Source: Candidatus Poriferihabitaceae bacterium (GTDB lineage Bacteria; Pseudomonadota; Gammaproteobacteria; Arenicellales; Poriferihabitantaceae). Taken from it: DNA of 64,000 nucleotides. The translations under genes and the position numbers were made by a program. Location: positions 927,154 through 991,153 of the forward strand of contig OZ243941.1 of the NCBI GenBank assembly GCA_965214205.1, read 5' to 3'. The notes under the pieces are model-generated. The model was not told where the DNA came from and did no database searches. It saw only the letters and a list, made by a program, of their open reading frames with translations. The first letter of the stretch is position 1. Each line of letters opens with the position of its first letter. Positions 1 through 64,000 of the stretch are shown here, in pieces.

Positions 1-301
1 CGGAAGGTTTGTTGATGATCATGATCTGATCGTCCTGATCCAGGATTTCCAGGTCAATCGGTTCGGGCAGGCAGTCCGTAACGGGAGAGCATGGAACCTG
101 AATTTCCAGCGCTTCCTCTCCCGACAGCCTGAATTTCTGCTTTACTGATTCCCCGTCCACCCGCACCAGACCCTGCCTGATCCACTGTTGAACCGTATTT
201 CTGGTATATTCCGGCAGCAATTTCGAAAGCGCCTTGTCCACACGTTCCCCCTCCATTTGCGGGGTGGACTGGATAAAAAGATGGGATTCGGATTCCGACA
301 T
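1..301 (-). CDS. rluD: 23S rRNA pseudouridine synthase RluD, N-terminal part (runs off window start)
   Basis: Manual translation from ATG at 301: MSESESHL...GERVDKALSKLLPEYTRNTVQQWIRQGLVRVDG...IDLEILDQDDQIMIINKPS (S4 domain plus the RluA-family INKP motif); divergent from bamD, the conserved arrangement. Confidence 0.9.
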   Translation of the reverse strand, partial: MSESESHLFIQSTPQMEGERVDKALSKLLPEYTRNTVQQWIRQGLVRVDGESVKQKFRLSGEEALEIQVPCSPVTDCLPEPIDLEILDQDDQIMIINKPS

Positions 302-392
302 GGCGATTTAGTTATGGCACAATGGGCGCTTCAATTATTATAATTGCGGCTCCGGTCAAGCAAATCCAATTCTACCCCATAGTAAAAATCCC

Positions 393-1304
393 GTGCCAAT
401 GACAATCAACACTGCTGGAGGCTGGTTTTTCAGCGACGCTAACCGAAGCAGGCCGCTGGCTGTTCGACTGTTCATCCTCATTTTATCCTGCCTGCTGGTG
501 GCCGGATGCGCCACCAACAAGGAGAAAGAGGAGGATAAAACCGTGGAGGAGCTTTACAGCGATGCCAGGGAAAGTATGGACAATGGAAACTGGGAAACGG
601 CTCTCGGACAGTTGCGCACGCTGGAGGCGAGATACCCCTACGGCAAGCACGCGATTCAGGCCCAGATCGACACGGTCTATATCTATTATCGAAGTGAGCA
701 GACCGGGCTGGCTATGGCGGCCGCGGACCGGTTCATCAAACTGCACCCGACCCATTCCTCGGTGGACTACATCTATTATCTGAAGGGCCTGGCCAGTTTC
801 GAGGAAGACCCGACGATGCTGGGCAGGCTGCTTGGGCATGACGATCTGAGTGACCGGGACGCATCGCCGATGTATGACGCGTTGACTGCCTTTCAGGAGG
901 TGTATACCCGTTTCCCCGACAGCCGGTATACCCCGGACGCCCGGGTCCGGGCCCAGCGTCTGCTGGAGTCGATGGCCAGAAATGAAATTGTGGTCGCGAA
1001 ATACTATTACTCCAAGGATGCCCATGTGGCCGTGGTCAACCGGGCCAGCGGAGTGGTTCAGGACTATGCCTCAACTCCCGCCGTCGAAGAGGCGCTGGCC
1101 CTGATGATGTCGAGTTACCGCAAGATGGGCATGAATGATCTCTCCGACGACGCCCGCAGAGTACTCGAACACAACTTCCCGGACAGCGAATACCTTGACC
1201 AGTATTCCGACATAAAGATGGATGACAGCAAAGCGAAACCAGGCTGGTTTTCCAGGATTATGAACCGCTTTCGGAAATCTGATTCTGCCTCTGCTGGCGA
1301 GTAG
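393..1304 (+). CDS. bamD: Outer membrane protein assembly factor BamD (ComL) lipoprotein
   Basis: Lipobox LVAGC; TPR-like motifs LEARYPYG, DRFIKLHPTH, YYLKGL, RFPDSRY; synteny with rluD. Start codon uncertain. Confidence 0.93.
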   Translation: MPMTINTAGGWFFSDANRSRPLAVRLFILILSCLLVAGCATNKEKEEDKTVEELYSDARESMDNGNWETALGQLRTLEARYPYGKHAIQAQIDTVYIYYRSEQTGLAMAAADRFIKLHPTHSSVDYIYYLKGLASFEEDPTMLGRLLGHDDLSDRDASPMYDALTAFQEVYTRFPDSRYTPDARVRAQRLLESMARNEIVVAKYYYSKDAHVAVVNRASGVVQDYASTPAVEEALALMMSSYRKMGMNDLSDDARRVLEHNFPDSEYLDQYSDIKMDDSKAKPGWFSRIMNRFRKSDSASAGE

Positions 1305-1332
1305 TAGTACAATACGCGCTTTCTACCGATGT

Positions 1333-1409
1333 CGGGGTGTAGCTCAGCCTGGTAGAGTACTGCCTTCGGGAGGCAGGGGCCGGTGGTTCGAATCCACTCA
1401 CCCCGACCA
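1333..1409 (+). tRNA. tRNA-Pro (anticodon CGG)
   Basis: CGGGGTGTAGCTCAGCCTGGTAGAGTA...; anticodon arm CTGCC-TTCGGGA-GGCAG; T-arm GGTTCGAATCC; 3' end CACCCCGACCA with encoded CCA. Confidence 0.97.
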
Positions 1410-1425
1410 TACTAATCAACGCCAT

Positions 1426-1448
1426 CGCGTCAAAGTGGCTTTGACGCG
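1426..1448. terminator. Hairpin between the convergent tRNA-Pro and ABC permease genes
   Basis: CGCGTCAAAG-TGG-CTTTGACGCG, a perfect 10-bp inverted repeat; no strong U-tract. Confidence 0.55.
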
Positions 1449-1487
1449 CGCCGCCGGAATGCCGCGCCCCTTGCCGGTTCCTTGAGG

Positions 1488-3548
1488 TCAGTTCATATCC
1501 AGCGCCTTTTTGCGCTCGTTCGCCCAGGTCCGTATGATCTGATCAACCGCAAGGCCCATAAAGGCGACACACAACCCCAGTGTCAGCCCGATTCCAGTGC
1601 CTTGTGGATCCGATATGGCTTTCAGGATCAGCTGTCCAAGATCGGTGGTGCCGATAAAGGCCCCGATGATCACCATGAACAAGGCAAAGATCGCGGTCTG
1701 ATTCACACCCAGCATGATATGAGGGAATGCCAGGGGCAGTTCAATCGAGAGCCATCTCTGGGTGCGCGATACGCCCAGCATGGAGCCGGTATCATGCAGA
1801 ACCTGCGGGACGCTGCGAAGCCCTTCGACGGTGTAGCGTGTCGCCGGGACGGTGGCGTAGACTACGGCGGCGATGATCACGGAGGTATCGGTGATGCCGA
1901 ACAGCATGATCACCGGGATCAGGTAGATGAACGAGGGGAAGGTCTGGAGAAAATCACAGATCAGCAGGACGCTCTTGCTGGCGACGGAACTCTGAGCGCA
2001 CAGGGAACCGATGATGACGCCGAGAATCGTCGAGACAATCACGGAGAACGAGGCCATGTAGGCCGTGATCAGGGCTCGGTCCCAGTATTCCGACAGCGCG
2101 ATGAAAAGCAGGAATCCGCCAATGATCAGCGCCTGTCGGACGCCTGCCAGAATGTATCCAATGCCCATCATCAGCACAAAGGTCGCCGCGACGGGCATAC
2201 TGAGATACATGTTTTTCATTGGCACCAATATGGCCGTGATCAGGAACTCGTTGAAACTGTTCAGCATGTAGAAGAACGTGTCCCATACCCAATCCACCGC
2301 GGCCTGCCATAATGGCGCGGTCGTAATCCCCTTGTTGTGCGGAATAATGTACAGATAGTTAAAGCCCTCCCTGAAAATGAAGCTGCCGATCCAGGCCAAT
2401 GCCGTACCAACCAGAAAGACAGCCAGAGCCAGCAATCCGTATCGGTGACGCTGTATAAATGTCAGGTCGGCAAAGTAGTCCGTTTGTTTGTTTGCCCAGG
2501 CCAAGGACATCTTGTCCAGCACAACCGCAATCAGCACGATACAGACCCCGATCTCGATTCCGGTGCCGACCCTGAGAGAATTCAGCGCGATCATCAGGTT
2601 GGAACCCAGACCCTGGGCGCCGATAAACGAAGCGATCACGGTCATCGCCAGGCATTGCATGACCGTCTGGTTAACGCCGATCAGGATGTCACGCCTCGCT
2701 GTGGGAATCAGCACCCGGAACATCAACTGGAATTTGTTGCATCCACTCATCATGCCGGAGTCAACCACATCCGGGCGCACTTTCTTTAATCCCAACAGCG
2801 TCAACCGAACCATTGGCGGTGTGGCGAACACGATGGTTGCAATCGCGGCGGCATGGTCTCCGACTCCGAACAGCACGATTACCGGAACCAGATACGAATA
2901 GTGCGGCATGGTCTGGGCAATGTTGAGGAGTGGATTCAGGGTTTCCTCAATAAACTTGCTCTTGTAGGCCCAGATACCCAGCGTCAGCCCGAGAATAACG
3001 GATACCGGCGCGGCAATCAGTATAAATGACAAGGTCTCCATCGAAGGCTTCCACTGTCCAAATATCGCGATAAATGTCATACAGACCCCGGTCAGTATGG
3101 CCAGCCACAGTCCCTGCAGCCTGTACCCCAGAATAATGGCCCAGCCGGTAATCACTGTCCAGGGCAGGGCAGGCCAGCGCGCCCAGGGATTCTCATTGAT
3201 AAAATCCCAACTGGTAAAGGCGACGACCGTCTTGTTTCCTCCCAGAAAGATTTCCCGGACAAAATTGATCACGAACAGAAACAGGCCGGAGACAGCCCTG
3301 GTGATTTCCCGAAACAGGGCTTCCTCTTCATAATCTTCAATGATCGGGTCGTATACCTTCACCGGCCACCAGTCGAACATGAGATGTCGGACCGAATCGT
3401 TGATGATCGTGGGCAGTTGCTGCAGCAACGACGGCAGGCGCCACATATAATTCGATTCAGAGGGGCTGATCAAAAGGCACAGCAGGAAAAATACCGCCAA
3501 CAGGACGGCAAACTGAATGACTTTCGGGTGTTTGGTCAGGAAAGTCAT
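1488..3548 (-). CDS. tmoV: Quaternary amine/TMAO ABC transporter permease (fused double ProW-type module), TmoV-like
   Basis: Two ProW-like repeats (QTMPHYSYLVP / QTFPSFIYLIP; GVNQT...IGA). Start placed at MTFLTKH (3548) because the longer ORF overlaps the ATPase gene. Confidence 0.75.
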   Translation of the reverse strand: MTFLTKHPKVIQFAVLLAVFFLLCLLISPSESNYMWRLPSLLQQLPTIINDSVRHLMFDWWPVKVYDPIIEDYEEEALFREITRAVSGLFLFVINFVREIFLGGNKTVVAFTSWDFINENPWARWPALPWTVITGWAIILGYRLQGLWLAILTGVCMTFIAIFGQWKPSMETLSFILIAAPVSVILGLTLGIWAYKSKFIEETLNPLLNIAQTMPHYSYLVPVIVLFGVGDHAAAIATIVFATPPMVRLTLLGLKKVRPDVVDSGMMSGCNKFQLMFRVLIPTARRDILIGVNQTVMQCLAMTVIASFIGAQGLGSNLMIALNSLRVGTGIEIGVCIVLIAVVLDKMSLAWANKQTDYFADLTFIQRHRYGLLALAVFLVGTALAWIGSFIFREGFNYLYIIPHNKGITTAPLWQAAVDWVWDTFFYMLNSFNEFLITAILVPMKNMYLSMPVAATFVLMMGIGYILAGVRQALIIGGFLLFIALSEYWDRALITAYMASFSVIVSTILGVIIGSLCAQSSVASKSVLLICDFLQTFPSFIYLIPVIMLFGITDTSVIIAAVVYATVPATRYTVEGLRSVPQVLHDTGSMLGVSRTQRWLSIELPLAFPHIMLGVNQTAIFALFMVIIGAFIGTTDLGQLILKAISDPQGTGIGLTLGLCVAFMGLAVDQIIRTWANERKKALDMN

Positions 3549-3558
3549 TGGACGGTGA

Positions 3559-4629
3559 TCAGCGCTGTTCCAGGGTACCGGACTTTCCTCCGAACAACAC
3601 CTTGAGTACGTGAGAGGCATGCAGGACCCCCACCACTTCGCCATCCGGATTCACGACCGCCACCGGTTTTTCCTGTCCGAGAATATTCTCCGCGACCGAT
3701 TCAATCACGGCATCCACGGGAACCTTGAGATCACCGAATACTTCCGCGGCGGACACAGGGTCCATTACGGATTGCACCCGCAGCACCTTTTCCCGTGGCA
3801 CGTCCTCCGTGAACTTTCGTACATATTCGGTCGCCGGACTCAATACGATGTTGGAAGGCGTGTCCAGTTGCTCGACCACTCCATCTTTCATGATGGCTAT
3901 GCGGTCGGCGAGGCGCAGGGCTTCGTCAAAATCATGGGTGACAAACAGAATGGTCTTGCCCAGAACCCCCTGCAGACGCAGGAATTCATCCTGCATTTCC
4001 TTGCGGATCAACGGGTCCAGCGCGGAGAACGGCTCATCCAGAAACCAGATGTCCGGCTCGACAGCCAGGGAGCGCGCGATCCCCACCCTTTGCTGTTGGC
4101 CGCCGGACAGTTCTCGGGGAAAATAATTCTCGCGTCTCTCCAAGCCAACCAGTTGCACCATTTCCATCGCTCTTTTGACACTATTCCGGGTGCTGATTCC
4201 CTTCACCTGCAATGGAAATGCGATATTCTCCAGAACGGTCTTGTGCGGCAACAGTCCGAAATTCTGGAAGACCATGCCCATTTTGTTTCGCCGCAACTCG
4301 ACGAGTTGCTTGTGATTCATGGTCAGGATGTCTTGCCCCTCGATAAAAATCTGACCGGCGGTGGCGTCCGTCAATCTCGATATGCATCGGAGCAGGGTTG
4401 ACTTGCCAGAGCCGGACAAGCCCATGATCACCAGGATTTCCCCTTCGACCACATCGAAGGAGACATCATTGACACCCACGATCAGCCCCGCCTCCATGAA
4501 CCGTTTGGCGTCTACAACGCCACCAGATTCCCGGAGCATGGTCGTGGCGTTATTGCCGAATATCTTGTAGACAGATTCGCACCGGATAATGGTCTGTTGT
4601 TTCCCGGCCGATTCTTCTTGAGATGACAT
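3559..4629 (-). CDS. tmoW: ProV-family ABC ATP-binding subunit, TmoW-like
   Basis: Walker A GLSGSGKST, signature LSGGQQQRV, Walker B FLDEPFSALD, C-terminal CBS-like region. Start placed at MSSQEES. Confidence 0.78.
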   Translation of the reverse strand: MSSQEESAGKQQTIIRCESVYKIFGNNATTMLRESGGVVDAKRFMEAGLIVGVNDVSFDVVEGEILVIMGLSGSGKSTLLRCISRLTDATAGQIFIEGQDILTMNHKQLVELRRNKMGMVFQNFGLLPHKTVLENIAFPLQVKGISTRNSVKRAMEMVQLVGLERRENYFPRELSGGQQQRVGIARSLAVEPDIWFLDEPFSALDPLIRKEMQDEFLRLQGVLGKTILFVTHDFDEALRLADRIAIMKDGVVEQLDTPSNIVLSPATEYVRKFTEDVPREKVLRVQSVMDPVSAAEVFGDLKVPVDAVIESVAENILGQEKPVAVVNPDGEVVGVLHASHVLKVLFGGKSGTLEQR

Positions 4630-4705
4630 ATCCGAAATTATGGTTTCCACATGATGATACGGGTAGAGTACCTTATTTCCTGCCCGATTTGTGAACCCCA
4701 AACCT

Positions 4706-4743
4706 AAAAACGGATTCCCCCCTTCAAAAAGAGGGGAATCCGT
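4706..4743 (-). terminator. Intrinsic terminator or stabilising hairpin after the binding-protein gene
   Basis: ACGGATTCCCC (4710-4720) pairs with GGGGAATCCGT (4733-4743), followed by a T-run on the minus strand. Confidence 0.7.
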
Positions 4744-4788
4744 GGAGTTGGCTTAAAGTCCCCGCAGTTTACGGGAGGACTGCCGCCG

Positions 4789-5766
4789 TCAATTACTCTC
4801 CCCGAGTATGGATACGGTCCAGGGTTTCCAGACTTCCTCATTATCCGCCAGCCACTTGACGGCCGCGTCTGCATGGGTCATGCCATCGACATCAACCAAC
4901 GCAGCCATCGAACCGATCTGTGGAGTGGTGAACGACAATTTGGAAAATGTCGTGTACGCCCGGGGATGTGATTTCGGGAATCGGTAGTTGGCGCCTTTCT
5001 TCAGCCAGCCTACCGGAGAGCCGCAGCCGGTTGTGCTCAGGTCGCCGCCGTCCGCGATTCTGCAACCGTCATAGTACGGTGGAAATTCAATGAAGGTAAA
5101 TCCGGAGGCATCCGTAAAGTTGGGCGTCCAGTTGAAGATAATGGTTCCGCGACCTTCTTTCTCAGCGGCCTTGAGCTCGGTCCAGAGCGCATCCGCGGCG
5201 CCCGCGAACTTCACAACCCATGTATCATCCAGGCCCAAGCCCTTGAGACGGTTCGGCATGACATCGCCATGCCAGCTTTGCGGGCCTTCCAGCCAGCGGC
5301 CCTTGCCATCGGAATCCGGCGTCGCGAAATTTGCGTGACAGTCTTTCAGCGCCTCCCAGCTTGGCAGGCCCGGACAAAGATCCTTTTCGATGACCCAGTT
5401 GGGCACTCCCATCTCTTCCAGGGTTTCCGCGGCGTGGGTGCCCATGTCGATCAACCCGCCTTTTTCCATGGCGCTGTAATAGGCGTTCTGCATCGTGGAT
5501 TGCCAGACTTCGTGAACGATGGTGAGATCGCCGGCGCGAACCGCCTCGAAGCTGGCCTGATTGTCTACCGGGACATATTCAACATTGTTTCCCATGCTTT
5601 CGAATATGCCGCCGATCACATGCGCCATAACGACCTGGCTGGACCAGTTCTTGATCGGTATCTTGATCGGTTCACTGCTGTCCGCCGCCATGACGGGACC
5701 CGTCGTCAGAAAAAAACAAACGGCTGACAGCATGGCTGTCAATGGCTTGATACTTGGTGTTTTCAT
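4789..5766 (-). CDS. tmoX: Glycine-betaine-family substrate-binding protein, TmoX (TMAO-binding)-like
   Basis: Signal peptide; NWSSQVVM, HEVWQS, CPGLPSWEAL, GPQSWHG and FNWTPNF resemble marine TmoX proteins as I recall them; gene order SBP-ATPase-permease. Confidence 0.72.
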   Translation of the reverse strand: MKTPSIKPLTAMLSAVCFFLTTGPVMAADSSEPIKIPIKNWSSQVVMAHVIGGIFESMGNNVEYVPVDNQASFEAVRAGDLTIVHEVWQSTMQNAYYSAMEKGGLIDMGTHAAETLEEMGVPNWVIEKDLCPGLPSWEALKDCHANFATPDSDGKGRWLEGPQSWHGDVMPNRLKGLGLDDTWVVKFAGAADALWTELKAAEKEGRGTIIFNWTPNFTDASGFTFIEFPPYYDGCRIADGGDLSTTGCGSPVGWLKKGANYRFPKSHPRAYTTFSKLSFTTPQIGSMAALVDVDGMTHADAAVKWLADNEEVWKPWTVSILGESN

Positions 5767-5927
5767 AATAATCTCCGTTGGTATTTGTAAATAGAATATA
5801 TTAATAATTGTTTTGAGTAAAAATTATAAGGGCGCGACTATAGCTTGAAACCCTTTTTTTGGGAAGTACCATTTCTGCACCATATCGAACAGGGAAAACA
5901 CTGGACAACCCGGCTCGCTTCCAGCTC

Positions 5928-6611
5928 CTAATCGTCGGGTTTTGCCGCCCCGATGCCTTTGTGGGGTATAAAGATGCCGCAACCGAACAATCTGCCCGGC
6001 CCCAGTCCGTTTTGCTGTAAACGGATGGATTCGTCGAATTCAAGGTCTGCCAGCATGACACTTCTGACCGATAGCCGATCTGTACGCCTTTGCAGATATC
6101 GGTGTCGGCCACACAGGATTTTCTGTGGCGTGATGCCCATCTGATCGAGTTCAGTGACCATTCGCTCGATAAACCCGGATTCGCTTTCCTGTTCTTCAAA
6201 AATGACCCGCCGCGCAAACAGGGTGGACGACCTGGTCAGAAGCAGTGTGTTGGTTCGGCCTATGGTGATCGTATGACCGTCGATATCCAGCTTCTGGCCG
6301 ATCAATGTTTTTGCCTGCTCAAGACGCTGTTTCGGCAACCGCAATCTCAGACGAAGCCGTTTCGACGCGAAGAACCATTGTCGGGGACTATCGGGCTGTC
6401 GCGTCCAGCCGCTGCCCGATTCAGGGTAGTTGATCAAATGTATGCCAGCCTGAGGCTCATCTTCCAGCCAGGGCAGCCGGTTCAGTACCGCATCGGATAA
6501 CGCGCTCGCATGATCCAGCGGCAGTGTTTTCGCTTCGATACGGAACGAGATATCCTGTATCCAGTCGGGGACAGCCGATTGCGCCCTGTCCCGGGTTTCA
6601 TGCCAGATCAT
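5928..6611 (-). CDS. cas6: Cas6-family RAMP endoribonuclease-like protein (Cmx6/type I-MYXAN-like), solo
   Basis: N-terminal DISF...LPLDH..AL and GIH motifs, RLRLRLP, and the C-terminal glycine-rich loop LQQNGLGPGRLFGCGIFIP typical of Cas6. Confidence 0.82.
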   Translation of the reverse strand: MIWHETRDRAQSAVPDWIQDISFRIEAKTLPLDHASALSDAVLNRLPWLEDEPQAGIHLINYPESGSGWTRQPDSPRQWFFASKRLRLRLRLPKQRLEQAKTLIGQKLDIDGHTITIGRTNTLLLTRSSTLFARRVIFEEQESESGFIERMVTELDQMGITPQKILCGRHRYLQRRTDRLSVRSVMLADLEFDESIRLQQNGLGPGRLFGCGIFIPHKGIGAAKPDD

Positions 6612-6635
6612 GGTTCCGCCCCGTCCCCGTCTTCG

Positions 6636-7349
6636 TCAGTCGTCGTCCGGCAGTCCGGCCTGTATCTGATTGCGGTCGAACCACCACTGCTCCTGTACCA
6701 GTACGTCAATTACATTACGCAGTCGAACCAGAAACTTTTCCGGGTTATCCAGTTCCATCTTCTCGACCCACTGATCGAAGGCGGTCTGATCATGGGCATC
6801 GGCATGGCGGCGGCCAACGGTGGTCAGCATCTGCATGGCATCGACATACAACCCGGGGTCTTCGACCTGCTCCTTGCGTAGATCATGGACATAGACTGCG
6901 GTCGCGGCGGCCACAGCGGCGCCATCGGCATCGTCAGCGGTTTCGTCAATGACATGTTGCAGCATGTCAATGGTGATTTTCGGGTTGACCGGGAAGGTGA
7001 CCGCCAGCCAGACCCCCTGACCGAGCGCGGCCAGACTGTCCGCATGATTGCACTGGAAAAGGAGATCGCACAAATCAATCACTGCTGGCCAGTCGTGGGC
7101 AGTAAAAAGTGAGTCGAATTGCGCTCTTGCCCGTTGCCATGCACGCTCGCGTTGTCCCAGTTCGAGCAGTAGCCAGGCGGCATCCTTGTCAAGCCGGGCA
7201 ATCAGGACCGGGTTCAGCTCAGCCGCCATCCGTTGTTCGTTCAGGCGGGTTTCGAGCAGGGCCAGCCGTTGTTTGAGGGCAGCGGTCGAGACGACCGTAT
7301 CGGCGCCGGTTTCAGCGCCGAAGTCAAATCGGGTTTTGGGTGGTGGCAT
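6636..7349 (-). CDS. Hypothetical alpha-helical (TPR-like) protein
   Basis: 237-aa Ala/Leu-rich helical ORF tightly spaced between the tauD-like and cas6-like genes; no recognised catalytic motif. Confidence 0.7.
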   Translation of the reverse strand: MPPPKTRFDFGAETGADTVVSTAALKQRLALLETRLNEQRMAAELNPVLIARLDKDAAWLLLELGQRERAWQRARAQFDSLFTAHDWPAVIDLCDLLFQCNHADSLAALGQGVWLAVTFPVNPKITIDMLQHVIDETADDADGAAVAAATAVYVHDLRKEQVEDPGLYVDAMQMLTTVGRRHADAHDQTAFDQWVEKMELDNPEKFLVRLRNVIDVLVQEQWWFDRNQIQAGLPDDD

Positions 7350-7375
7350 TCAGGGTTATTTCCAGTGATCAGGGG

Positions 7376-8299
7376 TTAATCAGGAATCTGCGTGTCGATC
7401 CGGTCCAGGTAGCGGACACGATAAAGCAGCCGATTTTGTTGTTCGCATTGTACAAATGACGTTCTGTTGTGCAGGATATTATTGCAGATCAGCCCTTCGC
7501 CGGGGGACAGGGTGTGTCTGATGACATATTCGGAGTTCTCCAGCAAATCGGTCAACGCTGCCCGTGCCTCACTGAGAACCGGGTCGGCGCGCCACAGGAC
7601 AGACCGGGTGCGGGCAGTATACCGCATCCACAGCCGACCGCTGGCGGTGACCGCAAAAACCGGGCCGGTGACGCTCTGCCGAATGTTGCGGTGGTCGGTT
7701 CGATTGGCTGGAATAGTCATCGCTTCAGGGTGCGTCAGCGCCGCGATATAATCCGGGTTCTGATCGCGTAGCAGGATATAGGCAATCTCGTGATCCAGCA
7801 GATGATTCTCTCCGCCGCCGGGCGCTGATTCGACGCAATGCAGGATAAATGACTGAATCCTGTCACTTGTGCTATCGCTGTCACCGGCAGACTGGTAATA
7901 ACCATCCGTATGCCAGTTCAATGATTGGTTGGTATAGGGAATAAATCTCTGTTGTCTGTGGTTGCGGCTTACCTGGACTTCGCTGATGCCCTGATCATCC
8001 GCATAGAGATTGGAGACGATATGTTGCAGCCCCATGCAGGCGCCGAGTTCCAGCACGTCGCCTCGACTCATTGCGGCGTCACTGTGGTAAAAGCAGAGAT
8101 TGTTGCTGTCACAGGATGCTTGCAGGGATTGTCGTTCGCTGGAAGAGATATTGCCGGGTTCTGCGATTCGGGTTTTAAGCGTCGATGAATCGGTCACATA
8201 GCGGGCCAGTTTCCACTCTCGCCAACGCTGGTAAGCCGTCTGGTCGCCGAGGTCGAATGGATTACATTGCGGTGGCGGCGCGGCGATCTTTAGATCCAT
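7376..8299 (-). CDS. TauD/TfdA-family Fe(II)/2-oxoglutarate dioxygenase-like protein
   Basis: HxD motif WHTDGYY, LHC...GGEN, distal NNILHNR; its ATG overlaps the DUF924 stop codon (TGATG). Confidence 0.82.
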   Translation of the reverse strand: MDLKIAAPPPQCNPFDLGDQTAYQRWREWKLARYVTDSSTLKTRIAEPGNISSSERQSLQASCDSNNLCFYHSDAAMSRGDVLELGACMGLQHIVSNLYADDQGISEVQVSRNHRQQRFIPYTNQSLNWHTDGYYQSAGDSDSTSDRIQSFILHCVESAPGGGENHLLDHEIAYILLRDQNPDYIAALTHPEAMTIPANRTDHRNIRQSVTGPVFAVTASGRLWMRYTARTRSVLWRADPVLSEARAALTDLLENSEYVIRHTLSPGEGLICNNILHNRTSFVQCEQQNRLLYRVRYLDRIDTQIPD

Positions 8300-8898
8300 C
8301 AAAAGGAAGACCCGGGCTGGTTCAGGAAAGCCAGTTCTTCGGCGGTGGATTCGCGGCCCAGAATCTGATTGCGATGCGGGTAGCGTCCGAACCGCTCGAT
8401 AATCTCGAAATGCCGGTAGGCGAATTGATAATATCCATCGAACATTTCCCGCTCGTCCGGTTCCACCGAATTGCGCAGATTGTCGTACAGCGTCAATGAT
8501 TTGTGCTGCATGGCAATGTCCTCGCTATGCTCGAACGGCAACCAGGCAAACACCCGGTAAACAGGAAGCAGTGTCTGGTCCCAGGCTTTGTTGACCATTT
8601 CCATCGCTAGACGAAGCGCGGCCTGATCAAAGGAAAAGGACTCGGCGGCGCCCCGATACATATTCCTGGGAAATTGGTCCAGGCAGATAATCGAGGCCAG
8701 CAGTCCACGAGCAGAGCGCTGCATTCGTGACATTTCACCCCGATATACCGCATTCGTAATACTCTCAAACCGCTCCGTGATTTCCCGGTCTGTCTGATCG
8801 TTTTTCGACCACCACAGTGACTTTTTTTGGTCGTTGATTTCCCGGTTTGAAGTATGATCGCCAAACCAGAACTGGATAATGCTGTCTGTTGTTTCCAT
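8299..8898 (-). CDS. DUF924 family protein
   Basis: FWF, LDQFPRNMYRG, LPFEHSED, IIERFGRYPHRN..LGREST..E..FL are all DUF924-type motifs; start placed at METTDS. Confidence 0.88.
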   Translation of the reverse strand: METTDSIIQFWFGDHTSNREINDQKKSLWWSKNDQTDREITERFESITNAVYRGEMSRMQRSARGLLASIICLDQFPRNMYRGAAESFSFDQAALRLAMEMVNKAWDQTLLPVYRVFAWLPFEHSEDIAMQHKSLTLYDNLRNSVEPDEREMFDGYYQFAYRHFEIIERFGRYPHRNQILGRESTAEELAFLNQPGSSF

Positions 8899-8976
8899 AA
8901 TTATAGAGTCAGTGTGAGTATGAATCCGTTTATGGTACGCTAAAAAAGCGCAATCTTTCACGCTATTCCATGAATT

Positions 8977-9006
8977 GGGTCATTACCCTATATCCCGGAA
9001 GGGATA
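8977..9006. promoter_or_regulatory. Palindromic site(s) in the divergent dsrA / DUF924-cas6 promoter region
   Basis: GGGT-CATT-ACCC (8977-8988) and TATCCC-GGAA-GGGATA (8991-9006); the latter can be read as a 7-2-7 inverted heptamer, as in NarL-family boxes. Confidence 0.45.
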
Positions 9007-9126
9007 CATTGTTTAGAACCATCGGGCAGTGTTTTATATTTTGATACCGTCATAGAATAGCTTTGTATTGATGTGGATACTGCAAATCCTGCATCGCAAC
9101 TGCACTGTTGAGAGAGAGGAGTGAAA

Positions 9127-10467
9127 ATGACTGACGAAATCAATCAATCAATACCTGATGAATCCGTAGGGGAATCTGATGAAGATGTGGCCGTGGAAGT
9201 TTCCGTCCATGATACTCCCATGCTCGATGAACTGGAGAATGGCCCTTGGCCGAGTTTTATATCCGGTATCAAGAAGCTTCGCAACGATCATGAGGATGAG
9301 CGCGTCAACGGCGTAGCCAATGATTTGCTAGGGCAGCTCGAACATTCCTACGAGACCAGGAAAGGTTACTGGAAGGGCGGCACTGTTAGTGTTTACGGGT
9401 ATGGCAGTGGAATTATTCCAAGATTCTCTGAAGTTGGCGATCAATTCCCGAAATCCAGAGAGTTTCACACGCTTCGGGTGCAACCGCCGGCTGGCAACCA
9501 TTACTCGACCGATATCCTGCGCGAGCTGGCCGACAGTTGGGAAAAATGGGGTTCCGGACTGGTGACTTTCCATGGTCAGACCGGGAACATCATGTTTATC
9601 GGCGCCTCGACGGAGAATACGCAACATTTCTTTGATGAAATAAACGAATACGGATTTGATCTGGGTGGCGCCGGTCCTTGTGTGCGAACTGCGATGTCCT
9701 GTGTCGGCGCGGCGCGTTGCGAACAGTCGTGCGCCAATGAGCAGAAGCTGCACCGGACTCTGGTCAACAACTTCACCGATGACGTGCACCGGCCGTCACT
9801 GCCGTATAAATTCAAGTTCAAGATTTCCGGTTGTCCGAATGATTGCACCAATGCGATTGAACGCGCCGACTTTGCGGTGATTGGAACCTGGAAAGACGAC
9901 ATCCGGGTCGATATGCAGGAGTGGAAGAAATATGTCGAAGAGAAGGGCCGCAAGCATGTGATCGACAACATTATCACCCGTTGCCCGACCTCATGTTTGT
10001 CCCTGAAGGATGATGACACACTGGAAATTGAAAACGCGGATTGCGTCAAGTGTATGCACTGCCTGAATGTAGTGCCCAAGGCGCTCAGTCCGGGTGAGGA
10101 AAGAGGAGTCACGGTCCTGATCGGCGGCAAGCGGACGCTTAAAATTGGCGATTTGATGGGCACCGTCATCGTTCCATTCATGAAAATGGAAAATGAGGAG
10201 GATTACGAGCGGATTGTCGAACTGGCGGAGGAGACCATCGAATTCTGGGCAGAGAATGGTCTGGAGCATGAGCGTTGTGGTGAAATGATCGAGCGCATCG
10301 GGCTGGTCAATTTCCTGGAGGGTATCGGGGTCGATGTTGACCCGAACATGATTGCCCATCCACGGGAAAGCTCTTATGTCCGAACTGATGGCTGGGATGA
10401 TGAGGCGAAAGCGTGGTTCAGGAAGCGGGCTGAAAAACGCCTGGCTGCCGAGTCCAATCAGGTTTAG
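9127..10467 (+). CDS. dsrA: Reverse-type dissimilatory sulfite reductase alpha subunit
   Basis: TPMLDELENGPWPSF, YWKGG, siroheme/[4Fe-4S] ligands CVGAARC and KFKFKISGCPNDC, ferredoxin CVKCMHC; AGGAG RBS before ATG 9127. Confidence 0.97.
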   Translation: MTDEINQSIPDESVGESDEDVAVEVSVHDTPMLDELENGPWPSFISGIKKLRNDHEDERVNGVANDLLGQLEHSYETRKGYWKGGTVSVYGYGSGIIPRFSEVGDQFPKSREFHTLRVQPPAGNHYSTDILRELADSWEKWGSGLVTFHGQTGNIMFIGASTENTQHFFDEINEYGFDLGGAGPCVRTAMSCVGAARCEQSCANEQKLHRTLVNNFTDDVHRPSLPYKFKFKISGCPNDCTNAIERADFAVIGTWKDDIRVDMQEWKKYVEEKGRKHVIDNIITRCPTSCLSLKDDDTLEIENADCVKCMHCLNVVPKALSPGEERGVTVLIGGKRTLKIGDLMGTVIVPFMKMENEEDYERIVELAEETIEFWAENGLEHERCGEMIERIGLVNFLEGIGVDVDPNMIAHPRESSYVRTDGWDDEAKAWFRKRAEKRLAAESNQV

Positions 10468-10476
10468 GAGGGCGAA

Positions 10477-11550
10477 ATGGCGAAAGAAATGAGAATGCCG
10501 ATCGAGTCGGGTTGCCCCGACGGATTCCAGTATATGCATCCCGTAATGGTCCGCAACTACGGACAATGGCAATGGCATGACCATCCGCAGCCGGGCGTGC
10601 TCCGGCATGCGGCGAAGAGCGGCGAGCAGGTATGGACGGTCAAGGCCGGCACCCAGCGGATACTGGATGTCTATACCCTGCGCAAACTTTGTGATATTGG
10701 TGATAAATATGCCGACGGACATGTGCGGTTCACCATCCGGTCCAACATCGAGTATTTCGTCGATGACGAAACGAAGGTGGCGCCGCTGATCAAGGCGCTG
10801 GAGAATGCGGGTTTCGTGGTCGGTGGGACCGCGAACTCTCTGGCCATGATCTCGCATACCCAAGGATGGCTGCATTGCGATATTCCGGGCACCGATGCTT
10901 CGGGCGTGGTGAAGGCGATGATGGATGAATTGATTGACGAGTTCAAGAATTGCGAAATGCCGAACCGGGTACACATGACCACTTCATGCTGCCAGGTAAA
11001 CTGTGGCGGCCAGGGCGATATCGCAATCAATATTCAGCATACCAAGCCGCCGCGAATCAATCATGATCTGGTATCCAATGTCTGCGAGCGCCCTTCGGTT
11101 GTGGCCCGCTGTCCGGTGGCGGCGATCCGTCCGGCAGTGGTGAACGGGAAACCGACGCTCGAGGTCGATGAGAAGAAATGTATCTGTTGCGGCGCCTGTT
11201 ATCCACCGTGTCCGCCGATGCAGATCAATGACCCTGAACATACCAAACTCGCGATCTGGGTCGGCGGCAACCATTCGAATGCCCGGTCAAAACCGAGTTT
11301 CCAGAAACTGGTTGCGGCCGGTATTCCGAACAATCCGCCGCGTTGGCCAGAAGCGACGGCCATCGTCAAACAGATTTTGCGGACTTACAAGGAAGACGCG
11401 AAGGATTGGGAGCGGATGAATGACTGGATTGATCGAATCGGTTGGCCGCGCTTTTTCGAGCGTACTGGTCTGCCGTTTACCAAATACCATATCGATCACT
11501 GGCGCGGGTCGCGCAAGAGCCTGAATTCGTCCACGCATATTCGGCTGTAA
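10477..11550 (+). CDS. dsrB: Reverse-type dissimilatory sulfite reductase beta subunit
   Basis: HTQGWLHCDIP, SCCQVNCGG, CICCGACYPPC, NNPPRWPE. Confidence 0.97.
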   Translation: MAKEMRMPIESGCPDGFQYMHPVMVRNYGQWQWHDHPQPGVLRHAAKSGEQVWTVKAGTQRILDVYTLRKLCDIGDKYADGHVRFTIRSNIEYFVDDETKVAPLIKALENAGFVVGGTANSLAMISHTQGWLHCDIPGTDASGVVKAMMDELIDEFKNCEMPNRVHMTTSCCQVNCGGQGDIAINIQHTKPPRINHDLVSNVCERPSVVARCPVAAIRPAVVNGKPTLEVDEKKCICCGACYPPCPPMQINDPEHTKLAIWVGGNHSNARSKPSFQKLVAAGIPNNPPRWPEATAIVKQILRTYKEDAKDWERMNDWIDRIGWPRFFERTGLPFTKYHIDHWRGSRKSLNSSTHIRL

Positions 11551-11603
11551 AATATGAGGATTCAATTTTAATATTTAATTCATTATTTGACTGGAGAAAG
11601 AAA

Positions 11604-11936
11604 ATGGGTATAGAACTTGACGGTCGCAGTTACGATACTGATGAGGAGGGCTACCTCGCAAATCTGTCTGACTGGAGTCCTGAAATCGCAGACCAGATGG
11701 CCAAGCTGGATGATTGCGATCTGGGTGAACACCACTGGGAGGTGATCAATTTTCTGCGTGATTATTATGAAGAATATCAAATTGCGCCTGCGGTCCGGGT
11801 GTTAACCAAGTCGATTGGCAGAAAGCTGGGAAAAGACAAGGGCAACAGCAAATATCTTTATCAACTGTTCCCTTATGGGCCAGCCAAACAGGCTTGCAAG
11901 TACGCCGGATTGCCGAAGCCGACAGGCTGTGTCTAG
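11604..11936 (+). CDS. dsrC: Sulfur-carrier protein DsrC
   Basis: DEEGYL, HWEVI, YLYQLFPYGPAKQACKYAGLPKPTGCV with both C-terminal Cys; GGAG RBS before ATG 11604. Confidence 0.96.
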   Translation: MGIELDGRSYDTDEEGYLANLSDWSPEIADQMAKLDDCDLGEHHWEVINFLRDYYEEYQIAPAVRVLTKSIGRKLGKDKGNSKYLYQLFPYGPAKQACKYAGLPKPTGCV

Positions 11937-11944
11937 TCGGTTGA

Positions 11945-12676
11945 ATGTCGGCAATAACGGTCATCTATGCGGTGATGTTCTACATTGCCACCGCGGCGCT
12001 GGTGATCGGCGTCGGCCGCAAGATCATTCAGTATTCACGGACTCCGGCGCCGCTTAAAATTCCGACAACCCCGGCGCCGGTTACCAGAACCGGCGTGGTC
12101 GCCCGCCTGATGCGTGAAATCGTGTTCTTCGAGAGCCTGTTCAAGGGCAGCAAATGGAGTTGGTTGTTCGGGTGGTTGTTTCATTTCGGTCTGCTGATCG
12201 TGTTGATCCGTCATCTGCGTTATTTTACCGAGCCGGTCTGGGGGGTGGCGGCGCTGACCGCGGACATCGGAGTGATCATGGGCTGGGTCATGATTTTCGG
12301 GTTGTTGGGGTTGTTGGTCCGCCGGGTCGGGGTGGACCGCATCCGTTATATTTCCGCCCCGTCCGATTATCTGATGCTGCTGCTGATTATTGCCATCGGG
12401 GTCAGCGGCCTGTTGGTGAAATATGTTTTTCACAGCGACATCGTCCAGTTGAAAGCCTTTTTTTCCGGCTTGATGACCTTTAACTGGCAACCATTGCCAG
12501 CGGACCCCGGTCTGTTGATTCATCTGGCGCTGGTCATCATCCTGATGTTGATTTTCCCGATCAGCAAATTGCTGCATGCGCCGGGCCTGTTTTTCAGCCC
12601 GACTCGCAACCAGGTCGATAATCCCAGGGAGCGGCGCCATGTTGCAATGTGGGCAGATTCGCCGCCCGGCAAGTGA
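11945..12676 (+). CDS. dsrM: DsrM membrane b-type cytochrome (NarI-like)
   Basis: PAPLKIPTTPAP, WLFH, RHLRYF, SKLLH...PTRNQVDN; position in the dsr cluster. Confidence 0.94.
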   Translation: MSAITVIYAVMFYIATAALVIGVGRKIIQYSRTPAPLKIPTTPAPVTRTGVVARLMREIVFFESLFKGSKWSWLFGWLFHFGLLIVLIRHLRYFTEPVWGVAALTADIGVIMGWVMIFGLLGLLVRRVGVDRIRYISAPSDYLMLLLIIAIGVSGLLVKYVFHSDIVQLKAFFSGLMTFNWQPLPADPGLLIHLALVIILMLIFPISKLLHAPGLFFSPTRNQVDNPRERRHVAMWADSPPGK

Positions 12677-12727
12677 GGGGTGAGCCATGTATCGGGAGCC
12701 AGGCGGTCATGACAGGAGAATCAGGGC

Positions 12728-14221
12728 GTGAAAACAGATTTCCAGATTCCTGAACTGAAAGAATATCCGGAGATTCCGGTGCTGGTCAACGGCGCTATGG
12801 AACACAGTCAGCCTTTTGTCGCCAAGCCGGAACATCAGGAGCCGCTGGGCTATCCGGGCGAACTGGTTCCCGACTGGCACGATCAGGCCATCGCAAAAAT
12901 GGGAGAGCTGCTCGGTAAATTCCGTTCTTTACGGGTATTCATGGATACCTGTATCAAGTGTGGGGCCTGCACCGATAAATGCCACTACTATCTGGGCACG
13001 GCGGACCCGAAGAATATGCCAGTGGCCCGTCAGGATCTGATGCGGGCCGTGTACCGGCGTTACTTTACCTTTGCCGGCAAGTATTTCCCCAGGCTGGTCG
13101 GGGCCGTGGATCTGACCGAGGAGGTGATCAGGGACTGGTATCGTTACTTCTATCAGTGCTCGGAATGCCGGCGCTGTTCCGGATTTTGCCCGATTGGTAT
13201 CGATACCGCCGAGGTCACCATGGCGGCCCGGGAAATCCTGGACCATATCGGCATTGGACAGAAATACAGCAATGAAATCATCGGCAAGGTCCACAAGATC
13301 GGTAACAATCTGGGGTTGCCCGAACCAGCGCTGGTGGATACGCTGGAAGGTCTGGAGGAAGATATAGAGGAGGAAACCGGGGTTGCGGTCAGATTGCCGG
13401 TGGACCAGGTGGGCGCGGAAGTATTGCTGGTGACGCCGAGCGCGGATTTTTTCGCCGAGCCGCATATTGATGGACTGATCGGTTACGCCAAGGTTTTTCA
13501 CAAGGCCGGGATCAGTTGGACGGTCAGCTCTTATGCGTCCGAGGCGGCTAACTTCGGGGTCTTTACCGGTTCCTGGGAGCACATGCAAAAAGTGGCAAAC
13601 CGGGTCCGTACCGCGGCCCTTGAGCTCGGCGTAAAGCGCATTGTCGTGGGTGAATGCGGTCATGCCTGGCGGGTGGCCTACAGTTTCTGGAACAGTTTGA
13701 TCGGGCCTTTCGATTTTCTCGACCAGAACTATCCCGTACCGCAGCATATCTGCGAGTTGACCCACGACCTCATTGTGCAGGGCGCTTTGAAGTTCGACCC
13801 GGAAGTACATGATGACAAGGTGATTACGTTCCATGATTCATGCAATGTGTCGCGGGGATCGCGCATGGGCGACATACCGGGAGGGCAGTTCATTATCCCG
13901 CGGCGGATCATCCAGTCGTGCAGCCGCAATTTTGTCGACATGGCGTCGGATACGATTCGCGAGAACACCTTTTGCTGCGGCGGAGGGGGCGGACTGCTGA
14001 CCGATGACCTGCTGGAGCTGCGAGTCAAGGGCGCCATGCCAAGAGCGCAGGCCCTGCAACAGGTGATCGAGGATCACGGCGTTACTCACATGGCCGCGAT
14101 TTGCGCCATTTGTAAAAGCCAGTTCACCAAGGTCCTGCCGATGTATGGCATGGGCATGGATATGGTGGTCAGTGTGCATCAGCTGGTCGGCGATGCACTG
14201 ATTATGCAGACCGAGCATTAG
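12728..14221 (+). CDS. dsrK: DsrK Fe-S protein (HdrD-like)
   Basis: CIKCGACTDKC, CSECRRCSGFCP, GECGH, FHDSCN, CCGGGGG, CAIC. Confidence 0.95.
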   Translation: MKTDFQIPELKEYPEIPVLVNGAMEHSQPFVAKPEHQEPLGYPGELVPDWHDQAIAKMGELLGKFRSLRVFMDTCIKCGACTDKCHYYLGTADPKNMPVARQDLMRAVYRRYFTFAGKYFPRLVGAVDLTEEVIRDWYRYFYQCSECRRCSGFCPIGIDTAEVTMAAREILDHIGIGQKYSNEIIGKVHKIGNNLGLPEPALVDTLEGLEEDIEEETGVAVRLPVDQVGAEVLLVTPSADFFAEPHIDGLIGYAKVFHKAGISWTVSSYASEAANFGVFTGSWEHMQKVANRVRTAALELGVKRIVVGECGHAWRVAYSFWNSLIGPFDFLDQNYPVPQHICELTHDLIVQGALKFDPEVHDDKVITFHDSCNVSRGSRMGDIPGGQFIIPRRIIQSCSRNFVDMASDTIRENTFCCGGGGGLLTDDLLELRVKGAMPRAQALQQVIEDHGVTHMAAICAICKSQFTKVLPMYGMGMDMVVSVHQLVGDALIMQTEH

Positions 14222-14254
14222 AGATGATGATTTTTTACCAGTCAGGAAGCTGAA

Positions 14255-16204
14255 ATGTCGAAATCAACCGGACAAAACAGACAGACCTTCCGGAAATTCC
14301 GGGAGGGGGCGTTCAAGTGGGCAAACTATCAGGAGGATATCTTTAATGAAGACACCTCCCACAAATGCCCTACCTACGTTCATCGCACGCCACCGTGCCA
14401 GGGCAGTTGCCCTTCCGGAGAGGACATTCGGGGGTGGTTGCAGATCATTCGTGGCATCGAAAAGCCGCCGGCGGAGATGAGCTGGCAGGAATATGCGTTT
14501 CAACGCTCGACTGACGCGAATCCATTTCCGTCGATGATGGGCCGGGTTTGCCCCGCTCCCTGTGAGGCGGGCTGCAACCGCAATAATGTGGACGACTTCG
14601 TCGGCATCAATGCCGTCGAACAGTATATCGGGGATACCGCCTTTGAGAGAAACTTCCAGTTTGATGCGCCCCCCCCTCTCAATCAGCAGCGTGTCGCCAT
14701 CATCGGCGGCGGGCCGGCGGGCCTGGCCGCGGCTTATCAGTTGAGGCGAAAAGGCTACGGTTCGGTTATTTTTGAAAAGCAGGCGGAGCTTGGCGGCATG
14801 TTCCGTTACGGGATCCCGGGATATCGAACGCCCAGAAGCGTGCTTGATCATGAGATTCAACGGATACTGGACCTCGGTGGCATCGAGGTCAGATTGAACA
14901 TGCGGGTGGGTACCGATGTCTCCGTGCAGCGACTCGAAGATGATTATGACGCGATTATCTGGACGATTGGCTGCCAGAGCGGCAACGCCCTGCCGCTGGA
15001 TGGCTGGAATGACGCGCCGAACTGTGTCAGCGGCGTTGCCTTTCTGGAGGCGTTCAACAAGGGTAATCTCAAGGTCACGGCGGACAAGGTGCTCTGTGTC
15101 GGGGGCGGCGACACTTCGATTGACGTGGTGTCGGTGGCGCGGCGATTGGGCAAGATAATCAACATCAACCAGCAGGACCGACCGGAAGAGGTCATTGGCG
15201 GGTATACGGCCCATGATTCGGCGATGGTGGCGCTCAGGCAGGGTTGCGATGTGACCCTGACCGCGTTGTTCAAACGCCAGAATATGACGGCGTCGGAAAT
15301 TGAGGTGGAGGACGCAACCACGGAGGGGGTCAACATTATAGATGGTGTCATGCCGGTTGAACTGGTGATTGGCGATACGGGCCGGGCGGTCGGCCTGAAG
15401 ATGATGCAGTGCGAAATGGATAACAAGGGCGTACCGACCGCTATCGAGGGTACGGAATTCGATCTGGAAGCGGATTTGATCGTCTCCGCGATCGGACAGG
15501 GCGGTGATCTTGCAGGCATGGAGGATATGGCTAACGAGCGCAACCTGATCAATGCCGATCCGGGGTTCCGGGTGCCTGACCGGCCGGGGCATTTTGTCGC
15601 GGGGGATATTGTCCGCCCCCATTTGCTGACGACCGCGATTGGTCAGGCCTCGGTCGCCGCGGCCAGCGCAATCGGCTTTATGGTGGGTAACGATCCCTCG
15701 AAGCGCCCCAAGGTGGATGTGCATCACTTCAATTTGCTGAATAAATTGAACGAGCAGGGCCTGGAGGTCAGTGAATACGACAAAAGCCAGGTGCATGGCA
15801 CGGATAGCGCCGGATTCGCGGTGCACAATTACGAGGATCGCTCCGCTAACGAGATCATCCCGGCAGACGAGTTGTTCCTCGCTCATTTCGATCCGGAAGA
15901 CCGCAACAAACGGGCTTCGGTAGTGCCCGATTCGGAGCAGGTGCTGGGGCATTTCGAGGAACGCCATATCATGCTGAGCGAGGAGCAGGCTGTGGCGGAG
16001 TCGAATCGCTGCATGAGCTGTGGCATGTGTTTCGAGTGCGATAACTGTGTGATCTACTGTCCGCAAATAGCAGTGTTTCGAGTCAAGAAAGACAAGGCCA
16101 CGCTCGGTCGTTATGTCGATACCGACTACAATAAGTGTATTGGCTGTCATATCTGCGCCGATGTCTGCCCCACCGGCTATATCGACATGGGTCTTGGCAA
16201 ATAA
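14255..16204 (+). CDS. dsrL: DsrL iron-sulfur flavoprotein, probably DsrL-1A type
   Basis: PPCQGSCP, GRVCPAPCE, GGGPAG FAD site, GGGDT, C-terminal ferredoxin motifs CMSCGMCFECDNC and CIGCHICADVCP; TALF occupies the position of the YRR motif of DsrL-2. Confidence 0.94.
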   Translation: MSKSTGQNRQTFRKFREGAFKWANYQEDIFNEDTSHKCPTYVHRTPPCQGSCPSGEDIRGWLQIIRGIEKPPAEMSWQEYAFQRSTDANPFPSMMGRVCPAPCEAGCNRNNVDDFVGINAVEQYIGDTAFERNFQFDAPPPLNQQRVAIIGGGPAGLAAAYQLRRKGYGSVIFEKQAELGGMFRYGIPGYRTPRSVLDHEIQRILDLGGIEVRLNMRVGTDVSVQRLEDDYDAIIWTIGCQSGNALPLDGWNDAPNCVSGVAFLEAFNKGNLKVTADKVLCVGGGDTSIDVVSVARRLGKIININQQDRPEEVIGGYTAHDSAMVALRQGCDVTLTALFKRQNMTASEIEVEDATTEGVNIIDGVMPVELVIGDTGRAVGLKMMQCEMDNKGVPTAIEGTEFDLEADLIVSAIGQGGDLAGMEDMANERNLINADPGFRVPDRPGHFVAGDIVRPHLLTTAIGQASVAAASAIGFMVGNDPSKRPKVDVHHFNLLNKLNEQGLEVSEYDKSQVHGTDSAGFAVHNYEDRSANEIIPADELFLAHFDPEDRNKRASVVPDSEQVLGHFEERHIMLSEEQAVAESNRCMSCGMCFECDNCVIYCPQIAVFRVKKDKATLGRYVDTDYNKCIGCHICADVCPTGYIDMGLGK

Positions 16205-16227
16205 GGTTTTCGGCTGCCGGACTGGTC

Positions 16228-16632
16228 ATGATATTCATCATTCGAATGGCGGGCCTGGTTGTGGTATTCGGCATGATCAGCCTGTCTCATTCATCCCGGT
16301 CTTTCGATGACCAACCGCTGCAGTCGGTTCTGGAACTGCCGAAGGCGGTCCGGGGTGAAAGCTGTGTCGCGCCGGTTGAAGAGATGCGGCGGGACCACAT
16401 GGAGATGCTTTTCCACCAGCGTGATGAAACCATGTATTTCGGGGTGCGTGACGCCAGATTCAGCCTGATCGGGTGTATTTCCTGTCATACTCAAACAGAC
16501 GCCGAGGGGCAGTTTATTCCAATCAACGCGCCGGGCCAGTTCTGTCAGGAATGTCATTCCTATACCGCGGTGAAGATGGACTGCTTTCAGTGCCATGCCG
16601 CGACTCCGGGGCAGGCGGCGACTGAGCAATGA
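16228..16632 (+). CDS. dsrJ: DsrJ periplasmic triheme cytochrome c
   Basis: Signal peptide, MRRDHME..HQRD, three CxxCH motifs (CISCH, CQECH, CFQCH); start moved downstream of the dsrL stop. Confidence 0.92.
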   Translation: MIFIIRMAGLVVVFGMISLSHSSRSFDDQPLQSVLELPKAVRGESCVAPVEEMRRDHMEMLFHQRDETMYFGVRDARFSLIGCISCHTQTDAEGQFIPINAPGQFCQECHSYTAVKMDCFQCHAATPGQAATEQ

Positions 16633-17369
16633 CGACCCCGAATCCACCCACTCACTCACGCCGGGCAGTCCTGAAAAAGTCCGCTGTCCTGCTCGCCGGT
16701 CTGGCTTCAGGAATCAGGTTGGTTGATCTCGCGATGGCATCCACGAAACTGGAAGCAACGGACCAGCTTGTACGTTGGGGGATGCTGGTTGACGTGACCC
16801 GGTGCGCGGATGGCTGCACCGACTGTGTTGATGCCTGCAATACGGAACACGGCCTGAATGGCAAGGGCCGGCCGCTGACCGACGCGCAGTATATTCGCGT
16901 GGTCGATCTGAAGGACAAATCCACCGGGCATACGTCTTCGCTGCCGGTGATGTGTCAGCATTGCGAAACGGCGCCGTGCGTGGATGTCTGTCCGACCGGG
17001 GCCTCCTTCCGCAGAGAGGACGGGGTTGTGCTGGTGGATAAACACACATGCATTGGTTGTCGCTACTGCATGTTGGCCTGCCCCTACAAGGCGCGTTCGT
17101 TCATTCATGAAAATCTCACTGACCAGGTTCCGACGACCCCCCGTGGCAAGGGCACGGTCGAGTCCTGCAATTTCTGCACTCATCGGGTGGACCGCGGCGG
17201 CGCCCCGGCCTGTGTCGAAGCCTGCGCTGAAAAGGGTCACAAGGCGCTGGTATTCGGTGACTTGAATGATCCTGATAGCGAGTTGTACCGGCAGCTCAGG
17301 GAAAAGCCCTCTGTGCAGATCCGGGAAGACCTCAACCTCAATACCGGGGTGCGTTATCATGGCATTTGA
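16629..17369 (+). CDS. dsrO: DsrO periplasmic 4Fe-4S protein
   Basis: Tat motif SRRAVLK; NrfC-like Cys clusters CQHCETAPCVDVCP and CIGCRYCMLACPY. Confidence 0.93.
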   Translation: MTTPNPPTHSRRAVLKKSAVLLAGLASGIRLVDLAMASTKLEATDQLVRWGMLVDVTRCADGCTDCVDACNTEHGLNGKGRPLTDAQYIRVVDLKDKSTGHTSSLPVMCQHCETAPCVDVCPTGASFRREDGVVLVDKHTCIGCRYCMLACPYKARSFIHENLTDQVPTTPRGKGTVESCNFCTHRVDRGGAPACVEACAEKGHKALVFGDLNDPDSELYRQLREKPSVQIREDLNLNTGVRYHGI

Positions 17370-17372
17370 GAT

Positions 17373-18575
17373 GTGGTGAGGATGAAGCGGATCACTTATA
17401 TCACTTTGGCCTATAACTGCCGGTTGTACTGGCTGTGGATGGCCGGTTTCGCGGCTCTGATTCTGAACGGGCTGTATTTTGCCTGGTTCATGGAGCATCA
17501 TGGTCATTGGGTGACCGGCATGAACAACCAGATTGTCTGGGGGTTGCCGCATGTTTTCGCGATCTTTCTGATCGTTACCGCATCGGGTGTACTGAACATC
17601 GCGTCTCTCTCATCCGTGTTCGGTAAACCCGCATACAAGGCATGGGCGAGATTATCGGGATTGCTGGCGATTACCCTGCTGGTCGGAGGCTTGGTGGCGC
17701 TGGTTCTTGACCTCGGTCGGCCTGACCGCCTGATCATCGCCATGACTCATTACAATTTCAAATCGATTTTTGCTTGGAATATTTTTCTCTATAGCGGGTT
17801 TGTCCTGATCGTCATGATCTATCTGTGGATGATGTTCGAGCCCGGAATGGCGAAAAAAGTAACCCCGGTGGGGCGGCTCGCGTTTGTCTGGCGGATTGTC
17901 CTGACTACCGGGACAGGGTCGATCTTCGGGGTGATTATCGCGCGCCAGGCGTATGATTCCGTCATTCTGGCGCCTCTGTTCATCGCCATGTCATTGAGTT
18001 TCGGCGCCGCGTTTTTCGTGGTGTACCTGTTTGCGTTGAGGCAGCCGGCTTTTACCGGTGACGCGGAATTGCTCGGCAAATTCCGGAATCTGCTGATCTG
18101 GTTCATCGGTACGGTTTTGCTGATTACGCTGATTTTTCACATTACCAAAGCCTGGGACACGGCGACCCGCGATTACGAACGATTCATTTTGCTGGATGGC
18201 GGTCTGTTGTCTGTATTGCTGTGGGCCGGTTTCATCGGGCTCGGCGTGCTGGCGCCGCTTTTGCTGCTGTCCGGGGCCGGCGGCGCTGCCCCGAAGCGGG
18301 TCCTGCTGGCCAGCGCTCTGCACATTCCGGGCGGTCTGGCCCACCTTTATGTGATCATCATTGGTGGACAGGCGTATCCTTCTGTCCTTTTTCCGAACAA
18401 GGAGGTTTCAAGCAGTTTTCATGATGGCGCAATCGCCGGTTACTCGCCGACGTTTGCTGAACTATCTCTTGGCCTCGGTGGCCTGTCGCTGGCCATCGCC
18501 GCAAGTTTGCTGGTGATTCGGATTCTGCCTTTTTTGCCTGAAAACCTGTTTGAAAACAGAGCGTCTTCCGATTAG
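17373..18575 (+). CDS. dsrP: DsrP NrfD/PsrC-family membrane protein
   Basis: GHWVTGMNNQIVWG, LDLGRPDRL, IGGQAYP; polytopic hydrophobic protein. Confidence 0.92.
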   Translation: MVRMKRITYITLAYNCRLYWLWMAGFAALILNGLYFAWFMEHHGHWVTGMNNQIVWGLPHVFAIFLIVTASGVLNIASLSSVFGKPAYKAWARLSGLLAITLLVGGLVALVLDLGRPDRLIIAMTHYNFKSIFAWNIFLYSGFVLIVMIYLWMMFEPGMAKKVTPVGRLAFVWRIVLTTGTGSIFGVIIARQAYDSVILAPLFIAMSLSFGAAFFVVYLFALRQPAFTGDAELLGKFRNLLIWFIGTVLLITLIFHITKAWDTATRDYERFILLDGGLLSVLLWAGFIGLGVLAPLLLLSGAGGAAPKRVLLASALHIPGGLAHLYVIIIGGQAYPSVLFPNKEVSSSFHDGAIAGYSPTFAELSLGLGGLSLAIAASLLVIRILPFLPENLFENRASSD

Positions 18576-18581
18576 CGCCTG

Positions 18582-19985
18582 ATGGCAACGCCGGACCAAC
18601 CCCTGCCTGGCTTTTATCTTTCCGCTGCCCGCAAGTCTTCCGGAAAAACGATTTTATCAATCGGTATTTGCGCCGCGCTTGCCGGGAATAACCGGACAGT
18701 CCAGCCGTTCAAGAAGGGACCGGACTACATTGATCCGCTATGGTTGAGCCAGGCCGCCGGGAAACCCTGCTACAACCTGGATTTCAATACGCAGAGTCCC
18801 GCGCAGATCATCAGGTTTTTTTCGCGGCAATCCCGCGGCTCGGATGGAGTGATCGTTGAAGGCAACAAGGGTCTGTATGACGGGGTTTCGGTGGATGGGC
18901 GTGACAGCAATGCCGCGCTGGCGAAATTGCTGGCGTTGCCGGTAATACTGACGCTGGACACTCAGGGAATCACCCGTGGGATTGCGCCGTTGCTGCTTGG
19001 ATACCAGCAGTTTGATCCGGATATCGACTTCAGGGGCGTTATTCTCAACCGGGTGGCCAGCTCCAGGCACGAACAAAAATTGAGGTCAAGCATTGAGGCG
19101 CATACCGATTTCACGGTAATCGGCGTGATTCCGAACGATGACCGCCTGCGAGTCCGGGAAAGGCATCTCGGGCTTACGCCCGGTAATGAGGTGGATCGGA
19201 TTGAGGTCAGGATTGAGGGGATCCGGGATGCCGTTGAGGCCGGTGTGGATCTGGGTCTCCTGCTGCCGGAGCCGCCTGTATCCAGACAGGCCGGATCCGG
19301 GAAGGCCGCCGAAAATACGGCGCCAGGGCGCAAGCCCACGGATGTACGCATCGGTGTACCGCAGGACGCCGCGTTCGGTTTTTACTATGCGGATGACCTT
19401 CAGGCATTTTCAGACCAGGGCGCGGAGATCGTCCGCTTCAGTACAATAGAGGATGATAGCATCCCGGAAGGGGTGGATGGATTGTTCATCGGTGGTGGGT
19501 TCCCGGAAGTTTATCTGGATGAACTGGGCGGTAACGCAGCCATGCGTCAATCCATACTCGACTTTATCAATGCCGGCGGGCCGGTCTATGCTGAATGCGG
19601 CGGGTTGATGTATCTGGGGAACTCGATACGATGGAATGGCAGGCAGACGGACATGGTCGGCGCCCTGCCTGTTCATGTGGTGATGGAGGAAAAACCGGTG
19701 GGTCGCGGCTATGTGGAATTGCAGGAAACCGGCGAGTCGATCTGGGACGGGCTGGCGGCCGTGGACGAGATCATCCATGCCCATGAATTTCACTATTCCA
19801 GGGTTGAATTTACCGGAGAAGTGGATCATTTCGCCTTCGAGGTCAAACGCGGATGGGGACTGGACGGGAAGCATGACGGCATGGTCCATAAAAACGTTCT
19901 GGCCGGTTATTCCCATCTGCGGTCGGCGGGGGCGGTGGATTGGGTATCGAGGTTTGTTGATTTTGTGAGGCAACACAAATCCTGA
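18582..19985 (+). CDS. dsrN: DsrN siroheme amidase (cobyrinate a,c-diamide synthase family)
   Basis: KSSGKT, FKKGPDYID, EGNKGLYDG, AECGGLMYL, HEFHYS. Confidence 0.92.
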   Translation: MATPDQPLPGFYLSAARKSSGKTILSIGICAALAGNNRTVQPFKKGPDYIDPLWLSQAAGKPCYNLDFNTQSPAQIIRFFSRQSRGSDGVIVEGNKGLYDGVSVDGRDSNAALAKLLALPVILTLDTQGITRGIAPLLLGYQQFDPDIDFRGVILNRVASSRHEQKLRSSIEAHTDFTVIGVIPNDDRLRVRERHLGLTPGNEVDRIEVRIEGIRDAVEAGVDLGLLLPEPPVSRQAGSGKAAENTAPGRKPTDVRIGVPQDAAFGFYYADDLQAFSDQGAEIVRFSTIEDDSIPEGVDGLFIGGGFPEVYLDELGGNAAMRQSILDFINAGGPVYAECGGLMYLGNSIRWNGRQTDMVGALPVHVVMEEKPVGRGYVELQETGESIWDGLAAVDEIIHAHEFHYSRVEFTGEVDHFAFEVKRGWGLDGKHDGMVHKNVLAGYSHLRSAGAVDWVSRFVDFVRQHKS

Positions 19986-20071
19986 CGCAGTCGTTATCAG
20001 TCATCAAATCAAAGTATAATTCCCTTGAACATGGGGATCAGTGAACACGGGGACAAGACCTACCAGTAATC

Positions 20072-20728
20072 ATGCGTATCGATCAGGAAAAAACCATTCA
20101 ACAGTCCCGTATTCTGGAAAGGACCTGGCTGGCCCACGAACTGCACGATTCCCTGGCGCAGACACTGGCCAGTGTCCGTTATTACATTCGTAATCTCGAT
20201 CACGCCATCCAGGGCGGAGATGAGTGTGAAATTTACGAGCTGTTGGAAATCGTGGAAGATAACGTGGAGATCGCAAATACCGAGTTGCGCGCGTTGATCA
20301 GCCGCTTTCGGGCGCCGATGGAAGAAGACAGCCTGATCCCGGCCATCGAAAACATCATTCGAAAATTCCGCGGTGAGACCGGGTTGAACGCGGTTTTCCA
20401 GAACCGGCTGGCGGGGGATATTGAATTTCCGTCCGCCGTGGTGTTCCAGGTGGTCCGGATTGCCCAGGAAGCGGTAGCGAATATTCGCAAACACGCCAAA
20501 GCCGACCTGATTCGCGTAATGCTGTATATCGAGTCGGAACGCTGCCACCTTCTGGTTGAAGATGACGGGATCGGTTTTGATCCGGCCTTGCCGCCGGACG
20601 GCGAAAATGAACACTTTGGATTGAAGGTCATGCGAGAGCGGGCTGCCCGAATTGATGGTGAACTGGACATCGACAGCGTCCCCGGCGAAGGCGCCCGAAT
20701 TCGTCTAACCTTCCCGAAACAGGAATAA
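20072..20728 (+). CDS. NarX/NarQ-type (HisKA_3) histidine kinase with no sensor domain
   Basis: H-box ERTWLAHELHDSLAQ within the first ~30 aa; QEAVANIRKHA, EDDGIGF, HFGLKVMRERA; an in-frame stop at 20042 excludes a longer N-terminus. Confidence 0.88.
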   Translation: MRIDQEKTIQQSRILERTWLAHELHDSLAQTLASVRYYIRNLDHAIQGGDECEIYELLEIVEDNVEIANTELRALISRFRAPMEEDSLIPAIENIIRKFRGETGLNAVFQNRLAGDIEFPSAVVFQVVRIAQEAVANIRKHAKADLIRVMLYIESERCHLLVEDDGIGFDPALPPDGENEHFGLKVMRERAARIDGELDIDSVPGEGARIRLTFPKQE

Positions 20729-20733
20729 TCCGG

Positions 20734-21375
20734 ATGAAACTGCTTGTAATTGATGACCACACGTTGTTCCGGGCAGGATTGAAAAGTCTGCTGGAGAGAA
20801 GAAAGATAGATGTGGTTGAGGCCGGGGACGGGAAGAGCGGGATGGAATTGTTGGCCGACGAAGAGTTTGAAATCATTTTGCTGGATTTGAGAATGCCGGA
20901 TATGAGCGGGCTTGAAGTGCTGCAGTGGCTGCGGCAGTCCCGCATTCAGACCCCGGTCGTCATGTTGTCGACCTCCAGCGAGGAAAAAGACCTGGTTGAA
21001 TCCCTGCGGCTGGGCGCCCAGGGTTATCTGCTGAAGGACATGGACCCGGATGATCTGGTCAAATCGCTAAAAAATGTACTGGCCGGTGAAACCGTTGTCG
21101 CTCCTGACCTGACCGGGGTACTGGCCAGCGCTGTCCAGAAAAAGGTAACCACCGACCCTTCATCCGCCTCGCGGTCGGTGCGCGATGTATTGACCGCGAG
21201 AGAGATGGATGTGCTGCGGGATATCACGAAAGGCTGGAGTAATAAAATCATTGCCAGAGACCTCGGTATTACCGACGGTACGGTCAAGCTGCACGTCAAA
21301 TCCATTCTCAGAAAACTCAATGTCCATTCCAGGGTGGAAGCCGCCGTGATTGCAGTGGAAGAGGGGCTGGGTTGA
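20734..21375 (+). CDS. NarL/FixJ-family response regulator (REC plus LuxR HTH)
   Basis: IDDH, LLDLRMP, GYLLKD, LTAREMDVL...SNKIIARDL..TVKLHVKSILRKL. Confidence 0.93.
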   Translation: MKLLVIDDHTLFRAGLKSLLERRKIDVVEAGDGKSGMELLADEEFEIILLDLRMPDMSGLEVLQWLRQSRIQTPVVMLSTSSEEKDLVESLRLGAQGYLLKDMDPDDLVKSLKNVLAGETVVAPDLTGVLASAVQKKVTTDPSSASRSVRDVLTAREMDVLRDITKGWSNKIIARDLGITDGTVKLHVKSILRKLNVHSRVEAAVIAVEEGLG

Positions 21376-21418
21376 GCGCAATCGCGCGTTACGCGGCGCT
21401 TCACAGGCATTGAGCTTC

Positions 21419-22030
21419 ATGTCATCCGGGTCTATCAAGCGTTATCTGGCTCAGTTTGAAGGCCAGGAAGACCTGACTCTGGTTGGGCCGTTTTGTGATC
21501 CATCGACGACTTTGGGGGAACCGGTGATATTTATCGATGGTGGCGCCCGTTGCCGGAAACCCGGCCAGGGTATTGCGGTCGGTGACGGGGATTCTTTCGA
21601 TGGCGAACTGGATGTAATGTTGAATCGGGATAAGGATTTCTCGGATCTGGCTTTTGCCCTGACCCATATCCCGCAAGGATTTTCAGAGATTCATCTGTTT
21701 GGGTTCCTGGGGGGGAGGCGGGATCATGAAATATTCAATTTTGGTGAAGCGCATCAGTTTCTGACCACAGCGGCGCCAGCGCGGGTGTGGTTTGATGACC
21801 GGGTACTGGCCTGTTCCGCTGGATGCTGGAGCTTTTGCCGTCATGGCGGATTCAGTCTCGGCGCGCTGGAAGAAAGCCGGATCAAGGTCGAGGGCGACTG
21901 TCTGTATTCATGTCCCGAACCAACCCTGTTCAAACCGTTGACTTCTCTGGGTTTGAGTAATATCGGAAGTGGTACAATACGACTGGAATGCTCCCGCCCG
22001 GTTTTTGTTTTTTTTGAGGAACTGGATTAG
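21419..22030 (+). CDS. thiN: Thiamine diphosphokinase-like protein
   Basis: DGGA, GDGDS, KDFSDLAFAL, GGRRDH and SLGLSN match TPK catalytic motifs. Confidence 0.7.
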   Translation: MSSGSIKRYLAQFEGQEDLTLVGPFCDPSTTLGEPVIFIDGGARCRKPGQGIAVGDGDSFDGELDVMLNRDKDFSDLAFALTHIPQGFSEIHLFGFLGGRRDHEIFNFGEAHQFLTTAAPARVWFDDRVLACSAGCWSFCRHGGFSLGALEESRIKVEGDCLYSCPEPTLFKPLTSLGLSNIGSGTIRLECSRPVFVFFEELD

Positions 22031-22069
22031 TCGACACGCTGCCCGCACTGCTTCGCGCTGATTATTGCC

Positions 22070-22939
22070 ATGACCGACCTGTTTGATTTTCAACCGAAGC
22101 CCTCCGCTTTTGCGGTGATGGGGAACCCGGTTGCGCATAGTCAGTCACCGCAGATACACAGTCTGTTCGCCCGGCAACTCGGAATATCACTCAGCTATGA
22201 CCGAATCCAGGTGGATACCGGTGGTTTTGAGCAGGCAGTGAGTCACTTTTGCGCCCACGGTGGCGCCGGACTCAACATTACTGTGCCGTACAAGGTGGAA
22301 GCCTGGAGACTGTGCGGTCAGGGCAGGCACAGCCTGTCACAAAGAGCGCACCTGGCGCGCGCCGTGAATACCCTGATTATGGAGAAGTCGGGGAAAATCC
22401 ATGGCGACAATACCGATGGAGCCGGGCTGGTGAGGGATATCCAGAATAATCTCAGCTTCCCTCTGGACAGTAAAAATCTGCTGGTCATCGGCGCTGGCGG
22501 GGCGGTGCGCGGCGTTCTCGGCCCACTGCTTGAATGCCATCCCGCATCCATCACAGTGGTCAATCGCACCTTTGCCAAAGCCGATGCTCTGGTAGAGGCG
22601 TTTTGTGGGACTGTGGACAGCCGCCGTACTGCACTTAAGAGTCGTCGCCTTGAGGATTGTGACTCCTCGCGCTATGACCTGATTATCAATGGCACCGCAG
22701 CCAGCCTTTGCGGGGCGTTGCCGGGAATCAACGGGGGCTGCATTGATTCCGGTACGATCATTTACGATATGGCGTATTCCACGGAGCCGACGGTCTTCAT
22801 GAAATGGGCGTTATCCAGAGGCGCCGCCCAGGCTCACGATGGCCTGGGGATGCTGGTCGAACAGGCTGCCGAATCATTTTACCTATGGCATCGCAAGTCC
22901 CCGGACACGGCAGCGGTCATTCCCGCCATCCGGGAATAG
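22070..22939 (+). CDS. aroE: Shikimate dehydrogenase
   Basis: HSQSPQIH, GLNITVPYK, AVNT, GDNTDG, GAGGA, NRT, DGLGMLVEQAA. Confidence 0.95.
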   Translation: MTDLFDFQPKPSAFAVMGNPVAHSQSPQIHSLFARQLGISLSYDRIQVDTGGFEQAVSHFCAHGGAGLNITVPYKVEAWRLCGQGRHSLSQRAHLARAVNTLIMEKSGKIHGDNTDGAGLVRDIQNNLSFPLDSKNLLVIGAGGAVRGVLGPLLECHPASITVVNRTFAKADALVEAFCGTVDSRRTALKSRRLEDCDSSRYDLIINGTAASLCGALPGINGGCIDSGTIIYDMAYSTEPTVFMKWALSRGAAQAHDGLGMLVEQAAESFYLWHRKSPDTAAVIPAIRE

Positions 22940-22988
22940 CTGTTAAGTTGACAAAAAGCGGCGAACCCAGCGCGTCCACAGACTGTAT

Positions 22989-23483
22989 CTAGTTTGTATC
23001 GACAGCCCCGGCGGCGGCGGCCGAATTCTGGTCAATGATCTGGCCGGTCAATGTAATCGTTCTCGGCATACCCCGAATCTGGTCCGTTGGTGTCACCCAG
23101 CCGTCGACTGCATACAGTCCGTTGACCTCCTGGTCGTAGAGCTTGAGCTTGAACACTTCCGCGTTTTCTTCACCGGCTGCGGCAATCGTGTTCACATAGA
23201 CTGTCTGCTCCTTGACCCCCGAGTTGAAGGTCACGGCGCCGGTGGTATTATCGTAATCCTGACCCTGGATGGCTGAGCCGTCTTCCGTTTTGTATTTGTA
23301 GCGCACCGCCCAGCCGTTCGGCGCTATCCCAAGCGTGACAGTGAACTTCATCTGGTCGCCCTCGACTGTAGTGGTATCAACAGCATAAACCACTGGAGAG
23401 ACAAAGCCTGCCGCCACGACGCCTGTTACCAGCATGATAACTGCACAAAATCTCATTACCTTCATCAGATATTTCTGTTTCAT
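22989..23483 (-). CDS. Secreted Calx-beta-like domain protein (paralog A)
   Basis: Signal peptide ending VYA; EG...F.VTL, YKTEDGSA..G.DY..TTG.VTFNSG...EENAEVFKLKL pattern of Calx-beta domains. Confidence 0.72.
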   Translation of the reverse strand: MKQKYLMKVMRFCAVIMLVTGVVAAGFVSPVVYAVDTTTVEGDQMKFTVTLGIAPNGWAVRYKYKTEDGSAIQGQDYDNTTGAVTFNSGVKEQTVYVNTIAAAGEENAEVFKLKLYDQEVNGLYAVDGWVTPTDQIRGMPRTITLTGQIIDQNSAAAAGAVDTN

Positions 23484-24000
23484 TGTTAGAGCCTCTCGAG
23501 TTGTGTGTAAGTCCAAATGAATCATTTGTCGATATCATTCGACATTTTACACAGGATAAAACAAAAAGAAACGCAAAATTAACAGGCGCGGAAAATTCAA
23601 GTTTCAATTGCCGGGTGTTCGGCTATACTGGTGAAGCTCGTCGTATTCGCCATCTGTAATAAATCGACAGCCGATTTTTGTCAATTCGCCAGGGAGGTGG
23701 TACTATCAACAAACAATCCATTAACCCACAAATAGTGTCACGAGGATTTGAACCAATGAAACAGAGAATATTCGATGGTGCGGTAATGAGGCTTGCAGTT
23801 GTCATGCTGGTGGCAGGGTTCGTCTCTCCAGTGGTTTATGCTGTTGATACCGCCGTAACCGAGGGTGGCCAGATGGTGTTTACCGTCAAGCTCGGAGTGG
23901 CGCCGAACGGCTGGGCGGTGCGCTACAAATACAAAACAAAAGACGGCTCAGCCATCCAGGGTCGGGATTACGATAATACCACCGGCGCCGTGACCTTCAA
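23224..24000. repeat. Inverted duplication formed by the two Calx-beta genes
   Basis: Perfect reverse-complement blocks: 23287-23324 vs 23900-23937 (38 nt) and 23224-23259 vs 23965-24000 (36 nt), plus shorter blocks. Confidence 0.9.
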
Positions 24001-24247
24001 TTCGGGAGTCAAGGAGAAGAAGATCTATGTGGACACGATTGACGACAGCGTTGAAGAAAACTCGGAAGTGTTCAAGCTCAGGCTCTACGACCAGGAGGCC
24101 AACGGACTGTATAACGTCACCGGGTGGGTGACACCAACGGACCAGATTCGGGGTATGCCGAGAAAGATGACATTGAAGGGCCAGATTATGGACAACGATC
24201 AAACGGTTAAGATGGGATGCGGGAACGCGGGTCAGTACTGCCAGTGA
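23756..24247 (+). CDS. Secreted Calx-beta-like domain protein (paralog B)
   Basis: Signal peptide; TKDGSAIQGRDY, VTFNSG, IDDSVEENSEVFKLRL, GQIMDND; near-identical to paralog A. Confidence 0.78.
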   Translation: MKQRIFDGAVMRLAVVMLVAGFVSPVVYAVDTAVTEGGQMVFTVKLGVAPNGWAVRYKYKTKDGSAIQGRDYDNTTGAVTFNSGVKEKKIYVDTIDDSVEENSEVFKLRLYDQEANGLYNVTGWVTPTDQIRGMPRKMTLKGQIMDNDQTVKMGCGNAGQYCQ

Positions 24248-24339
24248 CCGGGGGCCGGACGGAAAGGAAAGAAAGGTCGATACCACACGATTGTCGTATA
24301 GAATAGAGGGTTACTCTTTATTCATGTAATATCCGGTTT

Positions 24340-25755
24340 ATGAGAATACTGGCTGCTTGCCTCCTGTTCGCGACTCTGTCGCTGAGTCCAGTGTGGGCGG
24401 AGCAATCAGAGTCAGCTTCCTCGACAATGCCAGACGAACTGGATTTAACATTGAACGAGGCAATTCAGCTCGCTCTGGAGCGTAACCGCAGCTTGCTTAA
24501 CCAGCGTTTGAACCGGGAGACGCAGCGATTTTCCCTGGATGTCGCGCGCGACCGCTACCGCCCGCAGTTTACGATTCGGTCGAGTGGCAGTCACAATCGG
24601 GATGATGATACCGCGCAGGCAGGATTTGGGGCCAGTTTACGTATCCCCACCGGCGGTACATTGGGCTTACAGGCCAGCGAATCCATTTCCGGAGATGAGG
24701 TTGGCGAACAGGCGCCCACCCTTCGCTTTTCCCAACCGTTGTTAAAAGGCGCTGGCGTAGCGGTTGACCGAGCGCAACTCAAACAGGCTCACCTGTCCGA
24801 GAAATCGAACATTCTCGCCTTTCGTAAAGCGGTCAGTGAATTGGTGGTCTCGACTATCAGCGCCTACCGGCTACTCAGTCAGGCATCCAGGCAAGTGGAG
24901 ATTTCCGAGGCTTCTGCACAACGAGCCAGGCAGCAGCTGAAAGTGACTCACACTCTGATTCAGGCAGGTCAGATAGCAAGTCGGGAAGCAAACCGTTCTG
25001 AAGCAACCATCGCCAACCGGGAACTGGCGCTGTTGCAATCCCGCAACAGTTTTGATTCCGCTAATTTCAATCTAATCAACCTGCTGGATATGGATAGTTC
25101 TACACGAATTCGTCCACGGGAGAATCTGGGAGTCGAGTCAGTCCGGCAGCTGGACGGTGGTGGGCTGGACACTCAGGAGAGCATAGAGATTGCACTGGCC
25201 AATAGCCCGGACTATCGCATAGCAACGCTGGCTGTGGAATCCGCCGAGATTTCCCTGACAGTCGCGCAAAACAACCGATTGCCGGACCTGTCCTTCGATA
25301 TTGAGGTGAAACGCGACAGAGGACTGAGCAGAACCGGCCATCAAGCCAGTCTGAACCTGACCGTGCCCTTGAATGATCGATCACCACAACTGCAAATTCT
25401 GCAAGCTGTAAACAGCTTGACAATGGCGCGGCGGAATCTGGAAGAATTACGTGAATCAATCGGTGTATCTGTGCTTCAGGCCATGAATGATGTCGAGGTG
25501 GGATTTCGCGTGGTGGAACTCGCCAGTGAAGCGCGTAAGCTGGCTGAGGAAAACCTGATAATCGAGCAGAACAAGTTCAGCCAGGGATTGTCCTCGACTT
25601 TTGAGGTCTCTGCCTCGGAGGTCGATCTGGTGGCTGCACAGAACTCTGAGACGGATGCCATCATCGGGTATCTCAACGCACGAATGAGGCTGGATCAGGT
25701 GATGGGAGTGACGCTGGATTCCTGGGGTATTGAGGTAGAGGCAGCTCCCGAATAA
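24340..25755 (+). CDS. TolC-family outer membrane channel
   Basis: Signal peptide, LTLNEAIQLALERN, two OEP-like repeats, LPDLSF; first gene of an adaptor/ABC cluster. Confidence 0.87.
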   Translation: MRILAACLLFATLSLSPVWAEQSESASSTMPDELDLTLNEAIQLALERNRSLLNQRLNRETQRFSLDVARDRYRPQFTIRSSGSHNRDDDTAQAGFGASLRIPTGGTLGLQASESISGDEVGEQAPTLRFSQPLLKGAGVAVDRAQLKQAHLSEKSNILAFRKAVSELVVSTISAYRLLSQASRQVEISEASAQRARQQLKVTHTLIQAGQIASREANRSEATIANRELALLQSRNSFDSANFNLINLLDMDSSTRIRPRENLGVESVRQLDGGGLDTQESIEIALANSPDYRIATLAVESAEISLTVAQNNRLPDLSFDIEVKRDRGLSRTGHQASLNLTVPLNDRSPQLQILQAVNSLTMARRNLEELRESIGVSVLQAMNDVEVGFRVVELASEARKLAEENLIIEQNKFSQGLSSTFEVSASEVDLVAAQNSETDAIIGYLNARMRLDQVMGVTLDSWGIEVEAAPE

Positions 25756-27581
25756 TGCAACGAGACCTCGCCATTTATCGGGACATCCTCGAGAACCTGC
25801 TGGACGGAGTCATGGTGATTGATTTTGCCGGCTCGGTCGAACTCGCCAATCAGGCGGCCTGCCAAATCTTTGATATTGAGCGCGATACAGTAGTCGGGCA
25901 GTCTTTCGCAAACGCTTTCATCCTGTACGAGGGTTTTGACGAGTTCACCCAGATTGTTCTGGATGCGGCGATGCAGCGTACTTCGGTAGCTCGGCGCGTT
26001 GGTGAAATACGAATCCGCGGCGAGATTCGCGCCATCACCATTACCACTTCCTGCCTGTCAGCCATGCGCGATGGACAGATGCAACCGATTGCGATAATCG
26101 CTGTTTTCACCGACATCACAGAGCTTCGAGAGCTTCGCGAGGCGGAGTTGCGGCTGCATAAGGAAAATGAAGCGCAACATCGGGAACTCCAGAAGGCTTA
26201 CCATGAGGTCGAGTCTACCAATGCCGTGTTGTCACAAATGATGAAGAAGGTGAGAGCTGCGCGTGGTCTGTCAATTGTTGTCGTTGCCGGCCTGTTCCTG
26301 ACAGTTGCCGGTTACTACCTGCAACCCCTGGACCGGTTCGGTCTGCGCCCGTTCGATATGCTGGTGCGTGCGGTTGAATCGGCGGTTTCAAAACAGCCGC
26401 CGGATGACCCGGTGGAGTCTGTTCCGGTATCGAACCTGCAAACGATAGTGGTTACGCAAGAGCCGCTTCAATCGACTCTGTCGTTACGTGGTCATCTGGC
26501 TCCGGGACACATCGTGAGCGTAATCAGTCCGATCGACAGTCACATCAAGAGTCTGTTTGCAAGAAATGGCCAACCGGTGAAAAAAGGTGATCTGTTGATG
26601 GAACTGGATACTGAAAAAATCCAGATCGAATATCGCCGGGCCGAAGTGGAATACATCAGGAAGCTGGAACACTTGAGAACGCTGGAAGACTGGGAGAACA
26701 GTACGGAAATGGCAGATGCCAAAAGAAGATTCCGGCGTGCAAAATTGTCTCTGGCTGACTCGGAAAAACAGCTTGAGCGCAGTAAATTCCTGCTCTCACA
26801 GGGAATCATTCCGTCTTCCCAGCAGGAACAGTCGCAAAGGAATTATGAGAGTCAGTTGCTGGATTTTGAGGCGGTTGCCCAGGAGATGGACGCTGTCAAG
26901 AATAAAGCCGATGCCGATGAACGACGGGTTGCCTCACTGGAGGTCAAGAACTCGCTGAGTCAACTGAAGGAACTGGAGGTGAAGTTGGCCCTGGGCACTG
27001 TTGAGGCGCCGATTGCAGGAATCATTCAGGAGATACAGGGTGGGCCGGATCAGAAAGCATTGAGTGCAGGCCGCTCATTGACGCAGGGAGAACAGTTGCT
27101 GAATATCGCGAACTTTGAACAAATCGCGGTTTCCACAACCGTTGACGAGATCGATGTCGGCAAAATCAAGGCCGGACAACCGGCATGGATTACCGGCCCT
27201 GGTTTCCCGGGCTTGCGGCTCGAAGGTCAGGTTACAGAGGTTGCGTCCCGAGCACGTGGCAGCAACCAGTGGGGGGGTGGAGGATTACCCCGGTTCGAGA
27301 TCAGCGTTGCTCTGGATGGGTTGTCGGCGGCTCATCGGGATATATTGCGTGCTGGTATGTCTGCTCATGTCACCATTGTCACCTACAATCAGCCGGATGC
27401 GCTTCTGATTCCGATTGCTGCAGTAGAGCAGCAATACGACGGCACGTGGGTGCAGGTCCTCAACAAGGAAACCGGGAGCGTTGAGAGACGCGCAGTTGAG
27501 CTCGGCATGACTACTCTGGATTCGGTTGAAGTAGTGCAGGGAATCCAGCTTGGCGAAGAAGTAGTCCTGTCGGGAATATAG
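25755..27581 (+). CDS. Periplasmic adaptor (MacA/HlyD-like) fused to an N-terminal PAS domain
   Basis: N-terminal PAS (ILENLLDGVMVID..G.VELANQAA...FTDITE), coiled coil, one TM helix, then lipoyl halves (GQPVKKGDLL, VEAPIAGII), VDEIDVGKIKAGQ, LRAGMSA and VELG. Confidence 0.85.
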   Translation: MQRDLAIYRDILENLLDGVMVIDFAGSVELANQAACQIFDIERDTVVGQSFANAFILYEGFDEFTQIVLDAAMQRTSVARRVGEIRIRGEIRAITITTSCLSAMRDGQMQPIAIIAVFTDITELRELREAELRLHKENEAQHRELQKAYHEVESTNAVLSQMMKKVRAARGLSIVVVAGLFLTVAGYYLQPLDRFGLRPFDMLVRAVESAVSKQPPDDPVESVPVSNLQTIVVTQEPLQSTLSLRGHLAPGHIVSVISPIDSHIKSLFARNGQPVKKGDLLMELDTEKIQIEYRRAEVEYIRKLEHLRTLEDWENSTEMADAKRRFRRAKLSLADSEKQLERSKFLLSQGIIPSSQQEQSQRNYESQLLDFEAVAQEMDAVKNKADADERRVASLEVKNSLSQLKELEVKLALGTVEAPIAGIIQEIQGGPDQKALSAGRSLTQGEQLLNIANFEQIAVSTTVDEIDVGKIKAGQPAWITGPGFPGLRLEGQVTEVASRARGSNQWGGGGLPRFEISVALDGLSAAHRDILRAGMSAHVTIVTYNQPDALLIPIAAVEQQYDGTWVQVLNKETGSVERRAVELGMTTLDSVEVVQGIQLGEEVVLSGI

Positions 27582-27617
27582 GCAGATTATGCGGTTGTAT
27601 GGGCCACTGAACGGCTG

Positions 27618-28355
27618 ATGAATCCGAAGCGGAACCAACGCTCGCGTTTGCCTGACGGGTTGCAGCTGGTGGATGTCTGTAAATCCTGGCAGATGGGTTC
27701 GATTACCACGACTGTGTTGCACAGTGTCAATCTGGAAGTCAGCCGGGGTGACCTGATTTCAATTATGGGGCCGTCGGGCAGTGGCAAGACCACGCTGATG
27801 AATATTATCGGGTTGCTGGACAGACCGACTTCAGGCGCCTGCGTTTTTAATGGCGAGGACTCAACGCGGCTGAACGATACACAGCTTTCCGTATTACGGG
27901 GGCGGCATGTTGGGTTTGTTTTCCAGTCCTTTAACCTGCTTGGGCAAATGACCGCGCTGGATAATGTTGCCTTACCGCTGGTTTATCAGGGCGTGAGTCG
28001 GGCACAGATGAGAAAACGTGCCTTGGCAGCGCTTGACAAAGTCAGCATGTCGGAGCGGGTAAATCACCGTCCAGACCAGCTATCCGGTGGCCAGAAGCAG
28101 CGGGTTGCTATCGCCCGGGCATTGATTGTCGAGCCGACTCTGTTATTGGCTGACGAACCCACCGGCGCTCTGGACTCGGATACCGCGCAGGATGTGATGA
28201 CATTGCTCAAGCAGATGAATGCTGAACAAGGGGTGACTATCCTGATCATAACACACGACCCCGGCGTAGCCCGGCAGTGTTCGCGCCGATTGCAACTCGA
28301 CAAGGGTCAGTTGATCGAGATGCAGAGTACTTTTCCTGCCAGCGCTGCGGCGTAA
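27618..28355 (+). CDS. MacB/LolD-type ABC ATP-binding protein
   Basis: GPSGSGKTT, GFVFQSFNL, LSGGQKQRVAIARAL, LADEPTGALD. Confidence 0.92.
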   Translation: MNPKRNQRSRLPDGLQLVDVCKSWQMGSITTTVLHSVNLEVSRGDLISIMGPSGSGKTTLMNIIGLLDRPTSGACVFNGEDSTRLNDTQLSVLRGRHVGFVFQSFNLLGQMTALDNVALPLVYQGVSRAQMRKRALAALDKVSMSERVNHRPDQLSGGQKQRVAIARALIVEPTLLLADEPTGALDSDTAQDVMTLLKQMNAEQGVTILIITHDPGVARQCSRRLQLDKGQLIEMQSTFPASAAA

Positions 28356-28364
28356 CCGACTGAT

Positions 28365-29582
28365 ATGTCCCGAATCACTTCTGTAGTACGCGCCAATTCG
28401 CGCGAAGCGATCACCAGCCTGCGCGCGGCGCGCCTGCGTACTGTGCTCGGCCTGCTTGGCATCATGATCGGGATTTCGTCCGTTATCGCGATGGTTTCGC
28501 TCGGCGAGATCGCGAAACTGCAAGCCCGCAAACAGTTTGCCGCTATGGGCACCAATATTCTGGTCGTTCGCAAGTCTTATGACCAGGCGCCCACTACCGG
28601 AAAGGAAGTAGAAATCGGTTTGGTGGACGCTACAGAAATAGCGTATTCTGTGCCGTCCATTACCGATGCGACTGCCCGTATTTCCGGGTACGGGGATTTC
28701 CTGTACGGTGGCAAGGAAGTCGGACAAGGAGACATTCAGGGCGTCACTGAATCATTTGCCAGCGTCAATCTGCTCTCGGTACAGTCAGGACGTTTTATTT
28801 CTGATCTGGATATCGGGCGACCGTTCTGTGTGGTTGGCGCCACCATCGCGCAGGCGATGCGAGAGGCAGGCGCCACCGAAATTGAAGGGTCGCTGATTGA
28901 GCTGGACGACAACTTGTATACTGTGATTGGCTCCTTGAAATATGCACAGGAGAGCTACGCATTACCCGCCAGTATTTCTGCGAACGAATCCGTTTTCATT
29001 CCCATCAGTACCGCCAGCCGAGTGATTGAACCCCCCGAAATCAATGTCATTATTGCAAGGAGCCGGGAGGATGTCAGTCATGAAGTGGTCGCCGATGAGG
29101 TGCAGGATTACTTTCGCGGCAGAGACCCGGATTTGGTGGTGGATGTTGTCAGCGCCAAGCAGCTGATCCAGCAGATGGAATCACAACAGCAGCTTTTCAC
29201 TCTGCTGTTGGCGGCTATTGGCAGCATTTCCCTGGTTGTCGGTGGAATTGGCATTATGAACATCATGCTGGTTTCCGTCACCGAAAGACGGCGTGAGATC
29301 GCCATTCGCCGGGCGCTCGGCGCCAGACGCGGAGATATCCAGAGTCAATTCCTGATTGAGTCAGTGATTCTGACGATAACAGGAGGCGTGCTCGGTGTGG
29401 TATTCGGTATGATCGCGACTTATGTGGCCTGTCAATTTACAGGATGGGATTTCCACGTCTCATGGCTATCCGTAATCATCGGATTCGGCACGGCTACACT
29501 CGCTGGCCTGTTTTTCGGGTTTCAACCCGCATGGCAGGCTGCGCGACTCGACCCCATTGCAGGGTTGCAAAGCGGCGGTTGA
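28365..29582 (+). CDS. MacB-family ABC permease
   Basis: LGIMIGISSV, large periplasmic domain, SLVVGGIGIMNIMLVSVTERRREIAIRRALGA, PAWQAARLDP. Confidence 0.92.
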   Translation: MSRITSVVRANSREAITSLRAARLRTVLGLLGIMIGISSVIAMVSLGEIAKLQARKQFAAMGTNILVVRKSYDQAPTTGKEVEIGLVDATEIAYSVPSITDATARISGYGDFLYGGKEVGQGDIQGVTESFASVNLLSVQSGRFISDLDIGRPFCVVGATIAQAMREAGATEIEGSLIELDDNLYTVIGSLKYAQESYALPASISANESVFIPISTASRVIEPPEINVIIARSREDVSHEVVADEVQDYFRGRDPDLVVDVVSAKQLIQQMESQQQLFTLLLAAIGSISLVVGGIGIMNIMLVSVTERRREIAIRRALGARRGDIQSQFLIESVILTITGGVLGVVFGMIATYVACQFTGWDFHVSWLSVIIGFGTATLAGLFFGFQPAWQAARLDPIAGLQSGG

Positions 29583-29583
29583 C

Positions 29584-30480
29584 ATGAAACCGACATTTGA
29601 CAAAACCCTGGTGATCGCGATTTCTTCGCGCACCCTGTTTGACATGTCCGAGAGTCATACAGTCTTTGAGAAAGAAGGCATTGATGCCTATTGTAAATAC
29701 CAGATTGATCATGAGACCGAAAAGCTGGCTCCGGGGATCGCCTTCCCGATGGTCAAGAAGTTTCTCGCCCTCAATCAAAACACCGACAAGTATGCCCCGC
29801 ATGTGGAAATTGTCCTGATATCGCGCAACAGCGCCGATACCGGATTGCGCGTATTCAATTCGATTGAGCATTATGATCTCGGTATAACCCGTGCCGCCTT
29901 CACCGGAGGCAGTACGGCTTATCCGTATGTCGAGGCCTTCGGCGCCGACCTGTTTCTGTCGGCCGATCAGTCCGATGTTCGCAAGGCGCTGGAGGCAGGT
30001 CATGCGGCAGCCACCATATTGCCATCACGCTCGGACCAGTCGGATGTCGGTCAGCTGAAGATCGCTTTTGATGGCGATGCCGTCATTTTCTCGGATGAAG
30101 CAGAGCAGATTTTTCAGGAGAAAGGATTGAACGAGTTCACGAAAAATGAGAAGCAGGCCGCCAATCATCCACTGCCCGGCGGACCTTTCAGGAAATTTCT
30201 GTCCTCCCTGCATCAGATTCAACGCAATCATGAGGAATCACCGATACGAACCGCACTGATCACTGCCCGCGCCGCTCCCTGCCATGAGCGTGTCATCAAA
30301 ACCCTGCGTGCCTGGGAGGTGCGGATTGACGAGAGCTACTTCCTGGGCGGTATGGACAAGGCGGAATTTCTGAGAACCTTTGACGCGGACATTTTTTTTG
30401 ATGATCAGGCCGATAACTGTGAATCAACCAGAAAATATGTTCCGACCGGTCATGTGCCGAGTGGTGTCGTCAATCGCTGA
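29584..30480 (+). CDS. 5'-nucleotidase (cytosolic IA-like family)
   Basis: LVIAISSRTLF, SRNSADTGLR, IAFDGDAVIF, TARAAP, IFFDDQ. Confidence 0.88.
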   Translation: MKPTFDKTLVIAISSRTLFDMSESHTVFEKEGIDAYCKYQIDHETEKLAPGIAFPMVKKFLALNQNTDKYAPHVEIVLISRNSADTGLRVFNSIEHYDLGITRAAFTGGSTAYPYVEAFGADLFLSADQSDVRKALEAGHAAATILPSRSDQSDVGQLKIAFDGDAVIFSDEAEQIFQEKGLNEFTKNEKQAANHPLPGGPFRKFLSSLHQIQRNHEESPIRTALITARAAPCHERVIKTLRAWEVRIDESYFLGGMDKAEFLRTFDADIFFDDQADNCESTRKYVPTGHVPSGVVNR

Positions 30481-30489
30481 ATCTTCGGG

Positions 30490-31743
30490 TCAGGGTAGCA
30501 GTCGTTCCCCTGCATACAGAGAAGCCAACTCTTCCCGGGGTTTGATAACGTAGTATTGATCGCCGTCAACCATGACCTGTGCCGGGCGCGGACGTGCATT
30601 GTAATTCGAGCTCATCACAGCACAATACGCACCGCAGGTCCTGACGGCCAGTAAATCATTCTCCCGCACTCGCAGGGTACGCGCCTTGCCGAGGAAATCA
30701 CTGCTTTCACAGACCGGGCCGACTACGTCATACACTTCAGCTTGCGGTTCGGGGTTTTCCCGGACTTCGATAATCTCGTGCCGGGCCTGATACAGGGCAG
30801 GGCGCATCAGGTCATTCATGCCCGCATCCACCATACAAAAGTTCGAGGTTTCTGCCTTTTTCAGGTAATGCACGCGAGTCAGCAATATGCCAGCATTCGC
30901 CATGATCGCCCGTCCCGGTTCAATGGCGATTTGAATAGGCTCCTGTCGCTGCCGTAATTGGTCGAATACCATTTTCCCGTACTGGTCGGGAGTCGGTGGC
31001 TGCTCATCGAGATAGCGCACTCCGAGACCGCCTCCGAAATCAATCTGCGACAGCGCAATACCATGTTCCGCCAGCCGGTCAACGAAATCCAATACCCGTT
31101 GCAGGGCGTCGCGGTAGGGTGACAACTCAGTCAGTTGGGAACCGATGTGACAGGCCACGCCATGAATATCGAGATTCGGCTCCTTTGCCGCATGCAGATA
31201 GATGAGCAGAGCCTGGTCAGGTGACAGCCCGAACTTGTTGTCACGCAGGCCGGTCGATATGTAGGGGTGGGTTTTCGCATCAACGTCAGGGTTAATTCGT
31301 ACCGAGATTCTCGCAACCACGCCGAGCTCGCTGGCAATACGGCGGATGTGATCGACCTCGCCGCGGGATTCGATATTGAAGCGATCAACCCCGGATTCGA
31401 GCGCCAGACGGATTTCCCAATCCTGTTTGCATACCCCGGAGAAAATCACGCGGGACGGATCCCCTCCGGCCTGAATCACTTTCATCAGCTCGCCGCCCGA
31501 TACGATATCAAAGCCTGATCCCAGGCGAGCCAGCAGGTTGAGAACGGCCAGAGTATCGTTCGCCTTTACCGCATAGCAAATCTGGTGGGGGTGGTCGCCA
31601 AACGCATCATCAAAGGCGTGCCAGTGTCTTTCCAGAGTGGCGCGAGAGTAGATATAGCATGGCGTCCCGACTGCGCTGGCAATCTCCGCCGTATCCACAT
31701 TCTCGGCGCACAATGTGCCGTTGCGATAGGCAAAGTAGTCCAT
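30490..31743 (-). CDS. lysA: Diaminopimelate decarboxylase
   Basis: YAVKAN PLP lysine, HPYISTG, HIGSQ, EPGR, GPVCESSD. Confidence 0.96.
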   Translation of the reverse strand: MDYFAYRNGTLCAENVDTAEIASAVGTPCYIYSRATLERHWHAFDDAFGDHPHQICYAVKANDTLAVLNLLARLGSGFDIVSGGELMKVIQAGGDPSRVIFSGVCKQDWEIRLALESGVDRFNIESRGEVDHIRRIASELGVVARISVRINPDVDAKTHPYISTGLRDNKFGLSPDQALLIYLHAAKEPNLDIHGVACHIGSQLTELSPYRDALQRVLDFVDRLAEHGIALSQIDFGGGLGVRYLDEQPPTPDQYGKMVFDQLRQRQEPIQIAIEPGRAIMANAGILLTRVHYLKKAETSNFCMVDAGMNDLMRPALYQARHEIIEVRENPEPQAEVYDVVGPVCESSDFLGKARTLRVRENDLLAVRTCGAYCAVMSSNYNARPRPAQVMVDGDQYYVIKPREELASLYAGERLLP

Positions 31744-31751
31744 GTCATGGT

Positions 31752-31934
31752 TCAGGACAGATCAACCAGAGCGCTGGCCAGGCCCGCGTCCGCCGATTGC
31801 AGGGAAGACACTTCCGCCGACGGGTCAACCGGCTCCTGACTATTCTGCTCAGGCGGCAGATACAGGGGGCCTTTCTGGCCACAGGCGGTCAACCACGAAC
31901 AACCGAGCAGGCATACAATGAGTATTTTTTTCAT
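31752..31934 (-). CDS. lptM: Small lipoprotein LptM (YifL/LppL)
   Basis: LTACGQKGPLYLP motif directly upstream of lysA. Confidence 0.85.
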   Translation of the reverse strand: MKKILIVCLLGCSWLTACGQKGPLYLPPEQNSQEPVDPSAEVSSLQSADAGLASALVDLS

Positions 31935-31938
31935 GCTT

Positions 31939-33348
31939 TCATTCTACACCGGAAGCGGTCTCTCTGGCATCGAGTGATTGCCGTGCTTTTACGACCTGTT
32001 CACGGACTCTGGCCGGAGCGGTGGCGCCAAAATGATCGCGTGCATGGACCGATCCCTCAACCGTCAATATCTGGTACACATCCTCCTCGATCACATCACA
32101 GAATGCTCGCAACTGGTCGAGTTTCAGAGCCGACAGCGACTGCCCGCAAGCGATAGCATGGCTGACGATCCGGCCCACGATCTCGTGCGCATCCCGAAAC
32201 GGGATATTACGGCTGACCAGATAGTCGGCAAGATCGGTGGCCGTGGTATATCCGCGAGATGCCGCAAGCAGCATTGCATCGCGATGAATGGTGATTTGTG
32301 GAATCATTGCGGCGAAAACCTGGAGGCACAAAAGCAGGGTATCGACCGTATCGAACAGCGGTTCCTTGTCCTCCTGATTATCGCGGTTGTATGCCAGCGG
32401 CTGTCCCTTCATCAGAGTCATCAGAGCCATCAGATTACCGATTGCCCGTGCGCTCTTGCCACGAGCCAACTCCGCGACGTCAGGATTTTTCTTCTGTGGC
32501 ATGATGCTGGAACCAGTACAGAACGCATCCCCGGCATCGACAAAGCCGAAAGCATCCGAAGACCATAACACCAGTTCTTCCGATATACGGGACAGATGCA
32601 CCATCAAAAGAGCGCCATGGGAGAGAAACTCAACGATGAAGTCCCGGTCTGAAACGGCGTCCAGTGAATTACTGGCCACGCCGTCAAACTTAAGCTCGCG
32701 GGCAGTCATCTCCCGGTCAATCGGGAATCCGGTTCCGGCCAGCGCCGCGCTGCCGAGCGGGCAGATATTGACCCTGCGCCTGCATTCGCGCAATCGCTCG
32801 AAATCCCGCTCAAACATTTCGTTCCAGGCCAGAACGTGATGGCCGAAAGTAACCGGCTGCGCCGATTGCATGTGAGTATAGCCGGGCATGATGGTTTCAG
32901 CCTCGGCGCTGGCCAGCTCAACCAGCGTGTACTGGAGCCGGGTTAGCTTACCGCAGATGCGGTCCAGCTGCTGTCGCAGATACAGCCTCATGTCGGTCGC
33001 AATCTGGTCATTGCGGCTACGTCCGGTATGGAGTTTTTTACCGGCCTCACCGACTCGCCCGGTCAGCGCCGATTCGATATTCAGATGGACATCCTCCAGG
33101 TCTTCCCGCCAGTTGAACTGCCCATTCTCTATTTCGCGGCGAATCTCTTCGAGACCGTCTCTGATCTGATCAAAATCAGCTTGGGAGATGATCTGCTGTT
33201 TAGCCAGCATCCGGGCATGAGCGATTGAGCCAGCAATATCCTGCTCGTACAGACGATGGTCAAAGCGGATGGATTGAGAATATTGCTCCATCAGCGAATC
33301 GGTGGGCACATCAAATCGACCCCCCCATAATTTTTTGCCTTTATTCAT
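31939..33348 (-). CDS. argH: Argininosuccinate lyase
   Basis: [34 protein letters not shown]. Confidence 0.97.
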
Positions 33349-33353
33349 TTCGA

Positions 33354-33965
33354 TCAGCCGATACGAGAGATTTTAAGCAGTTTTTTCAGGTCTTTCAGGA
33401 GTAAACGCGGATCCAGGTCCGCGGGAATCACCATCATGGCATTACCCAGCGGATCAATCAAGATAGCGTCATCGCCGCCGATGCCATTCTTGTTGAAGAT
33501 GGAGCGGATCTGATTTTCCAGACCCTGGCCTGAATCGATCAGGAAGCTGGCATCCACATGTTCGGGCCGCAGCCGGTCCAGCAGATCCGGGTCCTGCAGG
33601 ATCAGATACCGTTGAATCCGGTTGCCGTCCTTACCAACCGCAATGCGTGTCTGGCGGGTATTGTAGAGTGATTTCCGGCAGGCATCGCCGCAGGGCTGTC
33701 TGACCAGATGCACCACCGTCCAGAATTTCTGCAGCGACTCCAGATCGGCCAGTTGCTGATCATAACGCCTGTTCTCGAATACTTCGAGCGGTACAGCCGG
33801 CTGGATCAGGGGCGCATGATTCGACTGGCCCGCCGGAGCCTGACTGGCATCGAATCCGTAGTACCAGATAAAGGAGGCCAACAGAGGGCCCAGAAAAACC
33901 GAAATAACCAGGATCAGTTTCAGTCTGGATACCAGTATGCCCGGCTTTTTTGAATCAGTTTTCAC
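33354..33965 (-). CDS. SCO-like membrane-anchored protein of the cox cluster
   Basis: N-terminal TM helix, CGDAC (CxxxC), [22 protein letters not shown]; follows SURF1. Confidence 0.7.
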
Positions 33966-33978
33966 TGGTTATCCGATG

Positions 33979-34782
33979 TCATGAGGATTGTTGTTTACGG
34001 CTGCTTTTCAGCCAGATGATCCCGAAAACAATCAGCGTCACGGCCAGTCCCCACCATTGCGCGGCATAGCCGATATGGCGGGTCGCGTTCATTGTGTATG
34101 GTTTCCAGATTCTGGTCAACGCCTGACTTTCGCCGGGGGCAATAACCAGAACGGCGGGAGCCAGATCGAAGCCGAGCGCTTGCGCCAGCCCGGCACGGTC
34201 GAAATACTGGATACGCCTGGGCCAGGCCGATTGATCGGTGAAGGCCGGTCCCAGAGTGAACCCGGTTTCAGGGATTGTCAACTGCCCCTTGACGGTGACA
34301 CGGTCGGCGGCGCCCGTACCAACGGCGCCCCCGTCCGTACCGTCACCCGCCTTTCGTAGGGGCGGGTCTCCGTGTCCGCCCGTGATATTACCGTCAGCGC
34401 CCGTACTCATGCCCGTACCCGGCAATGTCTCTACCTCCGTACTCCAACCGAGGTTGACCAACATCACCGTATCATCCTCTTCCAACATGAATGGCGCCCA
34501 TACTTCATGTCCCGCTACCCCGTTATAAACACGATTCTCCATCAGAAACACTCTCTCCGGCAGCCACCTCCCGTCCAACTCAACCTGTCGGCGGTTCAAT
34601 GTCTGCCAGTCCTCCCTGGACCGATCCAGCCTGACCCGGCTGTCTCCCCCGGCTACGAGCTGTCGGTCGATGACCTGCTTTTCAAGTCCGCGAACAAGCT
34701 GCCAGCCTCCCAGTAGAATGAGTATGCCCAATCCCGCGAAGTACAGGGTAAGAATGACAATTTTTGCTGGTTTTTTGTTCAT
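33979..34782 (-). CDS. SURF1-family cytochrome oxidase assembly protein with an internal Gly-rich insertion
   Basis: LGGWQLVRG, LVNLGW, HIGYAAQWWGLA; extra segment GTGMSTGADG...GTGAADR. Confidence 0.85.
   Translation of the reverse strand: MNKKPAKIVILTLYFAGLGILILLGGWQLVRGLEKQVIDRQLVAGGDSRVRLDRSREDWQTLNRRQVELDGRWLPERVFLMENRVYNGVAGHEVWAPFMLEEDDTVMLVNLGWSTEVETLPGTGMSTGADGNITGGHGDPPLRKAGDGTDGGAVGTGAADRVTVKGQLTIPETGFTLGPAFTDQSAWPRRIQYFDRAGLAQALGFDLAPAVLVIAPGESQALTRIWKPYTMNATRHIGYAAQWWGLAVTLIVFGIIWLKSSRKQQSS
34356..34381 (+). repeat. REP-like (GTAG-family) palindromic element inside the SURF1 gene
   Basis: GTAG followed by the hairpin GGGCGGG-TCTCCGTG-TCCGCCC; located in the low-complexity insertion. 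Confidence 0.5.
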
Positions 34783-34827
34783 TTTCGTGATGATATGCCA
34801 GTCTGCCATCCATCATCGGTTCCGGAC

Positions 34828-35037
34828 ATGTTTTTCAAGATTATACTGGTTGCCCTGTTACTGTTCGTCGTCGTCAGTCTGTTTACCGCATTCTACTATA
34901 TGGTGAAAGACCCGTCCGGTTCTACCCGAATCGTCAAATCACTGTTTATCCGGGTTGGATTGTCGCTGTTCATCATGGCGCTGCTGATCTTGGGCGCCAA
35001 AATGGGCTGGGTGACACCGCATGGGTTCGGGCAGTAG
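34828..35037 (+). CDS. Twin transmembrane helix small protein (DUF2909-like)
   Basis: Two TM helices, SLFIRVGLS, GWVTPH; oppositely oriented between coxC and SURF1, the conserved position. Confidence 0.82.
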   Translation: MFFKIILVALLLFVVVSLFTAFYYMVKDPSGSTRIVKSLFIRVGLSLFIMALLILGAKMGWVTPHGFGQ

Positions 35038-35145
35038 AAAAGCGCCGGGAACCAGCCGGATTGCGGGAAGATCAGGACGGCGCGGTTCCGTAAAAAACGT
35101 GCGGGGGCGCTGGCCCGACAACCCGGCTCCGGCCCCAGGGTTTAT

Positions 35146-36012
35146 TTACAGGATATAGACAAAAATAAACAGTCCCAGCCAGACCACATCGACGAAGTGC
35201 CAGTACCAGGCGGCGGCCTCGAAGGCGAAATGACGTTGTGCGGTGAAATGCCCCTTGATCGCGCGAAACAGCATCACAGTCAGTATGATAGCGCCGAGGG
35301 TTACGTGCATACCGTGGAACCCGGTCAGCATGAAGAACGTCGAACCGTAGATGCCACTGGTCAGTTTCATGCCTTCATGGTAGGCCTCGACATACTCCAC
35401 GCCCTGTAGGTATACGAACAGGAAGCCCAGGGTCACCGTCAGGAACAGGCCGATGATGATTTGCGCCCGATGCTGCGTCTTGATTGCATGGTGCGCCCAG
35501 GTCACGGTCAGGCCGGAGGTCAGCAGGATTACCGTATTGATGAACGGCAACGGCCACCAGCCCATGTGGAAATCACTTTCGCCTAGATCACCGGGGCCGT
35601 TGGTCGGCCATATCTCTTTGTAATCACTCCACAGGTAGGTATGTGTAGACGCTCCCGAGCCTTCACCCAACAGCCACGGAACGGACAATTCCCGAGCATA
35701 GTACAAGGCTCCGAAAAATGCCGCGAAAAACATCACTTCAGAAAAAATGAACCAGACCATCCCCATGCGAAAAGAGGTATCTTCCCAGGATTTGTAGGTG
35801 CCGGACTCACTTTCATTAATTACCGTACCGAACCAGCCGAACAGCATCACGACGAAAAGCGCAAAACCCGCCACGGTGAATTTCATGCCGATCTCACTGC
35901 CGTTCAGGTAGGCCCCGAATCCGCCCGTCATCAGGGTGAGCGCAATGGAACCGACGATCGGCCACTTTGCGGCTTCCGGAACATAGTAATGACCGCGCGC
36001 TGTTTCTGACAT
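35146..36012 (-). CDS. coxC: Cytochrome c oxidase subunit III
   Basis: WFIFSEVMFF, TGFHGMHV, AAWYWHFVDVVWL. Confidence 0.95.
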   Translation of the reverse strand: MSETARGHYYVPEAAKWPIVGSIALTLMTGGFGAYLNGSEIGMKFTVAGFALFVVMLFGWFGTVINESESGTYKSWEDTSFRMGMVWFIFSEVMFFAAFFGALYYARELSVPWLLGEGSGASTHTYLWSDYKEIWPTNGPGDLGESDFHMGWWPLPFINTVILLTSGLTVTWAHHAIKTQHRAQIIIGLFLTVTLGFLFVYLQGVEYVEAYHEGMKLTSGIYGSTFFMLTGFHGMHVTLGAIILTVMLFRAIKGHFTAQRHFAFEAAAWYWHFVDVVWLGLFIFVYIL

Positions 36013-36032
36013 AGGTTGTGCCTCTGTGTGAT

Positions 36033-36557
36033 TTAGTTGATTCGACTGTTTACATCAAAAAAAGTATAGGAAAGCGTCACCGTGCCAATATCTTCGGGTA
36101 ACGCCGGATCCACTACAAAAGTGAGGGGCATCCGCTTCTGCTGATTTGCCTCGAACACCTGCTGGTTGAAGCAGAAACATTCGATTTTGTTGAAGTGGGT
36201 GGCCGCCTTCGCTGGCGCGACACTCGGTATCGCCTGACCGACCATGACCTGATCCCGTTGATTGGTGGCAATGTATTGCGCCGTATATTGCCGACCCGGA
36301 TTGACGGTCATTTTCTTGACCTCGGGGCTGAAATCCCACGGCGCGTTCTGATTCACGGAACTCACAAACTCAACCTTGACCAGCCGGTCCGGGTCCACCT
36401 CGAGAACGTTCGCCTGGGCTTCGCTGGTGCGGCCGGTTTTTCCATTCAGGCCGGTCAGATCGCAGAATACATCATAAATCGGCACCATCAGATAACCGAA
36501 GCCGAACATCGCAACCGGGATCAGGAACAGATGCCATGTATTGATCTTTTTCTTCAT
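36033..36557 (-). CDS. ctaG: Cytochrome c oxidase assembly protein CtaG/Cox11
   Basis: VPIYDVFC, GQAIPSVAP, KIECFCF, TLSYTFF; start placed at MKKKIN. Confidence 0.93.
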   Translation of the reverse strand: MKKKINTWHLFLIPVAMFGFGYLMVPIYDVFCDLTGLNGKTGRTSEAQANVLEVDPDRLVKVEFVSSVNQNAPWDFSPEVKKMTVNPGRQYTAQYIATNQRDQVMVGQAIPSVAPAKAATHFNKIECFCFNQQVFEANQQKRMPLTFVVDPALPEDIGTVTLSYTFFDVNSRIN

Positions 36558-36673
36558 TACAGTCGGCCCGTACCGGCCATGAAAATAAATCCGAAATAGA
36601 TCAGGCCGGCGACGGCAAACAATATGATTATCGTCATCCTGGCATTTTTCGCCGCAGAGCGCCCCATCATCAT
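36557..36673 (-). CDS. 38-aa single-TM small protein between coxA and ctaG (below the ORF-track cutoff)
   Basis: Manual translation MMMGRSAAKNARMTIIILFAVAGLIYFGFIFMAGTGRL*; the stop overlaps the ctaG start (TAATG). Confidence 0.7.
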   Translation of the reverse strand: MMMGRSAAKNARMTIIILFAVAGLIYFGFIFMAGTGRL

Positions 36674-36691
36674 GTCCTGCCTGAAGAACCT

Positions 36692-38278
36692 TTACTTGAT
36701 GATCGGTTGCGGGTCGAAGGTATGGTATGGCGGGGGTGAACTGACGCTCCACTCCAGGCCCTGCGCTCCCTCCCAGACCTGGTCGGTGGCCTTTTCACCG
36801 CCGCGAATGCATTTGACCACAAGAACCAGCAACAGAATCTGCGAAAAGCCGAAACCAAACGCGCCGATGGTCGCGATCTGGTTGAAATCGGCAAACTGCA
36901 CCGCATAGTCCGGAATCCGTCTCGGCATACCCGCGAGACCGACAAAGTGCATCGGGAAGAACAGGATATTGACAAAAATCGTGGATGTCCAGAAATGGAT
37001 TTTGCCAAGCCTTTCATCGTACATGTGGCCGGTCCACTTGGGCAGCCAGTAATACACTCCACCGATGATGCCGAAGATCGCGCCCGGAACCAGTACATAA
37101 TGGAAGTGGGCCACCACGAAATAGGTGTCATGGTACTGGAAATCAATCGGTGTCATCGCCAGCATCAGGCCGGAGAATCCTCCGATCGTGAACATGATGA
37201 CGAAACCCAGCGCAAACAGCATCGGAGTCTCGAATGTCATCGCGCCCCGCCACATCGTTGATACCCAGTTGAACACCTTCACCCCGGTTGGAACCGCGAT
37301 CAACATGGTAGTGAACATAAAGAAGATTTCCCCGGTCAGCGGCATGCCCACGGTAAACATGTGATGGGCCCATACGATGAAGGACAGGAACGCGATGGAC
37401 GCGGTTGCGTAAACCATGGAACTGTACCCGAACAGCCGCTTGCGGGAGAAGGTCGGAATGATCTCGGAAACCAGGCCGAACGACGGCAGGATCAGTATAT
37501 AGACTTCCGGATGTCCGAAGAACCAGAAGATATGCTGGAACATGACCGGGTCGCCGCCGCCGGCCGCGTCAAAGAAACTGGTGCCGAAGTATTTGTCCGT
37601 CAGCAGCATGGTCACGGCGCCCGCCAGTACCGGCATTACCGCGATCAGCAGATAAGCGGTGATAAACCAGGTCCAGACGAACAGGGGCATTTTCATGAAC
37701 GTCATGCCCGGCGCCCGCAGGTTCATGATCGTGGCTATGATGTTGATGGCGCCCATGATCGAGGATACGCCCAGCAGGTGGATGGAAAAAATCAGGTATG
37801 GAAAGGCGTTGCCGGTTTGCAGGGACAAGGGTGGATACAGGGTCCAGCCCGCCGCCGGTCCGCCGCCTTCCATGAACAATGTGCAAAGCATCATGCTGAA
37901 CCCGAAAGGCAGTATCCAGAAACTCCAGTTGTTCATCCTGGGCAAGGCCATGTCCGGCGCGCCGACCATCATGGGCAGCATCCAGTTGGCCAGTCCGACA
38001 AACGCCGGCATCACCACGCCAAAAATCATCACCAGCGCATGCAGCGTCGTCATCTGGTTGAAGAAATGCGGGTCCACGATCTGCAATCCGGGTTGAAACA
38101 GTTCGGCCCGGATCACCAGCGCCATGGCGCCGCCAATAAAGAACATGATCAGCGAAAACCACAGGTAAAGCGTGCCGATATCCTTGTGGTTGGTGGTCGT
38201 CACCCAGCGCATCAGTCCGGGCGCCGGACCATGGTCATGATGGTCGTCATGATGGGCGGTAGTTGCGTATGCGTTCAT
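36692..38278 (-). CDS. coxA: Cytochrome c oxidase subunit I (A1 type)
   Basis: TNHKDIG, WFFGHPEVY, WAHHMF, VVAHFHY, GMPRR. Confidence 0.97.
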   Translation of the reverse strand: MNAYATTAHHDDHHDHGPAPGLMRWVTTTNHKDIGTLYLWFSLIMFFIGGAMALVIRAELFQPGLQIVDPHFFNQMTTLHALVMIFGVVMPAFVGLANWMLPMMVGAPDMALPRMNNWSFWILPFGFSMMLCTLFMEGGGPAAGWTLYPPLSLQTGNAFPYLIFSIHLLGVSSIMGAINIIATIMNLRAPGMTFMKMPLFVWTWFITAYLLIAVMPVLAGAVTMLLTDKYFGTSFFDAAGGGDPVMFQHIFWFFGHPEVYILILPSFGLVSEIIPTFSRKRLFGYSSMVYATASIAFLSFIVWAHHMFTVGMPLTGEIFFMFTTMLIAVPTGVKVFNWVSTMWRGAMTFETPMLFALGFVIMFTIGGFSGLMLAMTPIDFQYHDTYFVVAHFHYVLVPGAIFGIIGGVYYWLPKWTGHMYDERLGKIHFWTSTIFVNILFFPMHFVGLAGMPRRIPDYAVQFADFNQIATIGAFGFGFSQILLLVLVVKCIRGGEKATDQVWEGAQGLEWSVSSPPPYHTFDPQPIIK

Positions 38279-38316
38279 CTTTATTTTCCCCGGTATCTGT
38301 TCTCGTAATTTGCGGG

Positions 38317-39471
38317 CTAGTGCACGCGCAGGTTTTTAACGGTCAATGGCTGTACTATGTCGCCGGTATCGTTGCCCCACGCGTTTCGCTCATAAGTGAT
38401 GACCGCAGCCAGATCCGCGTCATTGAGCTGGGTGGAAAAGGCCTGCATCGCGGTGCCGGGTTTGCCGTTCATAACCATATCGATATGGCCTTCGAGGTCT
38501 TCAAGCGCCATCGGAGTGCCGACCAGTGAAGGGAATACTCCCTGAATGCCCTGACCATTCCCCTGGTGGCAGGCAACGCAGTAGGTTGCGTAAACCCCTT
38601 CCCCTCTTTCCATCAATTCGTCCATCCCCCATTCGCGGTCCGCGGAGTTCGCCGCCGCCTCGGCTTCGGCCAGTTGCGCCGTCACCCAGTCGTCATAGTC
38701 GCTTTGCGATCTCGCATCGACCACAATCGGCATGAAGCCGTGATCCCGGCCGCACAACTCGGCGCACTGTCCGCGGTAAATACCCTCTTCATCAATAATC
38801 ATCCACATTTCGTTGATGAATCCCGGAATCGCGTCCTTTTTGATCGCGAACGCAGGCAGCCACCAGGCGTGCAGCACATCGCTGGCGGTCAGCAGGATTC
38901 GCACTTTCTTGCCAGTTGGCAATACCACGTGCCGGTCGGTTTCCAGCAGGTAGTTTTCAACGCTGGCCGGGTCAATCCCGGAGTCCAGTTTCGCCGCTTC
39001 GCGGCTGTCCGCATGAAGGTTGCTGATGAACCGGATGCCGGACTCCAGGTATTCGTATTCCCATTTCCACTGGTGGCCGGTCACTTTGAGCGTGATTTCA
39101 GCGTCCTCGGTCTGTTCCATCACGATCAGGGTTTTCGCCGCGGGAATCGCCATCACGACCAGGATGATAAAGGGGACCACCGTCCAGGCAATTTCCGCCG
39201 TCATGCTTTCATGGAAAGTGGCGGGAGTGACGCCTCTCGATTTGCGGTGCCGGATGATACTGATGGTCATTGCGCCAAACACCACGACACCAATCCAGAA
39301 GCAGATCCACAGCACCATCATGTGCATGTCGAACACTCTTCGGCTGATTTCCGTGACTCCTTCGGTCAGATTTAGTTGCCAATCGGCTGAAGCGGTGGAG
39401 CTGAGCGTTGACAGGAGTATTGCGGACAGAATCGCAGACCTGAGAACGGACATTCGTTCAAATATTTTCAT
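38317..39471 (-). CDS. coxB: Cytochrome c oxidase subunit II with fused C-terminal cytochrome c
   Basis: DVLHAW, CuA motif CAELCGRDHGFM, C-terminal CVACH. Confidence 0.96.
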   Translation of the reverse strand: MKIFERMSVLRSAILSAILLSTLSSTASADWQLNLTEGVTEISRRVFDMHMMVLWICFWIGVVVFGAMTISIIRHRKSRGVTPATFHESMTAEIAWTVVPFIILVVMAIPAAKTLIVMEQTEDAEITLKVTGHQWKWEYEYLESGIRFISNLHADSREAAKLDSGIDPASVENYLLETDRHVVLPTGKKVRILLTASDVLHAWWLPAFAIKKDAIPGFINEMWMIIDEEGIYRGQCAELCGRDHGFMPIVVDARSQSDYDDWVTAQLAEAEAAANSADREWGMDELMERGEGVYATYCVACHQGNGQGIQGVFPSLVGTPMALEDLEGHIDMVMNGKPGTAMQAFSTQLNDADLAAVITYERNAWGNDTGDIVQPLTVKNLRVH

Positions 39472-39796
39472 TATGACTATGGGGCCTCACCGACAGTAAA
39501 GATAAACCGGATTGATAGCTACGATCATTGCCTTGTGCAGCATGAATTTTCCAGATAAGTGTATTTGATCAACGATAAGAAACATCCTTTTTTGGAGGTG
39601 TCGCTTCGAATGCGCCCGCGATTATATCAAATTATAACAGCCGTACAAATCTCACGGACAGATACATTTTGCTGACGAGGGCATTGCCCCGGCCTCACAA
39701 TCCTTGCTTGTCAACCGGTTTTCCTGATCCACAGTTTCCACAATGCGCCAATCAGTCCGGGAATGCCGACCAGTCGGGAAATACTTGCGGCTCCGG

Positions 39797-40036
39797 TCAT
39801 GAAGAGGTGGCGATCAGGTATTTCACGATACCCAGGATGGTCAGCAGGAATACCACCACGAAAATCAGACCCGCCGCGAAAAAATGCCAGAACTTTCCGC
39901 TTTCAAAATCCCGGATGCGATTGGCATTGGTCTGGACCCCGAAAAAGGACGCGAATACACTTTTCAAAATGGTGAAGAAAGTGACATCCCGGGGATCGGC
40001 GTCATTCTCTGTCGGCGGTTGATTATGGGTGCTCAT
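39797..40036 (-). CDS. DUF2970-like small membrane protein
   Basis: SVFASFFGVQ...R.RDF followed by a TM helix; typical cox neighbour. Confidence 0.78.
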   Translation of the reverse strand: MSTHNQPPTENDADPRDVTFFTILKSVFASFFGVQTNANRIRDFESGKFWHFFAAGLIFVVVFLLTILGIVKYLIATSS

Positions 40037-40056
40037 GGAATCAGGAAACCAGGCAA

Positions 40057-40974
40057 TCAGGCGTCCAGGACAAAGGCGCGGATAAAGATTCGCGCGTAAT
40101 GGTCAATCAGCAGGAACGCGAACAGGGCGCTTAAGTAAAAGATCGAATAGCCAAAGGTTTTCATCGCATGCTGATCGCCCGGCGAACGATAGAGCCGGAC
40201 CGAATAAAACACGAAACCGGCGCCGAGCGCCAGGGCGCCGGCCAGATAGATAGCGCCGCTCATCATGGTGACGAACGGCATGATCGTCACCACCACCAGC
40301 AAAATGGTATACAGCAGGACATGGAGCTTGGTATAGGCAATGCCGTGAGTGACCGGCAGCATCGGTATCTCTGCCCGGCTGTAGTCGTCGACACGCTTGA
40401 TCGCCAACGCCCAGAAATGGGGGGGTGTCCAGACAAATATAATCAGGAACAGCAACAGCGCTTCACCATGTAGCTCGCCGGTCACCGCGGTCCAGCCGAG
40501 TACCGGCGGCGCGGCCCCGGCCGCCCCGCCCAGCACGATATTCTGGGGCGTGCTGCGTTTCAGAAACATGGAATAAATTACTGCGTAACCGATCATCGAG
40601 GCCAGAGTCAGAACCGCGGTCAGCGCATTCACGAAACTTAGCAGAATCACCATCGACATCGCCGCCAGGGCCAACGCGAACGAAACCGCCTGCCGACCGC
40701 TGATACTGCCCTGCGGCAAGGGTCTGCTCCGGGTGCGGTCCATGCGGGCGTCAACTTCCTCATCCACCCAATGATTCAGGGCAGCCCCGGCCGAGGCGGC
40801 CAGCCCGATTCCGATCAGCCCCCAGAACCAGGCATTGAAAGGCACCATCCCTTCGGTGGAAAGAAACATGCCGGCCAGCGCGGTGAACAGGATCAGCAAC
40901 ACCACTTTCGGTTTGCACAGATCCAGATATTCCCTCCAGTCGAAGGGTCGGGGGAGAGCCTGTGTCAGCTTCAT
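40057..40974 (-). CDS. cyoE: Protoheme IX farnesyltransferase (heme o synthase)
   Basis: KPKVV, DARMDRTRSRP, LKRSTPQNIV.GG.AGA, WTPPHFWALA. Confidence 0.94.
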   Translation of the reverse strand: MKLTQALPRPFDWREYLDLCKPKVVLLILFTALAGMFLSTEGMVPFNAWFWGLIGIGLAASAGAALNHWVDEEVDARMDRTRSRPLPQGSISGRQAVSFALALAAMSMVILLSFVNALTAVLTLASMIGYAVIYSMFLKRSTPQNIVLGGAAGAAPPVLGWTAVTGELHGEALLLFLIIFVWTPPHFWALAIKRVDDYSRAEIPMLPVTHGIAYTKLHVLLYTILLVVVTIMPFVTMMSGAIYLAGALALGAGFVFYSVRLYRSPGDQHAMKTFGYSIFYLSALFAFLLIDHYARIFIRAFVLDA

Positions 40975-41145
40975 TGTGATCGGGTCGGGCCGGGAATCAG
41001 ATAAAATAGTTGCCGGATGGTCAGCCGGGGATCAGACAGAATAATTGCCGGATTTTATCAAAAAAGCGCGGACAATCCGGTTTATTTCGGTATCATTAGC
41101 CTGTCTGTCCGATTCAACATCAATTTACAACCCGAGCCTGAAAAC

Positions 41146-42075
41146 ATGTCAGAAACATTGCTGGTCAAGTCTGATCTGGATAGATCCGATAGCTGGCCCA
41201 ACGCGTTCCGGGATTTCGATATTGATCTCGTCGACTGGCAGGAGTTTGCCGACAAGGATGATATAGATTACGCTCTGGTCTGGCAACCGCCCCCCGGTTT
41301 TCTCGGACAGTTTCCAAACCTGAAAATCATCTTTTCGATCGGGGCGGGAATTGACCACCTGAAAGGTGAGAATGTCGTACCCACCGATGTTCCGGTTGTA
41401 CGGATGGTTGAAGAAGGGTTGACGGCGGGCATGGTGGAGTATGTTGTTTACCAGGCGCTGCATTTCCATCGACACATGCCGCAATATGAACAGGACAAAA
41501 TGAATCGCCGCTGGCATGAAATCCTGCAGACCCCGGCTCGCGACCGTACAGTCGGCATTCTGGGGATCGGGGTGTTGGGGCAGGCCGCGGCCGAATTTCT
41601 GCTGGCGCTGGATTTTAATGTCATCGGCTGGAGCCGGACCGAGAAAACCATACCGGGGGTCAGGAGTTATTTCGGTGATGATCAGTTGGACGCGATGCTG
41701 TCGATGAGCGACATACTGGTTTGCCTGTTACCCGGCACCGATCAGACCCGGGGCATTCTGAACGCGGACAATCTGGGTAAACTTCCCCGCGGCGCCTACC
41801 TGATCAATGCGGGCCGCGGCGCCTGTCAGGTCGAGGCGGACATCATCGCGGCCCTGGACCAGGGGCAGTTGGCCGGAGCCGCGCTCGATGTGTTTGAAGT
41901 CGAACCCTTGCCGGAAACCAGCCCGATCTGGGATCACCCGAAAATCCACTTTACCCCGCATGTCGCCAGCATGACGCTACCCGCATCCAGCGCCGCCCAT
42001 GTTTACAACAACATCAAACGGTTTCGCAATAACCTGCCGTTGACTCATGTTGCCGATATGGAGCGGGGCTATTGA
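41146..42075 (+). CDS. ghrA: Glyoxylate/hydroxypyruvate reductase A-like 2-hydroxyacid dehydrogenase
   Basis: GAGIDH, GILGIGVLG, INAGRG, LDVFEVEPL, TPHVAS; start placed at MSETLL. Confidence 0.82.
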   Translation: MSETLLVKSDLDRSDSWPNAFRDFDIDLVDWQEFADKDDIDYALVWQPPPGFLGQFPNLKIIFSIGAGIDHLKGENVVPTDVPVVRMVEEGLTAGMVEYVVYQALHFHRHMPQYEQDKMNRRWHEILQTPARDRTVGILGIGVLGQAAAEFLLALDFNVIGWSRTEKTIPGVRSYFGDDQLDAMLSMSDILVCLLPGTDQTRGILNADNLGKLPRGAYLINAGRGACQVEADIIAALDQGQLAGAALDVFEVEPLPETSPIWDHPKIHFTPHVASMTLPASSAAHVYNNIKRFRNNLPLTHVADMERGY

Positions 42076-42089
42076 TACAGGCCACATAA

Positions 42090-42671
42090 ATGTTTGGCGA
42101 CTCTGGTATACGGCAGCCAAATCGACTGGATGCGATCTGCAGGGAGACGGTTTCTCTGGGTTTTGACATGTCTTCTGACATCAAAACAGGAAATCTGCTT
42201 CGGTTTCTGGCGGGTGGCGTGCCAGGGGGCCGCATTCTGGAACTGGGTACTGGAACGGGCGTTTCCACCTGTTGGCTTTTGGACGGAATGGATGAACAGG
42301 CTGAATTAAGCAGTGTGGATATTGACAGTGCGGTACAACAAATCGCCCAAAAACATCTGGGCGATGACTCCAGAGTGACGTTTCATACAAATGATGCTTT
42401 AGAGCTGCTGCATGATATAGATGGTCAATCTGTCGACCTGCTCTTTGCAGATGCGTGGCCCGGGAAATTTGAAGGTCTGGATTTGGCGTTGTCGAAGTTG
42501 AGAGTCGGCGGGGTTTACGTTATTGATGACCTGCTTACCCAACCTAATTGGCCGCAAAATCATCAGCCCAATGTAGAGCGTCTGATCGAACGGCTGACAT
42601 CCAATCCAGTGCTTCAGACTTCACAACTGGATTGGTCCAGCGGCTTGCTTCTTGCCAGAAGAATCAACTGA
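42090..42671 (+). CDS. Class I SAM-dependent O-methyltransferase
   Basis: LELGTGTG, DLLFADAWPGK, GGVYVIDDL. Confidence 0.82.
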   Translation: MFGDSGIRQPNRLDAICRETVSLGFDMSSDIKTGNLLRFLAGGVPGGRILELGTGTGVSTCWLLDGMDEQAELSSVDIDSAVQQIAQKHLGDDSRVTFHTNDALELLHDIDGQSVDLLFADAWPGKFEGLDLALSKLRVGGVYVIDDLLTQPNWPQNHQPNVERLIERLTSNPVLQTSQLDWSSGLLLARRIN

Positions 42672-42706
42672 TAAATGAACAGGTTTGTGTCCCGGAAGAT
42701 GCGGGC

Positions 42707-42889
42707 TTATTGCCATGATTCCCGTTGGCGTCGTATATAAGCATCTGCGTTCTCGTCTACCCAAAGCTCCTTGCCGAGCCCCCGGAGTGACAACACCGGG
42801 TCCTGGATTTCCGTCGTCGATGTGGCGGCGTATCCCCGGATGTGCCAGTCAATGAGGCGCTGCCGGACGAGACGCAGAATATTTTTCAT
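42707..42889 (-). pseudogene. Small ORF resembling an orphan antitoxin C-terminus (possible remnant)
   Basis: C-terminal LRGLGKELW..ENADAYIRRQRESW resembles small proteins I recall upstream of PIN toxins; no partner gene follows. Confidence 0.35.
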
Positions 42890-42934
42890 GTCTTGAATTC
42901 TAGGATTCAGTTGAATTGATTCCGTGATATTCGA

Positions 42935-43222
42935 TCAGGTCTGCAACGCGCGAATCACGGCCGCAGGTTCTTTAGACAGGACTTGCAGCAATACTCGGGA
43001 AACGCCTGTTGGCGTTCGTCTGCCCTGCTCCCAATCTTGTAAAGTTCGCTGACTCAAACCAAATTGTAACGCAAATTGTTTTTGCGTCATGTGCATACTG
43101 GAACGAATCGCCGAAACATCAATATCATCAGGCACATGAACAACACAGCCATTCTCTTTGCCTTGAGCAAATTCCAGGGCTTCCAGCGCACCTTTAATAA
43201 TACTTTTGCCTGCTTCACTCAT
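42935..43222 (-). CDS. HigA-2-like Xre HTH antitoxin
   Basis: DVSAIR...MTQKQFA..FGLSQRTLQDWEQGRRTP; overlaps the upstream toxin gene. Confidence 0.85.
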   Translation of the reverse strand: MSEAGKSIIKGALEALEFAQGKENGCVVHVPDDIDVSAIRSSMHMTQKQFALQFGLSQRTLQDWEQGRRTPTGVSRVLLQVLSKEPAAVIRALQT

Positions 43223-43571
43223 TATACGATACCTCCGAATTTTTATAGTGTTTGACCATTGATTTTAAAACCCGTTTCAACGTATTTTTTTCATGCTGTG
43301 TTAAGTCCACTTTCTGATTTTTCGTGAATATTGACAGCAAAAATAATGGGATAGATTCGCCTGAATAAAAAGTAATGACACGATAACCACCACTTTTGCC
43401 AGCCCCGGGACGTGCAAAACGTACTTTTCTAGCTCCACCAGTTCCCGTTATTTCGTCGCCAGCCACAGGATTTTCAGCAAGATAACCAATTAACTCTCTT
43501 AACTCAGCATCAGATATTTTTGCCGCCTTGGCGCAACGGATGAATTCGGGTGTTTCGATGATTGTCTGCAT
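43215..43571 (-). CDS. RelE/HigB-2-family toxin
   Basis: IETPEF, NPVAGDEITGTGGARKVRF, GKSGGYRVI, FTKNQKVDLT; toxin-before-antitoxin order; AT-rich. Confidence 0.87.
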   Translation of the reverse strand: MQTIIETPEFIRCAKAAKISDAELRELIGYLAENPVAGDEITGTGGARKVRFARPGAGKSGGYRVITFYSGESIPLFLLSIFTKNQKVDLTQHEKNTLKRVLKSMVKHYKNSEVSYNE

Positions 43572-43577
43572 ACATTT

Positions 43578-43605
43578 ATTATACGGCATTGCCGTATTTT
43601 ATCAA
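43578..43605 (-). promoter_or_regulatory. Sigma70 promoter with palindromic operator for the TA operon (probably leaderless mRNA)
   Basis: Minus strand reads TTGATA-N16-TATAAT-N6-ATG; perfect palindrome ATACGGCA-T-TGCCGTAT at 43581-43597. Confidence 0.8.
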
Positions 43606-43647
43606 CAGGTCCTTTTCACAATTTGCAGAGTTGGTGAATGGCTCCGG

Positions 43648-44439
43648 TCAAGGCGCGTTCAGCCAGTGATCCGGGCCTCCCGCCTGCGGACGGAAAAAGC
43701 AGATCATGCGGCCGTCCGGTCCGGCCTCGGCGTTTTCTCCCCAGGGCGCTGTGCCATGCAACGCGAGGCGATGAACTACGAATGATTCTCCCGGCCGAGC
43801 ATGTATCAAAACCCGTCGGCACTGGCTGAATATGGTACGTCGGGCCTGTTTGTAGATTTCGGTGACATCCAGGTCGCCCCATTGCTCTGGCGGCAGTTTT
43901 TGCCAGGCTGCCCGGAAAGTGCGCCGGATGATTTCATGGGAGCCTTCCCAGACGACAAAAGGGGCGGCGTCGGAACTGAACGCCACCATAGGGATACCGA
44001 GAATAAACGCATGGTATTCGCGCAGGCGCCTGCGTCTGTCGGGCCCTTCCGGCAGCAGGCCATCGACATGGGCGGCGTCGCGCCTGAGTCGATAGCGGTG
44101 CGCTTGCTGTGTTTCCGCGGCGCCAGCCTGAGGGTAACCCGGATAGCAAACGGAAATCTGGCCGGGGTCCAGATCAAAATCGGTTATCCGCAGTGACTGC
44201 CGGATGAACTCCATCGCTGTTCCCGCCAGAGGGTCGGAGTCACCCACTTCGCCCAGCCCGGTATTTGGCATCACATTGACCCCGGCAAACCAGGTGTCAT
44301 TGCAACGCAGCCATTGACTGTTCCGTTTCGCTTTGACCTGCTCTCTGGCACAGGGCAGTACCTTGTCTACCCAGTCTTTTAGAACGGGATCAAAGCCAAT
44401 CAGGCGCCAACCGTTTTTATAAAAGAGGCGGGTGTTCAT
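43648..44439 (-). CDS. Hypothetical protein, PhyH-like Fe(II)/2OG dioxygenase fold
   Basis: AHVDG (HxD), VWEGSH, PGE...H...LHG..PW, final R; start placed at MNTRLF. Confidence 0.6.
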   Translation of the reverse strand: MNTRLFYKNGWRLIGFDPVLKDWVDKVLPCAREQVKAKRNSQWLRCNDTWFAGVNVMPNTGLGEVGDSDPLAGTAMEFIRQSLRITDFDLDPGQISVCYPGYPQAGAAETQQAHRYRLRRDAAHVDGLLPEGPDRRRRLREYHAFILGIPMVAFSSDAAPFVVWEGSHEIIRRTFRAAWQKLPPEQWGDLDVTEIYKQARRTIFSQCRRVLIHARPGESFVVHRLALHGTAPWGENAEAGPDGRMICFFRPQAGGPDHWLNAP

Positions 44440-44570
44440 GAAATTATGGCTTGTACAGAGAAATTGAATTTTAAGACGCTGTTCGGCCCTGTTCAATAAA
44501 GATGATATAGACAACCTGGAGTAATCGGCTTTAGAATTTGATTTATTCGCATCACTTTTGGAAATATGAC

Positions 44571-45710
44571 ATGAACAAGCCGATGATAGTGGCGCCGGAT
44601 GATCTGCCGGAGATTGGAAAATTCCACGACGATGCTGACCAGTCCTGGACCTTGCCTGGGGCCTATTACTACGACCCGGTGGTCTACGCGCGGGAAATGC
44701 GCGATATATTTGCCGATAGCTGGCAGTATGTCTGTCATCAAAGCGACCTGAGCAACCCCGGTGATTATGTGGTTCGCGATCTTGGCGATCAGAGTGTGTT
44801 GGTGGTGCGTGATCAGAACGGCGCGGTACAGGCGTATCATAATGTTTGCCGCCATCGCGCTCACCGGCTGCTCGAAGGTTGTGGCGGGACGGGCGCCCTG
44901 ATTGTTTGTCCGTATCATAACTGGACCTACAATCTCACGGGAGAGCTCAAATTCGCGCGACACAGCGATCAGATTGCCGGATTTGACTGTAACCAATTCG
45001 GTCTGAGCCCGGTGCGTGTGGAATCCTTCTGCGGATTCTGGTTCATTAACCTGAACGATCAGGCCGACTCCCTGGGGGATGGACTGGATGAACTGGAGTG
45101 GGAGATTCGGGAATTGAGTCCCGCTCTGGATAATCTCAAGCGGGCGAGCCGCCGGGAAATCAGGCTGGCGGCGAACTGGAAGAACTCGATGGAAAACTAT
45201 TCCGAGTGCTATCACTGTCCCAATCAGCATCCGGGTCTGGCGCAGGATTCGCTGGATATGGAGTCCTACCAGATCACCGTCTACGAGAAGTATCACAGTC
45301 ATGCCAGCCGCGGGTCCCGCGGCAGCGCCGCTCAGGCCGGCTCATCCGGCAATGATTCGGGGCGCGAATTTGGCAGTTGGCTGCTGTGGCCGAACTTTGT
45401 TGTCGAGGTCTATCCGGGGGGCTATCTGAATGTGTTTTATCATTTACCCGTCGGGGTGGAGGAAACCCTGCAAATCTGCGAATGGTATTTCCCGAACGAG
45501 ACGCCGACCAAGCAACAGCAACAGGTGATTGACTTCGTGGATCAGGTACGCGACGAGGATATCCCGCTGTGTGAAACCGTGCAAAAGGGATTACACAGCG
45601 TGGGCTATACGCAAGGCAGATTTGTCGCGAATCGAGATCGAAGCTGGTTTAGCGAGCATGGCGTGCATGATTTTCAGAAGAAGGTTCTGCGGGCTCTCGG
45701 CGCCTGGTGA
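44571..45710 (+). CDS. Rieske non-heme iron oxygenase alpha subunit (choline/carnitine monooxygenase-like)
   Basis: Rieske motif CRHR...CPYHNW; mononuclear Fe motif ENYSECYHCPNQH; EDIPLCETVQKGL. Confidence 0.85.
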   Translation: MNKPMIVAPDDLPEIGKFHDDADQSWTLPGAYYYDPVVYAREMRDIFADSWQYVCHQSDLSNPGDYVVRDLGDQSVLVVRDQNGAVQAYHNVCRHRAHRLLEGCGGTGALIVCPYHNWTYNLTGELKFARHSDQIAGFDCNQFGLSPVRVESFCGFWFINLNDQADSLGDGLDELEWEIRELSPALDNLKRASRREIRLAANWKNSMENYSECYHCPNQHPGLAQDSLDMESYQITVYEKYHSHASRGSRGSAAQAGSSGNDSGREFGSWLLWPNFVVEVYPGGYLNVFYHLPVGVEETLQICEWYFPNETPTKQQQQVIDFVDQVRDEDIPLCETVQKGLHSVGYTQGRFVANRDRSWFSEHGVHDFQKKVLRALGAW

Positions 45711-45873
45711 AAGAATCCAATCATGAGTTGGCAGCAGTATGAAAAGCCGGGCGAAATTTTTTGCTTCGCCTCTTTCCCGTGAAGTACGTCATGGAGCGGG
45801 AAAATTGAAGTTCAGACGCAATATAGATATTATAGTGCGTGAATCTAAAGAAACAGGATCGGGGCAAACAGTA

Positions 45874-46662
45874 ATGAAACAAAATTTCGGATGTGGCATC
45901 GTGCGGTTTCATGCGGTTATGGCGCTGTCGGCTTTTTTGTCGTTGACTTTCCTTGATCCCGCGAGCGCCGGGGAGGACGATGTTGTGTCCGCTCAAAGCG
46001 GAGTCTACGCAGGCGTCTTTGCCGCCCGCAGCCGAATCAGCAACCGGATTGTTGATGTTGACGGTTTTGCGAATTGGGGGCAGAGCGGATGGGCCGTCGA
46101 TTACGACAATTCCGGTTCTGCCGGTGGCGTATTGATTGGCAAGAGGTACGAGCAGGGCGGCGTGTCGCTCAGGACTGAAATCGATATGATGTCAGGCGGT
46201 ATATCGGCGACATCGAACAGACTGGACCCGGAAGGTCTGGACGAAACGGTCAAGGCGGAGTTTCGATCCATCGTAACGGCGCGTATGGGAATTGAGCGCT
46301 CTTTCGGTCCGGTTGCGGTATTCGTCTCAGGCGGACTGGCGATTGCCCGGATTGAGAATTCGGTTACCGACATCGATTTTGGCCCGAACATGACGACACG
46401 GGTTGATCCTGACGATTCTTTCCGCAGCAGTTCAATGAAAGGCGGCTGGGTGGTGGGTCTCGGCGCCGAGACGCCGTTGTCCGATGCCTGGACGTTGCGG
46501 CTCGAGGGATTGCAGATGGATTTCGGGCGGGGCGCCCATTACGTCAATCGCTCCGGCAATAACCGATGCGGGCCGGGGTTGCCGCAAAGGTCGTGCCCCT
46601 ACAAGGTCGAGAACAAGGCCGGTATCTTCAGGCTGGCAGTCATCTATCGATTTGGTGGTTGA
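45874..46662 (+). CDS. Outer membrane beta-barrel protein (Omp25/RopB-like)
   Basis: Signal peptide, GVYAG, SGGLAIA, GWVVGLGAE, C-terminal VIYRF. Confidence 0.75.
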   Translation: MKQNFGCGIVRFHAVMALSAFLSLTFLDPASAGEDDVVSAQSGVYAGVFAARSRISNRIVDVDGFANWGQSGWAVDYDNSGSAGGVLIGKRYEQGGVSLRTEIDMMSGGISATSNRLDPEGLDETVKAEFRSIVTARMGIERSFGPVAVFVSGGLAIARIENSVTDIDFGPNMTTRVDPDDSFRSSSMKGGWVVGLGAETPLSDAWTLRLEGLQMDFGRGAHYVNRSGNNRCGPGLPQRSCPYKVENKAGIFRLAVIYRFGG

Positions 46663-46777
46663 TGAAGCCCGGAATATCCGGGTAATACCGTGACGAATCC
46701 TTCAAAAAACGGACTATTTCAGCGTCGAATTACGCAGTACAGGGCATAGATTGGTTTATCGGGTTCGTGATCTCGGA

Positions 46778-47626
46778 TCAGGCCTGGCAAATAAATGAGA
46801 CGGTTCGGATGCGGCGTTGACGGAGATTACGTATCTGATTTTCGATCATTTCCGGGAAGTCATCGCCGACAACGACCTGCAACGAGACTGGCGCCGCCGG
46901 ACGCGCGGAGCGGGTGGCTGGCTCGGTTCTCTGCGCGGTTTTCTCTGCCATTTTCTCAAACCAGCTCTGGCTCTGTTCGGTGGAATCCGTGACTTCGAGC
47001 AATCTGAACCCGGCCTGTGCAAGCAGGTTCGTCATCTGCTCAATCGTTACCAGATGACTGATATGTGAATCCCGTGCCCACGCGACCGGGTACAATACCT
47101 CGCCGCCTTCTCCCTGGAGCACATCATAAATCGCGAAAATACCGCCGCGCCGGATGACTCTTTTCGCTTCGGCGTATAGCCTGTCTTTGGCCTTGATATT
47201 CATGGCCGCATGGATGGTCATGGCCGCATCGAACTGATCTCCCCGGAACGGCAGGCAAGTCGCGTCTCTCTGCTGGAAGTCCACCCGGTCTGACAGCCCG
47301 ATCCACCCGGACATTATGGTTGCGGCGTGACAAAATGCGGGGGTCAGGTCAATGCCGGTCACCCTGCAACCATACACTTCGGCCAGACACCGGGCAGGCC
47401 CGCCCAGCCCGCTGCCGATATCCAACACGTGACTGTCCATCGACAGGTTCATCCGCGCCACCAGTTCCAGGGTCGCGCCGCGTCCACGGATATGGAACTC
47501 ATCGAAGGCGGCCAGATCGCGGGTGGTCAGTTGCGCCAGATTTTTCCCGCTTTCCTCCAGAGCGCCCGCGATCAGACCAGGCAGGGTTTCACCATCGCCA
47601 TAGTGCGCTATTACCGGGTTGTGCAT
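46778..47626 (-). CDS. Class I SAM-dependent methyltransferase (sarcosine/dimethylglycine N-methyltransferase-like)
   Basis: DEFHIRG, VLDIGSGLGGPAR, VTGIDLT, GGIFAIYD; substrate unknown. Confidence 0.78.
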   Translation of the reverse strand: MHNPVIAHYGDGETLPGLIAGALEESGKNLAQLTTRDLAAFDEFHIRGRGATLELVARMNLSMDSHVLDIGSGLGGPARCLAEVYGCRVTGIDLTPAFCHAATIMSGWIGLSDRVDFQQRDATCLPFRGDQFDAAMTIHAAMNIKAKDRLYAEAKRVIRRGGIFAIYDVLQGEGGEVLYPVAWARDSHISHLVTIEQMTNLLAQAGFRLLEVTDSTEQSQSWFEKMAEKTAQRTEPATRSARPAAPVSLQVVVGDDFPEMIENQIRNLRQRRIRTVSFICQA

Positions 47627-47704
47627 CGTCGATATTACGGCCAGTCAACTCTTGTTGGGTTACTCAACCCGTGGGCAGAGGGTTGTCCGCCAGGTCATCC
47701 GGTA

Positions 47705-48226
47705 TCAGGCGAGATCAATTTTCACCGGTACTGCCCGGGTCAGTGTATGGCCCACCGGAGAGGTGGAGGTCACTTTTTCGTGTAACTCCTGAAGCGCTTC
47801 CGGTGAGGCGTCACTGTCGATATCCACTGTGACCGAGATATTGTCATAGCCGGCATTTCCATCCTTCAATCCAAGAAAGGTATGCAGGTCCAGGTCGCCT
47901 TCGAGCTTGATTGTGATATCCTTGACCGTGATTCCGGCGGCGGTAGCATTGGCGGCGTAACCGACTGCCAGGCAGTTGCCCAGTGCCCCGAGAACCTGCT
48001 CCACCGGATTGGGTCCAGTATCCGTGCCGCCCAGCGCGCCCGGTTCATCCGATACCTGGGGATCGAATCCGCGTATTTTGGCCTCGGAGCGAAACCCTCC
48101 GTTCCACTTGACTTCCGCGTTCCATTTTGTTGCCGCGACTTCGGGCTGGCTCTGAATTTTTTCAGCCAGGCTGGCAACAGCCGAGATCTGAACATCGTTC
48201 AGGTTTACTGTAGCGGTGTTTGACAT
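47705..48226 (-). CDS. OsmC-family protein
   Basis: SDEP..LGGTDTGPNPVE..LGALGNC, LEGDLDL..FLG, TSPV; start placed at MSNTAT. Confidence 0.85.
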   Translation of the reverse strand: MSNTATVNLNDVQISAVASLAEKIQSQPEVAATKWNAEVKWNGGFRSEAKIRGFDPQVSDEPGALGGTDTGPNPVEQVLGALGNCLAVGYAANATAAGITVKDITIKLEGDLDLHTFLGLKDGNAGYDNISVTVDIDSDASPEALQELHEKVTSTSPVGHTLTRAVPVKIDLA

Positions 48227-48401
48227 GTCGTAAGGCCTCCGGGCGAATGATATTGTTACAGAATTGTAGTATTCAGGAGGATACAAGTAAACCGGAGGTG
48301 AATCCACTGCCCAATCCTCCCCGTGGATGTCTCCAGATGAACAATACTGTTACCGGATTGTGCGGATCTCCAACTCCCCGCCCCGACCCTGAAATTGATA
48401 C

Positions 48402-48434
48402 TTATCTATCAATTTTTCAATAATTGATAGATAA
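48402..48434. promoter_or_regulatory. 13-bp perfect inverted repeat (candidate operator) between the divergent osmC-like and esterase genes
   Basis: TTATCTATCAATT-N7-AATTGATAGATAA. Confidence 0.65.
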
Positions 48435-48511
48435 AGTGTTATTATTTTCTGCGAATTCATTTAATTTCGATGGCCGGGACAGATTGATACTTACCCGCCA
48501 ATGTCAATGAT

Positions 48512-49438
48512 ATGGAAAAATATAATCTCGATGCTGAAATAGTCGGTTTTTTGAAGGATTCGTCACGGTATTATCCGGACGTTCCGGGTCCCCGCACGAT
48601 AGAAGACGAGCGCCGTTGCTATGATCAGCTGTGCCACGCTTATCAGGCGCCCATCCCCGGTGGGGTCTTGTTCACGGATGGTACGGTTGGCGCTGCCGGC
48701 GGTGATCTGAAGATACGGACTTATGAGAAACCGGCGGTGGAAACGGATATCACGATTCTGTATTTCCACGGCGGCGGGTTTATTCTGGGCGGCCTCGAAA
48801 GCCACCATTCCATTTGCGCTGAAATCACGGATCGGTGCGGATATCGCCTGATCGCTGTGGATTACCGGTTGGCGCCCGAATTCATCTGGCCAACCCAGGT
48901 TGAGGATGCGGTGGATGCGTTTCTGGCGCTGGACCGGGGCAAGACAATCGTGGCCGGAGATTCCGGGGGCGCCCTGCTGGCCGCGGCAGTGTGCGTTTCC
49001 CGATGTGATCAGGAACGCCAGCCGGTTGGGCAGTTGTTGATTTATCCGGTATTGGGCGGTTATCAATTCGATTACGATTCGTATCGACTGTGGAGTGACG
49101 CTCCCGGCCTCTCCACTGATGACGTTGAACGATACCTGAGTCTTTGGGCAAAGACTCCGTTCCCCTGGTCCGACCCGCTGTTTGCGCCCTTGAGTTTTGA
49201 TCGGTTTGAAAAGCTGCCGCCCTGTATCGCCATCGCAGCCGAATATGATCCGTTAAGGGATGACGCCAGATTTTATGTTGAAAAGTTGAGGGAGGCTGGC
49301 GTGACGGCGGATTATTTCGAAGAGACGGGGTTGATCCATGGTTACCTGCGCGCTCGCCACTGCAGCGAGAAAGCCAGCCGAAGTTTCACCAGGATATGTG
49401 ATGGCTTCCGCGCTCTTGGTGAAAGAATCCCGGCGTGA
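48512..49438 (+). CDS. Alpha/beta hydrolase (HSL-family esterase)
   Basis: HGGGF, YRLAPE, GDSGG, EYDPLRD, HGY. Confidence 0.9.
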   Translation: MEKYNLDAEIVGFLKDSSRYYPDVPGPRTIEDERRCYDQLCHAYQAPIPGGVLFTDGTVGAAGGDLKIRTYEKPAVETDITILYFHGGGFILGGLESHHSICAEITDRCGYRLIAVDYRLAPEFIWPTQVEDAVDAFLALDRGKTIVAGDSGGALLAAAVCVSRCDQERQPVGQLLIYPVLGGYQFDYDSYRLWSDAPGLSTDDVERYLSLWAKTPFPWSDPLFAPLSFDRFEKLPPCIAIAAEYDPLRDDARFYVEKLREAGVTADYFEETGLIHGYLRARHCSEKASRSFTRICDGFRALGERIPA

Positions 49439-49713
49439 GTTCGGAGCAACATGCGAAGCTGATCGAAATTTTTCAGGGCATGCTTTCGATGGAAGAGGAC
49501 AGGCGGCAATGGCAGTTTACGTTGCCGGAGTTGTATGATTTTTGTTGTCAGTCAAACCGTGAGATTATTGAACTTGGGTACCCGGGGTTCAGAAAACTGT
49601 TGTATCAATATCCGACCAACCAGAAAATCGCCGGCAGCGGTGGCCAGTTCGTGGTGGTTGAGAACAAGGGGCACGTCGACCGGAATGTTTATGCGTTGAT
49701 CCGCGGCGGTTGA
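49435..49713 (+). CDS. Hypothetical protein
   Basis: 92 aa; GTG start overlaps the esterase stop (GTGA). Confidence 0.6.
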   Translation: MSSEQHAKLIEIFQGMLSMEEDRRQWQFTLPELYDFCCQSNREIIELGYPGFRKLLYQYPTNQKIAGSGGQFVVVENKGHVDRNVYALIRGG

Positions 49714-49750
49714 ATCAACCGGTCATGAGGCAAGCCGGGTGAGCGGGAAA

Positions 49751-49975
49751 CTACGGGGCTCCGGGTTTCATGGAATCCCGATCCCATGCCAGCGACAGGT
49801 GCATCGGTTTTCTGTCGGGTTTGACGAACAGGTCTTCCCGTGTCCGTTTGACCAGAAAACCGCCATCCAGCAGGATGCAGAAACGCTGGATGACATGGCC
49901 GCGTTTTTCTACACCTACGATCTGCCCCCATGACTTGCTGAGTTCATCGCGTATACGCATGCCGAGGAATTTCAA
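49751..49975 (-). CDS. Small hypothetical protein
   Basis: 74-aa ORF with an AGAGG RBS-like element, co-oriented downstream of the tubulin-like gene; alternative frames exist. Confidence 0.4.
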   Translation of the reverse strand: MKFLGMRIRDELSKSWGQIVGVEKRGHVIQRFCILLDGGFLVKRTREDLFVKPDRKPMHLSLAWDRDSMKPGAP

Positions 49976-50094
49976 ATGACTGCCTCTGCTTGGGAATTCA
50001 AGGAACCGGCAGAATGAACCGGGCCCGCGTTCAAGTCAAGTCACCCGGCCAATAAATTTGCATGATCGGGAGTCAAGGCTTCAGCTCGACCGCG

Positions 50095-50385
50095 CTATTC
50101 GAGAATCAACGGCTGAAAATCCGACCACAGGACAATCGGTTCAACCGGACGCGGCCGGTCTGCGGGAAAATGGTTCAGGTTGGTGGTTATTTCAAGACCG
50201 GCGTTATAAGCGCCGAGGACCATATACTGGATAAAATCATCGGGATGGTCTTCCAGAATGGTCTCGGCGCCACATTTATAGTTGAGTTGAATCCGCCATT
50301 TCATGCGTGAAACACGCTCGTAAGTGTGTTCACAGATGGGAGGCCAGAACAGGTTGAACATCTTGATTTGAGTGTTGATAACCAT
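50095..50385 (-). CDS. Small hypothetical protein
   Basis: 96-aa ORF with a GGGAG RBS, 30 nt downstream of the tubulin-like gene. Confidence 0.55.
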   Translation of the reverse strand: MVINTQIKMFNLFWPPICEHTYERVSRMKWRIQLNYKCGAETILEDHPDDFIQYMVLGAYNAGLEITTNLNHFPADRPRPVEPIVLWSDFQPLILE

Positions 50386-50415
50386 TGTTGACTCCCACCC
50401 GGCGCTATTTTGGCG

Positions 50416-51576
50416 CTATTGATTCAGGTGACTGGCTGAAAGGCCCGGCAGGCAGATATCCGCGTAAGATGTCAGATGATCAAAAAACTCATGGCAGTCC
50501 ATAGTCACGTTGGATTCATTGCCTTCGGACAGGAAGCTGTCGGCCAATCGTTGCCGCAGCTTGTCACTGATCCGGTCAAAACCGATCTCCCTGGGAACAT
50601 GTAAATGAACATCCGCGCAGTCAGAACGAAAATCCTTGCTGACGCATGAAAAGTCATCCAGATGATCAATCCACTGGGTGATGACATTACGCCATTTGCT
50701 CAGGGGTTCGCCGGGCAGGACCTGTACGCCGGGGTGGGTGAATTTCGCCAGATTGTAATAAATCCAGCCGCCTCCGGCGGCGGATGACAGTACCCGGGAC
50801 AACGCTCTGCCATCGTCGCGGACCGCAAAGCGCATGAACGCGTCCTGAGTGAATTTGGAGGTCACTTCCTGGCGGATACGGTTACGCAAGTCGACTTCAC
50901 CGGTTTTCGTATACGAGGTCAGACGCTGCCATGAGTGTTCGGTGTTGGTTACAAAAACCCCGCCGTTGAACGGATTGGCGTCGTCAGCCAGACCGTCGAG
51001 TTCGTCCAGGCTTCCCTGCAGGGTCGCCGGAACGGCCCCGTCCCCGCTATGGGGCAATTGTCCGACCCCGATGATCGTGCCGCCGCTGAGCTTGCCGTTG
51101 GCCAGGTGGTTGGCCAGATCAACCGCCATGCCGCTCCCGGTTCCACCGGCCAGATTGAAGCAAACCATGATTCTGGACGGCATTTCCGTTTGACCGACAT
51201 GTTCGGCGAAATCGGTCAGGGCCGCGTTCATCGATCCGCCTTTGTCATTGTAGTCCTTGTTGTACATTTTCCTGGCGGCGGCGCGGGACAAATGCGACCC
51301 GGCTTCGGCTCCATCCAGCGAGACCGCCTGGAAGTGGAAGTTCTCCGGTGGAATGCCCAGTTCTTCGAGTCGTGTCTTCAAGGCATCCGCATAGCCTTTT
51401 GCGCGGTCCAGATCTTCGTCGCCCGCATCCACCACAAGAGCGGCAATCCGCGCCCCCGGATTCATCAGAACATCTTCGAGTTCCCCGGTACGTAAAAGCC
51501 CGTCCACGTACCCGGCGCCGGAACGGCCAATGCCCACAACATGCAGGCAATAAGGTGATTCATTAGAATTCGACAT
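50416..51576 (-). CDS. Tubulin/FtsZ-superfamily GTPase-like protein (not FtsZ)
   Basis: N-terminal VVGIGRSGAG loop and tubulin signature NLAGGTGSGM; strong GGAGG RBS. Confidence 0.75.
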   Translation of the reverse strand: MSNSNESPYCLHVVGIGRSGAGYVDGLLRTGELEDVLMNPGARIAALVVDAGDEDLDRAKGYADALKTRLEELGIPPENFHFQAVSLDGAEAGSHLSRAAARKMYNKDYNDKGGSMNAALTDFAEHVGQTEMPSRIMVCFNLAGGTGSGMAVDLANHLANGKLSGGTIIGVGQLPHSGDGAVPATLQGSLDELDGLADDANPFNGGVFVTNTEHSWQRLTSYTKTGEVDLRNRIRQEVTSKFTQDAFMRFAVRDDGRALSRVLSSAAGGGWIYYNLAKFTHPGVQVLPGEPLSKWRNVITQWIDHLDDFSCVSKDFRSDCADVHLHVPREIGFDRISDKLRQRLADSFLSEGNESNVTMDCHEFFDHLTSYADICLPGLSASHLNQ

Positions 51577-51889
51577 CGTCTATCCTCCGATTAACCAAAT
51601 TGATACAAGTCCCAAAAATGTTGCCTGGAAACATCCTCTGTTGAAACACTTCACAGATAACCGCTACAGACATTCGAATTCAATAGGGGTTACTACCTAT
51701 TTTTGCCGAAAAACCGGACAAAAAAGTTGTATTAATTCTGGACTAATAAATTGAAATGTGGTAGAACCCGCCGATATCAGGTGGTAGAAAATTTAGACGG
51801 AACCGAACAAAACAAGAAGGTCCGGGAATCAATTACCTTGTCTTCAAGGCATGTTGCCTTGGTTCATAGCGCAAGGTAAGGAAACGATT

Positions 51890-53032
51890 ATGGGGTTAAA
51901 CAAAGGCAGGACATCCGCTCCCTGGCGGGTCGGGGTGCTATTTTCTGTAACGGGGAATACCGCGGTAATTGAGAGAACTCAATTGGCCGGAACGATGCTC
52001 GCCATAGAAGAAATAAACGAATCTGGAGGGGTTCGGGGGCGTCCGCTCAAACCGGTAGTCTACAATCCCATGTCGGATACCAGCGCGTTTGGCCGTTACG
52101 CCAAACAGTTGATGATCAAGGATGGTGTCAATACTATTTTCGGGTGTTATACCTCCAGCAGCCGGAAGTCGGTTTTGCCGGTCGTAGAGCGTCTCAATGG
52201 ATTGTTGTGGTACCCAACGCTGTATGAAGGGTTCGAGTTTTCCCCCAACATCGTTTACACTGGGGCGGCGCCGAACCAGACTGTGACCGCATTGTGCCAC
52301 TATCTGATGAAGCGCTATGGCAGCCGATTCTATTTCGTCGGTTCCGACTACATTTATCCCCGTGAGTTGAATCGCCTGATGAAGGAATTTCTTGGTCACA
52401 ACGGCGGCTCGGTAGTGGGGGAGTCTTACGTCAGCCTGCGCGCCAGTCATAACGAATTCAACCCGATCATCAGCGAGATAAAAAAATGCCGGCCCGACAT
52501 CATTTTCTCCACGGTGGTCGGAGATACGACCACTTATCTGTATCAGGCCTATGCGGATTCCTGTCTCGACCCGAAGACGATACCGATTGCCAGTCTGACG
52601 ACGACGGAAACGGAAATCCGGGAGATGGGTTATGACGTCGGTGAGCACCATCTGACCGCAGCCAGCTACTTTCAGGGCGTAAAGGGCGAAACGAATTCTG
52701 AATTCGTAAGAAAATATAAAGAATATTTCGGTGATGACGAGCCGACCAACGCCTGTGCGGAAGCCTCCTATTTTCAAGTGCATCTTTTCGCCAAGGCGCT
52801 GGATGAAGCCGGTACAATGGATACCGACGTTTTGAGAAAAATGATCATGGAAACCGAATACACCGCGCCACAGGGAAAAGTCTCGATGGATTCGAGAAAC
52901 GGCCACACGGCCCTGTGGTCCAGAATAGGACGCGCAAATCGTGATGGTCAGTTTGATATTGTTTATGAGTCAGGAAAGCAGGTCGAGGCAGACCCGTATC
53001 TGATCGGTTGTGGCAGGGTTGCTTCCGATTAA
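51890..53032 (+). CDS. amiC: AmiC-like cytoplasmic amide sensor (type 1 PBP fold)
   Basis: VGVLFSVTG, FGCYTSSSRK, YPTLYEGFE, GSDYIYPRE, FSTVVG; no signal peptide; upstream of an ANTAR gene. Confidence 0.82.
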   Translation: MGLNKGRTSAPWRVGVLFSVTGNTAVIERTQLAGTMLAIEEINESGGVRGRPLKPVVYNPMSDTSAFGRYAKQLMIKDGVNTIFGCYTSSSRKSVLPVVERLNGLLWYPTLYEGFEFSPNIVYTGAAPNQTVTALCHYLMKRYGSRFYFVGSDYIYPRELNRLMKEFLGHNGGSVVGESYVSLRASHNEFNPIISEIKKCRPDIIFSTVVGDTTTYLYQAYADSCLDPKTIPIASLTTTETEIREMGYDVGEHHLTAASYFQGVKGETNSEFVRKYKEYFGDDEPTNACAEASYFQVHLFAKALDEAGTMDTDVLRKMIMETEYTAPQGKVSMDSRNGHTALWSRIGRANRDGQFDIVYESGKQVEADPYLIGCGRVASD

Positions 53033-53649
53033 CCAATAATCAGATCAGAGATTTCAGTAGTGTGGGCAAGGACAGAGAATTTTTAAAGGATTTCAGAAGA
53101 CTCGAATTTCTGGTCGCTATCCCATTCGACGAAGACGGCAACAACATTACCCGGGAGCTGCGGCGCCTCGGCGGTATCGTAAAGCAACTGTGGCCGGCCC
53201 CGGCGCCCTTGCCGACTGAAGGTGGAATACTGATTTGCGAGTTTTTCCCCAACATCGCCGAGTGCACGTCCTGGCTGCCGGGGAATTCCCCGCTTCCATT
53301 CATACTGCACGTGCCCAGAAACCGGGAAGTCGATTTCAGGGAAATCCGTAATTGCGCCCCGCATGGATTATTGTACTCCCCGGTTACCGAAACGTCGATT
53401 GCAACCACCATACTGTTTGCGCGGGACCAGTTCAACTATGAGCGGCGCCTGCGGTTCCGGATCAACAAGCTGGATGATAATTTGAGGTCCATGCGTTCGG
53501 TGGAGAAGGCCAAGGCGATACTGATGGAGACCAGGAGCATTGGTGAAGACGAGGCATATCGGGTGCTCCGACAAACCGCGATGGAGCGCCGGATTACTCT
53601 GGGGACGATCGCCAAAGCAATTGTTGACTCCCATGAGCTATTGAGGTGA
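53008..53649 (+). CDS. amiR: AmiR-like ANTAR antitermination protein
   Basis: Degenerate receiver domain plus ANTAR motif VEKAKAILM....EDEAYRVLRQTAMERR; start codon uncertain. Confidence 0.82.
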   Translation: MWQGCFRLTNNQIRDFSSVGKDREFLKDFRRLEFLVAIPFDEDGNNITRELRRLGGIVKQLWPAPAPLPTEGGILICEFFPNIAECTSWLPGNSPLPFILHVPRNREVDFREIRNCAPHGLLYSPVTETSIATTILFARDQFNYERRLRFRINKLDDNLRSMRSVEKAKAILMETRSIGEDEAYRVLRQTAMERRITLGTIAKAIVDSHELLR

Positions 53650-53672
53650 TAATAAGACGAGCGCAGTCATAT

Positions 53673-53772
53673 CAATAATGACGTTGCAAAATGGCAATAG
53701 CGCCATTGAAAACTGAGCGAAAACGCCCCTGAAGATGTCCGTAACCGGTTCTTGAGAAGGGGCGTTTTTTTT
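53673..53772 (+). promoter_or_regulatory. ANTAR-responsive leader: hexaloop hairpins plus intrinsic terminator
   Basis: CAAT-AATGAC-GTTG (53673-53686), AATGGC-AATAGC-GCCATT (53690-53707); terminator AAAACGCCCCT (53720-53730) / AGGGGCGTTTT (53758-53768) with further T residues. Confidence 0.75.
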
Positions 53773-53858
53773 GGCTGTTATGAATCGTAACCAGTCATTA
53801 TTCAGTAAAAGCTATAATGTGAATATTGTGAGGTTTAAATACAATCCAGGAGAAAGAC

Positions 53859-55046
53859 ATGAACACGATTAACAGACGCAAGTTTCTTAAAACAGGCACG
53901 GCCGCCGCTGCCGCCAGTGTATTGCCGATGCCTTTTATCTGGCCTAAGGGCGCCAGAGCCGATACCGTAAAGATGGGAATCCTGCATTCCCTTACCGGCA
54001 CTATTGCAATCGCCGAAAAATCGGTTGTCGATGCCGAACTGCTGGCAGTGGAGGAAATCAATAATGCCGGCGGGGTCATGGGGCAGCAGATCGAAGCCAT
54101 TGTCGAGGATGGCGCAAGCGACTGGCCTACATTCGCTGAAAAAGCGCGCAAGTTGATTGACAAGGACAACGTGGCGGCGGTAATGGGTTGTTATACCTCG
54201 GCCTCGCGCAAGGCGGTATTGCCGGTTTTCGAAAAACTGAACGGCCTGCTTTATTATCCGACTTATTACGAAGGACTCGAGATATCGCCCAATATCATGT
54301 ATACCGCGCAGGAAGCCACCCAATCGTCGATTGCCGCGACCGAATGGTTATATGAGAACCGCGGAAAGAGTTATTATCTGGTAGGTTCGGACTATATATG
54401 GCCGCGCACCACGATCAAGCTATGCAAGATCACTCTCGACCGTCTCGGCGGCGCTGTGGCCGGTGAGGACTACTATCCTCTGGGGGATATCGAGTTTTCT
54501 TCGGCGATCAACAAGATCAAGGCAGCCAAACCGGATGTCATCATCAATTGTGTGGTCGGCGGCAGTAATGTGGCTTTCTTCAAGCAATTGAAGGCGGCCG
54601 GTGTCATAGACAGCGGCACGACGGTATTGTCGCTCGCGGTTTCCGAAGAGGAAGTATCCGGAATCGGCAGTGAAAACACCGCCGGAACCCTGACCTGCAT
54701 GGGTTATTTCCAGAGTCTGGACAATCCGGCCAACCAGAAATTCGTCAGCGCTTTCAAAAACAAATACGGCGCTGACCGCGTCACCGGCGATACTCTGGAA
54801 TGCGCCTATATTTCGGTGTACCTGTGGGCCATGGCGGTCGAGAAAGCGCAGAGCACTGAAGTGGAAAAGGTAGTGGCGGCTTCGTCCGGACTGGAAATTG
54901 ACGCGCCCGAGGGCAACGTGAAGTTCCATGTTGACAATCACCATCTCTGGAAACACGTCCGGGTCGGTGAGTTCCTGCCTGATGGTCAGGTCAACATGCT
55001 GTATGAATCTCCCCTGATCGAGCCTGACCCGTTCCCGAAACTGTAG
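53859..55046 (+). CDS. urtA: Urea/short-amide ABC transporter substrate-binding protein (UrtA-like, Tat-exported)
   Basis: Tat motif NRRKFLK; GILHSLTGT, EDGASDW..FAEKA, GCYTSASRK, GSDYIWPR, NHHLWK. Confidence 0.78.
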   Translation: MNTINRRKFLKTGTAAAAASVLPMPFIWPKGARADTVKMGILHSLTGTIAIAEKSVVDAELLAVEEINNAGGVMGQQIEAIVEDGASDWPTFAEKARKLIDKDNVAAVMGCYTSASRKAVLPVFEKLNGLLYYPTYYEGLEISPNIMYTAQEATQSSIAATEWLYENRGKSYYLVGSDYIWPRTTIKLCKITLDRLGGAVAGEDYYPLGDIEFSSAINKIKAAKPDVIINCVVGGSNVAFFKQLKAAGVIDSGTTVLSLAVSEEEVSGIGSENTAGTLTCMGYFQSLDNPANQKFVSAFKNKYGADRVTGDTLECAYISVYLWAMAVEKAQSTEVEKVVAASSGLEIDAPEGNVKFHVDNHHLWKHVRVGEFLPDGQVNMLYESPLIEPDPFPKL

Positions 55047-55069
55047 CCCCGCAATCAAGGGCCGTGTGT

Positions 55070-55099
55070 CCTGAAGGGTTGTGTACGCAACCCTTCAGG
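55070..55099 (+). terminator. Stem-loop after the binding-protein gene (stabiliser or partial terminator)
   Basis: CCTGAAGGGTTG-TGTACG-CAACCCTTCAGG, a perfect 12-bp inverted repeat. Confidence 0.65.
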
Positions 55100-55163
55100 C
55101 GCTTTCCTGCAAACCAGAATTCATTTACCATGGAGTACCCGGATTGTTGAGAGTCGGATTGAT

Positions 55164-56066
55164 ATGAGCGGTGAGATACTTGCGTTGCAGGCTTTTACCG
55201 GTCTGAGTGTGTTCTCGGTGTTGATGTTGATGGCCATGGGGCTGGCCATTGTCTTTGGTCTGATGGGTGTGATCAATATGGCTCACGGAGAGTTGATGGC
55301 GATGGGCGCCTACACGACCTACGGTACATCGCTTTTGTTCCAGGCTTTCTTCCCCGACCTGATGGGCATTTATTTTCTGGTCGGCATCGTACTCGCGTTC
55401 TGTATGACATTCGCGTTCGGTTTCCTGCTTGAGCGCAGCCTGATCCGTTTTCTGTATGAACGGCCGCTTGACACGATGCTGGCGACCTGGGGGGTCGGGT
55501 TGTTGTTGCAGCAGGTCTACCGCCAGTTCATCAATCCAAGGCCGGTCAGCGTCCCCACCGCCTCCTGGCTGCAGGGTGTCTGGCAGGTTACGGACGATAT
55601 TTCCTTTCCGCTGAGCCGGCTGTTCATTATCGCGCTGGCTGTTGTTACGGCAACCCTGGTTTATCTTTTGCTGTACAAAACCCGCTGGGGATTGCTGATC
55701 CGGGCAGTGACCCAGAACCGCGAGATGAGCGGGGCGGTTGGAATAGACCAGAGCCGGGTGGATTCGTATACCTTCGCGCTTGGCTGCGGTCTGGCCGGAA
55801 TCGCTGGCAGTTCGTTCACCATGCTGGCGTCAACGGCGCCGGACACCGGCCAGGCGTATATCGTTGATACCTTTATCGTGGTTGTGTTCGGTGGAGTGGA
55901 GAGTCTGCTCGGGACCATTCTGTCGGCATTCCTGATTGGTGAAATACAGACCTGGCTGGGGTATTACCTGAGCGGGTCAATGGCGCGAGCGGGGGTACTG
56001 CTGCTGGTGATCGTCGTATTGTATTTCCGGCCAAACGGTCTGTTCGCCACCCGGGTCAGACGATGA
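55164..56066 (+). CDS. urtB: Urea/amide ABC permease, UrtB-like
   Basis: GLMGVINMAHGE, RPLDTMLATWG, VVVFGG, RPNGLF. Confidence 0.82.
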   Translation: MSGEILALQAFTGLSVFSVLMLMAMGLAIVFGLMGVINMAHGELMAMGAYTTYGTSLLFQAFFPDLMGIYFLVGIVLAFCMTFAFGFLLERSLIRFLYERPLDTMLATWGVGLLLQQVYRQFINPRPVSVPTASWLQGVWQVTDDISFPLSRLFIIALAVVTATLVYLLLYKTRWGLLIRAVTQNREMSGAVGIDQSRVDSYTFALGCGLAGIAGSSFTMLASTAPDTGQAYIVDTFIVVVFGGVESLLGTILSAFLIGEIQTWLGYYLSGSMARAGVLLLVIVVLYFRPNGLFATRVRR

Positions 56067-57196
56067 CGGTTGCCAGGAGCGGATCATCCCTGCGTAATTC
56101 GCTGGTGGATTTCCTGGAACGATTCGGGGTATGGATTCTCGCCGCGTTGTTGTTGCTTGTCGTTCCGCTTACCTTTGACATGTTCCGGCTGGGGCTGGCC
56201 GCGAAGTACCTTTGTTTCGCGTTTCCAGCGCTCGGCATTGTTCTCATCTGGGGTCATGCCGGAATCCTGAGTCTGGGGCAGGGCGTGTTTTTCGGCCTCG
56301 GCAGCTATATGATGGCGATGTTCCTTAAGCTTGAGGCCGCGGCCAATCCGGATTCATCGTCAGGTACGGCGCTGGCGGCGTTTTTCGGCTCTGCCGGCTT
56401 GCCGGATTTCATGGTCTGGAACAGCGTCGAGGAGCTACCCTGGTGGTGGGAGCCGTTTCATCATGTCTGGCTGATGATTCCGGCCGTCCTGCTCCTGCCG
56501 ACCCTGATCGCGTTCGTACTGGGTTACGTGAACTTTCGAAATCGGGTCAGCGGGGTTTATTTTACCATTGTCACGCTTTCCATTGCCGCCATCATGGCCA
56601 TTGTCATCATTGGACAGCAAGGTTATACCGGCGGCATTAACGGGATTACGGACTTCAGGACATTCCTGGGCATGAATCTGGACACGGATCAGGCCAAGAT
56701 CGTGATGTATTTAATCACCGTGTCGTTACTGTTGCTGGCCTTGCTGACCGGACGCTTCATTGTCAGGAGTCGTCTGGGAAGGGTGTTGGTGGCGATCCGC
56801 GATCAGGAGGACCGGGTGCGGTTCTCCGGCTATGACTCAGCCATGTTCAAGGCATTCATCTTTGCCATCGGCGCTCTGTTCGCATCCGTTGGCGGCGCTC
56901 TGTTCACGATCCAGGTCGGATTGGCCTCACCTTCACTGGTCGGCATCGTACCTTCAATCGAAATGGTTATCTATGCAGCGATTGGCGGGCGTATCTCGTT
57001 GATTGGCGCGGTCTATGGCGCGTTTCTGGTCAATGCCGCCAAAACCTTTTTCTCGGAAAATTTCGTCGAATACTGGACCTACTTCATCGGCGCCCTGTAT
57101 GTCTTCGTCGTCATGTTCCTGCCGGCGGGTCTGGCCGGAATCCTGAAAAAAATGCGTGGTTCCGAAAGTCGAAGGACCAACGGAAAGACGGGCTGA
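56063..57196 (+). CDS. urtC: Urea/amide ABC permease, UrtC-like
   Basis: WGHAGILSLGQG.FFG, LPDFM.W, GVYF, AIRDQEDRVRFSGY. Confidence 0.82.
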   Translation: MTVARSGSSLRNSLVDFLERFGVWILAALLLLVVPLTFDMFRLGLAAKYLCFAFPALGIVLIWGHAGILSLGQGVFFGLGSYMMAMFLKLEAAANPDSSSGTALAAFFGSAGLPDFMVWNSVEELPWWWEPFHHVWLMIPAVLLLPTLIAFVLGYVNFRNRVSGVYFTIVTLSIAAIMAIVIIGQQGYTGGINGITDFRTFLGMNLDTDQAKIVMYLITVSLLLLALLTGRFIVRSRLGRVLVAIRDQEDRVRFSGYDSAMFKAFIFAIGALFASVGGALFTIQVGLASPSLVGIVPSIEMVIYAAIGGRISLIGAVYGAFLVNAAKTFFSENFVEYWTYFIGALYVFVVMFLPAGLAGILKKMRGSESRRTNGKTG

Positions 57197-57200
57197 ACTG

Positions 57201-57935
57201 ATGTCTGAAATTCTTTCAGTGACTGATCTGACCGTTTCATTCGATGGTTTCAAGGCGGTTGACAATCTTTCGTTTTCAGTGGAGCGGGAGGAGCTTCGGG
57301 TGGTGATCGGCCCCAATGGAGCTGGCAAGACCACGCTTCTGGACATGATTTGCGGTAAAACCAAACCAACCCACGGGTCAATCCGGTTCAAGGACCTGGA
57401 ACTGTCGGAAATGGTTGACTATCAGATTACCCGCGCCGGCGTTGGGCGGAAATTCCAGACTCCTTCAATCTATCAGGACTTGACGGTATTCGAGAATCTC
57501 GAGATATCCACTCCGGAACATCGGGGCATCTATGGTTCTCTGTTTTTCAGGCACGATCAGGCCAGCATCGAAAAGGTTGAATCGGTGGCCGGGGACATAT
57601 CCCTGAAGGAGGAATTGTATTCCCAGGCCGGTACGCTGTCCCATGGACAGAAGCAATGGCTTGAGATCGGTATGTTGCTGATGCAGGACCCCGACCTGAT
57701 GCTGCTGGATGAACCGGTGGCTGGAATGAGCGCGCGCGAACGCGCCCTGACCGCTGAATTGCTGCAGAATATTGCCAAAGGGCGGTCGCTGGTAGTCATC
57801 GAGCACGATATGGTGTTCGTAAAAATGATCGCTAAAAAGATCTCTGTTCTGCATCAGGGCCGACTGCTGGCGGAAGGCAGCATGGATGAGGTGCAAAATG
57901 ACGAGCGGGTCATCGAAGTGTATCTGGGGAATTGA
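57201..57935 (+). CDS. urtD: Urea/amide ABC ATPase, UrtD-like
   Basis: VSFDGFKA, GPNGAGKT, GRKFQTP, LSHGQKQWLEIGM. Confidence 0.86.
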   Translation: MSEILSVTDLTVSFDGFKAVDNLSFSVEREELRVVIGPNGAGKTTLLDMICGKTKPTHGSIRFKDLELSEMVDYQITRAGVGRKFQTPSIYQDLTVFENLEISTPEHRGIYGSLFFRHDQASIEKVESVAGDISLKEELYSQAGTLSHGQKQWLEIGMLLMQDPDLMLLDEPVAGMSARERALTAELLQNIAKGRSLVVIEHDMVFVKMIAKKISVLHQGRLLAEGSMDEVQNDERVIEVYLGN

Positions 57936-57936
57936 T

Positions 57937-58632
57937 ATGGCAGTCCTTCAGGTCGATAAACTGAATGTCTATTATGGAGACAGCCATGTTATCCATGATA
58001 TCGGTTTTGAGGTGCAGGATAACGAAACCGTAGCCATCATGGGGCGTAACGGGATGGGCAAGACCACGCTTCTGAAAGCGTTGATCGGCCTGCTTCCGGT
58101 GCGTTCGGGCGCCTTGCTTCTCAACGGGAAAAACATAAACGACGAGCGCAGCCACAAGCGTGTCCGCGCCGGTATGGCGTATGTACCCCAGGGCAGGATG
58201 ATCTTTCCTTATCTGACTGTGCAGGAGAACATTCTCACCGGCATCCACGGGGCAGGAAACAAGAGTGTGCCAGCGTTTGTTTACGAGGTATTTCCGGTAC
58301 TGCGGGAAATGCGCAACCGCCGCGGCGGCAACCTGTCCGGCGGACAGCAGCAGCAACTGGCGATCGCACGGGCGCTGGTCAACAATCCCAGGCTGCTGAT
58401 CCTGGATGAACCAACCGAGGGAATTCAGCCGTCCATTATCAAGGATATCGCCAAAACGCTCAACTATCTGAAGAAGGAACTGGGTTTCGCCCTTGTCGTG
58501 TCCGAGCAGGCTCTGGGTTTTACGATGGAAATTTCAGACCGATTCCTGATCATGGAAAAAGGCGAGTTCGTTTATGAAGATACCAGAGACGATGTGGAGA
58601 CTGAAAGGATACACACATACCTGACCATTTAA
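57937..58632 (+). CDS. urtE: Urea/amide ABC ATPase, UrtE-like
   Basis: GRNGMGKT, YVPQGR, LSGGQQQQLAIAR, LDEPTEGIQPS. Confidence 0.86.
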   Translation: MAVLQVDKLNVYYGDSHVIHDIGFEVQDNETVAIMGRNGMGKTTLLKALIGLLPVRSGALLLNGKNINDERSHKRVRAGMAYVPQGRMIFPYLTVQENILTGIHGAGNKSVPAFVYEVFPVLREMRNRRGGNLSGGQQQQLAIARALVNNPRLLILDEPTEGIQPSIIKDIAKTLNYLKKELGFALVVSEQALGFTMEISDRFLIMEKGEFVYEDTRDDVETERIHTYLTI

Positions 58633-58658
58633 CTTACCCTACCCGGGAGGATATTATC

Positions 58659-60173
58659 ATGCCACTCCGACGACCTTCAAAAGCCGACCTCGCCGCGATC
58701 AGCGGGAGGCGCCATCTGCAACTCACCGAATCTGAACTGGACGATTTATATGAACTGGTTTGTGACAATCTGGAGTTATACGACATCCTCGAACAATATC
58801 CGGACCCGGTGCGCGAAGTCGTACCCGCGGTACGGGTGGCGGGACGACGCCTGACACCGGAAGAAGACCCACTGAATGCCATCGTCAGAACCTGCTCGGT
58901 CACGCTTCCGGGCGCCAGCGGCAGGCTTTCCGGCAAGTCAATCGGCGTCAAGGATACAATCTGTGTTTCAGGCATCCCGATTTCCTGCGCCTCGCGGCTG
59001 CTGTATGACTATACCCCGGATGTGGACGCCACGGTGGTTACGCGCATACTCGAAGCGGGCGGCCACATTACAGCGGTTTTGAATACGGATGATTTCGCCT
59101 TTTCCGGGGGCGGGCATACTAGCGCTTACGGCGCCAGCCTGAACCCGGTTGATCGGAATCATACGGCAGGGGGGTCTTCATGCGGCTCCGCCGCCGCGAT
59201 CGCGGATAATCTGGTCGATATCGCGCTCGGCGGCGATCAGGGCGGATCAATCCGCATCCCGTCGGCGTGGTCGGGGATTGTCGGCCTCAAACCGACTCAT
59301 GGCCTGGTGCCCTATACCGGTATCGTGGGTTTCGATCTGACTATTGATCACATTGGCCCGATGACGCGCACGGTGGAAGACGCGGCCCTGCTGCTTTCAG
59401 TGATTGCCGGCAAGGACCCGGATTGCGCCGACCCGCGGCAACCCGATCAGGTCGAATCGCAGGACTATACACAAGCGCTGTCCGGTGACATGAACGGGCT
59501 CAAAGTTGCCGTGATCAGTGAAGGATTCGGTTCCGGACTGTCCATGCCCGAGGTCGATTCGGCGGTCAGGGACGCGGTCAAAGTCCTGGAGGGTCTGGGA
59601 GCCGAGGTCAGGGAGGTGTCGGTGCCGGAGCATAATACGGTGGTGCCGTTGTGGAATTGTATTGCGATAGAAGGCGGGGTGGCGAGTTTTTATGCCGGTC
59701 ACCACAGCTATCAGAACAAGGGCTGGTATAACCCGAGGTTGATGTCGGCCATGGGTCGAGGGATCAAGACCCATGGCGGCGATTTCTCTCCCACCGCCAA
59801 ACTGGGCGCTCTGGTCGCCGATTACATGACCGACCAATACCACGGCGTTTTCTATGGCCGGGCCAGGAACCTGACGACCCGGTTGACAGAAGCCTATAAC
59901 AAGGTCTTCGAGTCATTCGATCTGGTGGTCATGCCGACCACGCCGCAGACCGCGCATGAGGTTCCGCCGAGTCCGGAAGAAGACCGCAAGACCTATATCC
60001 GACAGGCGCTCAATATGGTGGCGAATACGGCGACTTTCGATTTGACCGGACATCCGTCCATCACGGTGCCGTGCAGGAATGTCGAGGGTCTGCCAGTCGG
60101 CCTGATGCTGACCGCCCGCCATTTCGAAGACGCCACGGCGCTGCGCGCCGGACACGCGTATGAGCAGGCCTGA
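58659..60173 (+). CDS. Amidase-signature family amidase
   Basis: Catalytic triad motifs GVKD, GGSSCGS and GGDQGGSIRIPS; LKPTHGLVP; GLPVG. Confidence 0.92.
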   Translation: MPLRRPSKADLAAISGRRHLQLTESELDDLYELVCDNLELYDILEQYPDPVREVVPAVRVAGRRLTPEEDPLNAIVRTCSVTLPGASGRLSGKSIGVKDTICVSGIPISCASRLLYDYTPDVDATVVTRILEAGGHITAVLNTDDFAFSGGGHTSAYGASLNPVDRNHTAGGSSCGSAAAIADNLVDIALGGDQGGSIRIPSAWSGIVGLKPTHGLVPYTGIVGFDLTIDHIGPMTRTVEDAALLLSVIAGKDPDCADPRQPDQVESQDYTQALSGDMNGLKVAVISEGFGSGLSMPEVDSAVRDAVKVLEGLGAEVREVSVPEHNTVVPLWNCIAIEGGVASFYAGHHSYQNKGWYNPRLMSAMGRGIKTHGGDFSPTAKLGALVADYMTDQYHGVFYGRARNLTTRLTEAYNKVFESFDLVVMPTTPQTAHEVPPSPEEDRKTYIRQALNMVANTATFDLTGHPSITVPCRNVEGLPVGLMLTARHFEDATALRAGHAYEQA

Positions 60174-60188
60174 CCCGGTTGAACTGCG

Positions 60189-60662
60189 ATGACAGAACCG
60201 GGCACAGCGCCAGCGGCCGTCATTACCGGCATTGCCGGACGGGCGAGTGATGCCGCAATCAGCGAGAAGCTGCATGTTCTGGGCCATAAACAGGCGGTCG
60301 AGTATGTCCGGATTACAGCCGAGGAAACCCTGCGGCGGCGTTTGCGTGTTCATTCTGATCAGGGAACGGAATGTTTGATCGCGTTGCCGCGCGACCAGAG
60401 ACTTTTCGATGGCGCGGTATTGCTGCTTGAAGCTGAGCGGGCCATCGTTATACGCCTGTCTGAACAGAAATGGCTGTCGCTGGCGCCGTCGGATATGTCA
60501 GGCGCGGTGGAACTCGGTTACTTCGCGGGCAACTTGCACTGGCGGGTGCGTTTCGACGGGCCGGTTCTGAAAGTCGCGCTCGAAGGTCCGGAACAAGACT
60601 ATCTCGACCGCCTTCAACCCCTGCTGGAAAAGCATCGTGTCAAACAAACCATCGAAGATTGA
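60189..60662 (+). CDS. ureE: Urease accessory protein, UreE-like
   Basis: RRRLRVHSDQG, LFDGAVL, GYFAGNLHW; no His-rich tail. Confidence 0.72.
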   Translation: MTEPGTAPAAVITGIAGRASDAAISEKLHVLGHKQAVEYVRITAEETLRRRLRVHSDQGTECLIALPRDQRLFDGAVLLLEAERAIVIRLSEQKWLSLAPSDMSGAVELGYFAGNLHWRVRFDGPVLKVALEGPEQDYLDRLQPLLEKHRVKQTIED

Positions 60663-61335
60663 GAGCGAGGAGTTTCTGCTGTCGCTGCAGCACGCGGACA
60701 GCTTTTTCCCGAGTGGCGCCATTGCGATGTCCGGCGGGCTGGAAACACTGGTCAATGAAGAGCGGGTGACCTCATCGGAGCAGGTTGAAATATTTGTGCG
60801 CGGCCAGTTGAAATTTCGCTGGGCGTTGTTTGACCGGCCAATCCTGGTTGCAGTCTGGCGGGCAATGGACGATCTTGCGCGGGTGGGTGACATGGACGCG
60901 CTGGTCGAGGCGCAGACCCTGGCGGCCGAGTCCCGCACTGGCTCGAAGCGCGCCGGTCAGGCGCTGCTGGGTGTGCATGCCCGTCTCGAAACCCCGCGTG
61001 CCGCCGAGTATCAGCGTATGATCACCGACAAAACGGCGTATGGGCACAATACCGTTGTGCAAGGGGTCGTATGGCGTTCAATCGGGATCTGTGAATCCGC
61101 AGCCGAGTTGATGTCGGCCTACGCGTTTTGTGTCGGCATCGCCAGCGCCGCGTTGCGTCTGGGGGTGATCGGGCATCTGGATTGCCAGGCCATCATCGCT
61201 GGCGCACGTCCGCTCATCCGGCGGATACTGCTGGATGAAGCGACCGGTCTTGACAGCGTCTGCGCTTTCACTCCAGAGCAGGAAATTGCGGTCATGCGCC
61301 ATGAGACGATGCCATATCGCCTGTTTGTAAACTGA
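60637..61335 (+). CDS. ureF: Urease accessory protein UreF
   Basis: LQHADSFFPSG..AMSGGLE, AALRLG, C-terminal HE...RLFVN. Confidence 0.88.
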   Translation: MSNKPSKIESEEFLLSLQHADSFFPSGAIAMSGGLETLVNEERVTSSEQVEIFVRGQLKFRWALFDRPILVAVWRAMDDLARVGDMDALVEAQTLAAESRTGSKRAGQALLGVHARLETPRAAEYQRMITDKTAYGHNTVVQGVVWRSIGICESAAELMSAYAFCVGIASAALRLGVIGHLDCQAIIAGARPLIRRILLDEATGLDSVCAFTPEQEIAVMRHETMPYRLFVN

Positions 61336-61375
61336 AAAACCAGAAATTACGTGATTGACGTAAGGAGAATTAACC

Positions 61376-62077
61376 ATGTTACTGACACCTACCGAAATGG
61401 AACGATTAACCCTGTTTACGGCCGCGGAACTGGCCAGAAAAAGGAAAAACAAGGGACTTGAACTGAATCATCCGGAGGCGGTTGCTTATATCAGCGACGA
61501 AATTCTCGAAGGGGCCCGTGAAGGCCGGTCGGTTGCGGACCTGATCTCGTATGGTTCGACCCTGCTCAGCGTTGATGACGTGATGCCGGGGGTTGCGGAC
61601 CTGATTCCGATGATCCAGATTGAGGGTACCTTCCCGGATGGCACCAAACTGGTCACCGTTCATGACCCGATTCGTCCCGGCAACGACGTTAGCTCGGAAT
61701 CGGAACCGGTTGCGCCGGGTCAGTTGTTGCCGGCAGCCGGAGATATCGAGATCAACAAGGGCCGTCGAAAGGCGAGTATGGAAGTGACCAACACCGGCGA
61801 CCGTCCGGTACAGGTTGGCAGCCACTATCATTTTTTTGAAACCAATCGGGCGCTCGATTTCGACCGGGAAGCGGCTTATGGCATGCATCTCGATATTCCG
61901 GCGGGGACCGCGGTGCGATTCGAGCCGGGTGAAGCCAAACAGGTGATTCTGACCTGCTTCGGCGGAAGCCAGACGATGTATGGCCTGAACGGCTTGACCA
62001 ACGGCTCGGCAAACAGCGATGATGACAAGACCCGGGCCTTGCAATCAGCCAGACAACGAAAATTCAGGGGGGCATAG
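61376..62077 (+). CDS. ureAB: Fused urease gamma/beta subunit
   Basis: MLLTPTE...LNHPEA...[17 protein letters not shown] fused to [17 protein letters not shown]...[14 protein letters not shown]. Confidence 0.92.
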
Positions 62078-62081
62078 GACC

Positions 62082-63794
62082 ATGGCAATAATGACACGAA
62101 AAGAATATGCGCAAATGTACGGTCCCACCACCGGCGACGCCGTGCGGCTGGGGGACACTTCATTGGTGGCGCAGGTCGAGCGTGACTACGCCGTGCCGGG
62201 TGATGAATGTCTGCACGGCGGTGGTAAAACATTACGCGATGGCCTGGGCCTCGCGCCCGGTTATGACAGCGCCATGGGGTCGTTGGATATGCTGTTATGC
62301 AATGCAATGGTTATTGATCCGGTTCTCGGTATCGTCAAGGGCGATATCGGTATCAAGGAAGGAAAAATTGTCGGGATCGGCAAGGCCGGCAATCCGGAGA
62401 CCATGGATGGTGTGGATCCAGAGCTGATTTGCGGCGCGGCAACCACAGTACGCGACGCGGAAGGGTTGATCGCAACCCCCGGCGGTATTGATGTCCATGT
62501 GCATTTCGACAGCGCTCAGCTATGTGAACACGCAATCAGTTCGGGTATTACGACAATGCTCGGTGGTTCGCTTGGACCGATCACGGTGGGCATTGATTGC
62601 GGGGGCGTCTTCAATGTCGGGAAAATGCTGCAGGCCTCCGAACAATGGCCGATCAACTTCGGTTTCCTCGGCCGCGGCAACTCCTCCAAACCCCGCTCAT
62701 TGTACGATCAGATGAAGGGCGGGTGCCTGGGCCTGAAAATTCATGAAGACTGGGGCGCCATGCCGAGCGTCATCGACACATGCCTGTCAGTCGCTGACGA
62801 GATGGATTTCCAGGTTCAGCTCCATACCGACACACTGAATGAGAGCGGTTTCGTTGAGGATACACTGGCGGCCATCAATGGCCGCACGATTCACATGTAC
62901 CATACCGAGGGAGCCGGGGGCGGTCATGCGCCTGACATCATCAAGGTGGCCGGGATGAGCCACTGCCTGACTTCGTCGACCAATCCGACCAATCCGTTCA
63001 CCATAAACACATTCGATGAACATCTCGACATGATTATGGTCTGTCACCACCTGAGCCCCTCGATTCCGGAAGACGTCGCCTTTGCCGAAAGCCGGATACG
63101 GTCGCAAAGCATTGCGGCTGAGGATATCCTGCATGATCTCGGCGCCATTGCGATGCTGGGTTCCGACAGCCAGGGCATGGGCCGGATCAATGAGGTGATT
63201 TGCCGGACCTGGCAGCTGGCTTCAAAAATGAAAGACCAGCGCGGCCGGTTAAGCGAAGAGGAAACCGGTCAGGGAGACAATGAGCGCATTAAGCGCTACA
63301 TAGCCAAATATACGATCAACGCCGCCCGGACGTTTGGCATTGATCAGTATGTCGGTTCGCTGGAACCAGGCAAAATGGCTGATGTGGTATTGTGGCGTCC
63401 CGGATTTTTCGGTATCAAGCCGGAATTGGTGGTCAAGAGCGGATTTATCGCCTGGTCTCCGATGGGCGACAGCGCGGCCTCGTTGATGACTTGTGAGCCG
63501 ACCATCATGCGCCCGCAATGGGGCGCGTTTGGTTCGGCCAAAGAGTCGCTGAGCGCCTGCTTCGTCAATCCCGCGGCGATTGAGGCCGGATTGCAGGACA
63601 CATTGCAATTGACCAAACCATTGCTGCCAAGCGGCCAGACGCGCAAACTCGGCAAACAGGACATGCTGCACAATTCGGCCTGTCCCGACATCTCTGTTAA
63701 CCCGCAGACCTTCGATGTGTTTGTGGACGGCGAACTGGCCTTCTGCGAACCGGCCGCCGAGCTACCGTTGGCGCAACGCTACATGTTACGGTAA
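62082..63794 (+). CDS. ureC: Urease alpha subunit (divergent)
   Basis: Ni-ligand motifs [42 protein letters not shown]; start placed at MAIMTRK. Confidence 0.92.
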
Positions 63795-63795
63795 T

Positions 63796-64000
63796 ATGAA
63801 CACACAGACCGATATGGAAACGCGCGGCTTGCCGGGTCCGGCCCGAATCGGGATTGGCGGCCCGGTCGGGTCTGGTAAAACTGCCCTGATCGAGAACCTG
63901 ATTCCGGTATTCGCGGCGCGCAACCTGGAACTGGCGATTATTACCAATGATCTGGTTACCCGTGAAGACGCGGAACGGATCCGGCACAGCGGGTTGATCG
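63796..64000 (+). CDS. ureG: Urease accessory GTPase UreG, N-terminal part (runs off window end)
   Basis: Manual translation MNTQTD...[15 protein letters not shown]...[14 protein letters not shown]. Confidence 0.92.

Follow-up and report, generated by a model that had tools for sequence, protein, structure and literature searches.

The analyzed locus lies in a 64-kb stretch of DNA (hereafter, the window) from a genome assembled into a single contig of 2.32 Mb with 97.9% completeness. Four tightly spaced genes on the minus strand (a DUF924 gene and three genes here termed the cassette) face away from a dsr gene set on the plus strand. The features are as follows (positions in the window):

5928..6611, minus strand: gene of the Cas6/Cmx6 family (227 aa; PF09559, TIGR02807), belonging to a dsr-linked non-CRISPR clade
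6636..7349, minus strand: Hel237, a helical protein of 237 aa assigned to no Pfam or NCBIfam family
7376..8302, minus strand: TauD/BBOX-like Fe(II)/2-oxoglutarate oxygenase (PF02668, E 1.2e-18)
8299..8961, probable start 8897, minus strand: DUF924 gene (PF06041, E 5.3e-62)
8991..9006, strandless: 16-bp palindrome TATCCC-N4-GGGATA in the dsrA/cassette intergenic region
9019-9030 and 9053-9058, plus strand: second upstream box and predicted sigma-70 -10 hexamer TAGAAT, respectively, of the dsrA promoter
9121/9127-10467, plus strand: dsrA (TIGR02064, 622.2 bits; NIR_SIR domains)
10477-11550, plus strand: gene that we take to be dsrB (conserved position; 69-96% identity to the partner of dsrA in related loci)
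11604-11936, plus strand: canonical dsrC (PF04358, E 1.2e-44; both C-terminal Cys present)

The minus-strand reading frames, from DUF924 to cas6, are separated by a 4-nt overlap, 26 nt, and 24 nt. The true start of DUF924 is likely the ATG at 8897, since the Pfam match begins at residue 28; given the dsrA start at 9121 or 9127 on the plus strand, the cassette and dsr operons therefore diverge across approximately 160-230 nt. These coordinates agree with the operon order of the original prediction (DUF924, TauD-like, helical protein, cas6, divergent to dsrA). The genes dsrA-dsrB-dsrC (9121..11936, plus strand) form the start of the dsr operon.

The product of the gene at 5928..6611, which is single-copy in the genome, is a genuine member of the Cas6/Cmx6 family and has a glycine-rich loop as well as two RRM-like domains (RAMP fold). 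Its translation contains all three motifs LPLDH, GIH, and GLGPGRLFGCG, and it matches both PF09559 (Cas6; E 1.8e-57, 194.9 bits vs. a cut-off of 26.7, profile positions 2-190 of 191) and NCBIfam TIGR02807 (cas6_cmx6; 110.2 bits, cut-off 98.85). The AF2 model (pLDDT 86.2, pTM 0.84) has as its best PDB match the type I-B CAST Cas6 8fcj_B (E 1.3e-16, TM 0.74-0.77); 8fcj_B and 8fcu_B are the top matches (TM 0.74-0.80), followed by the P. furiosus Cas6 and Cse3/CasE. Foldseek returned 67 PDB matches at E<=0.001, and those listed at ranks 1-48 are Cas6, Cse3, and CasE chains. A profile of 24 homologs searched against the PDB gave a Cas6 chain as its sole strong match (8fcj_B, E 1.1e-22). Thus, the predicted Cas6 identity held in both the HMM and the structural comparison, and the fold is that of a RAMP protein. 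The family comprises 138 clusters at E<=1e-30, with no fusion proteins among the best 150 matches. The dsr-linked proteins are under purifying selection (dN/dS of 0.11 against L005, the closest relative of the window), in keeping with a protein that still functions.

Conservation was counted over 147 full-length cluster representatives of the family. Several conserved residues are common to the CRISPR-linked Cmx6 proteins, namely D33 (126/147) and H34 (131/147) of the D-H motif, R91 (145/147), and the G-rich loop residues G202, G204, G210, C211, and G212 (116-141 of 147). Other conserved residues are specific for the clade: W3, W48, H58, W69 (145/147), R85, H217, and K218. The D-H motif is present in 3/3 aligned CRISPR-linked sequences and is D-N in 8fcj_B; because this sole solved relative has an asparagine there, the histidine is not claimed as catalytic. 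The protein may have the metal-independent endoribonuclease activity, directed at repeat RNA, by which the Cas6/Cmx6 family is defined.

The only CRISPR-Cas system of the genome is of type II-B, with Cas9(Csx12)-Cas1-Cas2-Cas4 and an array of approximately 29 repeats, located about 790 kb from the window. The sole Cas1 of the genome belongs to this locus, as does the 37-nt array repeat. Arrays of type II-B systems are processed via tracrRNA and RNase III rather than Cas6, and we know of no Cas6 use by such systems. Whole-genome searches of the single-contig assembly detected no Cas7, Cas5, Cas3, or type III RAMP genes, so the cas6 gene stands outside any CRISPR-Cas locus, as had been proposed; it is not assigned to type I-B/MYXAN, in which cas6 accompanies cas3, cas8 (cmx8), cas7, cas5, and cas1/2 beside an array. 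The genome repeat scan yielded four clusters, the largest being the CRISPR array and the other three having 3 copies each; in the largest, the one inspected, no cognate Cas6-type repeat (short hairpin with an 8-nt 3' tail) was found. The 64-kb window contains no CRISPR array, in agreement with the original prediction, but its wider claim that CRISPR repeats are absent needs amendment, since a lone copy of the type II-B repeat (36/37 bases) lies at 23601-23637. Among 80 related loci, searched up to 10 kb on each side with plasmid type I-B loci and genome G021 as positive controls, none (0/80) has an array. Three of the 80 were flagged as array-like, and all three proved to be plain tandem repeats.

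The distribution of the family was compared with that of dsrA in 401 Gammaproteobacteria genomes, using the PF09559 match and a strong dsrA match. PF09559 was found in 125 genomes and dsrA in 127; both occur in 120 genomes, Cas6 only in 5, dsrA only in 7, and neither in 269, although these counts overstate the number of independent events because related genomes are not independent. Accordingly, the family is present in 120/127 genomes with dsrA vs. 5/274 without it. Among the 120 double carriers, 90 have the two genes on one contig within 6 kb (median 2.9 kb), 5 have them far apart on one contig, and 25 on different contigs. Nine of the 12 genomes having only one of the two genes were fetched. 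In three (G167, G132, and G258) the cassette is cut by a contig end, and in four (G375, G293, G153, and G094) dsrA or the adjoining TauD-like gene lies at a contig end; G021 carries a genuine CRISPR-linked Cmx6, and G240 is a true exception. Among the 80 species-genome loci, 55 have at least 5 kb of upstream sequence, and 50 of these contain a divergent dsrA within 5 kb. The Cas6-like gene is distant from dsrA in four Beggiatoa-like genomes (L068, L070, L078, and L082) and in 5/120 sampled double carriers, so physical linkage is not obligatory.

In the phylogenetic tree, 26 dsr-linked sequences and 1 unlinked sequence cluster together (support 99/98), and a long branch parts the dsr-linked clade from three CRISPR-linked Cmx6 proteins. 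The single-copy Cas6-like clade has left CRISPR-Cas, and in Gammaproteobacteria it almost always accompanies the reverse (sulfur-oxidizing) dsrAB, usually about 3 kb from dsrA. The original prediction had mentioned genes of like annotation among other sulfur-oxidizing Gammaproteobacteria, which is right, and had named tracking with arrays or type I loci rather than dsr as grounds for its rejection; the clade instead tracks reverse dsrAB.

These data bear on the possibility that the protein is an ordinary immune Cas6 acting in trans on distant arrays, with its position next to dsr being coincidental. Its PGAP-style name (type I-MYXAN Cas6/Cmx6), the HMM scores above curated cut-offs, and the presence of a CRISPR array in the genome speak for such a role, and a review reports that type III systems can have stand-alone Cas6 enzymes working for arrays elsewhere. 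The genome, however, has no type I or III effector genes, and its array is of the Cas9/Csx12 type II-B; together with the lack of arrays at the 80 loci, the tracking with dsrA (120/125 carriers, 90 of them within 6 kb), and the separation of the clade from the three CRISPR-linked sequences, this already contradicts the immune reading, which we regard as very improbable. The matching array processed in trans, suggested earlier as a possible counterexample, was not found, as the array of the genome is type II-B. It is highly probable that the gene represents a non-CRISPR, dsr-linked, recruited Cas6. The earlier proposal of recruitment from immunity is thus well supported by the absence of a CRISPR locus, the tracking with dsrA, and the separate clade. 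Cas6 proteins ordinarily cut RNA for CRISPR immunity. Lacking a matching CRISPR system and adjoining dsrAB in the majority of sulfur-oxidizing Gammaproteobacteria, this one has apparently been taken over for a function connected with sulfur metabolism.

The conserved core of the cassette consists of the TauD-like oxygenase, a small or helical protein, and the Cas6-like protein, often followed by a DsrC paralog that lacks both functional cysteines (54/73 loci). The TauD-like gene is located directly upstream of the Cas6-like gene, in the order given, in 68/76 loci with at least 1.5 kb of upstream sequence. Its metal and 2-oxoglutarate ligands H131, D133, H278, and R280 are invariant (26/26 sequences), and its AF2 model (pLDDT 90.5) is closest in the PDB to TmpA (6npb, E 8.9e-16) and human BBOX1; the oxygenase is similar to hydroxylases of small molecules (TmpA, BBOX1, GlaH) rather than to enzymes that act on nucleic acids. 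Hel237, for which there are weak TPR-like leads (0.82, Atlas) and a dN/dS of 0.115, directly precedes the Cas6-like gene in 33/78 loci and is replaced by an unrelated ORF of ~64 aa in 39/78. A second, PiuC-like oxygenase is conserved nearby in 46/80 loci. Of the operon partners originally proposed, the tight operon itself stands, but DUF924 is not a conserved member of the unit: it adjoins the cassette in the window and in 1/80 loci (L005), and is a lineage-specific addition.

Alternatively, the protein could have kept the RAMP fold but given up nucleic-acid work. It would then act on proteins or metabolites in concert with the TauD-like oxygenase, the helical (or small) protein, and the Cys-less DsrC paralog, perhaps as a scaffold, or as a subunit that presents the substrate, in a reaction that serves DsrAB by modification or sulfur handling. 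Such a role would fit the constant gene order with an intact Fe/2OG oxygenase, the small-molecule hydroxylases among the nearest structures of the latter, the neighboring PiuC-like oxygenase, and the residues W3, W48, H58, W69, H217, and K218, which are missing from CRISPR-linked relatives and hint at a new interface or site; the negative RNA target searches given below point the same way. On the other hand, the G-rich loop, the D-H motif, and the arginines R87, R91, R134, and R207 are kept in nearly all 147 representatives, and this retention of RNA-binding residues is hard to explain without nucleic acid. We therefore consider a purely protein-level role rather doubtful.

The palindrome has one exact copy in the 2.32-Mb genome (0-1 in shuffles). 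In 54/66 intergenic regions, no more than 2 of its 12 arm positions deviate, and the spacer is 4 nt in 44/54. It stays upstream of dsrA in genomes with the cassette elsewhere and lies ~60 bp upstream of the predicted dsrA -10 hexamer. The assignment of TAGAAT as the -10 element is a consensus-based prediction; a TAnnnT hexamer occurs at an equivalent distance in related loci, with positions 3-5 varying. Co-regulation of the cassette and dsrA from the common intergenic region is suggested by the palindrome, the second box, and the -10 hexamer. Short contigs of an RNA library, 95-99% alike, cover cas6, the helical and TauD-like genes, dsrA, dsrB, and the next dsr gene; they give a weak hint of cassette and dsr expression rather than proof, and may stem from DNA in the library.

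The palindrome could be the target of the Cas6-like protein, in the form of duplex DNA or of a hairpin (6-bp stem, 4-nt loop) in a putative upstream transcript. The protein would then be a dsr-specific regulator that turns dsrAB, and perhaps the cassette in which it is encoded, on or off, and the TauD-like oxygenase may supply information on O2 or 2-oxoglutarate. The uniqueness and conservation of the palindrome agree with this explanation, and its persistence with dsrA when the cassette moves is expected for the site of a trans-acting factor. Its small-hairpin layout is the same as that of the three CRISPR-linked Cmx6 repeats, which, folded by eye, have a short G/C-rich stem and a 4- to 6-nt loop. 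Furthermore, Pfam detected no classical DNA-binding domain in the cassette proteins scanned (the set without the ~64-aa ORF and other Hel237 orthologs), and the Cas6-like protein is the most constant companion of dsrA among nucleic-acid-binding folds. Nonetheless, lying ~60 bp upstream of the TAnnnT -10 hexamer, the palindrome should be absent from the dsrA mRNA; the 10 bp between its half-site centers would suit a conventional DNA-binding dimer, and deviations in one arm are not skewed by strand in favor of G-U pairs (9 vs. 6, with 3 transversions, by hand count). To our knowledge, no Cas6 binds duplex DNA. The Cys-less DsrC paralog is another candidate binder of the palindrome, DsrC having reportedly been proposed by Grimm, Dobler and Dahl in 2010 to bind the dsr promoter in Allochromatium vinosum, and an unlinked regulator is equally possible. 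Since it lies upstream of the -10 hexamer and stays with dsrA rather than with the Cas6-like gene, the palindrome is read more simply as a DNA operator. Overall, recognition of the palindrome by the Cas6-like protein is unlikely. The same judgment, improbable, applies to the full proposition that a Cas6 that left CRISPR became a dedicated dsr regulator coupling dsrAB, with the oxygenase, to oxygen or 2-oxoglutarate; if true, a Cas6-derived protein would for the first time be found regulating genes of an energy-metabolism pathway, and the reverse Dsr system would have its first demonstrated dedicated regulator.

Searches for an RNA target gave no candidate within the dsr transcripts. The 5'UTRs of 48 dsrA genes share no motif beyond the ribosome-binding site and show no excess of structure over shuffled sequence (mean z -0.23), and no common hairpin was found 3' of dsrB in 54 loci. 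The gap between the TauD-like and Cas6-like genes is coding. The one conserved hairpin-capable element is the palindrome, which, upstream of the dsrA -10, is ill-placed for an RNA role. The suggested processing of the dsr mRNA or an sRNA thus found no backing in a shared hairpin or motif in dsrA 5'UTRs or after dsrB.

The explanation that we favor, with a confidence slightly above even, is that of a recruited Cas6 put to use on RNA of the cell in support of the Dsr pathway. The Cas6-like gene would be expressed from a control region common with dsrAB. Its product, probably having no role in immunity, would keep the features with which Cas6 enzymes hold a short RNA hairpin and probably cleave it; its target would be a cellular RNA, and it would assist Dsr sulfur oxidation or control it post-transcriptionally. 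Taken by itself, the assignment of its job to the RNA level is tentative, a little short of an even chance.

In the literature searched, we found no description of a link between Cas6 and dsr, and no dsr gene set with a Cas6-family protein, a TauD-like oxygenase, or a Cys-less DsrC paralog. The closest known proteins are the type I-B ("MYXAN") Cas6/Cmx6 of 8FCJ chain B, Synechocystis PCC 6714 pSYLB, and Nostoc CENA543 pCENA543a, which share with the dsr-linked protein the family, the two-domain RAMP fold (TM 0.74-0.80), a similar length, the D-H motif, arginines, and the GxGxxRxxGCG loop. The dsr-linked protein differs in its low identity (23-25%) and separate clade, as well as in an inserted loop of ~10 residues with an invariant Trp and a C-terminal P-H-K motif. 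Moreover, the plasmid type I-B cas6 genes are followed by cas3-cmx8-cas7-cas5-cas1-cas2 and an array, whereas here the gene belongs to the dsr-linked cassette. Stand-alone type III Cas6 genes, too, can be remote from the effector genes that they serve; the genomes carrying them, however, hold Cas6-type arrays and type III effectors, while this genome has neither and the clade follows dsrAB rather than arrays. Like dsr accessory or regulatory genes (e.g., A. vinosum DsrC), it is a non-core neighbor of dsrAB with a possible link to the dsrA promoter.

Cas proteins also function outside immunity: Francisella Cas9 with scaRNA represses a lipoprotein gene, and the Myxococcus dev genes act in development. 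The likeness consists in a CRISPR-derived nucleic-acid-binding protein serving host gene control. Those proteins reside within CRISPR-Cas loci and use guide RNAs, whereas here a lone Cas6 is, unlike them, tied to an energy-metabolism operon across many families.

The Cas6-like gene of the window belongs to a group of four tightly packed minus-strand ORFs that face dsrA. The ORF layout, the family matches and the position of dsrA on the other strand bear out the operon and motif description of the original prediction.

8961..8299, minus strand: DUF924 gene, 220 aa (PF06041, E 5.3e-62)
8302..7376, minus strand: TauD family gene, 308 aa (PF02668, E 1.2e-18)
7349..6636, minus strand: ORF of 237 aa encoding a helical protein (Hel237), with no match in Pfam or NCBIfam
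6611..5928, minus strand: Cas6-like gene, 227 aa, Cas6 family

The start of dsrA (9121 or 9127; TIGR02064, 622 bits) lies on the plus strand. The assignment of the last ORF to the Cas6 family was confirmed by both profile searches and structure prediction. It matches nearly the entire PF09559 'Cas6' profile (E 1.8e-57, 194.9 bits, cut-off 26.7) and also exceeds the cut-off of NCBIfam TIGR02807, cas6_cmx6 (110.2 vs 98.85 bits). The AlphaFold2 model of the protein, built from 24 homologs (mean pLDDT 86.2, pTM 0.84), has as its top Foldseek matches in the PDB the Cas6 subunit of a type I-B CAST Cascade (8fcj_B/8fcu_B, E ~1e-16, TM 0.74-0.80), followed by Pyrococcus Cas6, Thermus Cse3 and Cas6, and E. 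coli CasE. A sequence profile also matches 8fcj_B (E 1.1e-22), and the RAMP fold of the protein is not in doubt. Relative to the closest relative (locus L005), dN/dS is 0.11 for the Cas6-like gene, 0.115 for Hel237, 0.17 for the TauD-like oxygenase gene, and ~0.03 for dsrA and dsrB. A consensus scan of the leader between the dsrA-proximal palindrome described below and the DUF924 start found a terminator-like hairpin with a T-run (8947-8964, minus strand), which might attenuate the cassette operon.

Relatives of the Cas6-like protein are numerous: 1190 of 1482 candidates in a 90%-clustered collection match at E<=1e-3, and a 50%-clustered library yields 895, 433, and 138 representative clusters at E<=1e-3, 1e-10, and 1e-30, respectively. 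None of the best 150 cluster representatives has more than one domain or exceeds 290 aa. With one genome scanned per species, 586 loci encode a relative; neighborhoods were counted in the best 80 of these by searches with the window proteins. Nearly all of these 80 loci are labeled as gammaproteobacterial sulfur oxidizers (Arenicellales, Thiohalobacter, Thiothrix, Thioalkalivibrio, Sulfuricaulis, Acidiferrobacterales, Thiomargarita, and others). The culturable Thioalkalivibrio denitrificans ALJD is one of the cassette carriers (L049). Two contigs labeled Nitrospiraceae and Halobacteria (L023, L056) carry a gammaproteobacterial-type dsr cluster with the cassette, with DsrAB identity of 76-85%, and are probably mis-binned.

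The gene neighborhood is conserved among the best 80 loci. Of the 76 that extend 1.5 kb or more upstream, 68 have a TauD-like gene immediately 5' of the Cas6-like gene in the same orientation; of the 55 that extend 5 kb or more, 50 have a divergent dsrA no more than 5 kb away. The other five are L005, where dsrA is 8.8 kb away because betaine-transporter genes are inserted, and four Beggiatoa- or Thiomargarita-like loci (L068, L070, L078, L082), including L068, where the Cas6-like gene stands alone among housekeeping genes. The inserted L005 genes encode a glycine-betaine transporter (OpuAC, ABC ATPase) and separate Hel237 from cas6, whereas in the window (region 3559-6611) they follow cas6; the gene order has recently been rearranged locally within the cassette. 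Only L005 among the 80 loci has DUF924 with the cassette. The slot between the oxygenase and Cas6-like genes is occupied by Hel237 in 33 of 78 loci, by an unrelated ~64-aa ORF in 39, by neither in 6, and by both in none. The ~64-aa ORF (e.g., in L055, just 5' of the Cas6-like gene) has no BLASTP similarity to Hel237, for which an Atlas search gave weak TPR-like leads.

Of 73 loci with sufficient downstream sequence, 54 encode a member of the DsrC family (PF04358, E 1.6e-32) after the Cas6-like gene, and none of the 57 copies found has a cysteine among its last 16 residues. This Cys-less paralogue, which directly follows the Cas6-like gene (loci L009-L084; e.g., L030:10777-11115), has a basic tail ending in Gly-Gly-Tyr. 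The window's own DsrC keeps both C-terminal cysteines, and the host genome has only the canonical DsrC. Other frequent neighbors are a 76-aa protein next in line (at least 24/80 loci by ORF clustering) and a PiuC-like Fe/2OG oxygenase on the opposite strand (46/80). In the window, dsrC is the only gene in the interval from dsrB to the large dsr gene that comes next (11550-11945); related loci outside its lineage have ~2.3 kb after dsrB, starting with a dsrE-like gene. The ORFs after dsrC are presumably dsrM to dsrN, as we named them from gene order and size. Three loci flagged as array-like (L024, L068, L078) contain plain tandem repeats, not CRISPR arrays. With these rejected, the 80 loci have no array, and the homologs do not track with CRISPR arrays.

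The co-occurrence of the family with dsrA was profiled in a class sample of 401 genomes (400 plus the window's own) searched with PF09559 and TIGR02064. The Cas6 family is present in 125 genomes, with every match above the cut-off. A dsrA match at E<1e-30 was obtained for 127 genomes, matches at E>=2e-16 being counted as other sulfite or nitrite reductases by a threshold set after the gap in E-values had been seen. For 120 of the 127, the match is above the curated cut-off; the strong matches below it are partial genes at contig ends.

Co-occurrence of the Cas6 family and dsrA in the class sample (entered by hand, counted by script; related genomes are not independent)
Cas6 family present: 120 genomes with strong dsrA, 5 without
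Cas6 family absent: 7 genomes with strong dsrA, 269 without

Two unpublished genomes, G308 and G039, are one 'Cas6 only' and one 'neither' entry of this table. As the original prediction had proposed to check, the family tracks dsrA (120 of 125 carriers) and not arrays. In 90 of the 120 genomes with both genes, the Cas6-like gene and dsrA are less than 6 kb apart on one contig (median start-to-start distance 2.9 kb); in 5 they share a contig at 17 kb to 1 Mb, and in 25 they are on separate contigs. Nine of the 12 discordant genomes were fetched. A contig end cuts the cassette in three (G167, G132, G258) and the TauD-like gene beside dsrA in another (G375), and dsrA begins at a contig end in three more (G293, G153, G094). 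The remaining two are G240, where dsrA is present without the cassette, and G021, which has a genuine CRISPR-linked Cmx6 with a cas operon and an 18-repeat array. The fetched discordant genomes being mostly contig-end cuts, plus the CRISPR-linked G021, the true association is tighter than the table shows. Metagenome-assembled contigs often break exactly between dsrA and the cassette (the seven contig-end genomes above, loci L089-L097), which creates false calls of one gene without the other in presence/absence tables. In a differently drawn phylum-level sample, searched on the PF09559 side only, the family was found in 1 of 200 other genomes, and that one belongs to the same class; with one side searched, this count tells little.

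The host genome, a single contig of 2.32 Mb (97.9% complete), has a single occurrence of PF09559 and one CRISPR-Cas locus, which lies outside the window.

C1:1719233-1728800 (L003, L004): complete type II-B CRISPR-Cas locus with a Csx12-kind Cas9, a DUF2442 gene, Cas1, Cas2, and Cas4, plus an array

The locus is type II-B, since Csx12-kind Cas9 (PF21069, E 1.6e-93), Cas1, Cas2, and Cas4 occur together, and it contains the only Cas1 of the genome. The adjoining array has ~29 repeats of 37 nt (an exact 20-mer in 27, a 14-mer count of 29), and two of its spacers seem to have the same sequence. Maturation of type II arrays depends on tracrRNA, RNase III, and Cas9, not on Cas6. Searches of the whole genome for DevR/Cas7, Cas5, and type III RAMP had no match, and those for Cas3 gave only helicase matches below threshold. 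The genome is thus without a cognate CRISPR-Cas system for the Cas6-like protein. The claim that the 64 kb hold no CRISPR repeats or other cas genes stands in that the window has no array; it had overlooked a solitary copy of the type II-B repeat (36/37 bases) at 23601-23637 on the plus strand. Two divergent Calx-beta genes (22989-23525, minus strand; 23678-24247, plus strand) enclose this copy, and the array is ~770 kb away. The 20 bases on either side of the copy do not closely resemble any other place in the genome, and no link to the Cas6-like gene was seen.

The proposal that Cas6 was recruited from immunity to process a non-CRISPR RNA fared unevenly. The dsr-linked, non-CRISPR clade supports recruitment, and no RNA target emerged from the dsrA 5'UTRs, the regions after dsrB, the spacers, or an Rfam scan. 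The Rfam scan of window positions 1-30000 (E<=1) returned only a tRNA and one chance match. Among 48 dsrA 5'UTRs, k-mer and folding tests found neither a common motif nor excess structure; the regions 3' of dsrB have strong hairpins in some lineages only, and the spacers between the Cas6-like and next genes, read by eye, have nothing in common. The gap between the TauD-like and Cas6-like genes was dismissed as a target site, as it encodes the ~64-aa protein. In one lineage (L020, L027, L034, L038, L055, L074), the dsrA 5'UTRs have a stem-loop opening with GUUGCC whose stem sequence differs among loci; these differences look like covariation, and the stem-loop is lineage-specific.

One poly(A)-selected metatranscriptome, the only RNA run with any cover of the stretch, has short contigs, 95-99% alike, over parts of cas6 (6242-6467), Hel237, the TauD-like gene, dsrA, dsrB, and the following dsr gene, with comparable word depths; run X6 has none. 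They come from a relative, possibly with DNA present, and cover a small share of the stretch, so that uncovered parts mean nothing; as the data are stored as contigs, starts, ends, and strands are unreadable. They give a weak hint that the cassette and dsr genes are expressed.

Two elements stand out in the region between dsrA and the cassette.

8991-9006: palindrome TATCCC-N4-GGGATA, 16 bp
9053-9058: predicted -10 hexamer TAGAAT

The palindrome occurs exactly once in the genome; five shuffled versions had 0-1 copies. Of 66 dsrA/cassette intergenic regions, 54 match it at 10 or more of the 12 arm positions, 13 of them perfectly, and 44 of these 54 have a spacer of 4 nt. In palindrome-anchored alignments read in the dsrA direction, the palindrome is followed ~18 bp on by a second conserved box and ~20 bp further by a hexamer that is always TAnnnT (TAGACT, TAGAAT, TAAAAT, TACACT, and others), a conservation pattern that marks it as the predicted sigma-70 -10 element. 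This architecture extends over 8991-9058 in the window and recurs upstream of dsrA in ~50 loci; on the cassette side, nothing is conserved at a fixed distance. If the -10 call is right, the palindrome is centered near -75, outside the dsrA mRNA, and the 5'UTR would be ~100-200 nt.

The palindrome follows dsrA rather than the Cas6-like gene. In five genomes with the cassette far from dsrA, it is still ~140 nt or more upstream of dsrA, with 11/12 matching positions in G052 and G151 and 10/12 in G318 and G114; G400 has just a distant 10/12 candidate ~260 nt upstream. No palindrome occurs near the Cas6-like gene in these five genomes or in the six loci without dsrA in the fetched flanks (L068, L070, L078, L082, L024, L080). 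An RNA hairpin in the cassette leader, as a general feature, was accordingly rejected. A hand count of arm deviations for G-U wobble strand bias gave 9 against 6, with 3 transversions, and thus no clear bias. The simplest reading is that the palindrome would be a DNA operator of the dsrA promoter. The Cas6-like protein itself may be the regulator that reads it, since the palindrome's layout of 6-bp arms and a 4-nt spacer resembles the small G/C-rich hairpins, folded by eye, of three CRISPR-linked Cmx6 repeats; we keep this as a rival to a role on RNA.

The partner oxygenase has H131, D133, H278, and R280 invariant in 26/26 sequences, which we take to be the Fe(II) triad and the 2-oxoglutarate ligand. 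Its model (pLDDT 90.5) is closest to TmpA and human gamma-butyrobetaine hydroxylase, followed by glutarate hydroxylase and asparagine oxygenase, all of them small-molecule hydroxylases, and nothing in the comparison points to a nucleic-acid substrate. A complex prediction of the TauD-like and Cas6-like proteins scored 0.00 ('no answer') and was counted neither for nor against binding. The Cas6-like protein may not act on nucleic acid at all; against this stand the glycine-rich loop, the D-H motif, and several arginines, which it shares with CRISPR-linked Cmx6. We infer instead that the protein would still bind structured RNA, would probably cut it, and would serve the Dsr system. The window gene itself encodes a real Cas6-family protein with a near-constant link to reverse dsrAB, in a conserved cassette with the TauD-like oxygenase.

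Cas6 is viewed as a dedicated crRNA-processing enzyme. The dsr-linked Cas6 genes, recruited outside CRISPR, are widespread and so far mis-annotated: a whole clade, with at least 138 clusters at 50% identity and in about one-third of the sampled gammaproteobacterial genomes, is removed from CRISPR-Cas and maintained by selection next to an operon of core energy metabolism. The clade would provide a clear-cut case from nature of a Cas protein co-opted for a host role. Pipelines label the dsr-linked genes 'type I-MYXAN CRISPR-associated protein Cas6/Cmx6', with the result that CRISPR counts come out too high for sulfur oxidizers and symbionts. For dsr control and DsrAB accessory factors, the analysis adds as near-universal neighbors the TauD-like oxygenase, the small or helical protein, the Cas6-like protein, and the Cys-less DsrC paralogue, as well as a conserved promoter architecture with a unique palindrome. 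In the text reached by full-text searches, no link between a Cas6 homolog and dsr was found, although transcriptome or proteome supplements may list the gene; the retrieved passages on sulfur oxidizers mention Cas6 solely in ordinary CRISPR descriptions, and those returned by a term search of Makarova et al. (2011) hold no remark on non-CRISPR Cas6.

The dsr-linked proteins form a distinct clade under selection. The maximum-likelihood tree places 26 dsr-linked sequences together with unlinked L068 (support 99/98), and a long branch separates this group from G021 and the two plasmid sequences. These three were the only outgroup, and the tree is arbitrarily rooted; that the change went from CRISPR to dsr is taken from the wider Cas6 superfamily, which is CRISPR-bound. 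An alignment of 147 full-length cluster representatives with three CRISPR-linked sequences shows D33-H34, R87, R91, R134, R207, Q199, and the glycine-rich loop in both groups, and W3, W48, H58, R85, K164, C-terminal H217-K218, and an inserted loop with W69 (145/147) and R71 as specific to the dsr-linked clade. H34 is not called catalytic, because the solved relative 8fcj_B has N at this position. Four cyanobacterial plasmids encode CRISPR-linked Cmx6 proteins that share 24-25% identity with the window protein. In the two plasmid loci fetched, cas6 comes first in the order cas6-cas3-cmx8-cas7-cas5-cas1-cas2, followed by an array, whereas the window gene is part of a dsr-linked cassette without one.
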